A stretch of 64,000 nucleotides of DNA, from positions 128,001 through 192,000 of the forward strand of contig CAVPNL010000003.1 of NCBI GenBank assembly GCA_963706575.1, written 5' to 3'. Position numbers and translations under genes: made by a program. Origin of the DNA: an uncultured delta proteobacterium. GTDB taxonomy: Bacteria > Desulfobacterota > Desulfobacteria > Desulfobacterales > JAHEIW01. The notes beneath the pieces were generated by a model. The model had not been told where the DNA came from and made no database searches. It saw only the letters and a program-made list of their open reading frames with translations. Shown here piece by piece: positions 1 through 64,000 of this stretch; position 1 is the stretch's first letter; each line of letters opens with the position of its first letter.

Positions 1-1241
1 ATCCAGGTGGTGGTGATCAGTACAAAAAAAATAACTGTGGTGATCACGGACAGGGCTATTTTTTTATAATGCCATTTACCGATAAGGAGCGACGCCCCCC
101 AGGTCAGGATTAGAAACAAGCCGATGAACGGGATATAAGAGTAACGATCCGCCATAGCCTGAACCCCCACCTGCACAAGCCCGATGACCGGCACAAGCGT
201 TCCGACATACCAAAACCAGCCGACAAAAAGCCAGGGGAGCCGTTTGCAGTACCGAACAGCCAAAAATGTGATACAACCCAACAGCGCACATCCGGTCAAA
301 ACCTGCCCGGCGGTTATCACTTCCGGATAGGGGTAAAGAATTGCCAGATCATGGGGCCAGATCAGTTTCTGAATATATTTTACATAAGTCACCGCGGCAT
401 TGGCCACGCGCATCGTCAGCGGATGAACGTCCAACAGGCCCAGGGCTTCCCCCTTCTTTTGAGCCATAAATGTCACGCCGCATGATAGGCCGGCAAGTAC
501 AAACAACGGAATTTTCTCATATACCAATTGCAGCAGCGCTAATCCAGGATTCGGTTTGCCGGTATGGTTATTTGTTTGCCCGGCTTTAAATCGATTTAAT
601 GGCCAGTAGTCCAGCAGCAGCAACACAAATGGCAGTGTCACCACCATAGGCTTGGCCATGAGACCCATCGCAAAAAACCCGACGACTGCTAAATAGCGAA
701 CCATCACAGGGCGTTGGACAAAGCGGGCATAGCTCCATATGGTCAAAAGCCAGAAAAAGGTGCTGAGAACGTCCTTGCGTTCAGCCACCCAGGCCACAGA
801 TTCGACATGCAGCGGGTGGAGTGCAAACAGGAGGGCCACGATTCCGCTTTGCCAGACCTGGGCCGTCATCTTCTTGAATATGATAAACAGCAGTAAACTG
901 TTTAATATGTGAAAAAACAAATTGGTCAGATGGTGAGCGCCTGCATTCATGCCAAAGAGTTCGACGTCCAACATATGCGACAGCCATGTAACCGGGTGCC
1001 AGTTGCTGGCATGGATTGAGGTAAAGGCCCAGATGAAGCCTTCCCTGCTCAGCCCCTGACTTACAAAAAGATTTTGAGTCACATATCTATCATCGTCATA
1101 ACCAATAAACTCATGAGTCCATATCTGGCTGTAAACACAAATAGTTGCCACAACAAGAACCGCACACAGGACAAGATCCAGCCGCATTCCGGGTCTTATA
1201 TTCGAATCGATTGTTTTTTTATGGTTTTCCGATCCCATCAT
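1..1241 (-). CDS. TMTC/GT-C-like multi-pass membrane glycosyltransferase, paralogue of 4761-7070; 3' end runs off the window
   Basis: Manual minus-strand translation from ATG 1241: MMGSENHK...VYSQIWTHEFIGYDDDRYVTQN...NWHPVTWLSHMLDV...LHPLHVESVAWVAERKDVLS, the same motifs as 4761-7070. Absent from the ORF track because no stop lies in the window. Confidence 0.8.
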   Translation of the reverse strand, partial: MMGSENHKKTIDSNIRPGMRLDLVLCAVLVVATICVYSQIWTHEFIGYDDDRYVTQNLFVSQGLSREGFIWAFTSIHASNWHPVTWLSHMLDVELFGMNAGAHHLTNLFFHILNSLLLFIIFKKMTAQVWQSGIVALLFALHPLHVESVAWVAERKDVLSTFFWLLTIWSYARFVQRPVMVRYLAVVGFFAMGLMAKPMVVTLPFVLLLLDYWPLNRFKAGQTNNHTGKPNPGLALLQLVYEKIPLFVLAGLSCGVTFMAQKKGEALGLLDVHPLTMRVANAAVTYVKYIQKLIWPHDLAILYPYPEVITAGQVLTGCALLGCITFLAVRYCKRLPWLFVGWFWYVGTLVPVIGLVQVGVQAMADRYSYIPFIGLFLILTWGASLLIGKWHYKKIALSVITTVIFFVLITTTW

Positions 1242-1405
1242 GAATGATACGCGCTTTAATGATTTTAATCGGTTATCAAGAATCTGTTAATTCCAGTCGG
1301 ATAATAACAGTTCTTTTCAAGTATCATACCATAAATTCAATATCTTGGGGCTTGAAATTGTGATAGAAAAGGACATCGGGGCTATTTTCAGATTGTTTTC
1401 TTGGA

Positions 1406-2210
1406 TTATTTTCGCCGGAGAACGATGGTTGCAAACATGGATAACAGATGGTTGAAGGGTTGCAGCCATTTCTCGAACCGCCGGCACAATGGGTAACAGG
1501 CGGCGGGCATTATGCTTTTAAAAACCAACCCCCCCTGACAGCAGATAGCAAAAGGGGGTATGCAAACTGATTTTTTTTACCTGCCATTCAGAGAATCTAT
1601 CTTCAAATTTCCGGCGATCACGATCAAAAACAATCCAGGGCAAAGCTGAATTGGCGCCGGTCAATGGCCCGCCTTTTTGAAAATGCCAGTCCTTAACCTC
1701 GGGGTCAAAAGGTTCGTGGTGCAAATATCGATACACGAATCGAGACCAGGCGGTAACTCAGGGTTCAATCATGATCAGACGGCCACCCGGTTTTAGGATA
1801 TGAGCGGCCTGTGCGAGAAAGGTCGCCGGCCGAGGTATATGATGAAAAACATCAAGCATGACGACCGCACGCACCGATGCATTTTTAAACGGCATGGACT
1901 GGCCATCGAGTTGGATATCAACCGTTGGAATCGCCAGTATTTCCGAGGTGATTAGACCCGGAATATAATCTTTTAAAAACCCGCCGCCAGAGCCGAGTTC
2001 AACAACAGGACCATTGATCTTCCCCGGCAGTAATTCAGATATCGAAATGTAACAGTCTTGATAAAATTGTTTTAAAAAGGGTTTACCCTGGATGATGCTC
2101 GCCCGCCGCAGCGTGTTCTCGGGCGCATCCAGATTAATGTTGCGAGCCGACGGATCAATAAAAATCCGATTCAATTTTTTTCTGCGAAGCATGGTTTTTA
2201 ATTTTTGCAT
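1406..2210 (-). pseudogene. Class I SAM-dependent methyltransferase interrupted by an in-frame TGA (1758-1760) and a +1 frameshift (~1519-1524)
   Basis: VVELGSGGGFLK SAM motif. The frame continues past TGA (IEP*VTAWSRFVYRYLHHEPFDP). Removing one T from the T-run after LLSGGVG gives FKSIMPAACYPLCRRFEKWLQPFNHLLSMFATIVLRRK* ending at 1406. Confidence 0.75.
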
Positions 2211-2226
2211 TGAAATATAAAATCGT

Positions 2227-3090
2227 TCACCTGAGTGATTTCGGCGGGATGGCAATAATATCGGTGGTTGCTCTCAAAGGAATTTGATTGCTAAAATTTT
2301 GAAGCGTTATCTTTTTCCCATTTTTGGCATTAAGCAAGCTGTACCCGAGATTTTCAAAATATTCATAAACCTGCTCAAATTCAATCTGCTGCTCATTCAA
2401 AACATATACGCCTATTTCAAAAACGACAAATGGAAGGTATTTTTTTATTGTTTTACACGCTCCCTTTAGAACCTTATATTCGTGACCGTCAGTATCAATT
2501 TTAATCAGATCGACTCTTTGAATCGCGTTTTCCAGGCAAAAATGATCCAGCGTGACCGCAGGAACCGAATCGGCAGGCTTGATGGTACCACCATGCAAGG
2601 GATGCATATTAGGGGTACTCCCGTCAACCTTCCAACTGGCATAAGCTTTCATTTCATGCATGCGGCTATTTTGATCCGCCAGGAAACACTGGACAGGCGT
2701 TATGCGAGATGCGAATTGGGGATTTAAGGAAATGTTTTTTAGAAGCTTGGCATGGGCATAATCGGTGGGTTCAAAGGCGTAGACATGACCTTTTGACGCC
2801 ACCCTGGCAAATCTAAACGTCATACTGCCGACGTTGGCGCCGACATCTAGAATGACAGCGTCAACAGGTATGGAAAAATATTTATTGCGGGTAACATAAT
2901 CCTGGAAATTCCCAAATACATACAGAGAAAGATCGATGCCTTCGGTCAAATCCACTTCATAAAATACACCTTTTCTCTGGATAACCTGACTGTCTTGGCG
3001 TAAAATCATATGAAACAAAAAATATAGCAGCCTTGCAAGCGCTAACCTCACCCGGGTCATTGGGATTTTCATGAAAAGCGATGTATTCAC
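2227..3090 (-). CDS. FkbM family methyltransferase
   Basis: ILDVGANVGS, VYAFEP and LIKIDTDGHEYKVLKGA motifs. Confidence 0.9.
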   Translation of the reverse strand: MNTSLFMKIPMTRVRLALARLLYFLFHMILRQDSQVIQRKGVFYEVDLTEGIDLSLYVFGNFQDYVTRNKYFSIPVDAVILDVGANVGSMTFRFARVASKGHVYAFEPTDYAHAKLLKNISLNPQFASRITPVQCFLADQNSRMHEMKAYASWKVDGSTPNMHPLHGGTIKPADSVPAVTLDHFCLENAIQRVDLIKIDTDGHEYKVLKGACKTIKKYLPFVVFEIGVYVLNEQQIEFEQVYEYFENLGYSLLNAKNGKKITLQNFSNQIPLRATTDIIAIPPKSLR

Positions 3091-3133
3091 CTGAGCAGTT
3101 ATCCTAGATCCTACAAATTATCCTGGCGGTCTT

Positions 3134-3280
3134 TAGAAGTGGTTTCAAAACCTCAGATCAGGTTCAAGGGCAAGGCGTCAGGCCGATCGGGAAAGCGCAG
3201 CATACATGGGTATGTGAGCATTTACCGGAGGCCTGCAACGCAGCCATTGGGCCTTAGATGGGGTTTTGAAACCACTTCTG
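3134..3280. mobile_element. MITE/REPIN-like hairpin element, complete copy A (~147 bp)
   Basis: Perfect 18-bp terminal inverted repeat AGAAGTGGTTTCAAAACC (3135-3152) / GGTTTTGAAACCACTTCT (3262-3279). Internal sequence is shared with 27816-28023 and 34591-34698. Confidence 0.75.
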
Positions 3281-4755
3281 ATGAATTTAATGCGCCTGGC
3301 CGCAAACAAGACCATCTTCAGCAATAACCAGCCATGTCGCCAACGGTCAATATTAGTATCGCCGTAGGATCGCGAGCGATAGCGAATCGGCATTTCTGAA
3401 ATTTTTAAGTTGAGTTTAGTCGCTCCGAATAAAAGATCGAAATCACCGAAGGGATCAAAATCACCAAAATAGGCGCGATTCTCGGCAATTGTTTCGTAAT
3501 CCCGCTTCCATAGTACCTTGGTCCCGCAAAGTGTGTCATTGATCGGTTGGCCCAGCAACCATGAAAACGTCAGACTGAAAAATTTATTTCCCACCATATT
3601 TAAAAATCGCATCGATTGGTTTTCCATCGGATAAATTAATCGCACGCCGTTGATAAATTCACCTTTGCCGGAAACAAGTGCATCGACAAATCGGCTCAGG
3701 TCTTCGGGAGGAACGGTCATATCCGCATCCAATATTAGGAGAATATCGCCTTTGGCCTCGTCAAAACCCATTCGCACTGCATCCCCTTTACCCCGACCGG
3801 ATTGTTGCAGCAATTTACACTTTCGATCGCTGAATCGCTCAATCGCCCGTTCGATGGTCGCATAAGTTTGATCTTTGGAATGGCCTTCAACAAAAAGAAT
3901 TTCGGTTTCCTTGCCGAGTTGGGGAACCCGTTTCAATATAGTTTCGATATTACCGGCCTCATTTCTTGCAGGCACAATAACGGAAACCGTAACGGCGTCG
4001 GCAGATACAGATTGGGCCTCACTCGGAGTTGGTCGAGCAACGGCAACGTTGGTCAATGCAAACCAGCTCAACGGGATAAAATTAACAAGATAGCGGTTTG
4101 CCAGGCTTGATAGAAAATGAATCGGCAGCGGGAAAAGAATCAGCGGTCTGGAATTTATAATCTCGAAGCCGGCAAGTTCCAGCAAGTTATAAATATCATG
4201 CGGTGAAAACCAATTTTGCTCCAATGTATCAAAACCCAGATTCAACCATTTGGCGATGGTAAGCGGCATGCGCCAGAGGTTGTTGAAGAAATTTAATATC
4301 AAGCGCGTTCCGGGATGGGTAAAACGGCGCAATTCTTGTAACATGCCTTGCACGTCCCAAAGATCATTCACAAGGTCCGAAAGAATAATAACATCAAAAT
4401 TTCCTTCAAGCGGTAGATCATGTGCATCGGCCTGAATAAAAGACAGGTTTTCGTGTTTAGCGGCCGCAGATCGGATCATCTCTGCCGAAAAATCAATACC
4501 CACTCCCAAAGCGGGCTCCAGGGCAGCCAGCAGGTCCCCATGACCGCAGCCAACTTCCAGGATTTTCATTCCCGGTGGGATAAGAAACCGGTAATAATAT
4601 CGCAGCAGCTTATGGTAAAAAGCGCCCGGTCGATTCGCGTTTGCCTTTTTTGCAGATACACGGTCCCAGTGAGCCATGCGTTCTTTTTGATAACGCGGCC
4701 TCCAGGGATCCGTGGATTCCTTGTGTGAGATGCTTACGGCTGTCGCAGTTGGCAC
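3178..4755 (-). CDS. Bifunctional class I SAM methyltransferase / GT2 (polyprenol-phosphate glycosyltransferase-like); last ~33 aa are encoded by the hairpin element
   Basis: ILEVGCGHGDLL in the N-half; VIVPARNEAGNI, GKGDAVRMG, ILDADMT (DxD) and DTLCGTK in the C-half. Confidence 0.9.
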   Translation of the reverse strand: MPTATAVSISHKESTDPWRPRYQKERMAHWDRVSAKKANANRPGAFYHKLLRYYYRFLIPPGMKILEVGCGHGDLLAALEPALGVGIDFSAEMIRSAAAKHENLSFIQADAHDLPLEGNFDVIILSDLVNDLWDVQGMLQELRRFTHPGTRLILNFFNNLWRMPLTIAKWLNLGFDTLEQNWFSPHDIYNLLELAGFEIINSRPLILFPLPIHFLSSLANRYLVNFIPLSWFALTNVAVARPTPSEAQSVSADAVTVSVIVPARNEAGNIETILKRVPQLGKETEILFVEGHSKDQTYATIERAIERFSDRKCKLLQQSGRGKGDAVRMGFDEAKGDILLILDADMTVPPEDLSRFVDALVSGKGEFINGVRLIYPMENQSMRFLNMVGNKFFSLTFSWLLGQPINDTLCGTKVLWKRDYETIAENRAYFGDFDPFGDFDLLFGATKLNLKISEMPIRYRSRSYGDTNIDRWRHGWLLLKMVLFAARRIKFIRSGFKTPSKAQWLRCRPPVNAHIPMYAALSRSA

Positions 4756-4760
4756 CAGTT

Positions 4761-7070
4761 TTACCCCTTAAGCCTTGGTTGAAAATTGTCATCATCTCTT
4801 ATGAGATCCAGATCCGAATCGGTTTCGATCAATTCCCAGCGGTCAAAGCCTTTCGCGATTGCCTGATTCAGCCAGCTGATGCCTTGTCGGATCTGTCCTT
4901 TTCTTGAGTAGATACAGGCGATATGATAATCGGCTTCAGCGCTCTGCGGCTTAATCTCACTGATGCGCCGGAATAAATCCAGTTTCTGCTCATATTTTCG
5001 CTTTACCTCCAGAACATTGGCAATCTTGTTTTGATCAAATTCAGTAAATCCGGGCTGAAAGGATAATGTCTTCTGAAGCTGTTTAAGAGCTTCCTCTAAT
5101 TTTTCCTTCTTTTCCAGCAGCGTGATCACCTTAACCTCCAGATCTTGCGTCTGAAAATTAAACTTCAAGGCCTCCCGCATACCGCTGACCGCTTGATCAA
5201 TCCGTTCAAAGAGGGACTGCGCTAATTTCAAATTTTTCTGGCCGTCCCTAAAGGATGGTCTGGTGTGCGTGGCTTTACGAAAACAAAGAATAGCTTCCTC
5301 GATCTTTCCTGTTTGCATTAATGCCAGGCCCAGGCCATTGTATGACTCGGCAAAAAGCGGATTAATCTGCACCGCTTTTGAATAACGGCTGATCGCCGCG
5401 TCGGTTTCGCCCTGCGTCAGTAGTAAATTCCCCAGATTATAATTCGCCTGCGCGAAATCCGGGTCCACCCGTAATGCCTCAAAATAATGACGACTCGCCT
5501 CAGCAGTTTTACCCAGCCTGGCAAGTGCCGCGCCCAAATTGACATGCGCGTCGGCATAATCAGGATTAATGCGAATGGCCTCATGATAGTGCTCAATCGC
5601 TTCTTGAAGACTTCCCATGGAAGTCAGGGCGATTGCCAGATTGCAGTGGACCCCTTCAGGTTCCGGCGGCTCGAGTTCCAGGGCATGTTGATAGTGCCAG
5701 ATCGCCTCACTGCTCCTGCCCTGCGCATTCAGTGCGTTTGCCAGGTTGTTATGCATAGTCCAGGTCCCTCCCGTCGCCTTTATGCCGTGTTCAAAAAGCG
5801 CTACACTATCACGCCAGTGGCTTATTTGGAGGAAGCTGAGAATTAGCAGCGCCGTCAAAACGCTCCCGGACAGGCAACCCAACACAACACGCCGGTATCG
5901 CCAGCGGTTGACAATTTCTGCAACGCCCCAGGCCAACATGATAAACAGCCCGATCTCGGGCACATAGGCCCAGCGATCGGCCATCTCCGGCCACAGTCCC
6001 GCCTGAACGATACCGATTACCGGAATTATCGTGCCCAGATACCACAGCCATCCAACTGCCAGATATGGTTTCTGCTTCAGGTTGCCAAATGCATAAATAG
6101 AAACGATAACCAGAAGTGCGAACGCAGCCAGAGGCTGCCACAGCGGAATTTGCTCCGGAAAGGGATAATAGATTGCCAGATGAGAAGGCCAAATGAGTTT
6201 GCCGATATATTTCACATAGGCTACCAGGCCGTTCGCCAACCGGAGCTTCATCGGCAGATCTTCCAACGATATCACATTGCGCATGCCCGCAACCGATGCC
6301 GAGGACACAACCACAGAAAGCCCAGATAAAATGAATAACGGCAGTTTTTCAAATATTAAGCGCAAGACGCCGGCCGGAGGGAAAAAGCCCGTTCTTTGCA
6401 AAGCGATACGCTTTAGCGGCCAGAAATCCAACAACAAGAGTACAAATGGCAGCGTTACCAGCATAGGCTTGGCCAAAAGACCCAATCCAAAAACGAATAA
6501 GACCACCAGATATCGCAAAATTCCGGGCCGGTGATGATAGCCCGCATAAAGCAGAAGCGTCAGCATCCAAAAAAAGGTGCTGAGCACATTCTTGCGTTCT
6601 GCGACCCAGGCAACCGATTCTACATTGATGGGATGCAAGGCGAACAAAGCTGCCACAAAAGCACTGCGCCAGAGTGCACCGGTCATTCGATTAAAGGTTA
6701 AAAACAACAGCATCGTCGAAATAATATGAAAAAAAACATTGCTCAGATGATGGCGGCCGGCGTCCATTCCATAAAGCGAGACATCCAGCATATGCGAAAG
6801 CCAGGTGATCGGATGCCAATAGTTTCCATCTTTGAGCGCAAAACTGAAAGCCCAGCTCAAGCTTGCCGGGTTTACGCCAGACCGCACAAATGAGTTTTCA
6901 GTAATATAGGTACTATCATCGAAATTGATAAATTCATAATGGCGCACCTTCCCGTAAATCGCCAATATTGACAATATAAGGAGCAGGCAAACGACGAATC
7001 TGGGGTCTATTGCGAAAATGGAAGTTCGCGGTTTTCTCATTTTAACCTTGGGTAAATATATATTTCTCAA
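4761..7070 (-). CDS. TMTC-like (GT-C fold) membrane protein with C-terminal TPR array (alternative start ATG 7040)
   Basis: N-terminal TM followed by FINFDD, HPINVESVAWVAERKNVLS, MADRWAY, many TM segments, then repeated TPR motifs (HNNLANAL, HVNLGAAL, NYNLGNLL). Confidence 0.85.
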   Translation of the reverse strand: MRNIYLPKVKMRKPRTSIFAIDPRFVVCLLLILSILAIYGKVRHYEFINFDDSTYITENSFVRSGVNPASLSWAFSFALKDGNYWHPITWLSHMLDVSLYGMDAGRHHLSNVFFHIISTMLLFLTFNRMTGALWRSAFVAALFALHPINVESVAWVAERKNVLSTFFWMLTLLLYAGYHHRPGILRYLVVLFVFGLGLLAKPMLVTLPFVLLLLDFWPLKRIALQRTGFFPPAGVLRLIFEKLPLFILSGLSVVVSSASVAGMRNVISLEDLPMKLRLANGLVAYVKYIGKLIWPSHLAIYYPFPEQIPLWQPLAAFALLVIVSIYAFGNLKQKPYLAVGWLWYLGTIIPVIGIVQAGLWPEMADRWAYVPEIGLFIMLAWGVAEIVNRWRYRRVVLGCLSGSVLTALLILSFLQISHWRDSVALFEHGIKATGGTWTMHNNLANALNAQGRSSEAIWHYQHALELEPPEPEGVHCNLAIALTSMGSLQEAIEHYHEAIRINPDYADAHVNLGAALARLGKTAEASRHYFEALRVDPDFAQANYNLGNLLLTQGETDAAISRYSKAVQINPLFAESYNGLGLALMQTGKIEEAILCFRKATHTRPSFRDGQKNLKLAQSLFERIDQAVSGMREALKFNFQTQDLEVKVITLLEKKEKLEEALKQLQKTLSFQPGFTEFDQNKIANVLEVKRKYEQKLDLFRRISEIKPQSAEADYHIACIYSRKGQIRQGISWLNQAIAKGFDRWELIETDSDLDLIRDDDNFQPRLKG

Positions 7071-7354
7071 AACACGTTGGGTTGCGGTGGTGATATTAAA
7101 ACATTATATCATGGATTCCATGACTGAAATTTAATTTTTTCGATTTTGGCGCCTTGATGTAAGACCACAGCTAAATTATTATTAAATTCGGGGTCGTCAG
7201 ACAGATAAACAGTTCCCGGAGGACTTTGGACAATCCTTTGCTGAGAATTTTAATTCGAATCATTTAGAATGGATTAGAAAAAGGATCTTAAGGAATATCG
7301 GTAAAAGAAACTCACGGTGATGGTCTAAACTGGGATTATGATATCATCTTTTAT

Positions 7355-7392
7355 AAAAAACAGCAGGGGGGATTTGCATCCCCCCCGTTGTT
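7355..7392 (-). terminator. Intrinsic terminator downstream of pilA
   Basis: GC-rich stem (GGGGGGAT/ATCCCCCC) followed by a T6 run on the minus strand. Confidence 0.75.
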
Positions 7393-7454
7393 CTGTGCTT
7401 CGGTTTTTAAATTAAGTCAGAAAATTTCTTCTTTGGTTCACCATTATCCAGGAA

Positions 7455-7889
7455 TTAATCCATAGCCTTGGTATACGCATGGCCACCAGCGACCCATTTG
7501 TTCGCAGTGCCGGAAGCTGCGCTGGCAGTGGTATAATCTGTCGGACATCTGCCGGCTGCTTCTGTGACCGTAATGGTAATAGTTCCGTCGACGGTTCCGG
7601 CTATACTAACCGTATTCTGACCACCTTTGTCGGTCAGCGTAAAGCCCAAATACTGCGAGTTCCCAGCTGCGGGTGGCAGGATGGTATTTTCCGGAATCGC
7701 AAAATAATCGGAAATCGCGGCCGCAACGTTGTTGGCGTCTGATTCGGCCGAATTACAATAGGACTTGTTACGATAGGCAATAAAGTTCGGAATGGCAATT
7801 GCCGCCAGGACACCGATGATGGCGATAACAATCATCAGCTCGATAAGTGTAAAACCTTTTGAATTGTTTCCTCTTAGTTTCTGTAACAT
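7455..7889 (-). CDS. pilA: Type IVa major pilin
   Basis: Class III signal KG|FTLIELMIVIAIIGVLAAIAIPNF with E5; strong SD GGGAGG; adjacent to pilR. Confidence 0.95.
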   Translation of the reverse strand: MLQKLRGNNSKGFTLIELMIVIAIIGVLAAIAIPNFIAYRNKSYCNSAESDANNVAAAISDYFAIPENTILPPAAGNSQYLGFTLTDKGGQNTVSIAGTVDGTITITVTEAAGRCPTDYTTASAASGTANKWVAGGHAYTKAMD

Positions 7890-8028
7890 GTAAAACCTCC
7901 CTTGTGTTTGATGTTTTTTATATTGTTATTTAAGATTAACGAATAGGCTGAATTGTTTTTCCTGTCTTCGCTTGGTTATTCTGACCCCACCCCCTTTTTA
8001 ATTCATCAAAATGTTTGGCGTATAGTAA

Positions 8029-8044
8029 AGCAAAAGCTGTGCCA
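8029..8044 (-). promoter_or_regulatory. Sigma54 (-24/-12) promoter of pilA
   Basis: Minus strand reads TGGCACAGCTTTTGCT, matching the consensus TGGCAC-N5-TTGCW, ~140 bp upstream of pilA. Confidence 0.9.
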
Positions 8045-8170
8045 TGATAAATTTTACTTCAAAAAAATTATATATTATTGGAATCATTATAGATAAATTT
8101 AAACCACACAAATGCCTGCAACGAATTGATCTGTCAAAAATTGCTTGTTTACCAATAATGGGCTACCCAT

Positions 8171-8185
8171 TGACAAAATTTGTCA
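8171..8185. promoter_or_regulatory. Candidate PilR upstream activator site
   Basis: Palindrome TGACAAA-A-TTTGTCA ~130 bp upstream of the sigma54 site; related TGTCAAAAATT at ~8132. Confidence 0.5.
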
Positions 8186-8339
8186 TCTAAATCCGGTGGC
8201 GGTCTTTCTCCCGGAACTGCCCCTTACCACCAAGTATCGGTTAATTTCAGGAATTCAATAGGAAAATTTTAGTTGGAATTTCTATAGGAGGGATGTATTG
8301 CGCGGTCAGCCGGCGACGGATAAATCATAACATTCTGAT

Positions 8340-9734
8340 TTACTTGTCTATCCCGAGTTTGTCGAGACGGTACCGCAGGGAGCGAAAGCTGATTCCGAGT
8401 AATTCGGAAGCTTTATTTTTATTGCCGTTGCTGCAGTCCAGCGCTTTTTTCAGGTATCCACGCTCAATTTCTTCCAGAATTGAATCCAGCGCAACCCCCC
8501 GGGCAACCTCATCCAGATCAAAGCGGCGATCTTTAAATCCCTCGATCCAGCGGCGCTTGTGAAGCGAAAGGGCCAGGCTGTCCGGCAAAATGATGTTGGT
8601 GGTGGAAAGCGCCACACTGCGTTCGAGTAAATTTTCAAGTTCCCGAATATTGCCTGGAAAGTCATACTTTTTAAGCAAATCAAGCGCATAGGATGAAAAC
8701 TTGGTAATTTCCTTGCCCATTTCTTTTGAGTATTTTTCGAGAAAATGCTGGGCCAATGCCCGCAGGTCGGTCTTGCGCTCTCTGAGCGTCGGCACTTTGA
8801 TTTCAATCACATTGAGGCGGTAAAAAAGATCTTCCCGAAAATTGCCGGCAATCACCTCTTTTTCCAGACTTTTATTGGTCGCTGAAATAATGCGGATATC
8901 AACTGAAATATCCTCATTGCCGCCCACCGGCATAAACACTTTTTCCTGGACCGCTCGCAGCAATTTGACCTGGATGGGCAGGCTCAATTCGCCGATTTCA
9001 TCCAGAAAAACAGTCCCTTTATGCGCGATCTCAAACAGCCCCTTTTTATCATGGGTGGCTCCGGTAAACGCCCCTTTTTTATGTCCGAACAGCTCGCTTT
9101 CCATGAGGGTTTCCGGGATGCCGCCGCAGTTGATGACCATAAAGGGCTGCTCATTGCGTTTACTTTCCTGATGAATGGCCTTGGCAATGACCTCTTTGCC
9201 GGTACCGCTCTCTCCGGTAATCAGGACATTGGTTTTGGTCTCCGCCACCTGTTCGATCAATTTATAGATATGGCGCATGGCCGGACTGCTGCCCACGATC
9301 ATGCCATAATGCAGGCTTTGTTTCAGCTCGTCATCCAGTTGCTTTTTTTCATGCTCGATGGTTCTTAATTTCAGCGCCTTGGCAATCGTGGCCAGCAGTT
9401 CATCCTTGTCAAAGGGCTTGGGAACATAGTCATATGCGCCTTCATTCATCGCTTCGACGGCGGTTTCGGTGGTGGCATAGGCGGATATCATGATAACCAC
9501 ATTATCCGGATGTTGCTGCTTGGCAGCGCGCAAAACATCGAGCCCGGTGATATCGCCCAGCCGGATATCGCACAGCAAAAGATCAAAATGATATTGTTCC
9601 AGCAGGCTGATGGCCTCCCGCCCGGATTGGGCACAGGAAACTTTATAATTTTCTCTTGTCAGCATGTATTCAAGTAATTCGCGCATGCTGAGTTCATCAT
9701 CGACTACCAGAATATGGGGAGAATTTGTCGTCAT
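8340..9734 (-). CDS. pilR: Sigma54-dependent response regulator (REC-AAA-Fis HTH), PilR
   Basis: LVVDDE receiver, GESGTGKE, GAFTGA, FLDEIGE and a C-terminal Fis HTH; directly upstream of sigma54-driven pilA. Confidence 0.88.
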   Translation of the reverse strand: MTTNSPHILVVDDELSMRELLEYMLTRENYKVSCAQSGREAISLLEQYHFDLLLCDIRLGDITGLDVLRAAKQQHPDNVVIMISAYATTETAVEAMNEGAYDYVPKPFDKDELLATIAKALKLRTIEHEKKQLDDELKQSLHYGMIVGSSPAMRHIYKLIEQVAETKTNVLITGESGTGKEVIAKAIHQESKRNEQPFMVINCGGIPETLMESELFGHKKGAFTGATHDKKGLFEIAHKGTVFLDEIGELSLPIQVKLLRAVQEKVFMPVGGNEDISVDIRIISATNKSLEKEVIAGNFREDLFYRLNVIEIKVPTLRERKTDLRALAQHFLEKYSKEMGKEITKFSSYALDLLKKYDFPGNIRELENLLERSVALSTTNIILPDSLALSLHKRRWIEGFKDRRFDLDEVARGVALDSILEEIERGYLKKALDCSNGNKNKASELLGISFRSLRYRLDKLGIDK

Positions 9735-9751
9735 AATTGTTCCCGGGTTCT

Positions 9752-9777
9752 TAGAAGTGGTTTCAAAACCACTTCTA
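9752..9777. repeat. Collapsed copy B of the hairpin element (ends only)
   Basis: TAGAAGTGGTTTCAAAACCACTTCTA is the left IR of copy A fused to its right tail at the shared AAACC. Confidence 0.75.
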
Positions 9778-9825
9778 GTATTTATTGTTTATTCGGCCAT
9801 TTGCCGATGGACCTTAACTCCTTTT

Positions 9826-11109
9826 TTATATCCCCTCTTCAAACACAACGCGTCCACCGACCATGGTCAGCACCGGTTTGCCTCGCAGCAGCCAGCCGTT
9901 AAAAGGGCAGTTTCTACTAAGCGATTGAAATTGTGAAACATCCACCTTAAAGGCCGCATGTGGGTCGATAATGGTGATATCCGCCGCCCGCCCGGGCCGC
10001 AAGCCGTGGGCAAGGCCGAGGATGCGTGCCGGATTTGCGGACATCTTTTCAATTAATTCCGTTAATGAGATGACACCTTCCTGTACCAGCTTTAATCCTA
10101 ACGAAACCGCAGTCTCCAGTCCGATAACACCGTTGGCGGCCTTATTAAATTCAACAGCCTTTTCGCGGGCTGAGTGGGGGGCATGATCGGTCGCAATCAC
10201 ATCAATCGTTCCGTCGGCCAATCCCCTGCGGACGGCTTCCCGGTCCTCAGCCGAGCGCAGCGGCGGGTTCATTTTGGCATCGGTCCCGCATTGCCGCACG
10301 GCCTCATCGGTTAACATAAAATAATGCGGAGCCGTTTCAGCAGTCACCTTCAGACCGCTTGATTTTGCTTCCCGCAGCGCCCGCACGGATTCAGCCGTGC
10401 TCACATGTGCAATGTGCACCGGGGCTCCGGTTGATTCGCTCAGGGCAATATCGCGCTCAACCATGACACTCTCGCTGGCATTGGATATGCCGGCCAGCTG
10501 CAGCTCGGAAGCGACCGTACCGGCGTTCATAACGCCGCCGGCCGCCAGGTTCAGATCCTCGCAGTGGGAAATTACCGGCAGATTATGGCGTTTGGCAGCC
10601 GTTAATGCGTCCTGCATGAGGCGGTCATCCATAACCGGATTGCCGTCATCCGACACGGCAACTGCACCGCAGGCTTTCAGCCGCTCAAACTCACAGATTT
10701 GCCTGCCTGCCAGCCCGACGCTGATCGCGCCCACCGGATAGACTTTTGCAAAATTTGCCCGGCCCGCCTGGCTTAAAATAAATTCAGTTATCTCACAATT
10801 ATCATTTACCGGATGGGTGTTGGGCATCGCGCAGACCGCAGTGAATCCGCCCCAGGCGGCTGCCCGGGAGCCCGTCTCGATGGTCTCTTTGTGCTCATGA
10901 CCGGGTTCTCTGAGATGAACGTGCATATCGATAAAACCCGGACAGACAATTTTACCGGAGGCGTTAATTATCTTAGAGACCGGCGCTATTGCTTCTTTTT
11001 GGCCTTCTTTTACGATCTCGACAATTTTATTTGCGCGCACAAGAATATCGGCTATCGTATCCAGATGACCGGGGTCGATGACTCTGCCGCCCTGTATCCG
11101 GGTTAACAT
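9826..11109 (-). CDS. pyrC: Dihydroorotase (type I)
   Basis: PGFIDMHVHLREPG, MPNT, KMNPPLR and IATDHAPH motifs. Confidence 0.95.
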   Translation of the reverse strand: MLTRIQGGRVIDPGHLDTIADILVRANKIVEIVKEGQKEAIAPVSKIINASGKIVCPGFIDMHVHLREPGHEHKETIETGSRAAAWGGFTAVCAMPNTHPVNDNCEITEFILSQAGRANFAKVYPVGAISVGLAGRQICEFERLKACGAVAVSDDGNPVMDDRLMQDALTAAKRHNLPVISHCEDLNLAAGGVMNAGTVASELQLAGISNASESVMVERDIALSESTGAPVHIAHVSTAESVRALREAKSSGLKVTAETAPHYFMLTDEAVRQCGTDAKMNPPLRSAEDREAVRRGLADGTIDVIATDHAPHSAREKAVEFNKAANGVIGLETAVSLGLKLVQEGVISLTELIEKMSANPARILGLAHGLRPGRAADITIIDPHAAFKVDVSQFQSLSRNCPFNGWLLRGKPVLTMVGGRVVFEEGI

Positions 11110-11153
11110 AGCGGGTTTTCTCCCAACGCGTGCTTTGAAATTTCTGTGATCAA

Positions 11154-11840
11154 TTATTTTAATATTTGGCCGAGTCTGCCCCACCTGACGCCAAAATTTT
11201 CCTTATCCCATGACCAATAGATAATAAAAGCCTTGCCGTTCACCGCTTTATAATCGACAAATCCCCAAAAACGGCTGTCAAAGCTTTCATCCCGGTTGTC
11301 TCCCATCACGAACAGGGACTGCTCGGGCACGGTTACCGGCCCGAAATTATCTCTTGGCCGGATGTGGGCCGGCAGAATACGCGGATCCGTATAGACGCCA
11401 TAAGCATGATTAACTCTTTCTTGGTTGAGGTAGAGTTTTTTGTCACGAATCTCAATCACATCTCCGGGAATACCGATAACGCGTTTGATAAAATCCTTAT
11501 TGGGGTCAACGGGGTATTTAAAAACGACGATGTCGCCGCGATTCGGTTTTTTAATCGGAATAATGTTTTTGCGCAAATACGGTATTTTTAAGCCGTAGAT
11601 GAATTTGTTGACCAGGATGTGATCTCCGATCTGAAGCGTTTGCTTCATTGAGCCTGAAGGAATTTTAAAGGCCTGAACCACAAATGTCCTTATAAACAAC
11701 GCGATGACAATGGCCACTAAAATGGCTTCGATATTCTCGCGTAGCGTACCCTTTTGGGGATACTCATTTTCGGCCTCAGCAATATGATCAGATTTCAATG
11801 TTTCTTTGAACCTTTCTGTATGGAATTGGATTCGGCACAC
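11154..11840 (-). CDS. lepB: Signal peptidase I (true start uncertain, possibly TTG 11798)
   Basis: IPSGSMKQTL (Ser), FIKRVIG (Lys), GDNRDESFDSRFWG. Confidence 0.95.
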   Translation of the reverse strand: MCRIQFHTERFKETLKSDHIAEAENEYPQKGTLRENIEAILVAIVIALFIRTFVVQAFKIPSGSMKQTLQIGDHILVNKFIYGLKIPYLRKNIIPIKKPNRGDIVVFKYPVDPNKDFIKRVIGIPGDVIEIRDKKLYLNQERVNHAYGVYTDPRILPAHIRPRDNFGPVTVPEQSLFVMGDNRDESFDSRFWGFVDYKAVNGKAFIIYWSWDKENFGVRWGRLGQILK

Positions 11841-11909
11841 GAATCAATGGAATCGGCAATGGTTGTCCCATTGAGTAAAAGCGCATGTCCTGTGTTTGGT
11901 CTGTTTTAA

Positions 11910-12377
11910 TTACCCCATACCAGTGACATAAATGGCAAGCCGAATGACCAGGTTGCCGAACACGCCCGCTAGAACATCATCGAGCACGATCCCGCTGCCA
12001 CCCCCGACTCTTTTTTCAAGGATACGGATCGGAAACGGTTTCAGTATATCAAATACTCTAAAAATCACAAACCCGGCCAGCGCCGTCTTTAAGTTAAAGG
12101 GCAAACCTGCTAAAGTGACCATAATCCCTGCAATTTCATCAATAACGATTTGCCCTGGATCTTTTTGCTTTATGATCTTCTCTGCTGCCGATGCGATCCC
12201 TATCGCAAATAAGATAAAGGCCAGAATACAAATCACAGATATCAGGAGATTTAGACGGGAAAGAAGAAAACATACCGGCAGTCCGATTAACGATCCAAAG
12301 GTGCCGGGCGCAAAAGGTACGGTTCCGATAAGAAAACCTGTCGCCACAAAAAAAACCGCTTGTTCGCGAAATTTCAT
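11910..12377 (-). CDS. pgpA: Phosphatidylglycerophosphatase A
   Basis: APGTFGS, DPGQIVIDEIAG, FRVFDILKPFPI, DDVLAG. Confidence 0.95.
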   Translation of the reverse strand: MKFREQAVFFVATGFLIGTVPFAPGTFGSLIGLPVCFLLSRLNLLISVICILAFILFAIGIASAAEKIIKQKDPGQIVIDEIAGIMVTLAGLPFNLKTALAGFVIFRVFDILKPFPIRILEKRVGGGSGIVLDDVLAGVFGNLVIRLAIYVTGMG

Positions 12378-12529
12378 GGCCCGTGTCTATAACCTGCTCT
12401 GCCGTTTGTCAAGCGGCAAGCCCACCCGCCGGGCAATTCTCGGAAAAATTATCTGCGTGCGTCCGTGTGGGGTACGCCGCGGCACAGCTCGCCAGAGCGA
12501 AGACGGGTCTGTGGCTAATTCATCTGCCA

Positions 12530-13708
12530 TTATCTTTCCGCAACCTCTTTTGCGATGGTTTCATATACCACCCGCAGCGGCAAATTCCGTTTCAGCGCGA
12601 TCTTTCTGCAGACATCATATTCCGGGACCAAACGCTCGCCCCCATCCGGATCTTTGACCTGTTTAACCTGGATTTTGCCAAATGAGCTCTGAATTGTCAG
12701 CTGCTCTCGCGCAAGCAGTTTGCGCGCCGCTTTATAATAACGGACGCCCAGGGATGTGGTTTCAGAAAGAAGTCGTTGGATGAGCCGATCTTTTCCATCT
12801 TCCGCGCACAACACCTGTATCAGCGTGCCGGGTCTGTTTTTCTTCATGTAGACCGGGATCCAGTAGACATCGAGTGCGCCGTCTGCGTACAGGCGCTCCA
12901 TGATAAAACCGAAAAATTCCGGGTTCATATCATCGATACAGGTCTCCAGAATAATGATCTGATCGGTTTGCAAACCTTCGGATGAATCTGCAACGTCTCC
13001 CGTAATGATTCGCAGAAGATTTGGCCTGTCGGCCAATTCCCTTTGACCCGCACCATAGCCGGTTTTTTTTACATGCATGGGCGGCAGCGGACCAAAGGAT
13101 TCTGCCAGGGAGGCAATAATCGCGGCACCGGTCGGGGTGACCAGTTCGGCGGCCACGTCGGTTCCGTAAACCGGTGCATCCTTCAGAATTTCGATGGTCG
13201 CCGGCGCCGGAACCGGAAGCGTTCCGTGCTGGCACTTAACGAAACCGGAACCCAGGGGAATCCTGGAGGAGGTCACCTTATGGATGCCCAGTTTCTCTAA
13301 ACACAGTGCGCTACCGACAATATCAACAATCGCATCGACACCACCCACTTCATGGAAATGAACTTCGTGCAAATCGCAACCATGAATACCGGCTTCGACC
13401 CGGGCCAGCGTCTCGAATACGGTCAAACTGCTGGATTTAACGTCATCAGACAGGGGGCAATTTTCCAGCAATGACTTGATCGTTTTATAATCCCTTGAAT
13501 GATCGGAATTCTCGATTTCAACGCTTGCACATGTTGCCCGAATTCCATTTCTCATCACGGGCGTCGCCGTCAGTTGAAATCCATTTAAAGGCAAACGCGA
13601 CAGCTCATTTTGCAACCAGTCAACCGGCGCGCCGAGGTCTATTAAAGCGCCCAGGGTCATATCGCCGCTAATACCGGAGAAGCAATCAAAATAGGCTTGC
13701 AACAACAT
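12530..13708 (-). CDS. larC: Nickel pincer cofactor biosynthesis protein LarC
   Basis: YFDCFSGISGDMTLGAL, VHFHEVGGVDAIVDI, HGTLPVPAPAT, ELVTPTGAA, MKKNRPG. Confidence 0.93.
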   Translation of the reverse strand: MLLQAYFDCFSGISGDMTLGALIDLGAPVDWLQNELSRLPLNGFQLTATPVMRNGIRATCASVEIENSDHSRDYKTIKSLLENCPLSDDVKSSSLTVFETLARVEAGIHGCDLHEVHFHEVGGVDAIVDIVGSALCLEKLGIHKVTSSRIPLGSGFVKCQHGTLPVPAPATIEILKDAPVYGTDVAAELVTPTGAAIIASLAESFGPLPPMHVKKTGYGAGQRELADRPNLLRIITGDVADSSEGLQTDQIIILETCIDDMNPEFFGFIMERLYADGALDVYWIPVYMKKNRPGTLIQVLCAEDGKDRLIQRLLSETTSLGVRYYKAARKLLAREQLTIQSSFGKIQVKQVKDPDGGERLVPEYDVCRKIALKRNLPLRVVYETIAKEVAER

Positions 13709-13754
13709 GTGGCTACCTGTTGTAAATAACGCCAATATGCGTATTCATAAATTT

Positions 13755-13838
13755 AACCACGAAGGTCACGAAGGACACAAAGCAAGAAATTTAAAAATCT
13801 TGTAATAATCTTCGGGTATCTTCGTGATCTCTGTGGTG
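13755..13838. repeat. Periodic inverted-arm repeat (~9-nt unit)
   Basis: CACGAAGGT CACGAAGGA CACAAAG ... CTTCGGGTAT CTTCGTGAT CTCTGTGGT. Confidence 0.65.
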
Positions 13839-13924
13839 ACCGGACTTAAATATTGACAAATGAGGCAATGGTTATAATATAGATCCCCTAACCCGGTCCA
13901 GCCGGAAAAAAACAAGCTAAAAAC

Positions 13925-14022
13925 GGAAGTGCGCAGCTGTCTGGTGAAGCTCCCGGACTTCAAATCCGGTGTGGGGCGCTAAAACCGTCCCGGGTGGGTT
14001 CGATTCCCATGCACTTCCGCCA
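13925..14022 (+). tRNA. selC: tRNA-Sec (anticodon UCA)
   Basis: 8-bp acceptor stem GGAAGTGC/GCACTTCC + GCCA, anticodon loop CTTCAAA, long variable arm, GTTCGATT; 98 nt. Confidence 0.95.
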
Positions 14023-14060
14023 TTTAAAATAGCAGCATTATATTTCTAAATCAATCTCTT

Positions 14061-14089
14061 ATCTCTTGATGACCATCAAGAGATTTTTT
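14061..14089 (+). terminator. Intrinsic terminator after selC
   Basis: ATCTCTTGAT-GACC-ATCAAGAGAT followed by a T run. Confidence 0.75.
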
Positions 14090-14521
14090 GTTTTTAAAGA
14101 CAAACTCTCCGGGATAAATGAAAAATATGAATCAGGTCGTTGGGATAATCCGGTTTTACCAAGCTGAAAAACGACATATTGCGTACCGTCTGCGTTCAAT
14201 GCCGGCCACCGCTCCAATTAAAATTTGTTTGCAGACGGCAATGCTAATATGTGAAGATATTGAGAAACGGCGGGCTTTCAAACGCCAGGATGATTAGCCA
14301 AAACGCTGACGCATAGAAAAGCGCATATATTAAGAAATTGTATTTTAAGCAAGAGGACATTAAAACGGCTTTATCGAAAGGTCTGTGAAATACGTGGATT
14401 GTGCAGCATCCAAGAACCTGATATATATTGTCGAACAGACCCTTCCCGGCACACGATTCAACGGATGGGGCAAGAGGCCGTCACTTCCAATCTTAGATTC
14501 GGTCTATTCAATGGGAGAAAA

Positions 14522-16210
14522 ATGGAAATCTGGAAACTGATCGGTGAGATATTACTGCTTCTTTTGGGTGCGTTTCTGCTCGGGGCCTTAGCGCAGCGGC
14601 TCAAACAGAGCGCCATTATCGGTTATCTTTTAGCGGGAATCGTCCTAGGCCCCCTGCTATTCAATCGGCAAGCAGTGATGAGCGTCGCAGAACTCGGTGT
14701 GGCCTTGCTGCTTTTTTCCATCGGACTGGAATTCTCGCTGGGTCGTCTGAAGCGCATGGGATCAATTGCTCTGGTGGGAGGAAGTCTTCAGGTGTTGCTG
14801 ACAATGGGGCTTTTTGCAGGCCTTTTTGTCCTGTTCCATCCGCCGGCTTCCGCGCTGGCCATTGGAGCGTTGGTGGCTCTCAGTTCGACGGCCATCGTGC
14901 TGCGGGTCCTGGTGGATCGGGCGGAAATTGACTCGGTCCATGGCCGATCGGCCCTGGGAGTCCTTCTGGTACAGGACGTTGCAGTGGTGCCTTTGGTTCT
15001 TTTTATTACCATACTCACCGGAGGCGGAAACTCCCTTGAGATCGCTGTGACCGTCGGCCGAACTTTAGGTGCCGCAGTCGCAATCGTTGCTCTGTTCTAT
15101 ATTCTATATTTTCAGATAATCCCTCGGCTTCTGCTAAAGACGGAACTTTTTGCCAATAGAGAGCTGGTGGTGCTGCTCACCATTCTGCTGGCCGTCGGAT
15201 CTATCTGGGCCGCCCATTCTGTGGGGCTATCTCCCTCGCTCGGGGCGTTTCTTGCAGGAATGCTGCTGGCGGAATCCCCTTTTGCCGCTCAAGTCCGCTC
15301 GGACATCGGTTCGATTCGAGTCCTTTTTGTAACCCTGTTTTTCGTCTCGATCGGCATGCTGGCCGATCCGGGCTGGTTTTTATCGAACTGGACTGTCGTC
15401 TTTCTGTGGCTCTTTCTGGTCGTCATCGGAAAAACGCTAATCGTTTATCTCATCTTCCTCTTTTTTAAAATCGGCCATGGCCAAGCCCTGGCCACAGGTA
15501 TTTCTCTATCACAGATGGGGGAGTTCTCATTTGTGCTGGGAACGATTGCAAAAACAGGGGGACTAATCGACGGCGAAATATTTGCGCTGATCGTTTCGGT
15601 CACTATTTTTTCCATGTTCATCGCCCCCTATGCGGTCAGTTATGCCATTCCGCTGGCGCGTTGGAGCGTGGGCCTGTTTTCATCCCGTCAACGGTCACTG
15701 ATGATGCAACAGGAAAAAAACGCCCTTACAACATCCGGCCGCATCTTGATTATCGGATTCGGCCCTGCCGGACAGGAGGTGGCCGACGCGCTCATAAAAG
15801 AAAAGCTCAGGCCGGAGGTAATCGAACTCAATCCGAAAACGGCGCAAATCGCTCGGGAAAAGGGGCTGCCATTGCATCTGGGAGATGCCTCGGGAGCAGA
15901 AATGCTTGAAAAAGGGGGGATTCACGAAGCCTGTATTGTGGTCGTCACCGTCCCGGATCCCCGTAGTGCAGCCCAGATCATTCGAACCATTCACCTGATG
16001 TCCCCTAACCTGCCGGTAATTGCGCGAAGCCGTTATCAAATCGCCGTTCCTGACCTGCAAAGAGCTGGAGCCGTCGTCATTGACGAAGAGCATACGGTCG
16101 GAATAGCAATCGCCCGAGAAGTCATCGAGGTTTTGCGCCAGCCTCAAAATGAAGCCATGGCCTGCGCACTTGCCGGCCAGAGGCCCGAAGAAGAAAATCC
16201 GAGGGATTGA
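14522..16210 (+). CDS. CPA2 cation:proton antiporter with TrkA-N domain (Kef-type)
   Basis: AELGVALLLFSIGLEFS, ALSSTAIV, LLVQD, LGAFLAG, then IIGFGPAG (KTN domain). Confidence 0.9.
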   Translation: MEIWKLIGEILLLLLGAFLLGALAQRLKQSAIIGYLLAGIVLGPLLFNRQAVMSVAELGVALLLFSIGLEFSLGRLKRMGSIALVGGSLQVLLTMGLFAGLFVLFHPPASALAIGALVALSSTAIVLRVLVDRAEIDSVHGRSALGVLLVQDVAVVPLVLFITILTGGGNSLEIAVTVGRTLGAAVAIVALFYILYFQIIPRLLLKTELFANRELVVLLTILLAVGSIWAAHSVGLSPSLGAFLAGMLLAESPFAAQVRSDIGSIRVLFVTLFFVSIGMLADPGWFLSNWTVVFLWLFLVVIGKTLIVYLIFLFFKIGHGQALATGISLSQMGEFSFVLGTIAKTGGLIDGEIFALIVSVTIFSMFIAPYAVSYAIPLARWSVGLFSSRQRSLMMQQEKNALTTSGRILIIGFGPAGQEVADALIKEKLRPEVIELNPKTAQIAREKGLPLHLGDASGAEMLEKGGIHEACIVVVTVPDPRSAAQIIRTIHLMSPNLPVIARSRYQIAVPDLQRAGAVVIDEEHTVGIAIAREVIEVLRQPQNEAMACALAGQRPEEENPRD

Positions 16211-16252
16211 AGCACAAACAAAAGCGCAAGGAAGAATGAAAAATTCAGTTAA

Positions 16253-17002
16253 CTATTCATTATCACTTAATCCCTCAATCAGCGCCATTACGTTTTGGCC
16301 TAATACCTGGTGATTATAGCCGCCTTCCAGAATCCCGAAGCAGCCGCCTCCGGATCGGCTGGCTGCCGCTTTAACGAGTTGCCCAATTTTAAAATAATCT
16401 TCGGTCAGAAGCAGCCCTCCCCAGTCGTCACGGTGATTGTCAAAACCGGCTGAAATCCCGATTAAATCCACCCGACAGTCATCCAGTTCCTTTTCGATTT
16501 CCGCCAGAAACGACTGACGATCTGTAGCTTCCACATTATGAACCGTGACATAATTTATAGATCCAAGAATATTCACCGTCCCATCGCCGTAATGAAGGTC
16601 GATGTCCAATACATAGGCCGTTTTTATTTGCCCCTTATTTTTGAGGGCCTGCAATGCCACGGCCATATTGTTGAAAAAACAAAACCCCCAGGATGAATCA
16701 GCTGAAGCGTGGTGGCCGGGGGGGCGGATCAATCCAAAGGCCGGCTCGGCAAGTCCGATGCTTGCCGCCTGAACAGCCCCGCCGGCAGCTAGCGCGGCGA
16801 TATCGTAAAGGCCGCTTTGATGGACGGAATCAATGTGGGTTTTGGTGTGGGCCGCCTCAATATCCTTTTGGGTGGCCGACTGTGCCCTGACAAGCTCAAC
16901 CCTGGATTCGATGGCCTCCATGATGGACTCCATGCGACCTGCAGACGACGCCGGATCGGTGGTATAAACCCTGTAGAAATCTTCATGAAAAACGACTTTC
17001 AT
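16253..17002 (-). CDS. Histone deacetylase family (AcuC/AphA-like) protein
   Basis: RPPGHHA, GFCFFNN, DIDLHYGDGT, SAGFD, LEGGY. Confidence 0.92.
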   Translation of the reverse strand: MKVVFHEDFYRVYTTDPASSAGRMESIMEAIESRVELVRAQSATQKDIEAAHTKTHIDSVHQSGLYDIAALAAGGAVQAASIGLAEPAFGLIRPPGHHASADSSWGFCFFNNMAVALQALKNKGQIKTAYVLDIDLHYGDGTVNILGSINYVTVHNVEATDRQSFLAEIEKELDDCRVDLIGISAGFDNHRDDWGGLLLTEDYFKIGQLVKAAASRSGGGCFGILEGGYNHQVLGQNVMALIEGLSDNE

Positions 17003-17025
17003 GGTTCCCCCATATCAAATAATAG

Positions 17026-17158
17026 AGGTTTCAGGTGTCAGTAAAATAACTCACCAATCATAGCTGGTAAGCTGGGAAGCTTGGAGGCTATAGGCTTGCA
17101 AAAATTTAGCTTTCCAGTTTCCCGGCCTTCCAGCCTCCCCGCCTTATAGCTTTCCAGC
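17026..17158. repeat. Periodic inverted-arm repeat (8-nt unit) plus a heptamer half-arm
   Basis: AGGTTTCAGGTGTCAG; GCTGGTAA GCTGGGAA GCTTGGAG ... CTTTCCAG TTTCCCGG CCTTCCAG CCTCCCCG CCTTATAG CTTTCCAG. Confidence 0.7.
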
Positions 17159-17161
17159 CGA

Positions 17162-18553
17162 TTATCCCTTTTTGACCAGTCTGGCGACCGACTCGATGTG
17201 ATAGGTATGCGGAAACAGGTCGACCGGCTGGACTTCTTCTACCCGATACGCTTCTTTAAGCAAAATGAGATCACGGGCCAGGGTGGTGGGATTGCAGGAT
17301 ACGTATACGATTCGTTCGGGCAACAGCGCCAGCACCTGTTTGGCCACATCCGGGTGCATCCCGGCTCTGGGCGGGTCGATAATAAGAACTTCCGGCCGCC
17401 GGGAGATCGCCGGCAACGTTTCACGGATATCGCCCGGGATAAACCGGCAATTTTCAACCTGATTATGACGGCAGTTGTTTTCGGCGTCGGCAATAGCGCT
17501 GGGGGCTATCTCAAGACCGATAACTTCTCTAGCAGCACCGGAAAGCAGAATCGGTATGGTGCCCGTACCCGAATACAAATCCAGAACCGTTTCAGAGCCG
17601 TTCAATTCAGCATATTGTTTAACCGTATCATACAATTTAGCGGCACCCGGAGTGTTGGTTTGAAAAAAGGAGTTGGCCGATATTTTAAACTCAAAAGAAC
17701 CAATTTGGTCAATAATAGTTGAATCGCCGACAAGGGTAATCTCGGATTCACCGGTGGTCACGCCGGCTTTGCGCGCAGTGATGTTATTTATTACCGCGAT
17801 GACATCCGGGTAGGTTTTCACTAATCGGTTTGCAAGGGAGTGCAGAACTTGCCGATTTTCCGCTGCGGTTACGATATTTACCATCCAGCGGTCAAGAGCC
17901 ACCGAATGCCGCAGCATTAAAAACCGCCAGAATCCTTCATGGCTGTGCAGGCCGTAAGGCGACAATCCGGACGATATGATAAATTGGCGCACATCATCGA
18001 GCAGCTGATTGCCCAAACCGGGCTGCAGCAGGCATCTTTTGGTATCAAATACCTTAAAAAACGTTCCCGGCACATGCAGGCCGATGGCAAAGCCTTTATC
18101 AATTTCAGACAATTGCATCTCATCAGGCGTCAGCCACCGACGGTCGGTGCAGGAGAATTCCATTTTGTTGCGATAGCCGAATATCTGCGGTGAAGGTATG
18201 GTGGCATGAACCCGGGCATCCCTGATTTGTCCAATATGCTCAAGGGACTCTTGAACATGCTGACGTTTGTATTTTAATTGCACCGCATATTCCAAAAATT
18301 GCCACTTGCAGCCGCCGCAAAAACCACTGTATATACAGGGTGGATGAACCCGGTCAGGTGAGCCTATTAGCAATTCCATGACCCGCGCTTCCGCATAGTT
18401 CTTTTTCTTGCGAGTGATGCGAATCAACACGCGATCACCGGGTACGGCCTGGTCCACAAAGACAGCCAGTCCGTCGATGCGAACGAGGCCTTTTCCGCCA
18501 AAGGCAATGTCGCTGATTTCAACTTCGATTGATTGGCCTTTTTTCACTTTCAT
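17162..18553 (-). CDS. rlmD: 23S rRNA (uracil-1939-C5)-methyltransferase
   Basis: TRAM domain, C-CGGC Fe-S motif, YRNKMEF, SFFQTN, LDLYSGTG, DPPRAG, YVSCNPTTLARD, DLFPHTYHIE. Confidence 0.95.
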   Translation of the reverse strand: MKVKKGQSIEVEISDIAFGGKGLVRIDGLAVFVDQAVPGDRVLIRITRKKKNYAEARVMELLIGSPDRVHPPCIYSGFCGGCKWQFLEYAVQLKYKRQHVQESLEHIGQIRDARVHATIPSPQIFGYRNKMEFSCTDRRWLTPDEMQLSEIDKGFAIGLHVPGTFFKVFDTKRCLLQPGLGNQLLDDVRQFIISSGLSPYGLHSHEGFWRFLMLRHSVALDRWMVNIVTAAENRQVLHSLANRLVKTYPDVIAVINNITARKAGVTTGESEITLVGDSTIIDQIGSFEFKISANSFFQTNTPGAAKLYDTVKQYAELNGSETVLDLYSGTGTIPILLSGAAREVIGLEIAPSAIADAENNCRHNQVENCRFIPGDIRETLPAISRRPEVLIIDPPRAGMHPDVAKQVLALLPERIVYVSCNPTTLARDLILLKEAYRVEEVQPVDLFPHTYHIESVARLVKKG

Positions 18554-18698
18554 CGCTGTTGGCTCTTTGATGAAAAAGTCAATTTTGCAGTGTTATATAT
18601 TAAAGTGTTTGTTTAGCTTTAAATTATTAATATACTGATAATATAATATATCAATAAAATATAAAAAATAATATCCGGCAGCTTAAAACCTACACTAA

Positions 18699-19442
18699 AT
18701 GGGCATCATGGTCAATTCAAAGAAAGAATCCATTATAGAAGAGATAATATTCGAAGCGGATGAGTTCAGGTTAAAAGGCTTTCTCCATCTACCACCGGTG
18801 ACCACCCCCCCGTTCGTCATTGGATGCCACGGGCTATTCAGTGATAAAAATTCGCCCAAGCAGATTGAACTCGCAAAGCACTGCAACAGGCTCAACATAG
18901 CCTATTTTCGCTTTGATCACAGGGGCTGCGGCGAAAGCAAAGCACCTTTCGAGGCCGTCACATCGCTGAATGCACGTTGCATTGACTTAAAAGCCGCAGC
19001 AAATATGCTCAGGGCCAGAGATGATCTGGGCGATCAAATGGGGCTTTTCGGCAGCAGTATGGGCGGTTCTGTCTGCCTGGCGGCCGCCGGTGATCATGCC
19101 GCCCGGACTGTTGTCACCTGGGCAGCTCCGATCTGCAGCGCCGATCTCGTTCCGCAACATGCTTACCCTTCCGGAAGTTCAGATATCCCTTTTGAAAACA
19201 CCCCCTTTGATATTCGCACCCTGCTTGCGGGCCTGCGCAACATACTCATTTTCCACAGCGATTCCGACGAAATCGTTCCCCTGGCCCATGCCGAAGAAAT
19301 ATATGAACGCGTCAGCGAGCCCAAAAAACTGGTCGTATTTTCACTCAGTGACCACCGCATGAGCCAGCCAGCTGACCAGCAGACGTTTCTGCAGGAGGCA
19401 AGCCTTTGGTTTCAGACCCGTCTAAAGCCTGACAATAAATAA
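18699..19442 (+). CDS. Alpha/beta hydrolase (serine aminopeptidase S33-like)
   Basis: HGL, RFDHRGCGES, GSSMGG nucleophile elbow, D-E-I-V-P, DH. Confidence 0.9.
   Translation: MGIMVNSKKESIIEEIIFEADEFRLKGFLHLPPVTTPPFVIGCHGLFSDKNSPKQIELAKHCNRLNIAYFRFDHRGCGESKAPFEAVTSLNARCIDLKAAANMLRARDDLGDQMGLFGSSMGGSVCLAAAGDHAARTVVTWAAPICSADLVPQHAYPSGSSDIPFENTPFDIRTLLAGLRNILIFHSDSDEIVPLAHAEEIYERVSEPKKLVVFSLSDHRMSQPADQQTFLQEASLWFQTRLKPDNK
19416..19431 (+). repeat. 16-bp direct repeat, copy 1 (copy 2 at 21068-21083)
   Basis: ACCCGTCTAAAGCCTG occurs exactly at both positions. Confidence 0.7.
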
Positions 19443-19455
19443 AGTATTACTTTTA

Positions 19456-20677
19456 TTATAGACTATAAGTATCTATTTTTATTTCATTTCCTTCATAATA
19501 AATAATTTTTATCTGATTTAAACTTTCAGGCAATTGAGATGGAGCGCCCTTTACGGCAATAAATGTGGCTGGCATATTTTCCTTGAGTTGTCCGAGCCGT
19601 GGTAAATTCATGAGCAAGGCACCATTATGTGTTGCACACCGCACAGCCTTCTCAATTGGATACCCGGCGTCCAAAAATATCCGCATCTCTTCGATAACTG
19701 CCTGCCCATGCACGACTCCGGCACTGCCGGCATCGGTGCCCAGGGCAATACGAACCCCTATTTGACGCGCCATTTGAATCTGTTTGATTTGGTGTTCCAG
19801 GTTTTTCTGCACCACATCTAAATCGACCCTATTGCGCCCCATCTGGTCACCAAGCGCCTTCATCGTGAAGGCGGTCGGCACCCAGGTTACCCCCCTGTCC
19901 ACCATCCGGTACAAATTTTCCTCTCCCATGAAAAAGCCGTGTTCAATGGAATCACATCCTGCATCAACCGCAATTTTCACCGGTATTTTGCCGTTGGCGT
20001 GCACCATGGTTTTTAATCCGCGCTGCCTGGCCGCCCGTACCGCGGCTTTCAGCTCGGCTGAGTCGAACTGCGGCTCGGTTTCTTTAGCAAAACAGGTCAA
20101 ACTGTTAAGACCGGAATTGACAATTTTGATATGATCAACACCCTTTTTCTCCTCAAGAATGGTTTCTGCCAGGGACAGGTCCGCAGATAGCGCACAGCCG
20201 ATCAGATGACCGTAACGCCCCGGTCGATACCAGGCTTTGCCGCTCACGCACAAATGAACAGGATGATCTTCGGTACCCGGATTTGCCTTGTACAGCAAAA
20301 CACTGCTGCCGGGATCTCCACCATCGCGCACGGCCAGACACGCCCCTGGCAAGATACTGATTTAAATGCTTTAAAATCCGTCCGCGAAACCGGTTTTGCC
20401 CCTCGGCTCTGTTGACCGATGGGCTCCGGCGGGCGATCGGTGAGATGGCCAGGTGGACGTGGCAATCGACTAGCCCGGGTAAAAGGGTACAGCCGGAAAG
20501 ATCCAAAACCGGCATGTCCCGTTTTGTGGAATCCGGCATCGGCTCGGTTATTTTGCGGACCGATTGAATGACCCCGTTTTCCAGGCCGAGCCGCATTTGA
20601 GATTGAACCGCAGCGCCGCTACCGTCGATCAGCCACCCCGCATGAATGGACATAATTTCGTTGCGCATTTGGGCCAT
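19456..20677 (-). pseudogene. Amidohydrolase family protein split by a +1 frameshift at ~20339
   Basis: N-part has LLPGLVDCHVHL; C-part has LAVRDGGD, MVHANG, SIEHG, LGTDAG, ATHNGA. The junction GGC GTG T CTG GCC has one extra base. Confidence 0.8.
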
Positions 20678-20912
20678 CTGAACCTATAAGTTCTCGACTC
20701 TCTAATAGAAAAAGTAACCATCCTTTACTTTTCCGAAATCATTTCTTTAGCTCTGGGAATCGGAAAAAGCGAATACAAGGGATGGTTTTCGCGTCATCTG
20801 GTGGATCCCAAGCCGCTGCTAAAGGCACTGGATCTATTTTAACATAGAGATTATACTCTTTTGGCCTGCTCAGAGATCGGTTGCATTGCCCCATTCAAAT
20901 ATTATGGGGTTC

Positions 20913-21055
20913 TGGAATAGTGGCATGTTGGAATACTGGGTTCGGCGGAATGGGATCTATTTTTATTTATCTGACCCGCAAGCAAAATTAAAACCAGGAC
21001 ATCATCCGCCTTTCATACCCAATATTCCATTTTTCCACCATTCCATTATTCCATT
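20913..21055. repeat. Periodic inverted-arm repeat (8-nt unit)
   Basis: TGGAATAG TGGCATGT TGGAATAC TGGG ... CCCA ATATTCCA TTTTTCCA CCATTCCA TTATTCCA. Confidence 0.7.
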
Positions 21056-21067
21056 GAATATCTAACC

Positions 21068-21083
21068 ACCCGTCTAAAGCCTG
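21068..21083 (+). repeat. 16-bp direct repeat, copy 2
   Basis: ACCCGTCTAAAGCCTG, identical to 19416-19431. Confidence 0.7.
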
Positions 21084-21093
21084 GCTTTATAGA

Positions 21094-21966
21094 TCAGAAA
21101 TCTTCACTTTGATTCAACCCTTGTTGAGGTGACGATCCAGAAAAGATTTTAGTTGCCGCTTCATACCCCGGCGTCCGGCTGGAATCACTGTGACCGGCCC
21201 CTTTGCCTACATAAAGCTCGACCTGCCCCGGCGCAAAGCTGCGCTTTAATTCCAGAGCAAACGAAAGCGGAAATCTTCGATCATTTTGCCCGTGAATCAG
21301 CATCACGGGTATCTTGATGTCCTCTGCCAAGCGTGCCGGACTGACCGTATCCAACCTGTTGCCATAGAACAAATTCAACCAGAATAGGATCATAGGGCCG
21401 AAGCAAATGCCAAAGAAAGGATTCACCCACCGGTACAGGCTCAACAGAGCTTCACGGGTATAGGCATAGCTGCCCTCCATAAATAAAATCCGGACTTTAC
21501 CCGGATTGCGGCTGGCGGCGATGATGGCACCGGCGGAGCCGATCGAATGTCCGTAAAGAATAACGGGCTGGCCCAGCCAATTTATGACGGCTTCGATGTC
21601 TTCGGCAAATTTAACCGCATTCATAAACCGTCGCCGGCTGGAGTCCCCGTGATCCCGCGCGCTATGCAAAACCGTTGTAAAGCCCCACTTGGCAAAAATC
21701 CGGGCTCTGGAAACCATGCGATCCCGATTGCGGCTCCATCCGTGCGCCAGGACAACCAGGCCTTTTGAGGGGCATTGCGGTTCAATTCGCCAGACCTCTA
21801 AACTTCCCCCGTCGATGGCGGGAATTATAGCATCGATAATCCGGCCCCAATTCGGAGGATCTGTGACCGGTTTCCGCGGCAACTGTTGAACGACGTAGGT
21901 AAAAATCAGGCTAAGAAGCAAATACAGGCCGATTAGGCACCCAATAAAATATAAAAATAATTGCAA
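21094..21966 (-). CDS. Membrane-anchored alpha/beta hydrolase
   Basis: N-terminal TM, LAHGW, RDHGDS, YGHSIG, IHGQND, GAGH. Confidence 0.88.
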   Translation of the reverse strand: MQLFLYFIGCLIGLYLLLSLIFTYVVQQLPRKPVTDPPNWGRIIDAIIPAIDGGSLEVWRIEPQCPSKGLVVLAHGWSRNRDRMVSRARIFAKWGFTTVLHSARDHGDSSRRRFMNAVKFAEDIEAVINWLGQPVILYGHSIGSAGAIIAASRNPGKVRILFMEGSYAYTREALLSLYRWVNPFFGICFGPMILFWLNLFYGNRLDTVSPARLAEDIKIPVMLIHGQNDRRFPLSFALELKRSFAPGQVELYVGKGAGHSDSSRTPGYEAATKIFSGSSPQQGLNQSEDF

Positions 21967-22006
21967 GCCGGTACTCCAACTCAGGTTCGGAATTTGTCTA
22001 GTTTAT

Positions 22007-22193
22007 GGTTTCAGGTGTCAGGTGTCGGCTATCAGAGGGCAGATGTCAGAAGACAGAATCAGAGGGTAATTTGTTGACTTCGAGTCGCCAGCCCTATTCT
22101 CTGTCTTCTGTCCTCTGACTTCTGTTTTCTGTTAGCTGACACCAGCCTTCGCGATCACAGCCGCTACTCACGGCAAAGACCTGACACCTAAAA
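22007..22193. repeat. Nested periodic inverted-arm repeat (7-nt units)
   Basis: GGTTTCA GGTGTCA GGTGTCG, then CAGAGGG CAGATGT CAGAAGA CAGA ... TCTGTCT TCTGTCC TCTGACT TCTGTTT, then CTGACACC...CTGACACCT. Confidence 0.75.
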
Positions 22194-22268
22194 TAACGGG
22201 TGCTTTTAATTTGAAAAAATAGATTGATAAAAGCAATTCGCGTTCTAAAAAAAAACCGGGATATGACA

Positions 22269-23531
22269 CTAAAATTGTGGCGGATCAAGGCCCAGCAACT
22301 CGCGGCGCAGCACTTCCAGAGCGGCCATCGCAAACATCTGTTTATTCATCGTCCGGTTGCCAAACCAGAAATGAAATCGATGGCCGGCAGTGCCATGTGG
22401 CGTTGCCAACCCAATACAAACCGTTCCGACGGGTTTTTCCGGTGTGCCTCCCGTCGGCCCGGCAATGCCGCTGGTCGCCAACCCATATGTGGCACCGCAA
22501 ACCTTGCGGGCACCCCGGGCCATCTCCATGGCGGTTTTCTCATGCACGGCACCGTGCGCAATTATGGTTTCTTTTGATACATTTAAAATATCGATCTTGG
22601 CCTGATTCGAATAGGTAATGCCGGAATATACAAAATAATCTGAACTGCCGGATATATTGGTCAGCAGATTAGCAATCAGGCCTCCGGTACAGCTTTCGGC
22701 CAGTGCCAGGGTTGCCTGTTTTTTTCTAAGAAGATGCCCAATCGTTTTTTCCATGAGGTCACCCTGCTGCGAGAACACCTTATTGCCCATCTTTTCAATC
22801 ACCCATCCAACAGCCGCCGCCAAATGGTCATTCAATTTCTGATCATCGGTGTCATTGGCATAAAGTTTCACCTGGATTGCGGGAAATTTGGCCCGCAGCC
22901 CCAGAGAGATTTGTGGAAAGACTTCTTCCAGCGCGGCAATCCGCTCAAAGGTCTGGGATTCGGTCAATCCAAAAGTTGAAAGGGTTCTGCTGCGGTAAAA
23001 GCGGCGCTTATCGCCGATGAGCTCGATTATTTGCGGCAGGACGATATCCGATAACATGCGCCGCATCTCACCCGGTACGCCCGGAAGGAAGAAAAAAAAG
23101 CATCTGCCGATTTTCATGCGAAATCCAGGGGCGGTCCCAACCGGGTTTTGCAGGCATTGCGCCCCCGCCGGCAAAAACGCCTGTTTGCGGCTGGCAGGAT
23201 TCATCTCCCGCTGGCGGGCTTTAAAGAAATTTTCAACCGATTCAAGCGCGGATGGATTCAGATCAAGTGTTGCTCCGACCGCCCTGGCAGCGGCCTCTGA
23301 GGTAAGGTCATCAGACGTCGGCCCCAACCCGCCGGTAACCACTGCGATATCTGCGCGGCCGCCAATCTCTTTAAAGACAGAGATGAGAAGATCGAGATCA
23401 TCGCCCACACAGATGTGCCGGCTAACGGCAACTCCGTTTTCCTCCATTTTCTCGGCGATATAAGCCGAATTGCTGTCGATGAGCGCGCCGGTTCGAATCT
23501 CTTCGCCGGTTGCCATGATCTCTGCTATCAT
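22269..23531 (-). CDS. cinA: CinA (MoCF-binding domain + NMN deamidase PncC domain)
   Basis: ATGEEIRTG, TGGLGPTSDDLT, NPVGTAPG, LPGVPGEM, AESCTGG, SGIAGPTGG. Confidence 0.95.
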   Translation of the reverse strand: MIAEIMATGEEIRTGALIDSNSAYIAEKMEENGVAVSRHICVGDDLDLLISVFKEIGGRADIAVVTGGLGPTSDDLTSEAAARAVGATLDLNPSALESVENFFKARQREMNPASRKQAFLPAGAQCLQNPVGTAPGFRMKIGRCFFFFLPGVPGEMRRMLSDIVLPQIIELIGDKRRFYRSRTLSTFGLTESQTFERIAALEEVFPQISLGLRAKFPAIQVKLYANDTDDQKLNDHLAAAVGWVIEKMGNKVFSQQGDLMEKTIGHLLRKKQATLALAESCTGGLIANLLTNISGSSDYFVYSGITYSNQAKIDILNVSKETIIAHGAVHEKTAMEMARGARKVCGATYGLATSGIAGPTGGTPEKPVGTVCIGLATPHGTAGHRFHFWFGNRTMNKQMFAMAALEVLRRELLGLDPPQF

Positions 23532-23578
23532 TACAAACTTACCCCTACCCTATTTCAAGAAGGCACGATATTCATAAA

Positions 23579-23756
23579 AAATGAGCTAAAATTAAAAATG
23601 ATCTAAAATGCCTAAAATTATAGTTTCGCTCCGCTCCATCTTTTTTTATAAATAGGATCGTTCGACCCAGGGGCTCTCGACGGGTAGAATTCCTCAACTT
23701 TAGGCATTTTAGATCATTTTAGGCATTTTAGGCACTTCTAACTTTAGAGCACCTTG
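23579..23756. repeat. Periodic inverted-arm repeat (9-10-nt unit)
   Basis: AAATGAGCTAAAA..AAATGATCTAAAATGCCTAAAA ... TTTAGGCATT TTAGATCATT TTAGGCATT TTAGGCACTT. Confidence 0.75.
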
Positions 23757-23806
23757 CGAACTTTTTTTCTGCCTTTTAAGATAAACTGCCAATTTTGAAA
23801 TCGGTT

Positions 23807-24589
23807 CTAGTTCGGTGGCGTCAGCACAAACACTTCCGGCGGCGGGTCAACATTGACCCAGTAACGATCAATATTCAGCTGGCAATCGGCCCCGTCATGG
23901 GTCAGCAGCCTTAATTGTAACGGCACCTGAAACCCGTCTATCGATTGCACACTTTCAATTTCAGCGCGATATTTCAACGAGCCGGATCGATAAAATACAT
24001 CAACCCGGCGGACCTCTGATACGCTTTGGTCATAATATATTTTCTGCCGAACGCCCCACCATCTTTCTTTGAGAACCAGAACATAACCGGGGGTCTCCTT
24101 TTCTTGGATTAATGACGCCGAATCGAATTTGGGCAGCGGAATTTGACCGGCTAAAAGCGTAATCACATCGCTGGAAGCTATGGGAATTGAAATGAGTTTT
24201 TTTAAACTCGGATCACTTTCCTGAAATTTTCGGAATGTCGTATCCTGGCCATGAACCTCCAGATAGTAAAGCCATTTGCCGTCGGTCGCTAATTTGACTG
24301 CCGGGTAGCCGGAAATCAGCACCGCAATGCTGAGTTTAACCGGTTTTTCTCCGATCCATGCCACGCGTTGATCAAGCTTCAGACGGCCATTTTGTCTGAT
24401 CTGGATATTCCCGATTCCTTTGAAATTCTTCAGAGAATCATTTTTGGTGCTAAGAACCGAAAGCAGGTCACGAACCTTGTTGGCCTTCTCGGCAGGGGAA
24501 ATTTCCAACTCTCTGGTCGGCTTGAAAACAGCGCAGCCCGAAATAAAAAAAGCGGCGATTAGGGGAATAATGATCCGATACCATTTCAT
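23807..24589 (-). CDS. Lipoprotein, LolB-like/DUF4292-type beta-rich protein
   Basis: Lipobox ISGC, beta-strand-rich body, downstream of a TPR lipoprotein. Confidence 0.6.
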   Translation of the reverse strand: MKWYRIIIPLIAAFFISGCAVFKPTRELEISPAEKANKVRDLLSVLSTKNDSLKNFKGIGNIQIRQNGRLKLDQRVAWIGEKPVKLSIAVLISGYPAVKLATDGKWLYYLEVHGQDTTFRKFQESDPSLKKLISIPIASSDVITLLAGQIPLPKFDSASLIQEKETPGYVLVLKERWWGVRQKIYYDQSVSEVRRVDVFYRSGSLKYRAEIESVQSIDGFQVPLQLRLLTHDGADCQLNIDRYWVNVDPPPEVFVLTPPN

Positions 24590-24594
24590 ACCGG

Positions 24595-26307
24595 TTAGGA
24601 ACCATCAGGGGAGATAGTGCGAATCTTTTTTTCAAGTTCTTCTTTATCTTTTTCTTTATTTTTTAATGACTTCTGGTAATATCTCAGCGCATTGGTTTTA
24701 TCATTTAATTTGAGATAGGCATCACCCAGATGCTCCAGCATAATGGGGTCATTCGGAACCATTTGTACTGCTTTTTGAAGATATTGCACGGCTTTTTCAA
24801 ACTCACCTTTTTTAAAATACACCCAACCCAGACTATCGGTAATATAGCCGTCGTCGGGTTTGTATTTTAGCGCCTCTTTGATCAGCTGTTCAGCCTCATC
24901 CAGATTCGTACCCAGGTCCGCATATGTATATCCGAGATAATTCAATGCGTTGGCATGCTTGGGGTCCAGCTTGATGACTTTGCGCATGGTCGCCATGGAA
25001 TCTTCTTTTCTGTTCCACTTGTCATAAACTACACCCAGTCGGAAATAATACCGCGGATTGTCCGCATCCAATTCAATTGCCGCCTGGAGGAATTCCTCGG
25101 CTTTATCAAATTGCTCCAAATCTTCATAGAAAGTACCCAGATAGTATTTGAATTCCGCGTTCTGGGGTTCATTTTCAATGGCTTTACGCAAAATTTTAAT
25201 CGCTTCTTCGTTTTGCTTGTCTTCAGATAAAATATAGGACGCGTGAATGACGGCATCTTCATAAAATCGAGATTCCGGAGTGACTTTCATGAAATGCTTC
25301 AATGCAGACGGATTATCTTTCTTCCCATAAAAGGCGATGCCGGCGACATGGTTTATTTCCGGGCTGTCGGGAACGGCTTTTAGCATCCCCTGCAGGACCA
25401 CAATACCTTCATCGTATTTTTTCGTGTCAAGGTAGAGTTGAATGGTTCTAACAATGACTTCAAACTCCACGATGCTGCGCTGCCCTAATTTTTTAAAAAT
25501 TTCTTCGGCCTGAGCCACTTTTCCATGGGAATAATAGTAATGGCCAAGCTCCATGGAAGCCCGTATGTCGTTCGGATTGCGCTTTAGGATATCCTTATAA
25601 ATTCTTAGCGTCTCTTTGGTGTTCTTTTTACCCTTATAAAGTTCGAGAAGCTCATATCGTGGTTCCAAAAGCTCGGGTTGAATTTCTAATGTTCGTTTGA
25701 ATTCTCTTTCTGCTTCTTTCAGTTTCCCCTGTTTGGCATAAACTTTCCCCAGGTAGAAGTGTCCGGCATAAGTGCCCGGAAAATTTTCAATCATTTGATT
25801 AAAAACACGTTCGGCCTGATCCAATTCCCCGGCTTCGATATATAATCCACCCAGAAGTCCGTATACTTTTTCCTGTTTCGGATCTTCAGCAATAACCTTC
25901 TCATAGGCATCTATGGCAGCCGGTGTATTTTTGTGCACCTGTTTGATACCCCCATATATAATGAGGGACCTGACATCGTTGGGGTGATCTTTGATGATCC
26001 CCTCAAGCACGCCGGTGGCGTTTTCATCGTCTTTGTTCTGCAGATACACTGTGGCCAGTTCACGCTTAAGATATAAGGAATCCGGATCCAGTTCGATGGC
26101 TTTTTTAAGCAGCTCGATGGACTTTACCAAATTGCCTTTCTTTCTCTGGACCTGGGCTTCGGTGAAGTAATAATACTGGTTTTCGGGTCGATCAATTTCG
26201 GGACGATCAAAAATGGACGGCGTTTTTTGGCTGGAGGAGGTCGCACACCCGCCGCTAAAAAAAACGACCACTAAAAATAGGGTCACCGCTACTCGTAATG
26301 CTGTCAT
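24595..26307 (-). CDS. TPR-repeat lipoprotein
   Basis: Lipobox-like SGGC; many TPRs; ALNYLGYTYAD, DSLGWVYFKKG, EHLGDAY. Confidence 0.9.
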   Translation of the reverse strand: MTALRVAVTLFLVVVFFSGGCATSSSQKTPSIFDRPEIDRPENQYYYFTEAQVQRKKGNLVKSIELLKKAIELDPDSLYLKRELATVYLQNKDDENATGVLEGIIKDHPNDVRSLIIYGGIKQVHKNTPAAIDAYEKVIAEDPKQEKVYGLLGGLYIEAGELDQAERVFNQMIENFPGTYAGHFYLGKVYAKQGKLKEAEREFKRTLEIQPELLEPRYELLELYKGKKNTKETLRIYKDILKRNPNDIRASMELGHYYYSHGKVAQAEEIFKKLGQRSIVEFEVIVRTIQLYLDTKKYDEGIVVLQGMLKAVPDSPEINHVAGIAFYGKKDNPSALKHFMKVTPESRFYEDAVIHASYILSEDKQNEEAIKILRKAIENEPQNAEFKYYLGTFYEDLEQFDKAEEFLQAAIELDADNPRYYFRLGVVYDKWNRKEDSMATMRKVIKLDPKHANALNYLGYTYADLGTNLDEAEQLIKEALKYKPDDGYITDSLGWVYFKKGEFEKAVQYLQKAVQMVPNDPIMLEHLGDAYLKLNDKTNALRYYQKSLKNKEKDKEELEKKIRTISPDGS

Positions 26308-26350
26308 ACGACTCTATATCCTATCAAACGATTCCAAGTCAGGCAGCGCA

Positions 26351-27388
26351 TTAATCCGCTGTGCTGGATTCGGTGTAAGAAGCAAAATCAGGGATTTCCC
26401 GCTTAAAAAATTCCCTCATTTTCTTAATAATATTTTTTTCAACCTGTCGAACCCGCTCTCTGGATATTCCATAACGGTCGCCGATTTCCTGTAAAGTTAC
26501 CGGTGTGTCCGAAAAAATGCGCAGATCAAATATCTCAAGCTCCCGGGCCGTCATTTTTTTGCGGAACTCTGCAATTTTATTATGGAGCAGAAATTCGATT
26601 TCCTTTTTGGATACCTGGTCTTCAATGGATTCGGAGTTCGTGCTTAAAAATTCAATTCTTTCGGTGTCCGAATCTTCCTTCAGCGGCGCATCCAAAGAAA
26701 CATCCCATCCATCCAATCGCTGGTCCATATCAATGATTTCGCGTTCGGAAACACCCAGCCTTTCGGAAAGCAGTTTGGGCTTGGGATCAAAGCCATCATC
26801 GATCAGTTTCTGCTTTTCCTTCTTCAATTTAAAAAACAGTTTGCGCTGTCCCTGGGTGGTGCCGATCTTCACCAGGCGCCAGTTGTCCATGATAAATTTG
26901 AGGATGTACGCCTTTATCCAGAAAGAAGCATAATACGAAAACTTTACATTTTTGTAAGGATCAAATTTTTTAACAGCCTGCATCAACCCGATATTGCCCT
27001 CCTGAATCAGATCCAGCAAATTCTGCATCCACACCCGCTGGAATTCCAGGGCAATTTTTACCACCAGCCTTAAATTGGAGGTCACCAGTTTATAGGCTGC
27101 ATCCTTGTCGCCATGTTCTCGAACTCTGATACCCAACTCGCGTTCCTCTTCGCGGGTCAGCAATTTGTAGTTGCTGATTTCGCTCAGATACCGCTGCAGG
27201 GGGTCATATTTAACCAGTGCTTTAGCAGATAGCTTGCCTGCAGGCTTTTTTTTCGCGCGCACTTTAAGGTCTTTTTTGTCCGCTGTTGATTTAGGCGTCT
27301 TGACCCGTTTGACCGTCTTTTTGGCTTTCGCTTTTGCGGTGGTTTTCTTTTTAACGGTCTTTTTGCGCTTGGTCGGCTTTTTTTCCAT
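26351..27388 (-). CDS. rpoH: RNA polymerase sigma-32 (RpoH-type) factor with Lys-rich N-terminal tail
   Basis: SNLRLVVKIA, DLIQEGNIGLMQAVKKFDP, RpoH box QRKLFFKL, TLQEIGDRYGISRERVRQVE; ATG at 27388 (the longer ORF call overlaps the tRNA). Confidence 0.88.
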   Translation of the reverse strand: MEKKPTKRKKTVKKKTTAKAKAKKTVKRVKTPKSTADKKDLKVRAKKKPAGKLSAKALVKYDPLQRYLSEISNYKLLTREEERELGIRVREHGDKDAAYKLVTSNLRLVVKIALEFQRVWMQNLLDLIQEGNIGLMQAVKKFDPYKNVKFSYYASFWIKAYILKFIMDNWRLVKIGTTQGQRKLFFKLKKEKQKLIDDGFDPKPKLLSERLGVSEREIIDMDQRLDGWDVSLDAPLKEDSDTERIEFLSTNSESIEDQVSKKEIEFLLHNKIAEFRKKMTARELEIFDLRIFSDTPVTLQEIGDRYGISRERVRQVEKNIIKKMREFFKREIPDFASYTESSTAD

Positions 27389-27510
27389 CAGAAATTGTCC
27401 AAATCTTGCAAATCCGCCAGGGTCGTCCCTTTGAATCAGGCAAAGATAATTCAAGCCTGCATTTCTATGGACATGTAGGCGAACATATGATATCGAAAAG
27501 TTTTCGATGT

Positions 27511-27587
<77 letters not shown>

Positions 27588-27593
27588 TTTTCC

Positions 27594-27626
27594 AAAGCTC
27601 CGGAGCAATTTGCTTGGGAGCTTTTT
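27594..27626 (+). terminator. Intrinsic terminator after tRNA-Arg
   Basis: AAAGCTCC...GGAGCTTTTT hairpin. Confidence 0.7.
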
Positions 27627-27815
27627 AGGTTGGAGTCAACTGAAGCTAAATTAAGGTAGGCCTCTCGTTCTGCCTTTTGCGCGTTCGGCTTTCTCTTTAT
27701 TAGGCTTAGATGATATTAAATAACAGGACTTATTGGAAATCTCAAGTTTTTTCTTTGATACGCTTGGTAGAGAGCACTTCGAGATGAAGACGTTACAAAT
27801 CAGAGTGTCTTTAAA

Positions 27816-28023
27816 CTAAAACCCATTTCAAAAATGCGTCTAAGCGCTCATGGCTGTGTCGCCCCGCCAAAGCGGGATTTCACATTAATTTTATGGATAT
27901 TAAGGCGTTCATCGACTCGGCTCAAAATGCTCACATACGACCGTGTATGCTCGGACACACGACTTTTTCGCCAAACCGCGCCTTACCATGAACCCTGATC
28001 CACATCTTTGAGATGGGTTCTAG
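27816..28023. mobile_element. Hairpin element copy C (inverted relative to A) carrying a nested ~55 bp insert
   Basis: Terminal IR CTAAAACCCATTTCAAA / TTTGAGATGGGTTCTAG. Internal AAATGCTCACATAC..GTATGC and CGCCTT..ATGAACCCTGATC match the reverse complement of copy A. Confidence 0.7.
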
Positions 28024-28340
28024 TCGATAACGGTCTTATAATATTTTACACCGACCTGATAGCCGGGAACTTCATGAGAAGACAGTTGCTGGCACCATCT
28101 AACCTCGGCAAAATAGCCTTCATAAAGATCCGCCTGAACCGTATCCGGTGAATAATTTTCCATCATGATGTAAACGTCGGAACCCGGATCAACCGCTCTT
28201 GATGTTTTAAAGCACATACCGTCATTTGAATAGTTACACATCACGGCGTGAAAGAAGTGATCAGTATCATGATAAGCATAGACAATGGGTGCATCATTGT
28301 CATAACGCTCGAACACCCTTCTTTCGTCTTTTTTTTGCAT
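28020..28340 (-). CDS. Stand-alone PilZ domain protein
   Basis: ERRVFERY (RxxxR), NYSNDGMCF (D/NxSxxG), AEVRWC, GVKY. Confidence 0.85.
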   Translation of the reverse strand: MQKKDERRVFERYDNDAPIVYAYHDTDHFFHAVMCNYSNDGMCFKTSRAVDPGSDVYIMMENYSPDTVQADLYEGYFAEVRWCQQLSSHEVPGYQVGVKYYKTVID

Positions 28341-28660
28341 CTCCTCCCCTTGCCGAGGTTAATTGAGTAAAAATGTTTCCGGGTTGACACCCAACCATCG
28401 TAAGGTCATCTGGAAGCTTCAACCTCTTATTATGAGATAAACAGTCCGCTATGTCAAATAAAAATACAGTGATATCAAATAAATGGATCATTCCTGGATC
28501 CCTTCAGATGCCCCTGACGGGGATAAAAAAACCATAAAAATCGACCGGATGATTCCGGGAATCGGTTGTCTGTCGCCCGGGTAGGGAAATTCTTTAAAGG
28601 GGTGATGCGTATATTTTTTCTGTCGAGTTCAGCAGATCTTGCCGGATGGATTTGGCCGTC

Positions 28661-28688
28661 TTAAGTTTAACCGCAAAATGGCCGATAG
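28661..28688 (+). promoter_or_regulatory. Sigma28(FliA)-like promoter upstream of the SPFH operon
   Basis: TTAAGTTT-N12-GCCGATAG versus consensus TAAAGTTT-N11-GCCGATAA. Confidence 0.45.
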
Positions 28689-28805
28689 GTGTTTTATACC
28701 GCTAAACAATTGAATCCTCTTACAAACATTTAAAATCATACAGAATTTTTTTATTTATGCGCGTTTCCGAACAAATACGCAACGATCTTAAAAGGAGAGC
28801 ACATT

Positions 28806-29942
28806 ATGGGTACAAATAATTCAGTTTTTCTGGAAAATTTGGAATGGTTTGACAATACCGGCCAGGAGCTGGTCCACCGCCTGCCGGAAGAAGGTTCCGG
28901 GGAAATAAAGTATGGTGCTCAGCTCACCGTCAGAGAGAGCCAGGCCGGTGTTTTTTTCTATAAGGGTAAAGCGGTCGGCGCATTTGGTGCGGGAAGGCAC
29001 ACCCTGAAAACTGCCAATATACCCATTTTAACAAAAATCGCCAGTTTACCCTGGGCAGGCACAAGCCCCCTGCGCGCTGAAATGTATTTTATCAACTTGA
29101 AAGTATTCATCAATTTAAAATGGGGCACGCGCGATCCGGTGGCATTTAAGGATTCCGAACTGGGCCTGATTCGGCTGAGGGCATTCGGCGTATTCAACCT
29201 CCAGGTGGTTCAACCGGTCCTGTTTGTCAACAGCTTGGTCGGCACTCAGGGCATGTTTACCACTGCTGAAATTGAAGAATATTTAAATCGTGTAATCGTC
29301 TCGCGCTTTAACGATCATATGGGAGAATCAATTGATTCGGTTCTGAATCTGCCGTCAAAGTATGAGGAATTGTCCCAAGGACTCTCCGAGCGACTGGCGG
29401 AGGATTTCAGTCATTTTGGCATCCGCCTGACCCATCTCTACATTAATGCAATTACGCCACCGCCCGAGGTACAGCAGGCGATTGATGATCGCAGCCGCAT
29501 GGGTGTATTTGATGATATGAATAAACTGATGCAGATGAAAGCGGCCATGGCCATGGAAAAAGCGACTGAATCCGAAGGCGGCTCCGGTATGGGAATGGGA
29601 ACCGGACTCGGCTTAATGATGCCGGCAATGTTTGCGCAATATTTTGCCGGTGCCCAGCCCGGACAAAATCAGAAAGCGCCTGAATCAAAATGCCCCGAAT
29701 GCCATAATTCCATCCCGGCTCATTCAAAGTTCTGCCCGGATTGCGGCCATCAGCTTTTGGTTTTTGAGCAATGTGCGCACTGCTCGAAAAACCTTACCCC
29801 CACGGCCAAATTTTGTTCCCGCTGTGGTCATGCGGTGGCAGAAACGCCCGAAAAGAAATTCTGCCCGAATTGCGGAAATGAAAATCTTGCCGACGCAGAT
29901 TTTTGCAATGAATGTGGTGAAAAATTAGGAGAAGCGCATTAA
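28806..29942 (+). CDS. SPFH domain protein with C-terminal zinc ribbons (YdjI-like)
   Basis: GAQLTVRESQ, LKWGTRDP, RLRAFG, ITPPPEVQQAID; six CxxC motifs at the C-terminus. Confidence 0.88.
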   Translation: MGTNNSVFLENLEWFDNTGQELVHRLPEEGSGEIKYGAQLTVRESQAGVFFYKGKAVGAFGAGRHTLKTANIPILTKIASLPWAGTSPLRAEMYFINLKVFINLKWGTRDPVAFKDSELGLIRLRAFGVFNLQVVQPVLFVNSLVGTQGMFTTAEIEEYLNRVIVSRFNDHMGESIDSVLNLPSKYEELSQGLSERLAEDFSHFGIRLTHLYINAITPPPEVQQAIDDRSRMGVFDDMNKLMQMKAAMAMEKATESEGGSGMGMGTGLGLMMPAMFAQYFAGAQPGQNQKAPESKCPECHNSIPAHSKFCPDCGHQLLVFEQCAHCSKNLTPTAKFCSRCGHAVAETPEKKFCPNCGNENLADADFCNECGEKLGEAH

Positions 29943-31164
29943 TTTCCTGATTGAACATCAGTGCCCGCAGTGCGGCGCACCTGCCATTATGGAAGAAACG
30001 GACCGGCTCTTTACCTGCGAATTCTGCCGGGTGAAATCTTACCTGGTGGCCAAAGATGTGTTCCGTTATTTACTCCCCAGTCAGGCTCCGGAATCAAAAA
30101 ATCTATTGTACTTTCCCTATTGGCGCTTCAAAGGCATGCTGTTTTCCTGTGCGGGCAACAGTGTCGCACATAAATTTGTCGATGTAAGCCATCAGGCAGT
30201 CTTATCGCACTTGTTTCCGGTCAGCCTGGGTTTACGCAGCCAGGCATTGAAACTTAAATTTATAACGCCTGAAAACACAGGGCGATTTCTTAAACCTACC
30301 CAGTCCTTTGAGCAAGTCGAAAAAAATTTCGAGGACCGTTTTGGCAAGTCTTTGCCCAAACCTGTCCTGCACCAGACCCATATTGGCGAAACCCTCAGCC
30401 TGATTTATGCCCCCTTTTATCTACAACAGCGTCTATATGATGCCGTGCTCAACCGCCCCGTCTCAGCCGCACCGGCGGATGAATTTGAAATTGACCAACT
30501 GTCCGCTGAAAACCCGGATTGGCCGATTCATTTTATGGCAACCCTGTGCCCCCACTGCGGCTGGGATCTGGAAGGAAAAAAAGATTCCCTGGTGTTACTG
30601 TGCAAAAATTGTTCATCCGCCTGGTACCCGGTCGGTAAAAAATTAAAAAAAATCAAATTCGGCAAACACACAATCGATGACAACAATGCGATATATCTGC
30701 CTTTCTGGCGTATTCGCCCTGATATTTCCGGGTTAAACCTCGATAATTATGCTGATTTGATCCAAGTTGCCAATATCCCCAAGGTCATTCAACCCGGCTG
30801 GGAGGATATCGGTTTCCGATTCTGGGCACCGGCCTTTAAGGTTCGACCGAAGATATTTTTACAGCTTTCAAAAAACATGACCCTTTCGCAGCTTCATAAT
30901 GAAGCCGATGAGCAACTGCCCGAACATCGACATCACTCAATAACGCTTCCGGTAACCGAAGCCATTGAGAGCTTAAAAGTCAATCTGGCCAGTTTCCTTA
31001 AACCCAAAAATCGGCTTTCTGACATCCTGCCTTCAATTGAGGTTTCTGCCAAAAGCTTTGTGTTGATATATGTTCCTTTCATTGAAAAGCACCATGAATT
31101 CATCCAACCCCAGATACAGTTTGCCATTAACAAAAACATTATGGCACTTTCCGATAATTTATAA
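29938..31164 (+). CDS. Zinc-ribbon protein (YdjG-like), probably with an ATT start codon
   Basis: In-frame INFLIEHQCPQCG precedes the first ATG (29989); CEFC, CPHC and CKNC knuckles; duplicated Y-x-P-[FY]-W motif. Confidence 0.75.
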   Translation: MNFLIEHQCPQCGAPAIMEETDRLFTCEFCRVKSYLVAKDVFRYLLPSQAPESKNLLYFPYWRFKGMLFSCAGNSVAHKFVDVSHQAVLSHLFPVSLGLRSQALKLKFITPENTGRFLKPTQSFEQVEKNFEDRFGKSLPKPVLHQTHIGETLSLIYAPFYLQQRLYDAVLNRPVSAAPADEFEIDQLSAENPDWPIHFMATLCPHCGWDLEGKKDSLVLLCKNCSSAWYPVGKKLKKIKFGKHTIDDNNAIYLPFWRIRPDISGLNLDNYADLIQVANIPKVIQPGWEDIGFRFWAPAFKVRPKIFLQLSKNMTLSQLHNEADEQLPEHRHHSITLPVTEAIESLKVNLASFLKPKNRLSDILPSIEVSAKSFVLIYVPFIEKHHEFIQPQIQFAINKNIMALSDNL

Positions 31165-31176
31165 TCCCGCTTTCGC

Positions 31177-31348
31177 TAATTGGTTAATTAGTTCAATCGT
31201 AAAATAGTCGGATGATTTTATCCATTTCATACTAGAACCCATTTGACCAACGATGAAACGACTTACATTGAAAATCATAAGGAATTATGCGATAAATAAG
31301 GTGCAGATATATTCCTTTGATAACTAATTGACTATTCGACTATCTAAC
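31177..31348. repeat. Periodic inverted-arm repeat (8-nt unit, degenerate)
   Basis: TAATTGGT TAATTAGT TCAATCGT AAAATAGT ... AACTAATT GACTATTC GACTATCT. Confidence 0.55.
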
Positions 31349-31350
31349 AA

Positions 31351-32262
31351 ATGGTAGAGCCCAAGCCACCTTCCCCGGATGCCCTGATCGACCTATTTTT
31401 GAACTATTTACTGGTCGAAAAGGGATTGGCGCAAAAAACGCTTGAAGCGTACAGCCGGGATATCATCCGATACCGCAATTTTCTGGCTGTGAATAAATCG
31501 ACTGGCTTTTCCGAAGAAGATACACCCCTGCTTCTGAAGCATTTAATTCTTCTCAGAAAAGACGGTTTGAAGGCGCGCTCAAGGGCGCGGCATCTGGTCG
31601 CCATCAGAGGTTTCTATCGATTTCTGGTTCAGGAAAAAATCCTGCGGAATGACCCTGCCCGACTGATTGATCTTCCGAAGTCCGGTTTAAAATTGCCCCA
31701 CGTTTTGTCAAAAGAAGAAATTGAACTTTTACTGAATACTCCGGATATCGCCAAACCGATCGGCCTCAGGGATGCAGCCATGCTGGAACTCATGTATGCA
31801 GCCGGTTTGCGAGTCTCTGAGCTGATTAATTTAAAGTTACAGGATATCAATCTGGAAGCCGGATTTGTTCGCATCTTCGGTAAAGGTTCCAGAGAAAGGA
31901 TTGTACCGATCGGGGCTCATGCAAGAGAAAAAGTCAATACCTATCTAAAAACCGTCAGATCGAAGCGTTTAAAGCAAACATCTAGCCCGTATCTTTTTAT
32001 TGCCCGTGCCGCCAAACCGATGACCCGCCAGGGATTTTGGAAGTTGTTGCGTCGCTATGCGATGCAGGCGGGACTTAAAAAGAAAATTACACCTCACAGT
32101 TTAAGACATTCGTTTGCCAGTCACCTGCTCGAAGGCGGTGCCGACCTGAGGGCGGTTCAGGTCATGTTAGGTCATGTGGATATTTCTACAACCCAGATTT
32201 ATACCCACGTTACCCGCGATCATCTTAAAAAACTACATCAAAAATTTCATCCCCGAGGATAG
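31351..32262 (+). CDS. xerD: Tyrosine recombinase XerD
   Basis: RDAAMLELMYAAGLRVSEL, GKGSRERIVP, MTRQGFW, TPHSLRHSFASHLLEGGADLRAVQVMLGHVDISTTQIYTHV, HPRG. Confidence 0.95.
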   Translation: MVEPKPPSPDALIDLFLNYLLVEKGLAQKTLEAYSRDIIRYRNFLAVNKSTGFSEEDTPLLLKHLILLRKDGLKARSRARHLVAIRGFYRFLVQEKILRNDPARLIDLPKSGLKLPHVLSKEEIELLLNTPDIAKPIGLRDAAMLELMYAAGLRVSELINLKLQDINLEAGFVRIFGKGSRERIVPIGAHAREKVNTYLKTVRSKRLKQTSSPYLFIARAAKPMTRQGFWKLLRRYAMQAGLKKKITPHSLRHSFASHLLEGGADLRAVQVMLGHVDISTTQIYTHVTRDHLKKLHQKFHPRG

Positions 32263-32318
32263 ACCACCCGCTTCAGATACGGATCCAATAATATCCCCGG
32301 CAATCGCACCAATCATTG

Positions 32319-32567
32319 TCAGTCAATTCGACTGTCAACATTGGCGGGCATTGCACAAAAATCGACATGCTCAAGGGATGAAACAAAAATTTTACAAGGC
32401 GGGCAAAATTTTTTGGGTTTGCCCCTGCCAGACCAGAGCATCTTCATGCGATGATCGCTGCCACATTTGGGGCAAACACATTTAACCGTAAGAGGTTCTC
32501 TCAATTTGACATGATGAACAAGCTTTTCCTCGCCTTTTAAACACTGATCTCTTTTGGATGCGGCCAT
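32319..32567 (-). CDS. Small hypothetical zinc-binding protein
   Basis: CVCPKCG..H and FCPPC motifs; SD AAGGAG upstream of the ATG. Confidence 0.7.
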   Translation of the reverse strand: MAASKRDQCLKGEEKLVHHVKLREPLTVKCVCPKCGSDHRMKMLWSGRGKPKKFCPPCKIFVSSLEHVDFCAMPANVDSRID

Positions 32568-32750
32568 CTCAATATCTCCTTAAGGTAAAAAAATAAAATC
32601 ATGTCCGTGGGCCTGTTCCAAGATTCCCCCTTTTGTTTTGGACCGCTCCTTTCCTGTGTGTTTTAACGATAGTTTTTCAGGCATCGAAGTTTCAATGCTT
32701 CCGCAGCGTTGGCGTTAACCAATGCCGATTCAGTTGTCAATTCAATGGTC

Positions 32751-32903
32751 CTATTTATTCTTCCTTTTATACTTCTTTAAAAGATCGCTAATTGCTTCTT
32801 CGAGCAAAGCACCCAGAGATTTGTCCAGATCAACGGCAAGATGCTTGAGCGCTTTGAGTTTGCCCTCGTCAATCCGGGTAGAAAATGTTTTCTTTTTACT
32901 CAT
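32751..32903 (-). CDS. Ribbon-helix-helix DNA-binding protein (50 aa, not in the ORF track)
   Basis: MSKKKTFSTRIDEGKLKALKHLAVDLDKSLGALLEEAISDLLKKYKRKNK*: beta strand FSTRI followed by two helices. Confidence 0.8.
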   Translation of the reverse strand: MSKKKTFSTRIDEGKLKALKHLAVDLDKSLGALLEEAISDLLKKYKRKNK

Positions 32904-33163
32904 GCGATAAAACTTATATTAAATAAAAATATAAATCAAGAAAAAAATAAATAAATAATACATTTAATCTTATTTATATAATTCTTTCAAAATTTAATGC
33001 TTTTAATATTTAGGCCGGTTATAGTCTTCTGAAGCGCTTGATTTAGCGTCGATTCAAATTGTAAGTCCGTATGAGATTCTGGTTATCAATTGAGGACAAA
33101 ACGTGAAGCCGGGAGCTTAAGCGCCTTTTGAAGAGATGACTTTGTTGGCAGGACAAAATTGTT

Positions 33164-33586
33164 CTACAATTTTAAGAGATCGACTGGTATAATCCGAAAG
33201 GTCCCCTGCCCCATCGCTACCAACTCACCGTTTGAATTGTGAATATCAGCGCGTACGAAACTGGATCGCCCCGTCTTGTGCGTGCTCCAGGCGGTGCACA
33301 CAAACGCGTCGCTTTTGGCCGGCCGGGTATAATGAATATCGATGTTGATGGTCGTACAATTAAAACCGGATTCCAGCTGCGACCATATCGCCCAGGCCAT
33401 AGTCGTATCGATGAGTGTAAATAACACGCCGCCATGGGGTTGTTCCGGAAACGGCCAGCATAAAGCCGGTTTCGGAATTAAACGCGAGCGGGCTTTACCG
33501 TCTTCAGCCGCTTCAATCTGAATCCCTATCGCCTGGTAAAGCGAATTAACGTTCAATTGATCTAAAATGGTTGCTGTTATTTCCAT
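33164..33586 (-). CDS. PaaI family hot-dog thioesterase
   Basis: HGGVLFTLIDTTM, TINIDIHYTRP, GELVAMGQGTF. Confidence 0.9.
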   Translation of the reverse strand: MEITATILDQLNVNSLYQAIGIQIEAAEDGKARSRLIPKPALCWPFPEQPHGGVLFTLIDTTMAWAIWSQLESGFNCTTINIDIHYTRPAKSDAFVCTAWSTHKTGRSSFVRADIHNSNGELVAMGQGTFRIIPVDLLKL

Positions 33587-34088
33587 AGAGTTACCTTTCC
33601 TTTCTTAAATCGTATTTGCACCTGAATTTTGCACCCAATGTCTCTGTACTGCTTATACCAAATTAATGTATCTAACCAACCTCGAGTCAAATTGGAAGAT
33701 TTCAAAATTCAGGTATTAAATCAAAAAATTTTATAAAGGGCAAAAACCCATTAAATGGTCTGAACAGCTCCGTACAAGTCTTACATACCATTGAAGCGGT
33801 AATATTTCAGAACTGCACGCCGTTTGCTTTAAAACCTTTACCATTGCTCCTTTTTTTGCTATTTTTTTCTATTGTTTTAGCATCTGGCCATCTCCAGTCT
33901 TTTGAATTGGTTGCTGGCAAACCCAACTGCTACAGAAACTCCAGATGGTGCTCAATTATTTTTTACTAATACCTGAATTTTGGTACAAAATTCAAGTGAC
34001 GATTCGATTCTGGAAGTGATACCGGCTGGCTCGATCGACGGCATTATCGTTGGCTGTAAATTTGCCGGCGTGAATTATCCTAAAGCAG

Positions 34089-34577
34089 GTGAATCCTTTG
34101 AACGTTGCCCTCATCATCTTCGGATTAATTTTAGCCATTGCCGGCATGGTCGGGTGCATTTTACCCATTATTCCCGGGCCAATCCTCAGTTATTCTGCCC
34201 TGATACTTCTTTCCTGGATAAAAAATTGGCAGATCTTCAGTCAGACATTTTTAATAGTCATGGGCATACTGACTGCCTTACTGATCATACTGGATTATGT
34301 TGCCCCAGCGCTGGGGGCTAAAAAATATGGTGCCTCGAAACACGGTCTGTGGGGGTCGGCGATCGGTATGATTATCGGCATATTCTTTATCCCGCCCTGG
34401 GGCATGATCGTGGGCGCCTTTATCGGGGCCCTGGTGGGAGAACTGGCATCCGGAAAATCGGGCGGCAAAGCCCTGCGCGCGGGATGGGGCATACTGATTG
34501 GAAATGTACTCGGAATCGGCCTAAAACTGGCTTTCACCACTGTTGTCCTTTTTTATTACGTCAAGGAGATGTTTTAG
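34089..34577 (+). CDS. DUF456 (YqgC-like) membrane protein
   Basis: GCILPIIPGP, GAKKYGASK, GMIVGAFIGALVGEL. Confidence 0.88.
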   Translation: MNPLNVALIIFGLILAIAGMVGCILPIIPGPILSYSALILLSWIKNWQIFSQTFLIVMGILTALLIILDYVAPALGAKKYGASKHGLWGSAIGMIIGIFFIPPWGMIVGAFIGALVGELASGKSGGKALRAGWGILIGNVLGIGLKLAFTTVVLFYYVKEMF

Positions 34578-34590
34578 AAGCTGAGAACAA

Positions 34591-34698
34591 CGACTTTCCC
34601 GATCGGCCTGCGCCTTGATGCATACCTTAATCTTTTAAGATCAGATATGTAATCCCGCAGCAGCGGGGCCATGAACCCTAATCCACATTTTTGAGATG
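34591..34698. mobile_element. Partial hairpin element copy D with the nested insert
   Basis: CTTTCCCGATCGGCCTG-CGCCTTG is the reverse complement of 3171-3195; CCATGAACCCTAATCCACATTTTTGAGATG resembles 27986-28015. Confidence 0.7.
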
Positions 34699-35055
34699 CC
34701 AGAGGCATCCGCCGGATCCGAGATAAATGCACTTAAATCCTTTGTTGACTTCTCCTAAGGCGCGGGCGAACAAACGAATTTCTTCTTCACTTGAAATCAG
34801 TGCATTGATAACCATATCTGCAAAAAAAGTAATGATGCCTTCTTTTGAACAGCAGGCGCTCAAACGATTTTTATAGCACTTTAGCGTGCATACATCGGAC
34901 AGATGCGCCAATAAAAATTCATCGATATTTTTGCGAAACACAAGGTATTCTGCAATTAGATCACATAACGCCTGCCGGTCTTCTTCAGACAGTGATTGCA
35001 GGTGTTCAAGCACCATTTCGAGTGCATCAATCTGCTCTTGTTGGTAGGAACTCAT
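34678..35055 (-). pseudogene. Cys-rich hypothetical protein (CxxxC...CC...CIYL..GCLW), apparently truncated by hairpin element D
   Basis: The ORF runs into element sequence at CATCTCAAA and stops 3 codons later, in the middle of a Cys-cluster motif. Confidence 0.55.
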
Positions 35056-35225
35056 TTTATTCCAAATGCCTCCTGCCAACTTAATCTGCTGGTAATCGTT
35101 TTATCATAGATAATAACTTTTATGCTCAAACAAATAGCGCATAAAATAGAAAAAGCAGCTCAAGGAAACCGATCCTTTAAACTGCTTCTTCCGGCAACTC
35201 ATTGTTAAAGTGAAACGGATTTTAA

Positions 35226-35606
35226 TTATGCGCCGACGTAAATTCCTCTGCCGACCTTTTTGATTTTGCCTTCTTTGGAAGCTCTAAAAATAATATTTCT
35301 AACCTTTTTGTCTTCAAATCCGGTTTTTGCCCTCAGAGTAGGCACATTAACGCCTTTGCGGGATCTTTTGATAATTTTCAGAATTTGTTCTGTTGATGTC
35401 GTCTTTTTTGCTGCTTTTTTTCTGGGAGTCGCTTTTTTGACGGCAACGGCACGTTTGGTTTTGGCCCTAACGCTTTTCCTTTTTGCCTTTTTTGCCGTTT
35501 TTGGTTTCTGGGGTTTCCCGTAAGCGTTTAACAATTTCTCCATTTTCTTCTCAAGTGCTTTGATGTCTCTTTTAACTGCTTGCAAATCTTTTTTTAAAAT
35601 AGCCAT
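35226..35606 (-). CDS. Lys-rich protein: coiled coil, histone-H1-like linker and C-terminal winged helix
   Basis: Strong SD AAGGAGG; KTAKKAKRK/KKAAKK linker; EQILKIIKRSRKGVNVPTLRAKTGF..KIKKVGRGIY. Confidence 0.8.
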   Translation of the reverse strand: MAILKKDLQAVKRDIKALEKKMEKLLNAYGKPQKPKTAKKAKRKSVRAKTKRAVAVKKATPRKKAAKKTTSTEQILKIIKRSRKGVNVPTLRAKTGFEDKKVRNIIFRASKEGKIKKVGRGIYVGA

Positions 35607-36129
35607 AATGTGCTTCCTCCTTCAATTTTTAACAAACGTTTGTCTTTAATTCGCAATTCATATTTGCCTATATATTCTAACAGGATTTTTAAAGAAAACA
35701 ACCTTTAACCGCATTTATAATGTACAATTCTTTTACTTTCAGTGCAGCGTCATCAATTTCAATCTAGCAGGAATAATTTAGCTCAACTGTCGGCTGTAAG
35801 GTTGTTCTACTGAAATTCAATTTAGCTAGTAGATGAGATAGTAATAAAAAGATTATCGGTAAGTTCTAATTTTGTCAAGCAATAAAAGAAGAATAAAAAA
35901 GTAAAAGATAGTAAAGTCAATCATGAATTCGCCGGTCCCCTTTTCTTTTGTCTTAAGGGCTGTGATAGGTTTCATGTGTTCAATAATTTTTTTTGATAAA
36001 CCATCTTGCAAAAATCATCGTTTTTGATATAAAGATCTCTTTCATCGTAATGATTGATGCCCGGGATTTTTCAGAAGCTGAGACCAGGAATTATTTCATA
36101 GAAAATGAAAATTAAATTGGAGACAAATA

Positions 36130-36627
36130 ATGAAATTAACCGACATAGCACAGTTGGAAACATGGATCGCGCTTGAAAAAGATATTCATAAAAAATCCGG
36201 CCTGGATGTAAATGTTTTTGACACAAAAGGCTACAGAATATCTGAATTTAAAAACTGGGCCAATCGACTATGTCCTGAAATTAAAGCGACCGATAAAGGA
36301 CAGAGTTTTATCTGCGCACCGGCACATATGAACATTGCCACTTTAGCGATGCGGTCAAAACAGCCCGTTATTGAAGAATGCGATGCCGGAATGCTCAAGC
36401 TGGTTGTGCCTATTATTTTAAATGACGAATATATCGGGGCTGTCGGCGCATGCGGTTTCCTCCTCGATGATGGAGAGGTGGACAGCTTTCTGGTAAACAA
36501 AATGACGGATATCAACGAAGATAGGGTAGAAAGATTGTCCGAAGGTATTGACAGCATAACTACTGAGAAAGCTGAAATCCTTGCTCAATACATTGTGAGT
36601 CAAATTGCAGGGATCGTTACAAATTAA
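36130..36627 (+). CDS. Stand-alone PocR ligand-binding domain protein
   Basis: NRLC..I, FIC, EECDAGMLKLVVPI..IGAVGACG pattern. Confidence 0.8.
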   Translation: MKLTDIAQLETWIALEKDIHKKSGLDVNVFDTKGYRISEFKNWANRLCPEIKATDKGQSFICAPAHMNIATLAMRSKQPVIEECDAGMLKLVVPIILNDEYIGAVGACGFLLDDGEVDSFLVNKMTDINEDRVERLSEGIDSITTEKAEILAQYIVSQIAGIVTN

Positions 36628-36804
36628 ATGACCTATTTTTGAGGACAGATTCCTTTCGGGATTAAACGAATTGATCGTAATCAACCTCAGCTATGATTTC
36701 AATGCAGTTGACAGATTGACTCTAATTGTGAATTAATACCAACAATCTTTTTCAACAAATTCACCCCGACCGCCAGACACTATTTAGCCTTCGGAGCTAA
36801 TCCT

Positions 36805-37359
36805 ATGAATAAGGTGATCATTTCAATCGTGGGACATGACAGATCCGGCATTATTGCCGCCGCGTCCAAGGTGCTTTTCGAACAAAATTGCAATATTGAA
36901 AACGTCAGTCAGTCAACACTTCAATTAGTATTTGCAGGTATTTTCATCGCCTCCACGCCCGAAGATCTTGCGGTGGAATCCCTGCATAAAAGTCTAACTG
37001 CTGAAATGGCGCCCCTGGGCCTTGATGTCCATATCACCTCGCTTGAGCCTGCCGCAGCTCCGATCGCACCGTCGCAAGATGAAGCCTACATTATTACAAC
37101 GAAGGGGCCTGACCGCAAAGGGCTGGTGGCCGGTATCAGCGAAGTTATCGCTCGATTCGAAGGCAACATCACCAACCTGCAGGCCGTTTTTAAAGGCGGT
37201 GATGATCCCGGTGATAATATTATGATTTACGAGGTTGACATCCCGCCGCGGACCGATCAGCAATCCCTGTATCGCGAATTGAAAAAGCGGGCGAATGAAT
37301 TGAAGCTGGAGATTGATATCCAACATCGCAATATTTTTGAAGCGATACACCGCATTTAA
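36805..37359 (+). CDS. Double ACT domain protein (GcvR-like)
   Basis: ISIVGHDRSGIIA and ITTKGPDRKGLVAGI; C-terminal QHRNIFEAIHRI; precedes DUF711. Confidence 0.88.
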   Translation: MNKVIISIVGHDRSGIIAAASKVLFEQNCNIENVSQSTLQLVFAGIFIASTPEDLAVESLHKSLTAEMAPLGLDVHITSLEPAAAPIAPSQDEAYIITTKGPDRKGLVAGISEVIARFEGNITNLQAVFKGGDDPGDNIMIYEVDIPPRTDQQSLYRELKKRANELKLEIDIQHRNIFEAIHRI

Positions 37360-37363
37360 CTCA

Positions 37364-37485
37364 AGGTGATAGGTGTCAGGTGTCAGCAAACAGATGATAG
37401 AACTCGAAATCTGATAATCCGCGAGTCATCAGGTTCGTAATCCTGACACCTGAAACCTACTGATTCCTGACATCTGACACCTGAA
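37364..37485. repeat. Periodic inverted-arm repeat (7-nt unit)
   Basis: AGGTGAT AGGTGTC AGGTGTC AG ... CTGACAC CTGAAAC CT..CTGATTC CTGACAT CTGACAC CTGA. Confidence 0.75.
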
Positions 37486-37497
37486 TAGAAGGTAAAA

Positions 37498-38872
37498 ATG
37501 CTAACCCAACGAGAAATCCTGTCCACCATTGAAATGCTTAAAAATGAGCACCTTGACGTGCGCACCGTAACGCTGGGCGTCAATTTACTGGATTGTGCCA
37601 GCCATGATCTGGCAAAACTTAAAAAAAAGATCCACACCCGAATCTCCCATTATGCCGGCAATCTGGTTAGTGCCTGTAATCATATCGGTGAAAAATACGG
37701 CATCCCGGTGGTCAATAAACGAATAGCGGTCAGCCCTATTGCCGCAGTGGGTGCGGCCATGTCATCTTCACAACTGGTGGATGTCGCTCGGGTTTTGGAC
37801 GAGGCTGCCGCAGGGGTTGATGTCGATTTTATCGGCGGCTTTACAGCGCTGGTCGAAAAAGGAACCGCCCGTGGTGATAGGGCCCTGATAGAGGCGATTC
37901 CGCGAGCCCTGGCTGAGACGGATCGAGTGTGTGCTTCGGTGAATGTCGCCTCGACCAAGGCCGGCATCAATATGGATGCGGTTTTATTAATGGGCAAAGC
38001 CATCAAACAGGCTGCCCGGCTTACCGCCAAAAGCGATGGAATTGCCTGTGCAAAGCTTTGTGTGTTTGCCAACATTCCACAGGATATCCCCTTTATGGCC
38101 GGTGCCTATTTAGGCATCGGCGAAGCCGACGCGGTGATCAATGTGGGGGTCAGCGGACCGGGGGTCGTAAAGAATGCCGTGGATCGAGCCCTTGAAGCCC
38201 AGCCCGGGACTAGATCTGGGGCAAATATCAGATTTGATCAAAAAGACCGCCTATAAAGTCACCCGGGTTGGTGAGCTCATTGGCCGGGAGGTTGCCGACC
38301 ACCTCAATATTCGATTTGGCGTTGTCGACCTATCGCTGGCGCCGACGCCCAATGTGGGCGATAGTGTCGGGGAAATATTCCAGAGTCTGGGACTTTTGAG
38401 CATCGGTGTGCCCGGCACCACCGCCGCCCTGGCACTGATCAATGATGCCGTCAAAAAAGGCGGCGCATTTGCCAGTTCCAGGGTGGGGGGCTTGAGCGGT
38501 GCGTTTATTCCCGTCAGTGAAGACCTGAATATTTCCGAAGCGGCCCGAAAGGGTCACATCTGCCTAGAAAAGCTGGAGGCCATCACGGCCGTATGCTCGG
38601 TGGGATTGGATATGATTGCCCTGCCGGGCGATACCACCGATGAAACCATTGCCGCCATTATTGCCGACGAAATGTCGATCGGTGTCATCAACAATAAAAC
38701 AACCGCCACCCGCTTAATCCCGGTGCCCGGCAAAAAGGCCGGTGACAGCGCCTATTTTGGAGGGCTGCTGGGCCAGTCTACGATTCTCCCGGTAAACAAC
38801 GGCTCTAACCCGAATCCATTTATTCGACGCGGTGGTCTCATCCCCGCTCCGATACGAAGTCTGACAAACTGA
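37498..38872 (+). pseudogene. DUF711 / UPF0210 (PFL-like) protein split by a +1 frameshift at 38206-38208
   Basis: LDVRTVTLG, NKRIAVSP, VGVSGPGVV in the first frame; [37 protein letters not shown] in the second. CCCGGGACTA has one extra G. Confidence 0.85.
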
Positions 38873-38906
38873 AGAAGCACATCCGAAAAAGCGCTGTCTA
38901 AAATAA

Positions 38907-38935
38907 ATGCCGGGACCCAATAAATATCCCGGCAT
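38907..38935. terminator. Terminator-like hairpin between convergent genes
   Basis: ATGCCGGGA...TCCCGGCAT. Confidence 0.55.
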
Positions 38936-38961
38936 CTCTTTAATTATTCCTAAAGCAGTTT

Positions 38962-39139
38962 AAATGCAATTGACTAAAGTTGAGGAATTCTGTCCTTTTT
39001 ATATTATTGCTCACGCAAAGCCGCTAAGCCACAAAGGATTATAATCTAAACAAAAAAACCCTTGGCCCCTTTGCGCCTTTGCGTGAGGCCAAAAGCTGTC
39101 GTTCATTTAAGTCACTTCCTCAATGAGCATCTTTAAGTT
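38962..39139. repeat. Nested repeat: outer element related to 23579-23756, inner ~9-nt inverted-arm element (39010-39087)
   Basis: CTAAAGTTGAGGAATTCT (38974-38991) is the exact reverse complement of 23686-23703; inner CTCACGCAAAGCCGCTAAGCCACAAAG / CTTGGCCCCTTTGCGCCTTTGCGTGAG. Confidence 0.7.
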
Positions 39140-39144
39140 AAAGC

Positions 39145-39537
39145 CTACTTAACCGAAATTACCGGACACTCCGCCTGAAGGATCACATATTGAGCAGTAG
39201 ACCCCATCAGCAATTTCCCGACTTTTGATCGACGTTTAACCCCCACAACGATTTGGTCAATCTGGTTCTCGTTTGCAAATTCAACCAGGTCCTCACCCGC
39301 TGACAGGCCGCGGATTAACAAATGCGTGTTGCAGGCAATGCCATCCTTCTCAAACAAAGACTTGGCATACTCCAATCCCCGCTCCGCCTGCTCGATAAAT
39401 TTTCTTTCAGATTCGGTCCCTTTCTGCATTGAAGTCACCACTTCAACCGCTGCCCCGAATACATTTGCATGGGATTTTGCCAGATTTAAAGCTTCCTTCG
39501 CCGCGTTGGTACCGTCATATCCTACCAATATCTTCAT
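39145..39537 (-). CDS. Universal stress protein (UspA family)
   Basis: KILVGYDGT, IVVG, LLMGSTAQYVILQAECPV. Confidence 0.92.
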   Translation of the reverse strand: MKILVGYDGTNAAKEALNLAKSHANVFGAAVEVVTSMQKGTESERKFIEQAERGLEYAKSLFEKDGIACNTHLLIRGLSAGEDLVEFANENQIDQIVVGVKRRSKVGKLLMGSTAQYVILQAECPVISVK

Positions 39538-39795
39538 AAGACCCTCCTCCATTTTCTGCCAAAGCAAAGCCCGTCAATGCTTCGGTTTTCAACCTAAAAA
39601 CTCATGACCTGAATGACCAGAATAACTGATTGATGATTTTCTTTTTAGCATAGACAATTTCAATTATCCACCAAAACATCACGAGATTTATCAAAGTGAG
39701 TCAAAACGTTTCATACCCGAGTCTCGCATAATGAGAAATGACAGCGAGATAGAATTTGCGAACCTTTAAAATTAATCATGACCGAGTGCAAACAG

Positions 39796-40314
39796 CTATT
39801 TTATTGCAGCGATCACCGCCCGCATAAATGCCGGCAAATCATCCGGGGTGCGGCTGGTGATCAGATTCCCATCAACAACTACCTCCTGATCGACCCATTC
39901 GGCACCGGCATGGACTAGATCATCTTTAATCGCAAAGAATGACGTCACCGTTTTACCCGCCAATATTTCCGCTGAAGCAAGCATCCATCCGGCATGACAG
40001 ATGGCGGCGACCACTTTCCCGCTCTCAAACAGGTCTTTGACCAGTTTCACCATCTGGGGGTATCTTCGCATGATATCCGGGGCATATCCACCGGGTATGA
40101 CCACGCCGTCAAAATCTGTCGCGGAAACCTGCTCTATGTTGACATCCACCTTAACTTCGGTACCGGGCTTCCCGGTATACGTTTCGGCGCTGCCCGACCC
40201 CACCACAGTCACCTCGGCGCCGGCCTCTTTCAAACGGTAATAGGGATACCAGAATTCAAACGTGTTAAACAATGATTCCACCGGAATTGCCACTTTTTTA
40301 CCCTGAAGTTCCAT
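39796..40314 (-). CDS. PfpI/DJ-1 family protease/deglycase
   Basis: VVIPGGYAPD, AAICHAGW, VVVDGNLITSRTPDDLPAF. Confidence 0.93.
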   Translation of the reverse strand: MELQGKKVAIPVESLFNTFEFWYPYYRLKEAGAEVTVVGSGSAETYTGKPGTEVKVDVNIEQVSATDFDGVVIPGGYAPDIMRRYPQMVKLVKDLFESGKVVAAICHAGWMLASAEILAGKTVTSFFAIKDDLVHAGAEWVDQEVVVDGNLITSRTPDDLPAFMRAVIAAIK

Positions 40315-40603
40315 ATTCAGCTCCCTTTTTGTTCATTTTCCATGGATATAATTGAATCAAATATATACATCTTTCCAAGCATGTCCATGGCAAAAGACTT
40401 TAAATCATGTTTAAATTAACCTTTTAAATTCGGATTGGAAAATCAATTTATAGTGCTGATATATAATAGAATACACTATACAATGTGTTTTCACGTGAAA
40501 CTTGAACTATTGTTTTGTGGCGATCGTTAAGATAGAATAAATAATATTTAGGGCAAAAAATTTCCCTTAAGCTAATGGTTAAATTCCAAAGCGTTGATGA
40601 TCC

Positions 40604-41032
40604 ATGATTCGTATAACCGAGACATTATTTATTGATGAAGACGAAATCCAACTTGATTTTATGCGTTCATCCGGGCCGGGCGGTCAAAATGTGAATAAAG
40701 TGGCCACTGCGGTTCAATTGCGATTCGACGTGAATCAATCGGCCTCTCTATCTGCCGACATTCGAGATCGCCTGATACGGATTGCCGGCAAAAAGATGAC
40801 GGATGATGGCATCCTGGTTATCAAGGCCCAGCGATTCAGAAGCCAGGACCAGAACCGCAAAGATGCCATTGGCCGCCTGATTGAACTGATCCGCCAGGCA
40901 ACCGTTAAACCAAAAACCCGGCGCAAAACCAGACCATCCAGAGCAGCCAGGGAACGTCGATTATCAGCTAAAAAAAAGCACAGCGAAATTAAACGCCGCC
41001 GCCGCGGGGTTAACCTTTCTGAAGATCCTTAA
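40604..41032 (+). CDS. arfB: Alternative ribosome rescue peptidyl-tRNA hydrolase ArfB
   Basis: RSSGPGGQNVNKV (GGQ), RSQDQNR, basic tail KTRPSRAARERRL. Confidence 0.95.
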   Translation: MIRITETLFIDEDEIQLDFMRSSGPGGQNVNKVATAVQLRFDVNQSASLSADIRDRLIRIAGKKMTDDGILVIKAQRFRSQDQNRKDAIGRLIELIRQATVKPKTRRKTRPSRAARERRLSAKKKHSEIKRRRRGVNLSEDP

Positions 41033-41219
41033 TTTTTATCCTCCCGACACCGGTTGCTGAATACACGGCTTTACGAAACGAACAATCCCCTTGACATCTG
41101 GTTTATTGATCCCGTAAGAATCAATTTCCTTCAGCCGGGTGTCACGATTTGCGTACTGGTTGCATTTTAATCGATATTTAGCGCACAGGGCACCATTGTG
41201 CTCAGAAAGGGCTTTATGG

Positions 41220-41555
41220 ATGAAACCGATATCCTGGAAGGATTTTGAAAAAGTTGAAATGCGCGCCGGCACGATCAACCGGGTGGAAGATTTTCCGGAA
41301 GCCAACATCCCGGCGTATAAAATCTGGGCGGATTTTGGTGATTTCGGCATAATGAAATCCAGCGCCCAGGTGGCCAAGCTTTATTCCAAAACAGACCTCC
41401 TCGGGCGACAGATTATCGGCGTCACCAATTTCCCGCCGAAACAAATCGGAACTTTTATGTCGGAATTTCTGGTAACCGGTTTTATACTTGAGAGGGGCGA
41501 GGTGGTGCTTGCTGAGCCACAACAAAGCGTCCCGAATGGATCCCGACTTGCATAG
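41220..41555 (+). CDS. csaA: tRNA-binding / secretion chaperone CsaA
   Basis: [35 protein letters not shown]. Confidence 0.9.
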
Positions 41556-41576
41556 AAACATAGAAGCAGCATAAAC

Positions 41577-42065
41577 ATGGTTAAAAAATTGGATTCTAAA
41601 AACAATTATTTGATGGGGGTGATTTCCGACACCCACGGGCACATACCATCCGGGGTATCAAAAGCCTTTGATGAGGTCGATCTCATCATTCATGCCGGTG
41701 ATATCGGTGAAGAAACGGTTTTAAATAAACTGTCAAAAATCGCCCCGGTTGTAGCTGTGCGGGGGAATATGGATTTTGGAAAATGGACCCGCCGATTGCC
41801 GGAAACAGAAACAATTGAAATTGGCCAAGTGGTTTTATATGTGCTTCACATTGCAAACCGGCTGGATGCAGATCCGGGTAAGGCCGGCTTCAAAGCCGTT
41901 ATCAGCGGTCATACGCACCTTCCGGATGTATATGAAAAAAACGGGGTTACGTTTATTAATCCGGGTAGTGCATCATATCCGAAATTCGGCCAGCCGCCTT
42001 CTGCTGCCTTGATTCAAATCAAGAGAGATGGCCTTAGCGTAAGACTTGTTCGCCTGCAAGACTGA
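41577..42065 (+). CDS. YfcE-like metallophosphoesterase
   Basis: ISDTHG, HAGD, RGNMD, GHTH, INPGS. Confidence 0.92.
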   Translation: MVKKLDSKNNYLMGVISDTHGHIPSGVSKAFDEVDLIIHAGDIGEETVLNKLSKIAPVVAVRGNMDFGKWTRRLPETETIEIGQVVLYVLHIANRLDADPGKAGFKAVISGHTHLPDVYEKNGVTFINPGSASYPKFGQPPSAALIQIKRDGLSVRLVRLQD

Positions 42066-42090
42066 AAACAACCGAAAGGAGAATTTCACA

Positions 42091-43494
42091 ATGGGAGGAT
42101 TGTTTGGCTGTGTATCTAAAAATGACTGCCTGGATGATCTTTTTTACGGCACCGATTATCATTCTCACCTGGGGACCAAACGCGGGGGGCTGGCGGTGCA
42201 AAATTCAAATGATTTTTCCCGGTCGATCCACAACATCGAAAACGATTATTTTAGATCCAAGTTCGAAGCCGATCTTCCAAAACTGCACGGGCACAAAGGT
42301 ATTGGCATCATCAGCGATCATGACCCGCAGCCACTGATTATCGGTTCCCACCTGGGGACTTTCGCCATCGTGACGGTCAGCAAAATCAACAATATCGAAG
42401 AACTAGCAGCCAAAGCATTCAAAAACAAGCACCATTTTTCAGAAATGAGCGGCGGCGAAACGAGTCCGACCGAACTGGTGGCCATGTTGATCTGTGAAAA
42501 AGAATCCTTCGAAGCGGGCATCCAGTATGCCCAGGAGAGCGTCAAAGGCTCCTGTTCAATGCTCCTGCTCACGGAAAATGGGATTTATGCGGCGCGGGAT
42601 AAACTGGGCCGGACACCGGTTGTTATCGGCAAAAAGGACGGGGCATATGCCGCCGCGTCGGAATCTTGCGCCTTTCCCAATTTAGGTTATGAAATTGAAA
42701 AATACCTGGGCCCCGGCGAAATTGTTTTAATATCGGCCGACAGTTGCGAACAAAGAAAACCGCCGCAAGAACAAATGCAGGTATGCGCATTTTTGTGGGT
42801 CTATTATGGGTATCCGGCGACCAGTTACGAGGGCATCAACGTGGAAGCCACCCGAAACCAATGCGGCAAGGCACTGGCACAAAACGACAGTGTCGATATC
42901 GACTTTGTCGCCGGTATTCCGGATTCCGGTATCGGGCACGCCATCGGATATGCAAACGAGAAGAATATCCCCTATATCAGGCCCTTTGTTAAATACACAC
43001 CGACCTGGCCCCGAAGTTTTATGCCCCAGATCCAGAGTACAAGGGACCTTGTGGCGAAAATGAAACTCATTCCGGTAAAGGAGTTGATCGAGGGCAAAAG
43101 AATCCTTTTTTGCGAGGACTCAATCGTACGCGGCACGCAGTTGCAGGACACCATTCAAATTTTATACGAATACGGGGCCAGGGAGGTCCACATGCGACCC
43201 GCCTGCCCGACCCTCATTTATCCCTGCGATTTTTTAAATTTTTCGACTTCACGGTCTACGCTCGATCTGGCCGGCCGCAAAGCCATCTCGCAACTTGAGG
43301 ATTCAGATGATAAGCATTTAGCCGAATATGCAACGGCAGGATCGCAAAAAAACCATGCGATGGTGAATAATATCAAACAACGATTGAAGCTGACTTCATT
43401 ACAGTACCAGAAACTGGAAGATCTGGTTGCTGCAATCGGTTTGCCGAAGGAAAAGCTATGCACCCATTGCTGGGATGGCAGCAGTTACTTCTAG
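42091..43494 (+). CDS. purF: Amidophosphoribosyltransferase-like protein lacking the N-terminal catalytic Cys
   Basis: ARDKLGRTP, GIPDSG, EDSIVRGT PRPP loop, EVHMRPACP, LCTHCW; starts MGGLFG after SD AAGGAG. Confidence 0.88.
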   Translation: MGGLFGCVSKNDCLDDLFYGTDYHSHLGTKRGGLAVQNSNDFSRSIHNIENDYFRSKFEADLPKLHGHKGIGIISDHDPQPLIIGSHLGTFAIVTVSKINNIEELAAKAFKNKHHFSEMSGGETSPTELVAMLICEKESFEAGIQYAQESVKGSCSMLLLTENGIYAARDKLGRTPVVIGKKDGAYAAASESCAFPNLGYEIEKYLGPGEIVLISADSCEQRKPPQEQMQVCAFLWVYYGYPATSYEGINVEATRNQCGKALAQNDSVDIDFVAGIPDSGIGHAIGYANEKNIPYIRPFVKYTPTWPRSFMPQIQSTRDLVAKMKLIPVKELIEGKRILFCEDSIVRGTQLQDTIQILYEYGAREVHMRPACPTLIYPCDFLNFSTSRSTLDLAGRKAISQLEDSDDKHLAEYATAGSQKNHAMVNNIKQRLKLTSLQYQKLEDLVAAIGLPKEKLCTHCWDGSSYF

Positions 43495-44159
43495 TGAAGA
43501 TGCTTTAAGATAACAAGCGATCGCTGCGAATCAATTGAAGGCAGTCTGTATTTTTCGATTTCGAGAGAATATTGATCCCCGAGCGCATTTGCGCGTACCG
43601 CATCCAATTCTTTCGTATCGATCTCCCCTTTCATCGCAATGATCGTCCCGTGCTCTGCCAGCAGCGGCAGCGCACTTTTCACAAACGTCAACAGATCCGA
43701 CAGCGCCCGACTGATAATGATATCAAAGGAAGTCGCATACTCAGGATCTTTCAAGAGGGTTTCAGTGCGCATTTGCCGGGCTTCGATATTCTCAAGACCG
43801 AGGGCCCTGAGCACATGTTTTAAGAAATTGATTTTTTTGCGAACGCCGTCGATCAGGAGGGCGGAGATGGACGGTTTAAAAATCTTGAGGGGTATACCGG
43901 GAAAACCGCCGCCGGAGCCGATATCGAGCAATCTGCCCCTGTCGGGAATGCATCCGGCAGGCGCCAAAGAGTCCAAAAAATGTTTGATAGCGATTTCCCG
44001 GGGATCCGTAACGGCGGTCAGATTAATTTTACGATTCCAGTTGAGCAACTCCGAGGCATAGATGGAAAATGAGGCACTGACACGTTCATCTAATTCGATA
44101 CCCAGTTTTCGAGCACCGTCAATGATGAATCGTTGCCATTCCCTGGAACCAATTTCCAT
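43491..44159 (-). CDS. rsmG: 16S rRNA (guanine-527-N7)-methyltransferase
   Basis: WNRKINLTA, HFLDSL, LDIGSGGGFPGIPL, SRA, MKG. Confidence 0.95.
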   Translation of the reverse strand: MEIGSREWQRFIIDGARKLGIELDERVSASFSIYASELLNWNRKINLTAVTDPREIAIKHFLDSLAPAGCIPDRGRLLDIGSGGGFPGIPLKIFKPSISALLIDGVRKKINFLKHVLRALGLENIEARQMRTETLLKDPEYATSFDIIISRALSDLLTFVKSALPLLAEHGTIIAMKGEIDTKELDAVRANALGDQYSLEIEKYRLPSIDSQRSLVILKHLH

Positions 44160-44176
44160 TTCATTCTACATTCCTT

Positions 44177-44255
44177 GTTCGATATTCGATATTCAACTGG
44201 CCATTAAAGCTGAAACCCAGATTTTGAACTCCTGACACCTGAAACCTGACACCTG
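44177..44255. repeat. Heptamer repeat arms (single orientation)
   Basis: TTCGATA TTCGATA TTC; CTGACAC CTGAAAC CTGACAC CTG, the same unit as at 22007 and 37364. Confidence 0.6.
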
Positions 44256-44264
44256 TATTCCAAA

Positions 44265-46631
44265 TCAATTGATACAGACCCGCCGCACCTCGGCAATATC
44301 GGTGAGGCCCTTAAAGACTTTCATGATACCATCCTGTCTCAGCGTGGACATACCTTCTTTCATCGCCTGGGCAAAAAGCAATTCCGTATTGGCCTGTTTT
44401 TTGATCATCAATTTGATTTTGGCAGTTCCCTCCATGAGTTCATGAATGCCCATCCGGCCGCGGTAACCGGTATTGGAGCAGGAGTCGCACCCGACAGCCC
44501 GGTGCAGGGTCAGGTCCGGATTATATTCGATGCCGGTTTGCGCCCAGTATTTTTCACCAAAATCCACATAAATCATTTCAAACTCATCTTTGGTCAAGGG
44601 ATATTCTTCCATGCAGTCTTTGCATAAGCGCCGCGTCAGCCGCTGGGCCAGCACACCAAGAAAGGCATCGGAAAAATTAAGTGGATTCAAGCCCATATCC
44701 AGCAGCCGGGTGATGGTTTCCGGCGCACTGTTGGTATGCAGGGTGGAAAATACCAGATGACCGGTCAAAGAAGCCTCAATACCGATAGAGGCGGTTTCCT
44801 CATCCCGCATTTCACCGATCATGATGACATCCGGGTCCGCCCGCAGAAAGGCCCGCATCACTCGCGCAAAATCCAGTCCGATTTTGGGTTTCACCTCCAC
44901 CTGACGCAGCCCGCCCTGGGTGATTTCAATCGGGTCCTCAGCCGTCCAAATCTTAATGCCCGGTTTATTGATGTAACCGAGAATGGCATGCAGGGAAGTT
45001 GTTTTACCCGAACCGGTGGGGCCCACCGCTAAAACGAGGCCGTAAGGTTTGGCGACGATCTTCTTCATTACTTTGGTGTTGCGGTCGGTCATCCCCATAT
45101 CGCCAAGTTCCATCGCACCGGCCGAAGCCAGAATTCGCATGACGACATCTTCGAAGCCACCTTGCGTCGGCAGAGTCGCCACCCGCAGTTCAAAGGTTGG
45201 AACGCCTTTACGTCTGAACTTGATCTTCCCGTCCTGGGGCAGCCGCCGCTCGGCGATATCCAGGTTAGACATGATTTTTACTCTGGAGATAATACCGCGA
45301 ACCATAGAATTGGGAACCTTCATGTATTCCTGGCAGACACCGTCGAGGCGAAAGCGAATCAGGGTCGATTTGGTAATCGGCGACGGCTCGATATGAATAT
45401 CCGACGAATTTTTACGGTAAGCGGCAATGATAACCTGATCAACCAGCTTGACGATTTTACCGGAGGCCTCATCGTAGCCTTCATCTTCTATTTCTTCTTC
45501 TTCCTCCTCTTCAAAGGCGACCTCCGGCATTAAGTCAAAATTTTCCAGGGTTTGCTCAGCTGTATTATCTTCACCCGTCGGCACCCCGCCATCAAAAAAC
45601 TGAGAGATGAATTTCTCAATATCTTCACGGATCGCAACAGTAAAATTAATCCGGCTGGTTTTCATTAAGGCCTTGATATTATCTGTTTTATTCAGATCCC
45701 GCGGATCATCGACCAAAACTTCAACGCCGTCCTTATCCCAGCTCATCGGAACCCAGTATTCGTTGCGCAAAAATGCTTTTTTCAGATTTGAGAGTAACTC
45801 GACCGGGGCTGGAAAGGAGGGATCATAGTCATGAAAGCTGGTGTCATAAAAAAGCGAAAAGGATTTGCCGATGGCTGCCTTGCTGATTTTATTATGTTCA
45901 ATCAGAACAAATTCCACGCTTTTGTTCATCTTTTTGGCAAGCGCAAATGCCTGCTGCAACTCGTCTGTGGTTACCATTTTTTCTCTTAACAGGTAGTCAT
46001 ATTTCGACCCGGTGGTGAATGTGGCCGCAACTGAATCCATTCGCTTTTTGATTTCGGCCTCAGCGGGGTTCAACTGGTGAGCTCTTTTATAGTTTTCAAG
46101 CGCGACTTCACGATGGTCGCGTTTCTCCATTTCCTTGCCGAAAATAAAAAAGATGTTGGCAGCTTCTTTTTCCTTCAGCTTCTGACGGTTAATCAAAACC
46201 TTGAATTCTTCAGACGCCTTGGAAGGGGAGTGCAGTTTTAGCATGCTTTCGCTGATTTCAGGGACGACTTTTTCGACCGGATAATCTTCTTTAAACAATT
46301 TGGCATATTCTGGAATGGCTTCCCCATGCAGCCCCATCTCCTTAAATGCCGAAGCACTATCAAGAATGGCGGGAACATCTCCCTGGTTGGACAGGCGTTC
46401 ACGCAGCATGGAAATATCTTTTGCCGAGAATCCTTTGGGCGTGGTTTCCTCTTCACTGTTAATTTCTTGTTTTAGCAGCCGAATGCGCTTCTCAATCTTT
46501 TCGTGGGTCGGGGCATCCTGAGGAGATACGTTGCCAAGAATTTTTTCGTAAATTTTCAGCGAATCTTCAAATAAGCCCATTGAACGACAAACTTCGGCTT
46601 CATTAATTTTGGATTCGATATCAGTATTCAT
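44265..46631 (-). CDS. PilB/GspE-family assembly ATPase with N-terminal TPR-like region
   Basis: SDIHIEP, DIAERRLPQDG, GPTGSGKTT, TAEDPIE, LRADPDVIMIGEMRD, TGHLVFSTLHTN, CKDC/CDSC; ~200 aa TPR-like N-terminal extension. Confidence 0.92.
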   Translation of the reverse strand: MNTDIESKINEAEVCRSMGLFEDSLKIYEKILGNVSPQDAPTHEKIEKRIRLLKQEINSEEETTPKGFSAKDISMLRERLSNQGDVPAILDSASAFKEMGLHGEAIPEYAKLFKEDYPVEKVVPEISESMLKLHSPSKASEEFKVLINRQKLKEKEAANIFFIFGKEMEKRDHREVALENYKRAHQLNPAEAEIKKRMDSVAATFTTGSKYDYLLREKMVTTDELQQAFALAKKMNKSVEFVLIEHNKISKAAIGKSFSLFYDTSFHDYDPSFPAPVELLSNLKKAFLRNEYWVPMSWDKDGVEVLVDDPRDLNKTDNIKALMKTSRINFTVAIREDIEKFISQFFDGGVPTGEDNTAEQTLENFDLMPEVAFEEEEEEEIEDEGYDEASGKIVKLVDQVIIAAYRKNSSDIHIEPSPITKSTLIRFRLDGVCQEYMKVPNSMVRGIISRVKIMSNLDIAERRLPQDGKIKFRRKGVPTFELRVATLPTQGGFEDVVMRILASAGAMELGDMGMTDRNTKVMKKIVAKPYGLVLAVGPTGSGKTTSLHAILGYINKPGIKIWTAEDPIEITQGGLRQVEVKPKIGLDFARVMRAFLRADPDVIMIGEMRDEETASIGIEASLTGHLVFSTLHTNSAPETITRLLDMGLNPLNFSDAFLGVLAQRLTRRLCKDCMEEYPLTKDEFEMIYVDFGEKYWAQTGIEYNPDLTLHRAVGCDSCSNTGYRGRMGIHELMEGTAKIKLMIKKQANTELLFAQAMKEGMSTLRQDGIMKVFKGLTDIAEVRRVCIN

Positions 46632-46692
46632 TTACTTTAGTGTACCTTTCATCTGAAATGTCGTAATTGCGGTGCCTATTTAAAAATTGTCA

Positions 46693-47070
46693 TCATGTTC
46701 GTATTCGGCCGCCCTTTTTTTTAAAAAGCTTTCCAAATTTTTTCCCGGATTTAGATGGCTGCAGCGATGGCAAAATTATGTCGCAGTTTAAACGGATCAT
46801 TGCAATCGGCACAAACAGTGCCATTAAAATAACGATATATCCAATCTCGGTTTTGCGGATATAGATCCGACCTTTTTCAAAAACCAGATCGGTTTCCCGC
46901 ATACCCTCCAGGGAGTCAATAAAAAAACTCCAATCCCGGCCTTCAGGCTCCACATTCACAGAAGATCTGAATTCTTTGAAAATAAGATCCCCTTTAAACG
47001 AGAACAGCATAATCCCGCTTACGCCGTCGGTACACAATATATCATTAAATAGCTCTCGTATACGTTCCAT
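46693..47070 (-). CDS. Roadblock/LC7-like protein (second, divergent copy)
   Basis: DGVSGIMLFSFKGDLI...LVFEKGRIYIR...AMIRLNCD pattern parallels MglB. Confidence 0.6.
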   Translation of the reverse strand: MERIRELFNDILCTDGVSGIMLFSFKGDLIFKEFRSSVNVEPEGRDWSFFIDSLEGMRETDLVFEKGRIYIRKTEIGYIVILMALFVPIAMIRLNCDIILPSLQPSKSGKKFGKLFKKKGGRIRT

Positions 47071-47099
47071 GCAATTTAGACGATCATTTTGGGTGATAT

Positions 47100-48110
47100 T
47101 TATTCACTGATAACTCGCAGAATTTTATCCCGGGGACACTTGGAATCAACTGTAATTACAGTGGTCTTTCTGCCAGGTATGAGAATGTAATCGTTGCTGT
47201 CGCCTTTATCGATGTATCCGAGCGTAAAATCACCCAGATGGAAGAAATCGCCCGCCTTCGATAGCTGGGCGACCCGGCTGTCCCAGAATTCATCCTGGTA
47301 TAAATCTTCCAGACCGCATTGCGGGCCAATTTCCTGTTCGATTCTCAGTTTGAGCCGCTTCAGCTGATCAGCTGGCTCCTCCCCGCCGGAATCGATTTGC
47401 TCCATGACGCTTTCAGGTACTTCTTCCGGCTCTTCCTCGTCTTTGCGCCGCATGGCTTCCAGAATAAGCGGCTGCAGATCACTTTGAATTTTGTTTTCTT
47501 TTAGGGCACAGCCATTTTGTATGGAAAGATTCACCGCATCCCAGGAAAATATTTCATGGGCCGCTGATTCACCCTGCATGTTGTTTGCCCTGGCGTCCAG
47601 CAATTCACCATCAGAAAAAAACAGAATGCCCTTTTCCCCTCCCGATTTTTTCTCCAGCCGAATCGTGCAGGTTTTCTGCTCCATTTCGATTAACTGCAAA
47701 AACATTCCGGATGAAACATTGTGGAGCGTGCCGCCTTCTGATTCCTTTCTCAAGGTTGTCAAAATCTGGCGGGCAAGATTCTCGATTAAAAAAGGTTTGG
47801 CAATATATCCAACCGCCCCTCCTTTGCGCGCAAGCTGCTCCATTTCAGGTGTACTATAACCCGTAATAATAATGACCGGTATGTCCGGATAATGTTCAAT
47901 GATATGAGCCAGCAGCTCAAATCCGTCCATATTGGGCATCTTTAAATCTGTAACCACCAACGAAATAATATTTTGCTTGAGGCGCGTTAGGGCCTGCAGA
48001 CCGTCTTCTGCCAGTAAAACCGCAAACGACTCCTGATATTTCTTAAAGCCTTCTTTGAGGGCATGTAGCATTTCAGTATCGTCATCGACCAACAGAACAT
48101 TTTTTATCAT
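47100..48110 (-). CDS. Response regulator: REC + DUF4388 (PatA-N-like) + C-terminal domain
   Basis: LLVDDD, TDLKMPNMDG, YIAKPF; GGTLHNVSSGMFLQLIEMEQKTCTI..GILFFSDGELLDA. Confidence 0.88.
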   Translation of the reverse strand: MIKNVLLVDDDTEMLHALKEGFKKYQESFAVLLAEDGLQALTRLKQNIISLVVTDLKMPNMDGFELLAHIIEHYPDIPVIIITGYSTPEMEQLARKGGAVGYIAKPFLIENLARQILTTLRKESEGGTLHNVSSGMFLQLIEMEQKTCTIRLEKKSGGEKGILFFSDGELLDARANNMQGESAAHEIFSWDAVNLSIQNGCALKENKIQSDLQPLILEAMRRKDEEEPEEVPESVMEQIDSGGEEPADQLKRLKLRIEQEIGPQCGLEDLYQDEFWDSRVAQLSKAGDFFHLGDFTLGYIDKGDSNDYILIPGRKTTVITVDSKCPRDKILRVISE

Positions 48111-49168
48111 CGGTCTTCCTCACTTTCATGTGACCAGGAGGCTTTTTCGATATCGACGATTTTAATTCCGGCTACATAATCCATTGATTCGTATTTTCTG
48201 ATCCTACCTAATTTATCGGTAATATCATTCATTTTCTTGATCTGATTATGGACTTTGACGATTTTCGGGTAAAACCGGTTATCCTTCTGTAATCCAGATA
48301 AAATTTCATCGATCAGGTTATTGATGATCGTCAGCGGCTGATTCAGTTTATGCGCGACACCGCCCGCCATCTCCAGGACACCCTGAAATTTTTCATTGCC
48401 GGCCTGTTCCTTTTGGCGGGTAATAAGGCGAGAGACGTCTCTGGCAATGCACTTAATGTGATTCGCCCGCCCGTTGTTTTTTATCAAAAATGCCTGGCAT
48501 TTAAGATGGTGCATTTTTGAATTTACGTCCAAAATCGATAGAATGGCTTCATTGCGACCGATTTTGAAAATTTCTGCAAGAAAAATAAGAAACAGGTCAC
48601 GATCGCCGGGAGCCAGAAACTCGGATAGCGGTTTACCCAGCAGCCTTTCTTTAGGTGCGCCGAACAGGCTCTCGGCAGCCGAATTAATATTAATCAGATC
48701 TCCGCGAAGATCGAAAATAATGATGATCGGGCTTAAGTTTTTAACCTGCCCTTCTATCTCGGGCATCTGGGTGTCCGTATCAATGTCGGATGTAATCTCC
48801 TTCAGAACGCCATCCAGATTAATGGCAATACCGTCATCATCCAGGATTGCTTTGGCCGTTATCGCACACCATATCGGTGTACCATCTTTTTTCTTGAGAG
48901 CAACGGGAAGCTCGTTAATACGACCGGTTTTCATAACGGTATGAATTAGATTTCCACGATCTTTCTTATTCAGATAAAATTCTATGACCGGATAGTCGAT
49001 CAGGTCCCAAGCGGAATCAAACCCAAATAAGTCGGCAAAGGCATAATTGCAATAAACGATTTTGCCTTCAATGGTCGTACGGAAGATCGGCGCCGGAAGA
49101 CTATCAAAGAATTCCGCATATCTTCGGGCCGAATAATCTCCGGCATCTATTAAGTTTTCAGCGGCCAT
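48107..49168 (-). CDS. Two PAS domains + HisKA-like helix pair, no kinase catalytic domain
   Basis: EGKIVYCNYAF and GDLININSAAE PAS starts; EMAGGVAHKLNQPLTII H-box; the protein ends ~75 aa later without N/G1/G2 boxes. Confidence 0.82.
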   Translation of the reverse strand: MAAENLIDAGDYSARRYAEFFDSLPAPIFRTTIEGKIVYCNYAFADLFGFDSAWDLIDYPVIEFYLNKKDRGNLIHTVMKTGRINELPVALKKKDGTPIWCAITAKAILDDDGIAINLDGVLKEITSDIDTDTQMPEIEGQVKNLSPIIIIFDLRGDLININSAAESLFGAPKERLLGKPLSEFLAPGDRDLFLIFLAEIFKIGRNEAILSILDVNSKMHHLKCQAFLIKNNGRANHIKCIARDVSRLITRQKEQAGNEKFQGVLEMAGGVAHKLNQPLTIINNLIDEILSGLQKDNRFYPKIVKVHNQIKKMNDITDKLGRIRKYESMDYVAGIKIVDIEKASWSHESEEDR

Positions 49169-49181
49169 TGATCCAAACCGT

Positions 49182-49310
49182 GATTTTAGAATTTAGAATT
49201 TGGATTTTGGATTCTAACCAATGGAGTTAACCCTCAGCATTTTCGTCGATCTCGAAATCCAAAATCTAAAATCCGCAATCAAAAATCGATAAACTCCATT
49301 ACTCCAATAT
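49182..49310. repeat. Periodic inverted-arm repeat (7-nt unit) inside the Mgl cluster
   Basis: GATTTTA GAATTTA GAATTTG GATTTTG GATT ... AATCCAA AATCTAA AATCCGC AATCAAA AATC, then ACTCCATT ACTCCAAT. Confidence 0.75.
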
Positions 49311-49312
49311 TA

Positions 49313-50296
49313 TCAAAATGTTACATCATACACTGCCAATTCATCAGCGTATTCTTCCGACCACGAATCCAAGTTTTCAATCAGGGCGGACTGCAGTCCC
49401 AATTCCCGGGCCATCTCATTTACCACCGCAACGACCCCGTCAACCAGAGCCCGATCACTGACACGGCCTGAAAGCGTAATTTTTTGTTCGGCGTATTCAA
49501 ATTCACCTGCAAACGGATCCAGAAAGGAAAAGCGGTCTGCATTTTCAACAAATTTTTGCTTTAATAGCTTCTGAAAGTCCGCCTTTTTTTTCCTCTTATT
49601 GTGTACCACCTTCTCGAATATGCTTAGCAATGCTTCCATCATCACAATTGCTGCTTGCGGTTTATTCTGCTTTAGCGCAGCCGGTTGACGGTCGGTTTGG
49701 GTATTCTTAAATGGAATTCGGCAAACGTTAAAAATTCCGCCCCGTTCCTTTGTTTTCTGGATAAGCAGGTTTTGATTCTTTTTTGATGGGCTCGGAGTTC
49801 CGTTTCCCCAGGAATAAGAGCCGCCCATGTTTTTTCCGTTTATCAGGAAAATCAGACCGTTTTCCTCGCCACCACCGATGGTAACGTCAATATAACCGGT
49901 CATTTTCTCAGCGCTCATCTTTTTAATCAGACCCTCAAGATCCGTAAATTCGGTACTGAGATTTTTATAGATTTTTTCTGCTGTCGGAATACTGGCCCAG
50001 AAGTAAACTTCTTCAGGGCCAATTTGGTAAATATTGACACTGAAATTATATTCGTCTCCGGCTGCCAGAAGGCGCTCGACCGCGTCATTGCCTGAAATTG
50101 AAATTTCTTTATCCTGGAAAAAACCACTCACCAGTTGGTCTTGATCGAAAAAAATGACACCCTCGGCTGCATGGGACTTAAAATAGATGCCGCCCGAGCC
50201 AATTTCACCCTGAAAATGTTCAAGCAATTTCCTGACGTCTAAATAATAGATATTTAAGTTTTCAAGCACAGGCTGCCGTTTGGGAATAACAACCAT
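49313..50296 (-). CDS. Protein with two tandem DUF4388/DUF2226-like domains
   Basis: Internal repeat: VLENLNIYYLDVRKLL..SGGIYF..EGVIFFDQDQ / IYKNLSTEFTDLEGLI..TGYIDV..NGLIFLINGK. Confidence 0.7.
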   Translation of the reverse strand: MVVIPKRQPVLENLNIYYLDVRKLLEHFQGEIGSGGIYFKSHAAEGVIFFDQDQLVSGFFQDKEISISGNDAVERLLAAGDEYNFSVNIYQIGPEEVYFWASIPTAEKIYKNLSTEFTDLEGLIKKMSAEKMTGYIDVTIGGGEENGLIFLINGKNMGGSYSWGNGTPSPSKKNQNLLIQKTKERGGIFNVCRIPFKNTQTDRQPAALKQNKPQAAIVMMEALLSIFEKVVHNKRKKKADFQKLLKQKFVENADRFSFLDPFAGEFEYAEQKITLSGRVSDRALVDGVVAVVNEMARELGLQSALIENLDSWSEEYADELAVYDVTF

Positions 50297-50396
50297 TTTT
50301 GCCTCTTAATCTGTCTCATTTGCCTACGGGTCGAATGGATGCGACCCGATTTTTATCCACTAAGGAATGAAAAATTATGGCCAATATGCCGCTTTA

Positions 50397-51566
50397 TTAA
50401 CGACTTGACGATCTTCGTCGTCGTAAGCGTTCAATTGACAGGCGGATACTATCCTGCATCCTTGAAATCGCCTCGGCCAGTTCTCCTATTTCATCCCTGG
50501 ATTTGGTTTCAATTTCGATCCCAAGGTCTCCGATACTGATCCGTTCGGCAACATCGGTTAGCGATTTAATTTTTCCGGTGAGGCGATGGCCGTAAATTAA
50601 AACAATAATACCGATTAAAAAAATCGTTCCGCCGAGAATGGCCCAGGTAATCAGCCGTGTTTTTTCAGTGAGAAGACCGGCCCGGGTTTCCATCAGTCTT
50701 ACCGGACCGGTGAATTCATCCAGATAAGTCGTGGCTGCAACCACAAACGGTGTCCCCGCAACCGGTGTGCAGACCATAAATTTTTCGCGGAATTTTCCAT
50801 CCTTATCCTGCCAGGTGTAATAGCCTTGAGATCGTTTTCCACCTTTTACACCGGTGTATATTTTCCAAAAGCCCGGAAAATTCTTTCCCAAAGGTTTTTT
50901 CAGCGTCGACATATCAATAGCGATGATTTTGGGATTCACATGGGCCCATGTGCGCCAGATATTGTCCGGGTCAGGCATCTCATATAATGCCGTATAGCCC
51001 GTTAAGCCGACTTTCTGGACCGCCAGGGTCTTAAACCCCATATCATTCATAAAGTCTTTTTTATTGAGTTCAGGGTGACCCAACAGATACAGCCGGCACT
51101 GAATGGCGACAGCTGTTGAAAGATCCGCGATTTTGTCTTCCGCCATCTGATTAACAATTTTCGTACTTTCATCGGTCAGTAAGACAGCCATTTTGTCGAA
51201 TTGCCATAAATACAACAAGCTGGCACCGATCATGAGGAGCAACGGAAGGCAAAAGAACAGCAAAAGCATTTTGGCGCGCAAATTCATGAACCCGGACTTG
51301 CGAGCCGGCTTCACCGGAATGTGTTCGCCGGCGGAGCGGTCCAGCTTAATTTCGGGACCGGCCGGTGGCGTCCCGGTATCAGCCGACTCATTGGCGGTCT
51401 CGGTAACGGATAAATCGACCGCGGAAGCCGCTGCAGGTGCATCTTGCGGTTTTGAAACCATGATCATGTGTGTACATACACGGCATTTAAACCTTGCGGC
51501 AGCGCCTTTTATTTTCGAAGAATCGATCCGGTATTTTTTTCCGCATTCCTCACAGATGACAATCAT
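50397..51566 (-). CDS. MJ0042-type zinc finger + TM + Cache-like sensor + TM + HAMP, no output domain
   Basis: MIVICEECGKKYRID...FKCRVC; KVGLTGY, AHVNPKII, GYYTW (Cache); LTDVAERISIGDL..RDEIGELAEAISRM (HAMP). Confidence 0.85.
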   Translation of the reverse strand: MIVICEECGKKYRIDSSKIKGAAARFKCRVCTHMIMVSKPQDAPAAASAVDLSVTETANESADTGTPPAGPEIKLDRSAGEHIPVKPARKSGFMNLRAKMLLLFFCLPLLLMIGASLLYLWQFDKMAVLLTDESTKIVNQMAEDKIADLSTAVAIQCRLYLLGHPELNKKDFMNDMGFKTLAVQKVGLTGYTALYEMPDPDNIWRTWAHVNPKIIAIDMSTLKKPLGKNFPGFWKIYTGVKGGKRSQGYYTWQDKDGKFREKFMVCTPVAGTPFVVAATTYLDEFTGPVRLMETRAGLLTEKTRLITWAILGGTIFLIGIIVLIYGHRLTGKIKSLTDVAERISIGDLGIEIETKSRDEIGELAEAISRMQDSIRLSIERLRRRRSSSR

Positions 51567-51595
51567 GGCTGAGCTCCTCTATCATAAATTCTGAA

Positions 51596-52075
51596 TTAAG
51601 CCGGTAGGTAATTTTTTTCACGTATCTTGGTGGCCATCACTTTAAGAAAGACATTCTTTTTTTCTTCACGACGTATCTCCTGGGCCAATCTTTCGATCAA
51701 TTCGGTTACGCGATGGCCGGGAAATCGAGAGAGTTCATAACCCAGATTTTCAACTTCATCTTCTATCAGAACTTGGGCAATAGGGCCAACGGCAAGCGAA
51801 AGATGGACCACCAGATATTCGAAAAAATCTTTGTCCAGCATAATGATCTTTTGGTCCTCTTTTTCAACCAGCCCATTTTGCATGAGTCTGGCAATGATTT
51901 CACGCATTGAGCTCATATTCAATCCGGTTTTTCGGGCCACGGTACCCAGCGGAGCCTTACCGTCCAACTCCATAAAAACGGAAAGCATTTGATGGTCAAG
52001 CGGAAATTCTCCAATGTCTTGCCGGACGACACGCTTAAAAACCATAGCGGATAATTCGCTCGACGAAAAATCCAT
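51596..52075 (-). CDS. Hypothetical protein: winged-helix-like N-domain + helical C-domain
   Basis: ELDGKAPLGTVARKTGL..IIARLMQNGLVE; LSLAVGPIAQVLIED. Confidence 0.75.
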   Translation of the reverse strand: MDFSSSELSAMVFKRVVRQDIGEFPLDHQMLSVFMELDGKAPLGTVARKTGLNMSSMREIIARLMQNGLVEKEDQKIIMLDKDFFEYLVVHLSLAVGPIAQVLIEDEVENLGYELSRFPGHRVTELIERLAQEIRREEKKNVFLKVMATKIREKNYLPA

Positions 52076-52246
52076 GTTTTTACCTCATCGGTGACATTTT
52101 CACTTTAAAAGCCTGCAAAACGCTATACCGATTTTGTTCTACCGATATTGAGCGATTGTCAAGGTTTGAAACGCTCATTTTAGGTTTTAATAAGTTTGTG
52201 TTCCCAACCATTCCGGACAAAGAGGGTTTATAACCTAGAGGGATTT

Positions 52247-53083
52247 TTACTTTGATTTTTGGAGTATTCGCAATTCCTGTTTTAAGGTATTTAACTCGGA
52301 ATGAATAAATTCTTTCAGTTCTGCAACCGCTTCGGCCAGATTGGCAAGAGATTGAGGTGCGCCTGAATCCGTCGCCAGACTTTTTTTAGCAGATTTCTCA
52401 GAGACTTTGCGGCCAGACCGCGCGGCTTCTTTCTGCAGGGGTGCTTTGATCAGAGATTCAATTTCTTTGGGAGCAGATATAACTTCTTTGGGAATTACTT
52501 TTGCTGCCTTTTTCTTCGAGACCTGATTCCGGAGTTGTTTATATTTGTCCATTTCAACGCGAAGTAATTTTTTCTTTTTCGATTCAGCCATATTCGCTGA
52601 TAGGACCACCTCTTCCAGACGGGCGAAAACGGAGTTCAGGATTTTAAAGGTTTTTGGGTGGGCATTCCCACGATTGGTTTTGATATAAACGCCGAGAGAA
52701 CCCAAAAGCTGAAGAAACGTTAAAATGATTTTTTGGTTTTTATAGGTTGCTTTCAGACTGTCTACTTGGGAAAGAAAACCGGCCAATGCTTCTTCGGTGA
52801 TTTCCCAGTCGATTGAAAGAACCAGATTCTTCAACTCTGCCAGGGGATAATCATCTGACACGCCTTCACCATCCGTCTCCTCTGCAGTAACGTCTGTTAA
52901 ATCAAAAATATCTTCTTCTTCCGGCACCGCTTGTTTTTCTCGCGCTTTATTTTCTTCTGCGACCGTATCTTTTGCTTCGATAGGATTTTCATCGCCGGCA
53001 GACGTATCCCCTTCTCCAAAGAGGTCATCAAGACGTTTCGCAATCTCGGAGTCCAGATTATTGTCATTGGATTTATCGACCAA
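52247..53083 (-). CDS. Hypothetical protein: acidic disordered N-terminus, helical core, C-terminal coiled coil
   Basis: TTG start after SD AGGAGGGG, 11 bp from the mglA stop; LAELKNLVLSIDWEIT core. Confidence 0.8.
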   Translation of the reverse strand: MVDKSNDNNLDSEIAKRLDDLFGEGDTSAGDENPIEAKDTVAEENKAREKQAVPEEEDIFDLTDVTAEETDGEGVSDDYPLAELKNLVLSIDWEITEEALAGFLSQVDSLKATYKNQKIILTFLQLLGSLGVYIKTNRGNAHPKTFKILNSVFARLEEVVLSANMAESKKKKLLRVEMDKYKQLRNQVSKKKAAKVIPKEVISAPKEIESLIKAPLQKEAARSGRKVSEKSAKKSLATDSGAPQSLANLAEAVAELKEFIHSELNTLKQELRILQKSK

Positions 53084-53094
53084 TTTATCCCCTC

Positions 53095-53700
53095 CTATTT
53101 CAAGTCCCTTTTTATAGACGCTACCGTCATCGAAATTATCTTTTTCAAAGTTATGACGACATTGGTTCCTTTTAGCGCACTGGCTTTAAATGACGGTCGT
53201 TTTAACTGGCCGTTGAGATCTTTTTCAAGAAGATCGGTCGGAAGCAGCGGAATTCCTTGTTCGACAAGGTCGGCTTTATTATACTGGATGACACAGGGAA
53301 TCCTGAAAATACTCTTTTTATAATTGGCAAGGTTTTCCTGTAGATTCTTTAAAGACAAAATATTTTTTTCACGGCGGACTGCCATGGAATCGGCAACAAA
53401 AACAATGCCATCCACCCCTCTTAGGACCAATCTGCGGGTCGCATTGTATTTCACCTGGCCGGGTACGGTGTAGAGTTGAATTTTAACATCATATCCATTG
53501 ATCACACCGATATCAAACGGCAAAAAGTCAAAAAAAAGCGTACGATCACCGTGCGTTTTAACAGTGACCATCTCGGTGTTGATACGCTTCCGGAATTTTT
53601 TGTATATGTATTCCAGGTTCGTCGTTTTGCCGCCGCGACCGGGACCGTAATAGACAATTTTGACCTGGATTTCTTTATTTTTCAGATTTACAAATGCCAT
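53095..53700 (-). CDS. mglA: MglA small Ras-like GTPase
   Basis: KIVYYGPGRGGKTTNL (G1), DRTLFFDF (G2, catalytic Arg), LYTVPGQ (G3), QYNKAD (G4), ASA (G5). Confidence 0.95.
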   Translation of the reverse strand: MAFVNLKNKEIQVKIVYYGPGRGGKTTNLEYIYKKFRKRINTEMVTVKTHGDRTLFFDFLPFDIGVINGYDVKIQLYTVPGQVKYNATRRLVLRGVDGIVFVADSMAVRREKNILSLKNLQENLANYKKSIFRIPCVIQYNKADLVEQGIPLLPTDLLEKDLNGQLKRPSFKASALKGTNVVITLKKIISMTVASIKRDLK

Positions 53701-53763
53701 GCGATATCTTAAAATTCAAAAAAACAAACAACCATCAACGCGCCAAGTAAATGACTGACGGTT

Positions 53764-54168
53764 TTAGAGTGAAAGGAGCGGTTCCAATATGGTTTTCAGC
53801 TGCTCGACCGAATCGGCAACTTTCAGTCTTAGAAACCCCAGCGAAATATCATTGCCGAAAATGGTAATCAGCAAAAACTCGGTCGTAATTTTGTTAAAAT
53901 GGATATTTTCTTTTTTGCCTTTATGAAACAGCAACGAAAACTCATTTTCCCCGATGATTTTGGCCATTGCGCTGACAGCGCCGAAATTGCCGGCCGCCAG
54001 GGCCGCCAGCGAATAAATATCATGCTGTTTTTCCCCATTATCCAGGTTGGCGATGATGTTGCCGGCCATATCAATCAGAAAAACACAGCGGACCCCATTT
54101 TCTATAAGATCCTGCTGTAAAATATCCTCTATTCTGTCGAGTTGTTTTTGACCAAGTGTGTAAGACAA
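53764..54168 (-). CDS. mglB: MglB roadblock/LC7 GTPase-activating protein
   Basis: FLIDMAGNII, SLAALAAGNFGA, IIGENEF, SLGFLRLK; directly upstream of mglA; SD AGGAGG + TTG. Confidence 0.92.
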   Translation of the reverse strand: MSYTLGQKQLDRIEDILQQDLIENGVRCVFLIDMAGNIIANLDNGEKQHDIYSLAALAAGNFGAVSAMAKIIGENEFSLLFHKGKKENIHFNKITTEFLLITIFGNDISLGFLRLKVADSVEQLKTILEPLLSL

Positions 54169-54450
54169 TTGCTCCTCCTGAATCGTGTGATGTGCGGCTT
54201 GATTGATTGCCTAGTCCCAAGTGAATGATCATCAATCCTTTTATATTCAGAATTCCTTCTGAAAGAAACAGCCAATAAACAGGATAGCAGCGCTGCTGAT
54301 TGTCCAACAGCGCTTCTGCCGGCTTCCCTGGAGACAAAAGAGTTTAAAATGGCGCACTCGACCCATCTGCTTCCGCCGCAGTGCCGAAGGTAACCAATTT
54401 TAAAAAAATTTTAAGGAATTTCCGAGCTTTCGGTCTCTCTATCAACCTTA

Positions 54451-54478
54451 AAGTCGGTATTTTTTTTAAAAAACTTTA
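54451..54478 (-). promoter_or_regulatory. Sigma28-like promoter candidate upstream of mglB
   Basis: Minus strand reads TAAAGTTT-N12-ACCGACTT. Confidence 0.35.
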
Positions 54479-54638
54479 ATATTATTGAACAGATATCCCT
54501 TTAAAGGCCATAAAAGTCTAAAATCTTTTTATACTAGCCTTATGTTTCTTAAATTACACAAAAAACACCATTTTAGCAAGCTAAATCTTTGATTGGGGAA
54601 GCTTGCAAACAGGGAGCCGAAAACCGGAAAGCGCCGGG

Positions 54639-56534
54639 TCAAAGCTTTCGAAGGGCGGGAACATGAACTTCTTTTGAATTTGACAAATTCATTTCAATCA
54701 AAACTTCGTTACCGGATTGGGTGGTAATTTTCAAATCCGGGTAGCGTTTTCTGAAAACCTGGATCATTGCACTGTTCTCCCGCAATACCGATGCTTGAAA
54801 GTGCGTATAATTATTTTTTTTGGCGATTTGCTCAAGCACCTCAAGCAGATATGAGGCAATTCCCATACTCTGGTAATCTTCACGAACCACAAAAGCAATT
54901 TCAGCCACCTGCTCGCGGTCATAAGCATAGGTCCCAATGGCAATTATCTCTTTATGGCCTCCTTTTTGAACCAGGCCAATGATGGACATATTCTTACGGT
55001 AATCCACGCTGGACCACTGTTTTTGGACGACCTCATGCGAGAAGGAGCGCATGCGATAAAAAAACCGCATATAAATTGTTTTTTCCTGAAGTGAATAAAA
55101 GAAATTTCGGTAGGCAATTTCATCCGAAGGCAAAAGCGGTCGAAACTCCGCTGTTTTTCCATTTTTCAACTTAAACGTACTCTTATACCCTTCCAGAAAA
55201 AGCAGGTCTTCGGTGGAAGGTGGCAGTTGGTCAGCAAATATATAGTGGCGCATTTTGGCCACATTGATGAGCTGCTCGCGGAATTTTGGATGGGCGATCT
55301 GCGCCAGCTCCATGACCCGCTGATAAATGCTTTTGCCCTGAAGTTCTGCGATGCCGTATTCGGTAATGACAAAGTTGACATCCCCTCGGGTGGTGGCAAC
55401 TCCGGCGCCTTCACTTAAATGCGATACAATGCGTGAAACTGCACCGTTTTGCGCTGTCGACGGCAAGGCCACAATCGAAAACCCGCCTTTGGACATGGAG
55501 CTGCCTCTTAAAAAGTCAACCTGGTCTCCGATACCGCTGTAAAACAGATAACCCATGGAATCCGAACAGATTTGGCCGGTTAAATCCACTTCAAGGGCTG
55601 AACTGATAGAGACCAGGTGGTCGTTGCGGGCGATGACGGTGGGATCATTAACATACTCGGAAGAACGGAAATAAAAAGTGGGGTTGTTATCGACATAATC
55701 ATACAATTTTTTGGAACCCATACACAGGGACGCAACCACCCTGCCCGGCAGCAGTGTTTTTTTCTTGTTGGTAATCACCTTCTTCTCAAATAATGGCAAC
55801 AGGCCATCGGTAATGAGCTGGGTGTGAAGACCCAGGTCCTTTTTGGTGTCCAAATACTGCATGATGGCATAAGGCAAGTGACCGAACCCTATTTGAAGGG
55901 TGTCCCCGTCATCCACCAGCTGGGAGACAAAATGCCCGATCCGCAATGCAATATCGTTATCCTTTTCGGCAGGAACCATCTCCACCAGGGGCTCTTCGTA
56001 GGGCACCAGCCAGTCGATTTCGTCGACGTGTACGAAGCTGTCGCCCCAGGTACGGGGCATCAGCGGATTGACCTGGGCAATCACCAGGCGGGAGTTTTCC
56101 AGCCCCGACCGGGTGATATCGACCGATACGCCCAGACTACAATAGCCGAATTTATCGGGCGGGCTGACCTGAACCAGGGCCACATCCAGGCCGATGCGCT
56201 GGCTGGCAAAAAGTCGGGGAATCTGGGACAGATAGGCCGGAATATAATCAATTTTTCCTTCAAATGCGGCCTTGCGCATACTGGCGCTGATAAAAAACAG
56301 TTTAAGAGAAAATCTGCGCCGAAAGGATTCATCGTCAATATACCGCGAAAAAGTCGACGACAGCATTTGATAAACCAGAACATCCTGAATGCTTGAATTA
56401 TTAATCATCGCCTTAATCAGATGCTGGGGTTCACCGCATCCGGTACCGATAAAGACACGACTGCCGTTTTTAATTTGCAAAACCGCCTCCTCGGCGCTGA
56501 CAACTTTATTCGGGCACAATCGCATCAAATCCAT
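54639..56534 (-). CDS. Acetyl-CoA hydrolase/transferase fused to a C-terminal GNAT domain
   Basis: GTGCGEP, VSPPDKFGYCSLG, TLQIGFG, LEVDLTGQ, GIGDQVDF, TEYGIAEL; AFVVREDYQSMGIA (GNAT motif A). Confidence 0.9.
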   Translation of the reverse strand: MDLMRLCPNKVVSAEEAVLQIKNGSRVFIGTGCGEPQHLIKAMINNSSIQDVLVYQMLSSTFSRYIDDESFRRRFSLKLFFISASMRKAAFEGKIDYIPAYLSQIPRLFASQRIGLDVALVQVSPPDKFGYCSLGVSVDITRSGLENSRLVIAQVNPLMPRTWGDSFVHVDEIDWLVPYEEPLVEMVPAEKDNDIALRIGHFVSQLVDDGDTLQIGFGHLPYAIMQYLDTKKDLGLHTQLITDGLLPLFEKKVITNKKKTLLPGRVVASLCMGSKKLYDYVDNNPTFYFRSSEYVNDPTVIARNDHLVSISSALEVDLTGQICSDSMGYLFYSGIGDQVDFLRGSSMSKGGFSIVALPSTAQNGAVSRIVSHLSEGAGVATTRGDVNFVITEYGIAELQGKSIYQRVMELAQIAHPKFREQLINVAKMRHYIFADQLPPSTEDLLFLEGYKSTFKLKNGKTAEFRPLLPSDEIAYRNFFYSLQEKTIYMRFFYRMRSFSHEVVQKQWSSVDYRKNMSIIGLVQKGGHKEIIAIGTYAYDREQVAEIAFVVREDYQSMGIASYLLEVLEQIAKKNNYTHFQASVLRENSAMIQVFRKRYPDLKITTQSGNEVLIEMNLSNSKEVHVPALRKL

Positions 56535-56726
56535 TACTTTATCCTCGCTGAACGCTGTGATCTTAGATTCTATCACGCCTTGTGTCTTTCGTGATCTTTT
56601 TGATTTAATTACAATAATACGAATTGGAGATAAATCAACAATCAATTGTTTTCTAACTAAAAAGGCCCTATACTATGCATCCAGGACTTCGATTACAAAA
56701 ACGGGAGGATAGAATCCCCTGACATC

Positions 56727-57464
56727 ATGAAATCCTTTAAACCCAAAAGTCTGTATCGCCCGTTTGAAGGTCTCAAAACCCTTTTGGAAGCCCAGTCCGT
56801 TCCGCTAAAAAAGGACGATGGTGCTCTGACATCAGAATCAGCGGAGCCCACAGCAGATCCGGCAGCCGACCGCGCGCTTTTTGAAGCGGCCATGGCGGAT
56901 GTCGAAAGAATAACCCAAAACATTTGTGCCAAACAAGATTCTCAAAAATCAGAAGTTGCGGGGTCCAATGAAACCGATGAATCGGATACACTAGTTCAGT
57001 TAAAAGAACTTGTTGAAACCGGCAAAGGGTTTGTGGTTGCGGACACCCCCGAATATGTCGAAGGAATCGGCTACAATGTAAACCGGGAGGTTGCCAAACG
57101 GCTTCACAACGGCCAATTTTCAATCCAGGGGCACATCGACCTGCACGGTCTGACCGTTGAGAGCGCCCGAGCAGCCTTTGAAAACTATTTAAAAGAAAGT
57201 ATCGCTACCGGTAAAAGAATGGTTTTAATCATCCACGGTCGCGGCCTTTCTTCGCCGGTGAAGCCGATATTAAAAACAAAAGTAATTAATTGGCTCACCA
57301 CCGGGCGCTGGCGCAAGTGGGTCATGGCATTTACCAGCGCACGATTGTGTGACGGGGGCGCAGGTGCTACTTACGTACTCTTGCGGAAACGACCGGCAAC
57401 CAAACGGTATAAAAAAGGTCGCAAATGTAAAAAATTGCTTGACAAACGCCAAATTGATCATTAA
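56727..57464 (+). CDS. Smr/MutS2 C-terminal domain endonuclease
   Basis: IDLHGLT, IIHGRGLSS, DGGAGATYVLL. Confidence 0.92.
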   Translation: MKSFKPKSLYRPFEGLKTLLEAQSVPLKKDDGALTSESAEPTADPAADRALFEAAMADVERITQNICAKQDSQKSEVAGSNETDESDTLVQLKELVETGKGFVVADTPEYVEGIGYNVNREVAKRLHNGQFSIQGHIDLHGLTVESARAAFENYLKESIATGKRMVLIIHGRGLSSPVKPILKTKVINWLTTGRWRKWVMAFTSARLCDGGAGATYVLLRKRPATKRYKKGRKCKKLLDKRQIDH

Positions 57465-57562
57465 CAATTGTCGTTTTACATTTTATTGTTTAACCACCCC
57501 CATCGCAAACCATGTACCATCGGAGATGGGGGTTTTTATTCCAAATAATCAAGGAAAGCCAG

Positions 57563-59650
57563 ATGAAAAAAGACATCCGAAACGTCAGAAACATCGGTAT
57601 CAGTGCCCATATCGATTCGGGGAAAACAACCCTGACCGAGCGTATTCTCTATTACACCCAGCGCATTCACACCATGCACGACGTGAAAGGCAAAGACGGC
57701 GTTGGCGCTACCATGGATTCAATGGAGCTTGAAAAGGAACGGGGCATTACCATTGCCTCGGCAGCCACCTATTGCGAATGGCGCGACCATAAAATTAATA
57801 TTATCGACACGCCCGGTCACGTCGACTTTACGATCGAGGTCGAACGTTCCCTGAGTGTTTTAGATGGCGCTATACTGGTCCTTTGCGCCGTTGCCGGCGT
57901 TCAATCTCAGTCCATTACCGTCGATCAGCAGATGAAACGCTATAAAGTTCCCGGCATCGCATTCATCAACAAATGCGACCGCAGTGGCGCCAACCCGGAC
58001 CGGGTGATACGACAGCTCAAAGAAAAATTAGGGCACAATGCCGTTGCCATGCAATTGCCCATCGGGCTTGAAGCAGATTTTGAAGGTGTGGTTGACCTCG
58101 TCGCCATGAAGGCGGTCTATTTCGACGGCGATAAAGGCGAACAGGTCCGTCAGGAGAAAATTCCGGCGGATTTAATGCAAGCCGCTCAGGAACACCGCGA
58201 AATACTTATCGATCAAGCCTCCATGTTTTCGGACGCGTTAACCGAAGCCATTCTGGAAGAACAGAAAATCACTTCAGAAATGATTATCGCCGGCGTCCGC
58301 CAGGGAGTTGTCGAAAGACGTCTGACACCGGTATTCATCGGCTCGGCCTATAAAAATAAAGGCATTCAACCGCTTTTGGATGCGGTAACCCAGCTGCTCC
58401 CCTGCCCGCTTGATGTCGAGAATCTGGCACTGGACATGAACAACGAAGAGCAACCGGTGGTGCTTTCCAATGAAATCGACAGGCCCCTGGTGGCCCTGGC
58501 ATTCAAGCTGGAAGATGGACCTTACGGCCAGTTAACTTACATCCGAGTCTATCAGGGAGCGCTGGCCAAAGGGAATACGATCATAAACGTGCGCACCGGG
58601 AAAAAAGTCAAAGTCGGCCGCGTGATCCGCATGCATGCGAATCAGATGGAAGATATCGAATCGATTCCCGCCGGTTACATCGGCGCACTGTTCGGTATTG
58701 ACTGCGCTTCGGGAGACACCTTCGTCGGCCCCGGAATCCGTTTAACCATGACTTCCATGTATGTGCCGGAACCGGTGATATCGCTGGCCATTTTTCCCAA
58801 AGACAATAAATCTGAGGTCAATGTATCCAAAGCTTTAGGACGATTTACCAAAGAAGACCCGACCTTTAAGGCCTATGTGAACGAGGAAACCGGTGATACG
58901 ATTATTTCGGGGATGGGGGAACTCCATCTGGAAGTTTACATTGAACGCATGCGGCGCGAATATCAGGCCGAAGTCGACACCAGCCCGCCCCGCGTCGCCT
59001 ATCGGGAAACCATTACCCGCAAAGCGGAATTCGATTATATTCACAAAAAGCAAACCGGTGGTGCCGGCCAATTCGGACGGATTGGCGGTTATTTGGAGCC
59101 GGTCCAGGATGAAGATTTTATCTTCGAAAATAAAATTGTGGGCGGGGCGATCCCGACCCAGTTTATCGCCGCCTGCGAAAAGGGCTTTAAAGAATGCATG
59201 CAAAAGGGCCCTAAAATGGAGTTTCCCGTCACCGGGATTCGCGTGGTCATCAATGACGGCGCCTCTCATTCGGTTGATTCATCTGATATGGCGTTTAAGT
59301 CGGCGGCCCGCGGTGCCTTCCGGCAGGGCTATGGCAAAGCCAAGGCAGTTGTCCTGGAGCCTATCATGAAAGTGGTGGTGGAAACACCGACCGATTTCCA
59401 GGGGGCAGTCATGTCGACCTTAAACCAGCGAAGAGGAATGATTGTGGGCTCGCAGGACGAAGGGCCTTTCAGTGTGATCGAATCTCAGGTGCCGTTATCG
59501 GAAATGTTCGGTTATTCCACCGATTTGAGGTCGGCGACCAAGGGGCAAGCCCAATTTACAATGGAGTTTCTCACCTATAAACAACTTCCGCAGTCTATTG
59601 CTGATGATTTGATAAAAAAAGCGGCGGCCGAAAAAAAGAATGTTGCCTAA
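57563..59650 (+). CDS. fusA: Elongation factor G (spirochete/planctomycete/deltaproteobacterial EF-G1 type)
   Basis: [62 protein letters not shown]. Confidence 0.96.
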
Positions 59651-59854
59651 ATAAATAACGACTTGCGTGTTAAACGTTAATGTTATCAAATGGCTGAAAT
59701 AAAGCACTTTAAAAATACAAATACTTCTGTTAACACTCGAAGGCAGTTTGAATTCGAGGACCAAGCATTTCCTTTCAAGGAACCCGAACTTCAGAAAAAT
59801 ACAGCTGGAATCGGAACAGACAAAATCTGTTATATTAGAGAAAGGAATATACGC

Positions 59855-60556
59855 ATGCTGAAAAATGAGCTTATCTTAAAAAATCCGTTGCGGCGAATGG
59901 GTTATGAAAGCGACGATATTCTAAAAGGAGGTCAATTCGGGGCGGTGACGGCCCGCGCCGGTGTGGGTAAAACCGCCTTTCTGGTTCAACTGGCCTTAAA
60001 CAGCATGCTGCGGGAAAAAAATGTGCTGCACATCAGCCTCAATGATCCCGTAAAAAAAGTAAGCCTTTGGTACAAGGAGGTTTTTAACCGGATTGCAACC
60101 CAGTACGCCATCCATCAAAGCGTTCAGCTGTGGGATACCATTCTGCCCCATCGGTTCATTATGACATTTAAAGTGGAAGGCTTCAGCGTTCCAAAACTTG
60201 AAGAACGACTGACCGATCTGATCGAGCAGGACATTTTCAAGCCGCATGCCATGATCATTGACGGCCTTCCATTCGACAATGCGGTCAATCAGGACCTGGC
60301 AGATCTAAAAAGCCTTGCCAGCCACGAGGGGATGCATGTGTGGTTTACCATTCGCACCCACCGTCACGAGGAACCCGGCCCCAACGGCACTCCTGCCCAG
60401 CTGATTCAAATCGCCGATTTATTCGAAGTCGCCATTCAGCTGGTTCCGGTTGGAAAACAAATTCAAATAAAAGCGTTTAAGGGACCCGGCTCCGGGGGGG
60501 ATCAACCCGATTTGATGCTGGACCCTGCTACCATGTTGATCCAGGATCAAACCTGA
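59855..60556 (+). CDS. RecA/KaiC/DnaB-like P-loop protein of unknown function
   Basis: ARAGVGKT Walker A, VLHISL, MIIDG Walker B; SD AAGGA. Confidence 0.78.
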   Translation: MLKNELILKNPLRRMGYESDDILKGGQFGAVTARAGVGKTAFLVQLALNSMLREKNVLHISLNDPVKKVSLWYKEVFNRIATQYAIHQSVQLWDTILPHRFIMTFKVEGFSVPKLEERLTDLIEQDIFKPHAMIIDGLPFDNAVNQDLADLKSLASHEGMHVWFTIRTHRHEEPGPNGTPAQLIQIADLFEVAIQLVPVGKQIQIKAFKGPGSGGDQPDLMLDPATMLIQDQT

Positions 60557-60807
60557 AATACGGGCATGAGCCAGTCTGATCCTATCTGAAACCACCCTTA
60601 ATTGACTGTATTTAAAATGACACACCTATAGCTGCGTCTTCGCCACTGATTCCTTTGCGCCTGTTTTTCGCAGCTATGCTTTGCTTCAACCGGGCCTGAT
60701 AAATGCCTTTATATTCACCCACCCTCAATTTTCCTCAAGTGATCTCATTTTATTCCGATACAAGTAACAACCGTGAAACAGCAAGTAACAAAAAATGGGA
60801 TTTGCCA

Positions 60808-61437
60808 ATGAAACCGTCGAACAGAGAACGCCAAAGAAAATGGAAGCAAAAACAGGCATCTAACGGCATGCGGGCGATAACGGTGATGCTGTCGGTTGAA
60901 ATAAAGGACCTCATCGACCGCAAACGTAAAGAAACCGGAGCGACCATTGCTCAAATTATTGAAACCGCTGTCATCAATCTGCTGACCGCTCCGGAAAATG
61001 AATCCCAAAGTATCGTGAAAACAAAATCATATCAGGAACTTGAAGCGTTCCCGGCTGAGGAACTGCACCAAATCAGCGCTGACTTAAAGTCAATTATTCA
61101 GCGGTTCGACACGCTGACAGAATCAAAATCTGCTGTTACCGGTAACCCCAAAAACGTTACAAATAACGTTTCCGTTGAATCCAAACGGGAAAATTCCACG
61201 AGTAACGAAATTTATCGCCTCGTTCGGCTGCTCAATAATATGGAAGTCAGTCCGGATGAAATTGCGCTTACCCTCAATAAAAGAAAATTCAAGACATTAT
61301 CTGGAAGCGCGGAATGGAAGCTGGAAGATGTCCATGAAGTCTTAAAGGATATTCATCAAAAATACGGCCACATAAATCCGCTCTTTTCGATATCCGTCAC
61401 CCCTAAGCATTCTGACTTGGCAGATCGGGAAGTTTGA
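60808..61437 (+). CDS. Putative DNA-binding protein: RHH-like N-terminus + recombinase-domain-like C-terminal motif
   Basis: RERQRKWK..RAITVML..TIAQIIETAV; EIALTLNKRKFKTLSGSAEW. Confidence 0.6.
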   Translation: MKPSNRERQRKWKQKQASNGMRAITVMLSVEIKDLIDRKRKETGATIAQIIETAVINLLTAPENESQSIVKTKSYQELEAFPAEELHQISADLKSIIQRFDTLTESKSAVTGNPKNVTNNVSVESKRENSTSNEIYRLVRLLNNMEVSPDEIALTLNKRKFKTLSGSAEWKLEDVHEVLKDIHQKYGHINPLFSISVTPKHSDLADREV

Positions 61438-61440
61438 ACC

Positions 61441-61977
61441 TTATTTAAAATATCCACTGGTGACGAATAGATCGTTATTCGTCTTTTTTACATAAACGTG
61501 TTTTAGCTTTCCGCCCGACGGATATTCAACCCAAACCCCATCGACGGTTCCTTTTACAATTTCATTGTAAATAAAGGGTACAACATTTTTGACGTTAAAT
61601 CCGGGCCAACTTGGATGCACAATCATTTCTCCTTCCGCGTCCATGATCGCAATAAAGGGCGAAAAAACATCTGGTTTGATATCCGTTGCTGATTTTCCAT
61701 TGTTTATGCCTGCGACAATGGTAGCCGCATTTTTCATAATCACCGGCTTATCCGCTGCAGTTGCGATTTCGACGCTTTGCTGCTCATCAAGAGATTGAAA
61801 AAACCCGGGGGCTTTACCACCGCCGGGGAAAAAACTCATTAAACCATAAAAGAAAAAGAATAGACCGAAAGCAAAAAGAATATAAAAAATAATCACCTTA
61901 TAATTCTCTGTAAAAAATCCTGTAATCGCTGTTTGATTCACCTGCAGCCCCCTCAGAATGGTGTCTATGCGAGCCAA
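61441..61977 (-). CDS. Membrane-anchored single Cache-like domain protein
   Basis: One TM helix, then IMDAEGEMIVHP, DGVWVEY, KHVYVKK, FVTSGY. Confidence 0.7.
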   Translation of the reverse strand: MARIDTILRGLQVNQTAITGFFTENYKVIIFYILFAFGLFFFFYGLMSFFPGGGKAPGFFQSLDEQQSVEIATAADKPVIMKNAATIVAGINNGKSATDIKPDVFSPFIAIMDAEGEMIVHPSWPGFNVKNVVPFIYNEIVKGTVDGVWVEYPSGGKLKHVYVKKTNNDLFVTSGYFK

Positions 61978-62222
61978 TATTTGGATCGTACATCCCGGTT
62001 TTGGTTCAATTTAATCATATTATGATCAAAATTTCGGCTAGACCTTAATATCCAGATGTACTTTTGTCAAGTATATTTGTACTTTTTTATCGGATTAGAT
62101 GATGAAATTTGCAGTGGGATGAGACACTTGAGTCGGTTTATGGTCTAAATGGAAACAAAAATAGAGTCGTCGCTCAAAAAAAACCTGAAGCGCTGAAAAG
62201 AATGAGGCAAACCGAAATAGAA

Positions 62223-62540
62223 TTAAAATCCACCCGGTGACCATCGGTAGTGAGTCAACAAAATTAGCGCAACAAGGCTGCCCGCTATCGCTAAAGTGAG
62301 CTTAAAAAGCGTCCACCAGTTCAGTGGTTCATATTCTTTGAGCTCAGGTGAGTAAGGAAGGGCGGGAAATGGGATAATGGTGCATCCGCTGGCGGTGGAA
62401 ACAGCGCTTGTCATTCCGAGACGGGCCAATTTTTTTAAAATAATATTGATTAATGGCCGATCATTAAGCAGCTGGGCTTTTTGCATGATTTGAAGATAAT
62501 AATCACGTTTCTGCTCAACAAATTCAGATTTATCCGCCAC
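62223..62540 (-). CDS. Hypothetical protein with C-terminal TM helix
   Basis: GTG start overlapping the end of the XRE gene; CTIIPFP motif; hydrophobic C-terminus. Confidence 0.6.
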   Translation of the reverse strand: MADKSEFVEQKRDYYLQIMQKAQLLNDRPLINIILKKLARLGMTSAVSTASGCTIIPFPALPYSPELKEYEPLNWWTLFKLTLAIAGSLVALILLTHYRWSPGGF

Positions 62541-62997
62541 GATTCGCCTTTTCTTCTGTGGTTGTGATGATTCTCGTTGAAGATTGTGTCCCCAATTTTG
62601 GGCCATCTTGCAAGATATCGGCAATTTTTCTGGATAGATACGCAATTAATTCGATATCGTCTATCCGTGATGCGTTTTCCAACATTTCCAGATATTCACG
62701 CAAATCCGGAAACATGTCAATAACCTTTTGAGATATCTGGGTTCCATTATTTAATTGGGTTGCGGTTGGCTTTTGGTTGTCGGGTGGCGCTTGAAGCTTT
62801 TCTACAGGCACATCCAGACCTTCAGCAATGCGCTTGAGGTCATCGTCACTTATGCGCTGCTTTCCCAGTTCGATGTTTTTTATTTTTGTCCGTCCCGAAT
62901 CCAATGTTGTTTTGAAAGCCCGGGATCCCAGCTCAGCCTGGTTAAAACCCGCCCGTTTTCTTAAAATTTGGATAATTTCACTTTGCGTTAATCGCAT
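62530..62997 (-). CDS. XRE family HTH transcriptional regulator
   Basis: LRKRAGFNQAELG..IKNIELGKQ..LKRIAEGLDVPVEKL; SD GGAG. Confidence 0.85.
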   Translation of the reverse strand: MRLTQSEIIQILRKRAGFNQAELGSRAFKTTLDSGRTKIKNIELGKQRISDDDLKRIAEGLDVPVEKLQAPPDNQKPTATQLNNGTQISQKVIDMFPDLREYLEMLENASRIDDIELIAYLSRKIADILQDGPKLGTQSSTRIITTTEEKANRGG

Positions 62998-63307
62998 CTT
63001 TTTCTCCGTTCAAATGATATTCGGCACAGAAATTCGAAAAAATTTCTCTTTTGTAACGCTGCAGTGATCTTCCAAATACAATTTGTCCGTAAAAATGTCA
63101 ATAGATCTTTTATTATCAGGATCCCATATTCAAGCGTTTGTACCCTTCCATCGCGGGGCTGATGATTCATTCTAGGTTGAAAGAACATCAGCGGCTTGTA
63201 AAAATTCCCGATTTAAAAGGGCAAAGCAATTGGGTGAAAGATGACGACAATCGGTGCGCAAGAAATAATAAAGGGGTTGGTCTGTGGACCTAACCCCTTG
63301 ATATCAT

Positions 63308-63382
63308 TGGAGGCGGCAGTCGGAGTCGAACCGACGAATTGCGGTTTTGCAGACCGCTGCCTTACCACTTGGCTATGCCGCC
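63308..63382 (-). tRNA. tRNA-Cys (anticodon GCA)
   Basis: GGCGGCATAGCCAAGTGGTAAGGC AGCGGT CTGCAAA ACCGC...GGTTCGACTCC...TGCCGCC TCCA. Confidence 0.97.
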
Positions 63383-63392
63383 AAAAAAAAAT

Positions 63393-63467
63393 TGGAGCGG
63401 GAAACGGGATTTGAACCCGCGACTTCGACCTTGGCAAGGTCGCACTCTACCACTGAGTTATTCCCGC
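63393..63467 (-). tRNA. tRNA-Gly (anticodon GCC)
   Basis: GCGGGAATAACTCAGTGGTAGAGTG CGACC TTGCCAA GGTCG...GGTTCAAATCC...TTCCCGC TCCA. Confidence 0.97.
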
Positions 63468-63482
63468 TCATGCAAACGCTAA

Positions 63483-63511
63483 TTTTTAGTCACAAAACAA
63501 TGTTTTGTCAA
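63483..63511 (-). promoter_or_regulatory. Sigma70 promoter of the tRNA-Gly/Cys pair
   Basis: Minus strand reads TTGACA-N17-TAAAAA, 15 bp upstream of tRNA-Gly. Confidence 0.6.
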
Positions 63512-63528
63512 CAAAAAAGCTCATCCGC

Positions 63529-64000
63529 TCATCCTTGCAGAAGACTTCTGGAGCGGATAAAATAATCCGCCCCCGACCAGATGGTGAAAATCAGCGCCCC
63601 CCACAAAAATAAATTGCCGATAACCTGTACATCGAGTCCTAAAAACGGAAAGTGGATCATTAAGGGAATAATGGCCGCAATCTGAAAGCCGGTTTTGTAT
63701 TTCCCCAGATTGGATGCCGACAGATCTTCGCCCTTTTCAGCGATGATATTGCGCAAACCGGTGACGGCAAGTTCGCGACCGATAATAATACAGGCCATCC
63801 AGGCCGGCACCCACCCCAGAGAGGTCAGCATGATAAAGGCCGATGAAACCAGCAGCTTGTCAGCAACCGGGTCCATCACCTTTCCAAGCGTGCTAACCAG
63901 GCCCCTTTTGCGGGCCAAAAAACCGTCCAGATAATCGGTAATTGCCGCGGCACTGAACAGAAGCCCAGCGATGAGCGTGCAAATTCTGTTGGGAAACAGC
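63529..64000 (-). CDS. pgsA: CDP-diacylglycerol--glycerol-3-phosphate 3-phosphatidyltransferase (5' end off the window)
   Basis: TDYLDGFLAR..STLGKVMDPVADKLL, IIGRE, GKYKT; pgsA-tRNA-Gly-tRNA-Cys order as in enterobacteria. Confidence 0.93.
   Translation of the reverse strand, partial: LFPNRICTLIAGLLFSAAAITDYLDGFLARKRGLVSTLGKVMDPVADKLLVSSAFIMLTSLGWVPAWMACIIIGRELAVTGLRNIIAEKGEDLSASNLGKYKTGFQIAAIIPLMIHFPFLGLDVQVIGNLFLWGALIFTIWSGADYFIRSRSLLQG

Follow-up and report, generated by a model that had tools for sequence, protein, structure and literature searches.

In Myxococcus xanthus, MglA binds the TPRs of SgmX, and SgmX is needed for the activation of PilB by MglA, yet a direct contact with PilB has gone undetected (PMC11580455). 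The polarity module of this species comprises MglA/MglB, SgmX and PilB, together with MglC, RomR/RomX, RomY, FrzS and SopA. In the same MglA/MglB setting, the zinc ribbon (ZnR) of the membrane protein GltJ has been modelled on the C-terminal helix of MglB (PMC11135422). Among cyanobacteria, PatA-type regulators (PixE and kin) bind PilB1 and PilC, the PATAN domain contacting PilB1 directly in Synechocystis (bioRxiv 2021.06.11.447907). Further points of comparison are the actinobacterial conservon (CvnA-D) and the PilZ-PilB-FimX system of Xanthomonas and Pseudomonas.

Here, I describe ten intact open reading frames (g1 to g10) on the minus strand at positions 44265..54168 of the window, the whole stretch of 64,000 nt that was analysed. 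The coordinates were verified, and the spacers from g1 to g10 measure 63, 11, 171, 29, 100, 144, -4, 29 and 61 bp; both the ten-gene arrangement and the absence of pilC, pilT, pilM-Q and gsp genes from it, as given by an earlier sequence-only reading, are confirmed. Like the M. xanthus module, the cluster has a PilB-type ATPase as output; both also include a Group-1 MglA (R53/Q82), an MglB GAP, a second roadblock protein, a protein with a receiver domain and a TPR unit. It differs in grouping these parts in a single cluster, in joining TPR unit and ATPase in one protein and in having an MglB devoid of the acidic C-terminal helix of its M. xanthus counterpart; PATAN adaptors, an output-less receptor and an ATPase of a GAF/TPR clade are further differences. 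The cluster is, by analogy, a variant of the MglA-SgmX-PilB kind in which TPR unit and motor are one protein. To RomR, RomX, RomY and MglC, the likeness of g8 and g9 lies in their domain content only. Literature searches, thin on subscription journals, returned no paper on the cluster, in line with the earlier remark that the arrangement is not a recognised system.

Gene order was compared around g6 matches, in 80 loci of 76 genomes; the loci were picked from the best matches and the genomes are related, hence not independent. All ten genes are contiguous in 14 of these loci and the core order is kept in 45, so that the predicted conservation of gene order is borne out. The arrangement is far beyond chance: the ten-gene cluster is real, and its order is shared by many relatives among the sulfate reducers (Desulfobacterales). 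Its members are unequally persistent. g6 is present in 85 of 251 genomes of the order, g7 occurs in just 24 of the 80 g6-centred loci, and g4, g5 and g6 are missing from many reduced clusters. g3 is the steadiest companion of mglB-mglA, g4 often travels with g5 (a second g4-g5 pair lies on contig C4 of genome G000), and g8-g9, which duplicates as a pair, precedes g10 in most full clusters. What stands of the proposed receptor to GTPase to motor pathway is a conserved unit tying the MglA switch to a PilB-type ATPase. The pathway was also called self-contained, an overstatement given the scarcity of g7, the frequent loss of g4, g5 and g6, a pilus machine encoded elsewhere and the lack of a cluster kinase for the phosphorylatable g8; the label conservon-like fails too, as detailed below. 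Promoter and terminator scans gave counts at shuffle level (22 vs 18.5 and 13 vs 14.3, respectively). RNA-library contigs of relatives, about 90% identical, extend over most bins of the cluster and some span g1-g3, though contigs cannot show transcripts.

The switch itself is well defined. g2 (mglA, 53095..53700, 201 aa) is a Ras/Arf-type small GTPase most similar to MglA in a PDB search (E 6e-53). Group 1 of MglA is characterised by an intrinsic arginine finger R53, a catalytic Q82, a coupled mglB gene and a GTP hydrolysis that MglB stimulates (PMC4316618). By alignment to solved MglA, R53 and Q82 are intact in g2 and kept in 86/86 g3-linked MglA homologues; mglB is adjacent, as it is coupled with mglA in 70 of the 80 loci. 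g1 (mglB, 53764..54168, 134 aa, Robl_LC7) is a roadblock protein and likely the GAP for g2; it matches MglB 6h5b_B over 22-134 of 160, and its end coincides with that of the MglB core. In the g1 clade, the tail beyond the core is at most 7 aa long in 89 of 90 homologues, the C-terminal helix thus being missing, whereas the other Desulfobacterota MglBs fetched all have this helix (24/24).

A candidate for this missing helix is found in g3 (52247..53083, 278 aa), which has an acidic amphipathic N-terminal helix (residues 8-22), a five-helix HPt/P1-like core (about 78-195) and a C-terminal coiled coil, and has no match in Pfam, PDB sequences or named Atlas entries. The resemblance of its short helix to the MglB tail is weak: only four of the 24 MglB tails compared score better than 95% of shuffles, hhalign gives 31% on 10 columns, and the residue partnering M. 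xanthus K185 is a Ser. The core superimposes on CheA P1 with a Z of 12.1 (rmsd 3.3, 114 residues), a Z within the range of generic bundles, and P1 is among the top Foldseek matches. This likeness is one of fold only, for a profile comparison with six HPt domains of G000 failed (hhalign 0.6%). The P1-like core is His-less: among 51 homologues, no His is found among the common residues of columns 104-111, where the phospho-His site was placed by helix order.

At the other end of the cluster, g10 (44265..46631, 788 aa) comprises a TPR arm, an MshEN-like domain, an acidic linker and a PilB/GspE-type ATPase (domain calls MshEN and T2SSE); in 46/46 homologues, the Walker A and B motifs, the Asp and His boxes and the four Zn cysteines show no variation. 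The name PilB/GspE, which it had been given, fits these motifs and the N-terminal MshEN/GSPII domain but is too loose. Orthology with canonical PilB is rejected: g10 scores below the PilB and GspE equivalog cut-offs (493/676 and 470/630; for TIGR02538, 493 bits against a curated 675.65), and in a tree of 72 of 108 ATPase domains, built without named reference sequences, the TPR-ATPases form the sister group of the GAF-MshEN ATPases and are separate from GspE and the cut-off PilBs. Binding of c-di-GMP by g10 was also rejected, as RLG, the motif of c-di-GMP-binding MshEN domains, occurs in 0/46 homologues and NF053729 scores 18.1 vs 38 bits.

As for the machine, pilMNOPQ and pilT/pilU are encoded elsewhere in the genome, with a lone PilC; the T2SS and a second pilus-like locus each have their own ATPase, and the pilMNOPQ locus has none. 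PilM is found in 78 of 80 genomes and a PilB above the TIGR02538 cut-off in 29 of the 251 genomes of the order. By hand count, such a PilB is present in 11 of the 19 genomes without a match to the g10 N-terminal query, vs 18 of the 232 with one. In three genomes (G085, G175 and G244) PilM is present, a cut-off PilB is not, and the single match to that query is the cluster ATPase. From these distributions, the GAF/TPR clade seems to take the place of PilB within the order.

The TPR arm (residues 1-205; 46017..46631) is supported through homologues, and hhalign shows its homology to a stand-alone TPR-PilZ protein (96-97%, E 2e-10 and 1e-9). Its sub-profiles are specific, matching just the two TPR-ATPases among the 16,763 ORFs of G000; against the PDB, the profile retrieved generic TPRs only and gave no sign of kinship to SgmX. 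Outside the g6 set, mglA lies upstream on the same strand in 15 of 24 hand-picked TPR-ATPase loci and is directly adjacent in five (L129, L143, L162, L176 and L186), which occupy three places in an MglA tree of weakly supported backbone; other clusters retain mglA-g3-ATPase, without an intervening PATAN gene. In seven of the 24, mostly second copies or loci at contig ends, no cluster gene is present. Among out-of-order genomes of the phylum with top TPR matches, 19 of 30 (11 families) have the TPR gene on the strand of mglA and no more than 10 kb from it, as compared by coordinates only. A second locus has the order TPR-PilZ, mglA, PATAN-cNMP, and in 13 of 14 such loci a member of the same TPR family immediately precedes mglA; the second mglA locus of G000 is without a stand-alone TPR gene. 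Ten of 20 MglA-centred loci have mglA, mglB and g3 and no TPR gene in the fetched stretch. MglA is encoded in 34 of 40 genomes lacking a TPR-ATPase; co-occurrence at the genome level is therefore uninformative. At the level of loci, mglA and the TPR arm form the most persistent link in the cluster, and synteny points to the two as its core. Because the TPR arm stays beside mglA despite the loss of other genes, the switch likely activates the motor directly. I hold it to be somewhat more probable than the contrary that MglA-GTP binds the TPR arm of g10 and delivers the ATPase to, or switches it on at, a type IV pilus machine whose genes lie elsewhere.

The barrel of the stand-alone protein has a PilZ fold (MrkH Z 10.2, rmsd 2.5, 87 residues), an assignment made by the fold search only, since profiles of 14 local PilZ proteins did not match it (0.7%). 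RxxxR is lacking in 13 of 13, as in PilB-binding PilZ proteins (PMC11656802). Like the PilZ-PilB-FimX system, the stand-alone TPR-PilZ and the ATPase-less g10 variants, in which a PilZ-like barrel replaces the ATPase domain in one family (4 loci), link a PilZ-fold barrel without c-di-GMP motif to a PilB-type system; here the barrel is fused to an MglA-associated TPR arm.

Between the switch and the motor lie the PATAN, PAS, receiver and second roadblock genes. g6 (49313..50296, 327 aa) has no Pfam match and is annotated PatA_N/DUF2226 in the Atlas; it holds two tandem PATAN-like (DUF4388-like) repeats, at 88-89% by hhalign to the g8 PATAN and 97.5% to each other, and a C-domain. g8 (47100..48110, 336 aa) is called REC and DUF4388, with D55, T83 and K105 intact in the receiver, followed by the PATAN and a C-domain. 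PatA-type regulators likewise combine PATAN and receiver in one protein beside a PilB-type motor, but the order is reversed in g8 (REC-PATAN), the cluster has no chemosensory array, and a small GTPase is present. The optional g7 (48107..49168, 353 aa) has two PAS domains and a DHp (weak HisKA) with His273, but no HATPase, the protein ending 72-92 aa after the His. g9 (46693..47070, 125 aa) was read as a second roadblock, which holds weakly: it is divergent, 8 of 49 homologues match Robl_LC7, and the four best of five PDB matches are roadblocks at E about 0.5. Its basic amphipathic C-terminal tail is a possible membrane anchor.

The receptor g5 (50397..51566, 389 aa) is composed of a Zn ribbon (Zn_ribbon_4), a transmembrane segment, a weak Cache-like domain, a second transmembrane segment and a HAMP, with hydrophobic segments that begin near residues 95 and 309. 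Two CxxC pairs are kept in 66/66 homologues, and 64 of 66 end 21-24 aa past the HAMP end motif, leaving no room for a C-terminal output domain. g5 resembles GltJ (weak NCBIfam match, E 0.003) in that both are membrane proteins near MglA/MglB and begin with a Zn ribbon of the MJ0042 type; it differs in having Cache and HAMP, and the modelled ZnR target of GltJ, the MglB C-terminal helix, is missing here. g4 (51596..52075, 159 aa) has a winged helix (wHTH) and a conserved helical C-domain; the C-domains of g4, g6 and g8 have no match above 30% among 19 sub-profiles. A membrane HAMP sensor, a roadblock, a winged-helix-like protein and a small GTPase are clustered in conservons as well. However, an active kinase in the cluster was rejected, g7 having no ATP-binding domain and g5 no output domain, and with it the CvnA-type kinase; MglA keeps R53, whereas conservon MglA is Group-2, without the arginine finger; and the terminal gene is a motor-type ATPase. 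The CvnC family, DUF742, is not among the 12 Pfam matches of g4, nor among the 25/61 families listed for 47 homologues. Conservon membership is thus rejected.

Could the output nevertheless be transcription, through the winged helix of g4, with the ATPase a co-regulated passenger? The co-occurring sensor, roadblock, wHTH and GTPase, and the recurrence of g4-g5 as a separate pair, speak for such a sensory module; given a Group-1 MglA, no kinase, and the loss of g4 and g5 from many clusters retaining mglA and the ATPase, I regard it as very improbable. Another explanation leaves the ATPase a pilus motor contacted by the PATAN proteins (g6, g8) or by g3, MglA being merely an upstream polarity mark and the TPR arm binding an adaptor. 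The Synechocystis precedent, the PATAN genes in both mglA loci, the position of g8-g9 ahead of g10 and the undetected SgmX-PilB contact all speak for it; yet, viewed locus by locus, it is made unlikely by the clusters in which mglA stands directly beside the ATPase, or is separated from it by g3 alone.

It may also be that the link between MglA and the TPR arm is real while the output is not type IVa extension, the GAF/TPR clade consisting of accessory ATPases for the T2SS or the second pilus-like locus, of mixed-hexamer regulators, or of proteins without a machine. The clade is separate from GspE and cut-off PilBs, no TPR-ATPase was seen beside pilC, pilM-Q or pilT in the loci examined, a PilZ-like barrel can take the place of the ATPase domain, G000 encodes two TPR-ATPases besides three other assembly-type ATPases, and in L144 and L145 the TPR-ATPase is immediately followed by an ATPase like that of the second pilus-like locus. 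Against this, the T2SS and the second pilus-like locus are already served and pilMNOPQ is not, and genomes without the clade mostly have a cut-off PilB, which makes an accessory role rather improbable.

In the favoured reading, direct action of MglA-GTP on g10, the best supported step is that the TPR arm would be the MglA effector surface, acting in cis as SgmX does in trans in Myxococcus; next comes the GAF/TPR-clade ATPase as the putative working pilus-extension motor of the order. Third in support, g8 may pair with g9, a roadblock putatively anchored in the membrane, in a positioning unit under the control of phosphorylation; g6 would add another PATAN adaptor, and g7, where present, would act under PAS control as phosphodonor or phosphatase. 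Fourth, g3 would be a scaffold for MglA and MglB and may provide, in trans, the allosteric helix missing from MglB. Least supported is a relay by g5 of a periplasmic signal via HAMP to the Zn ribbon and then to the switch, probably through g4; the ZnR-MglB precedent for such a receptor to GTPase step relies on the very helix missing here. A broader reading is tentative and, as a whole, doubtful: a dedicated Desulfobacterota TPR family would read MglA-GTP straight into the pilus motor, as a non-canonical PilB fusion or a PilZ adaptor, with MglB split between the GAP core of g1 and an exchange-promoting helix borne by g3, a pseudo-HPt scaffold, under a kinase-free Cache-HAMP receptor. If true, it would place a receptor to G-protein to motor pathway in one operon and supply the direct connection from MglA to PilB that has been missing.

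To sum up, the fusion of the TPR arm to the motor, along with the shrinkage of some clusters to mglA and the TPR-ATPase gene, makes the step from MglA to the PilB-type motor testable with two purified proteins, and a natural tail-less MglB offers a separation of GAP from exchange activity. The distribution of the clade also suggests which ATPase may build type IV pili in this large order of sulfate reducers from sediments, most of them without canonical PilB.

The cluster that the sequence-only reading located at 54168 to 44265 (minus strand) is there with all ten ORFs intact (g1 to g10: mglB, mglA, g3, winged-helix, receptor, tandem PATAN, PAS-PAS-HisKA, REC-DUF4388, second roadblock and TPR-ATPase), neighbouring genes being -4 to 171 bp apart. 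Pfam and NCBIfam bear out the domain calls of roadblock, GTPase, wHTH, Zn-ribbon/Cache/HAMP, PAS-PAS-HisKA, REC-DUF4388 and MshEN-T2SSE, and profile comparison and Atlas that of g6 as a tandem PATAN (DUF4388-like) protein; as a second roadblock g9 stands weakly, 8 of 49 homologues matching. Spacers 49169-49312 and 44160-44264 hold short heptamer-like repeats, the former folding as a long hairpin (-30 kcal/mol) and the latter containing an 11-base motif that occurs 67 times in the genome. Elsewhere in the window, a DUF711 gene at 37498-38872 is divided between overlapping frames, one covering Pfam positions 1-221 and the other 224-412, and a frameshift or assembly error is the probable cause.

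The cluster is real and conserved. Across the Desulfobacterales g6 is present in 85 of 251 genomes and 40 of 140 genera, and in 80 loci from 76 of those 85 genomes, four being g6 paralogues that belong to no cluster and several being truncated by contig ends, the core order recurs in 45 and the ten genes are contiguous in 14. Individual genes are found in 70 (g1, g2), 71 (g3, g8), 69 (g4, g5, g9), 24 (g7) and 54 (g10) of these loci. The flanks, gidB (43491-44159, same strand, 105 bp 3' of g10) and an acetyl-CoA hydrolase-GNAT gene (54639-56645, 5' of g1), are each retained in only 17 of 80. The g8-g9 pair is duplicated together in six loci, and a PilZ gene often lies 3' of g10, as does, in one family (L073, L076, L083, L097, L098), an adenylate/guanylate cyclase gene, often after the PilZ gene. 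Divergent clusters (L117, L118, L180, L185) carry long g3 homologues of 582-754 aa, two with a tandem g3 core; in L117 and L118 the last gene is a short TPR-ATPase that lacks MshEN.

Gene neighbourhood points to mglA plus the TPR arm as the core of the cluster. Among 24 hand-picked TPR-ATPase loci found other than through g6, mglA lies upstream on the same strand in 15, directly adjacent in five that occupy three places in an MglA tree of weak backbone; two keep cluster genes other than mglA, and seven, mostly second copies or contig ends, have none. Outside the order, in 30 genomes chosen by top TPR matches, the TPR gene and mglA share a strand and lie no more than 10 kb apart in 19, from 11 families (of the rest, six lack an MglA match, four have the genes on different contigs and one on opposite strands). 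Against this linkage count the 10 of 20 MglA-centred loci in which mglA, mglB and g3 have no TPR gene close by, and the near-universality of MglA in the order (74 of 80 genomes).

The conservon-like reading was not borne out: the cluster MglA retains R53 and Q82, and g7 retains its His and lacks the ATP-binding domain. Several sulfate reducers have Group-1 MglA/MglB pairs, in one case beside a PATAN gene, Group-1 neighbourhoods in general being highly variable, and the parts of PMC4316618 consulted (text and supplementary file 3) contain no description of the ten-gene cluster; the SgmX-PilB link is left open in the portion seen of PMC11580455, and the corresponding portions of PMC13408092 and PMC11656802 do not mention 'Desulfo' and TPR, GAF or PATAN, respectively. 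A literature search found no published description. The cluster is a previously undescribed variant of MglA-to-pilus-motor systems, not a conservon.

Within it, MglA-GTP would most likely bind the TPR arm, so as to place the ATPase at the pilus machine or activate it there; MglB together with g3 would reset the switch, g8/g9 and g6 would position it, and g5/g4 and g7 would supply the input signals. The TPR-arm step is the best supported of these and signal input the least.

MglB stops at the core end in 89 of 90 clade members; an acidic tail occurs on all 24 other Desulfobacterota MglBs fetched, a sample selected with a full-length model. The C-terminal helix of M. xanthus MglB sits in an MglA pocket (K181, K185, L64, I67) and promotes exchange, according to the part of PMC6785124 drawn upon. 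A short motif like that helix precedes the g3 core in 76 of 88 homologues, its match to MglB tails being weak (4 of 24 outscoring 95% of shuffles). An equivalent of K181 is retained in 86/86 g3-linked and 22/22 tail-linked MglAs and only 4/14 at the MglB-less locus described below, as well as in 5/5 adjacent cases without g3; that of K185 is lost. In the g3 model, five helices form a confidently predicted core, for which CheA P1 domains are the best natural matches; an HPt-type phospho-His is absent from g3, and profile support for HPt likeness was not found either. A parallel to g3 would be FimL, a His-less HPt scaffold. FimL is described only as a polar hub in the section seen of PMC12632253.

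As to the sensory and positioning genes, D55 of g8 is retained in 73 of 81 homologues, and the g9 C-terminus forms a basic amphipathic tail like the MinD membrane anchor (median charge +5; motif in 47 of 81). Because 64 of 66 g5 homologues have no output domain, the g5 Zn ribbon is likely the output; Zn-ribbon recruitment of MglB is described for GltJ (PMC11135422, in part), through a C-terminal helix that the cluster MglB lacks.

The source genome, G000 (5.67 Mb, 91.8% complete), encodes three MglAs. A second type of mglA locus, widespread and MglB-less, reads TPR protein, mglA and PATAN-cNMP-binding protein, PilZ usually next, its TPR gene present in 13 of 14 loci (L175, L177-L179, L181-L184, L099, L105, L106, L108, L110), the exception being G000's own copy (L003:9850-12035). 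Ser replaces R53 in 5 of the 14 MglAs, and the locus suggests cyclic-nucleotide input to a parallel MglA. The TPR protein of this locus shares homology with the g10 arm over ~190 residues (hhalign 96-97%), and its C-terminal barrel has a predicted PilZ fold in which the c-di-GMP motif is absent; in one family (L100, L104, L119, L121) the same barrel stands in place of the g10 ATPase domain (95.8%). In that family the terminal gene (L100:6029-7501) is a TPR-MshEN-PilZ-like barrel, no ATPase, and the receptor gene is relocated beside a phosphonate-type binding protein gene.

No canonical pilB-pilT-pilC locus and no ATPase above the PilB cut-off were found in G000. Its T2SS locus carries its own GspE and GspF, and a second pilus-like locus an ATPase and platform protein of its own; pilMNOPQ (pilMNOP, then two tandem pilQ, L009:6196-11847) and pilT-pilU are also present, the latter directly followed by a Zn_ribbon_4 gene (L008:10160-10804), a domain type shared with the g5 N-terminus. 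At least two platform genes occur in every one of 30 genomes tested and, since relatives have a higher-scoring platform gene missing from G000, a lone pilC may be missing from the assembly. Another TPR-ATPase of G000 (L001:7703-10978, contig C18) shares 53% identity with g10; a REC-PAS gene comes next and mglA is not in its vicinity, and in several relatives TPR-ATPases have a similarly sized REC gene 3' of them. A second g4-g5 pair forms part of a stand-alone trio (L004:9287-11553, contig C4): a 138-aa protein, a g4 paralogue and a Zn-ribbon/dCache/HAMP receptor without output domain.

Every catalytic and Zn residue examined is invariant across 46 of 46 g10 homologues, none of which has the RLG motif of MshEN. 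Many PilB-type ATPases of the order bear additional signalling domains, either N-terminal (GAF) or C-terminal (cNMP-binding or REC; L147-L153, L164, L165 for the whole set), none of these being seen beside pilC or pilT. A tree built on 72 of 108 ATPase domains, after removal of 36 cluster copies, puts the TPR-ATPases in a single clade (0.986) beside GAF-MshEN ATPases, separate from GspE and from PilBs above the TIGR02538 cut-off. The g10 N-terminal query matches 232 of 251 genomes; nine ~770-aa matches or neighbours fall in the sister clade, all assigned by the tree, with GAF in six of six scanned. With PilM in 78 of 80 genomes and a cut-off PilB in only 29 of 251 (11 of the 19 without a g10 N-terminal match, 18 of the 232 with one), counts from related and not independent genomes, the GAF/TPR clade would be the strongest candidate for the extension motor normally used in the order.
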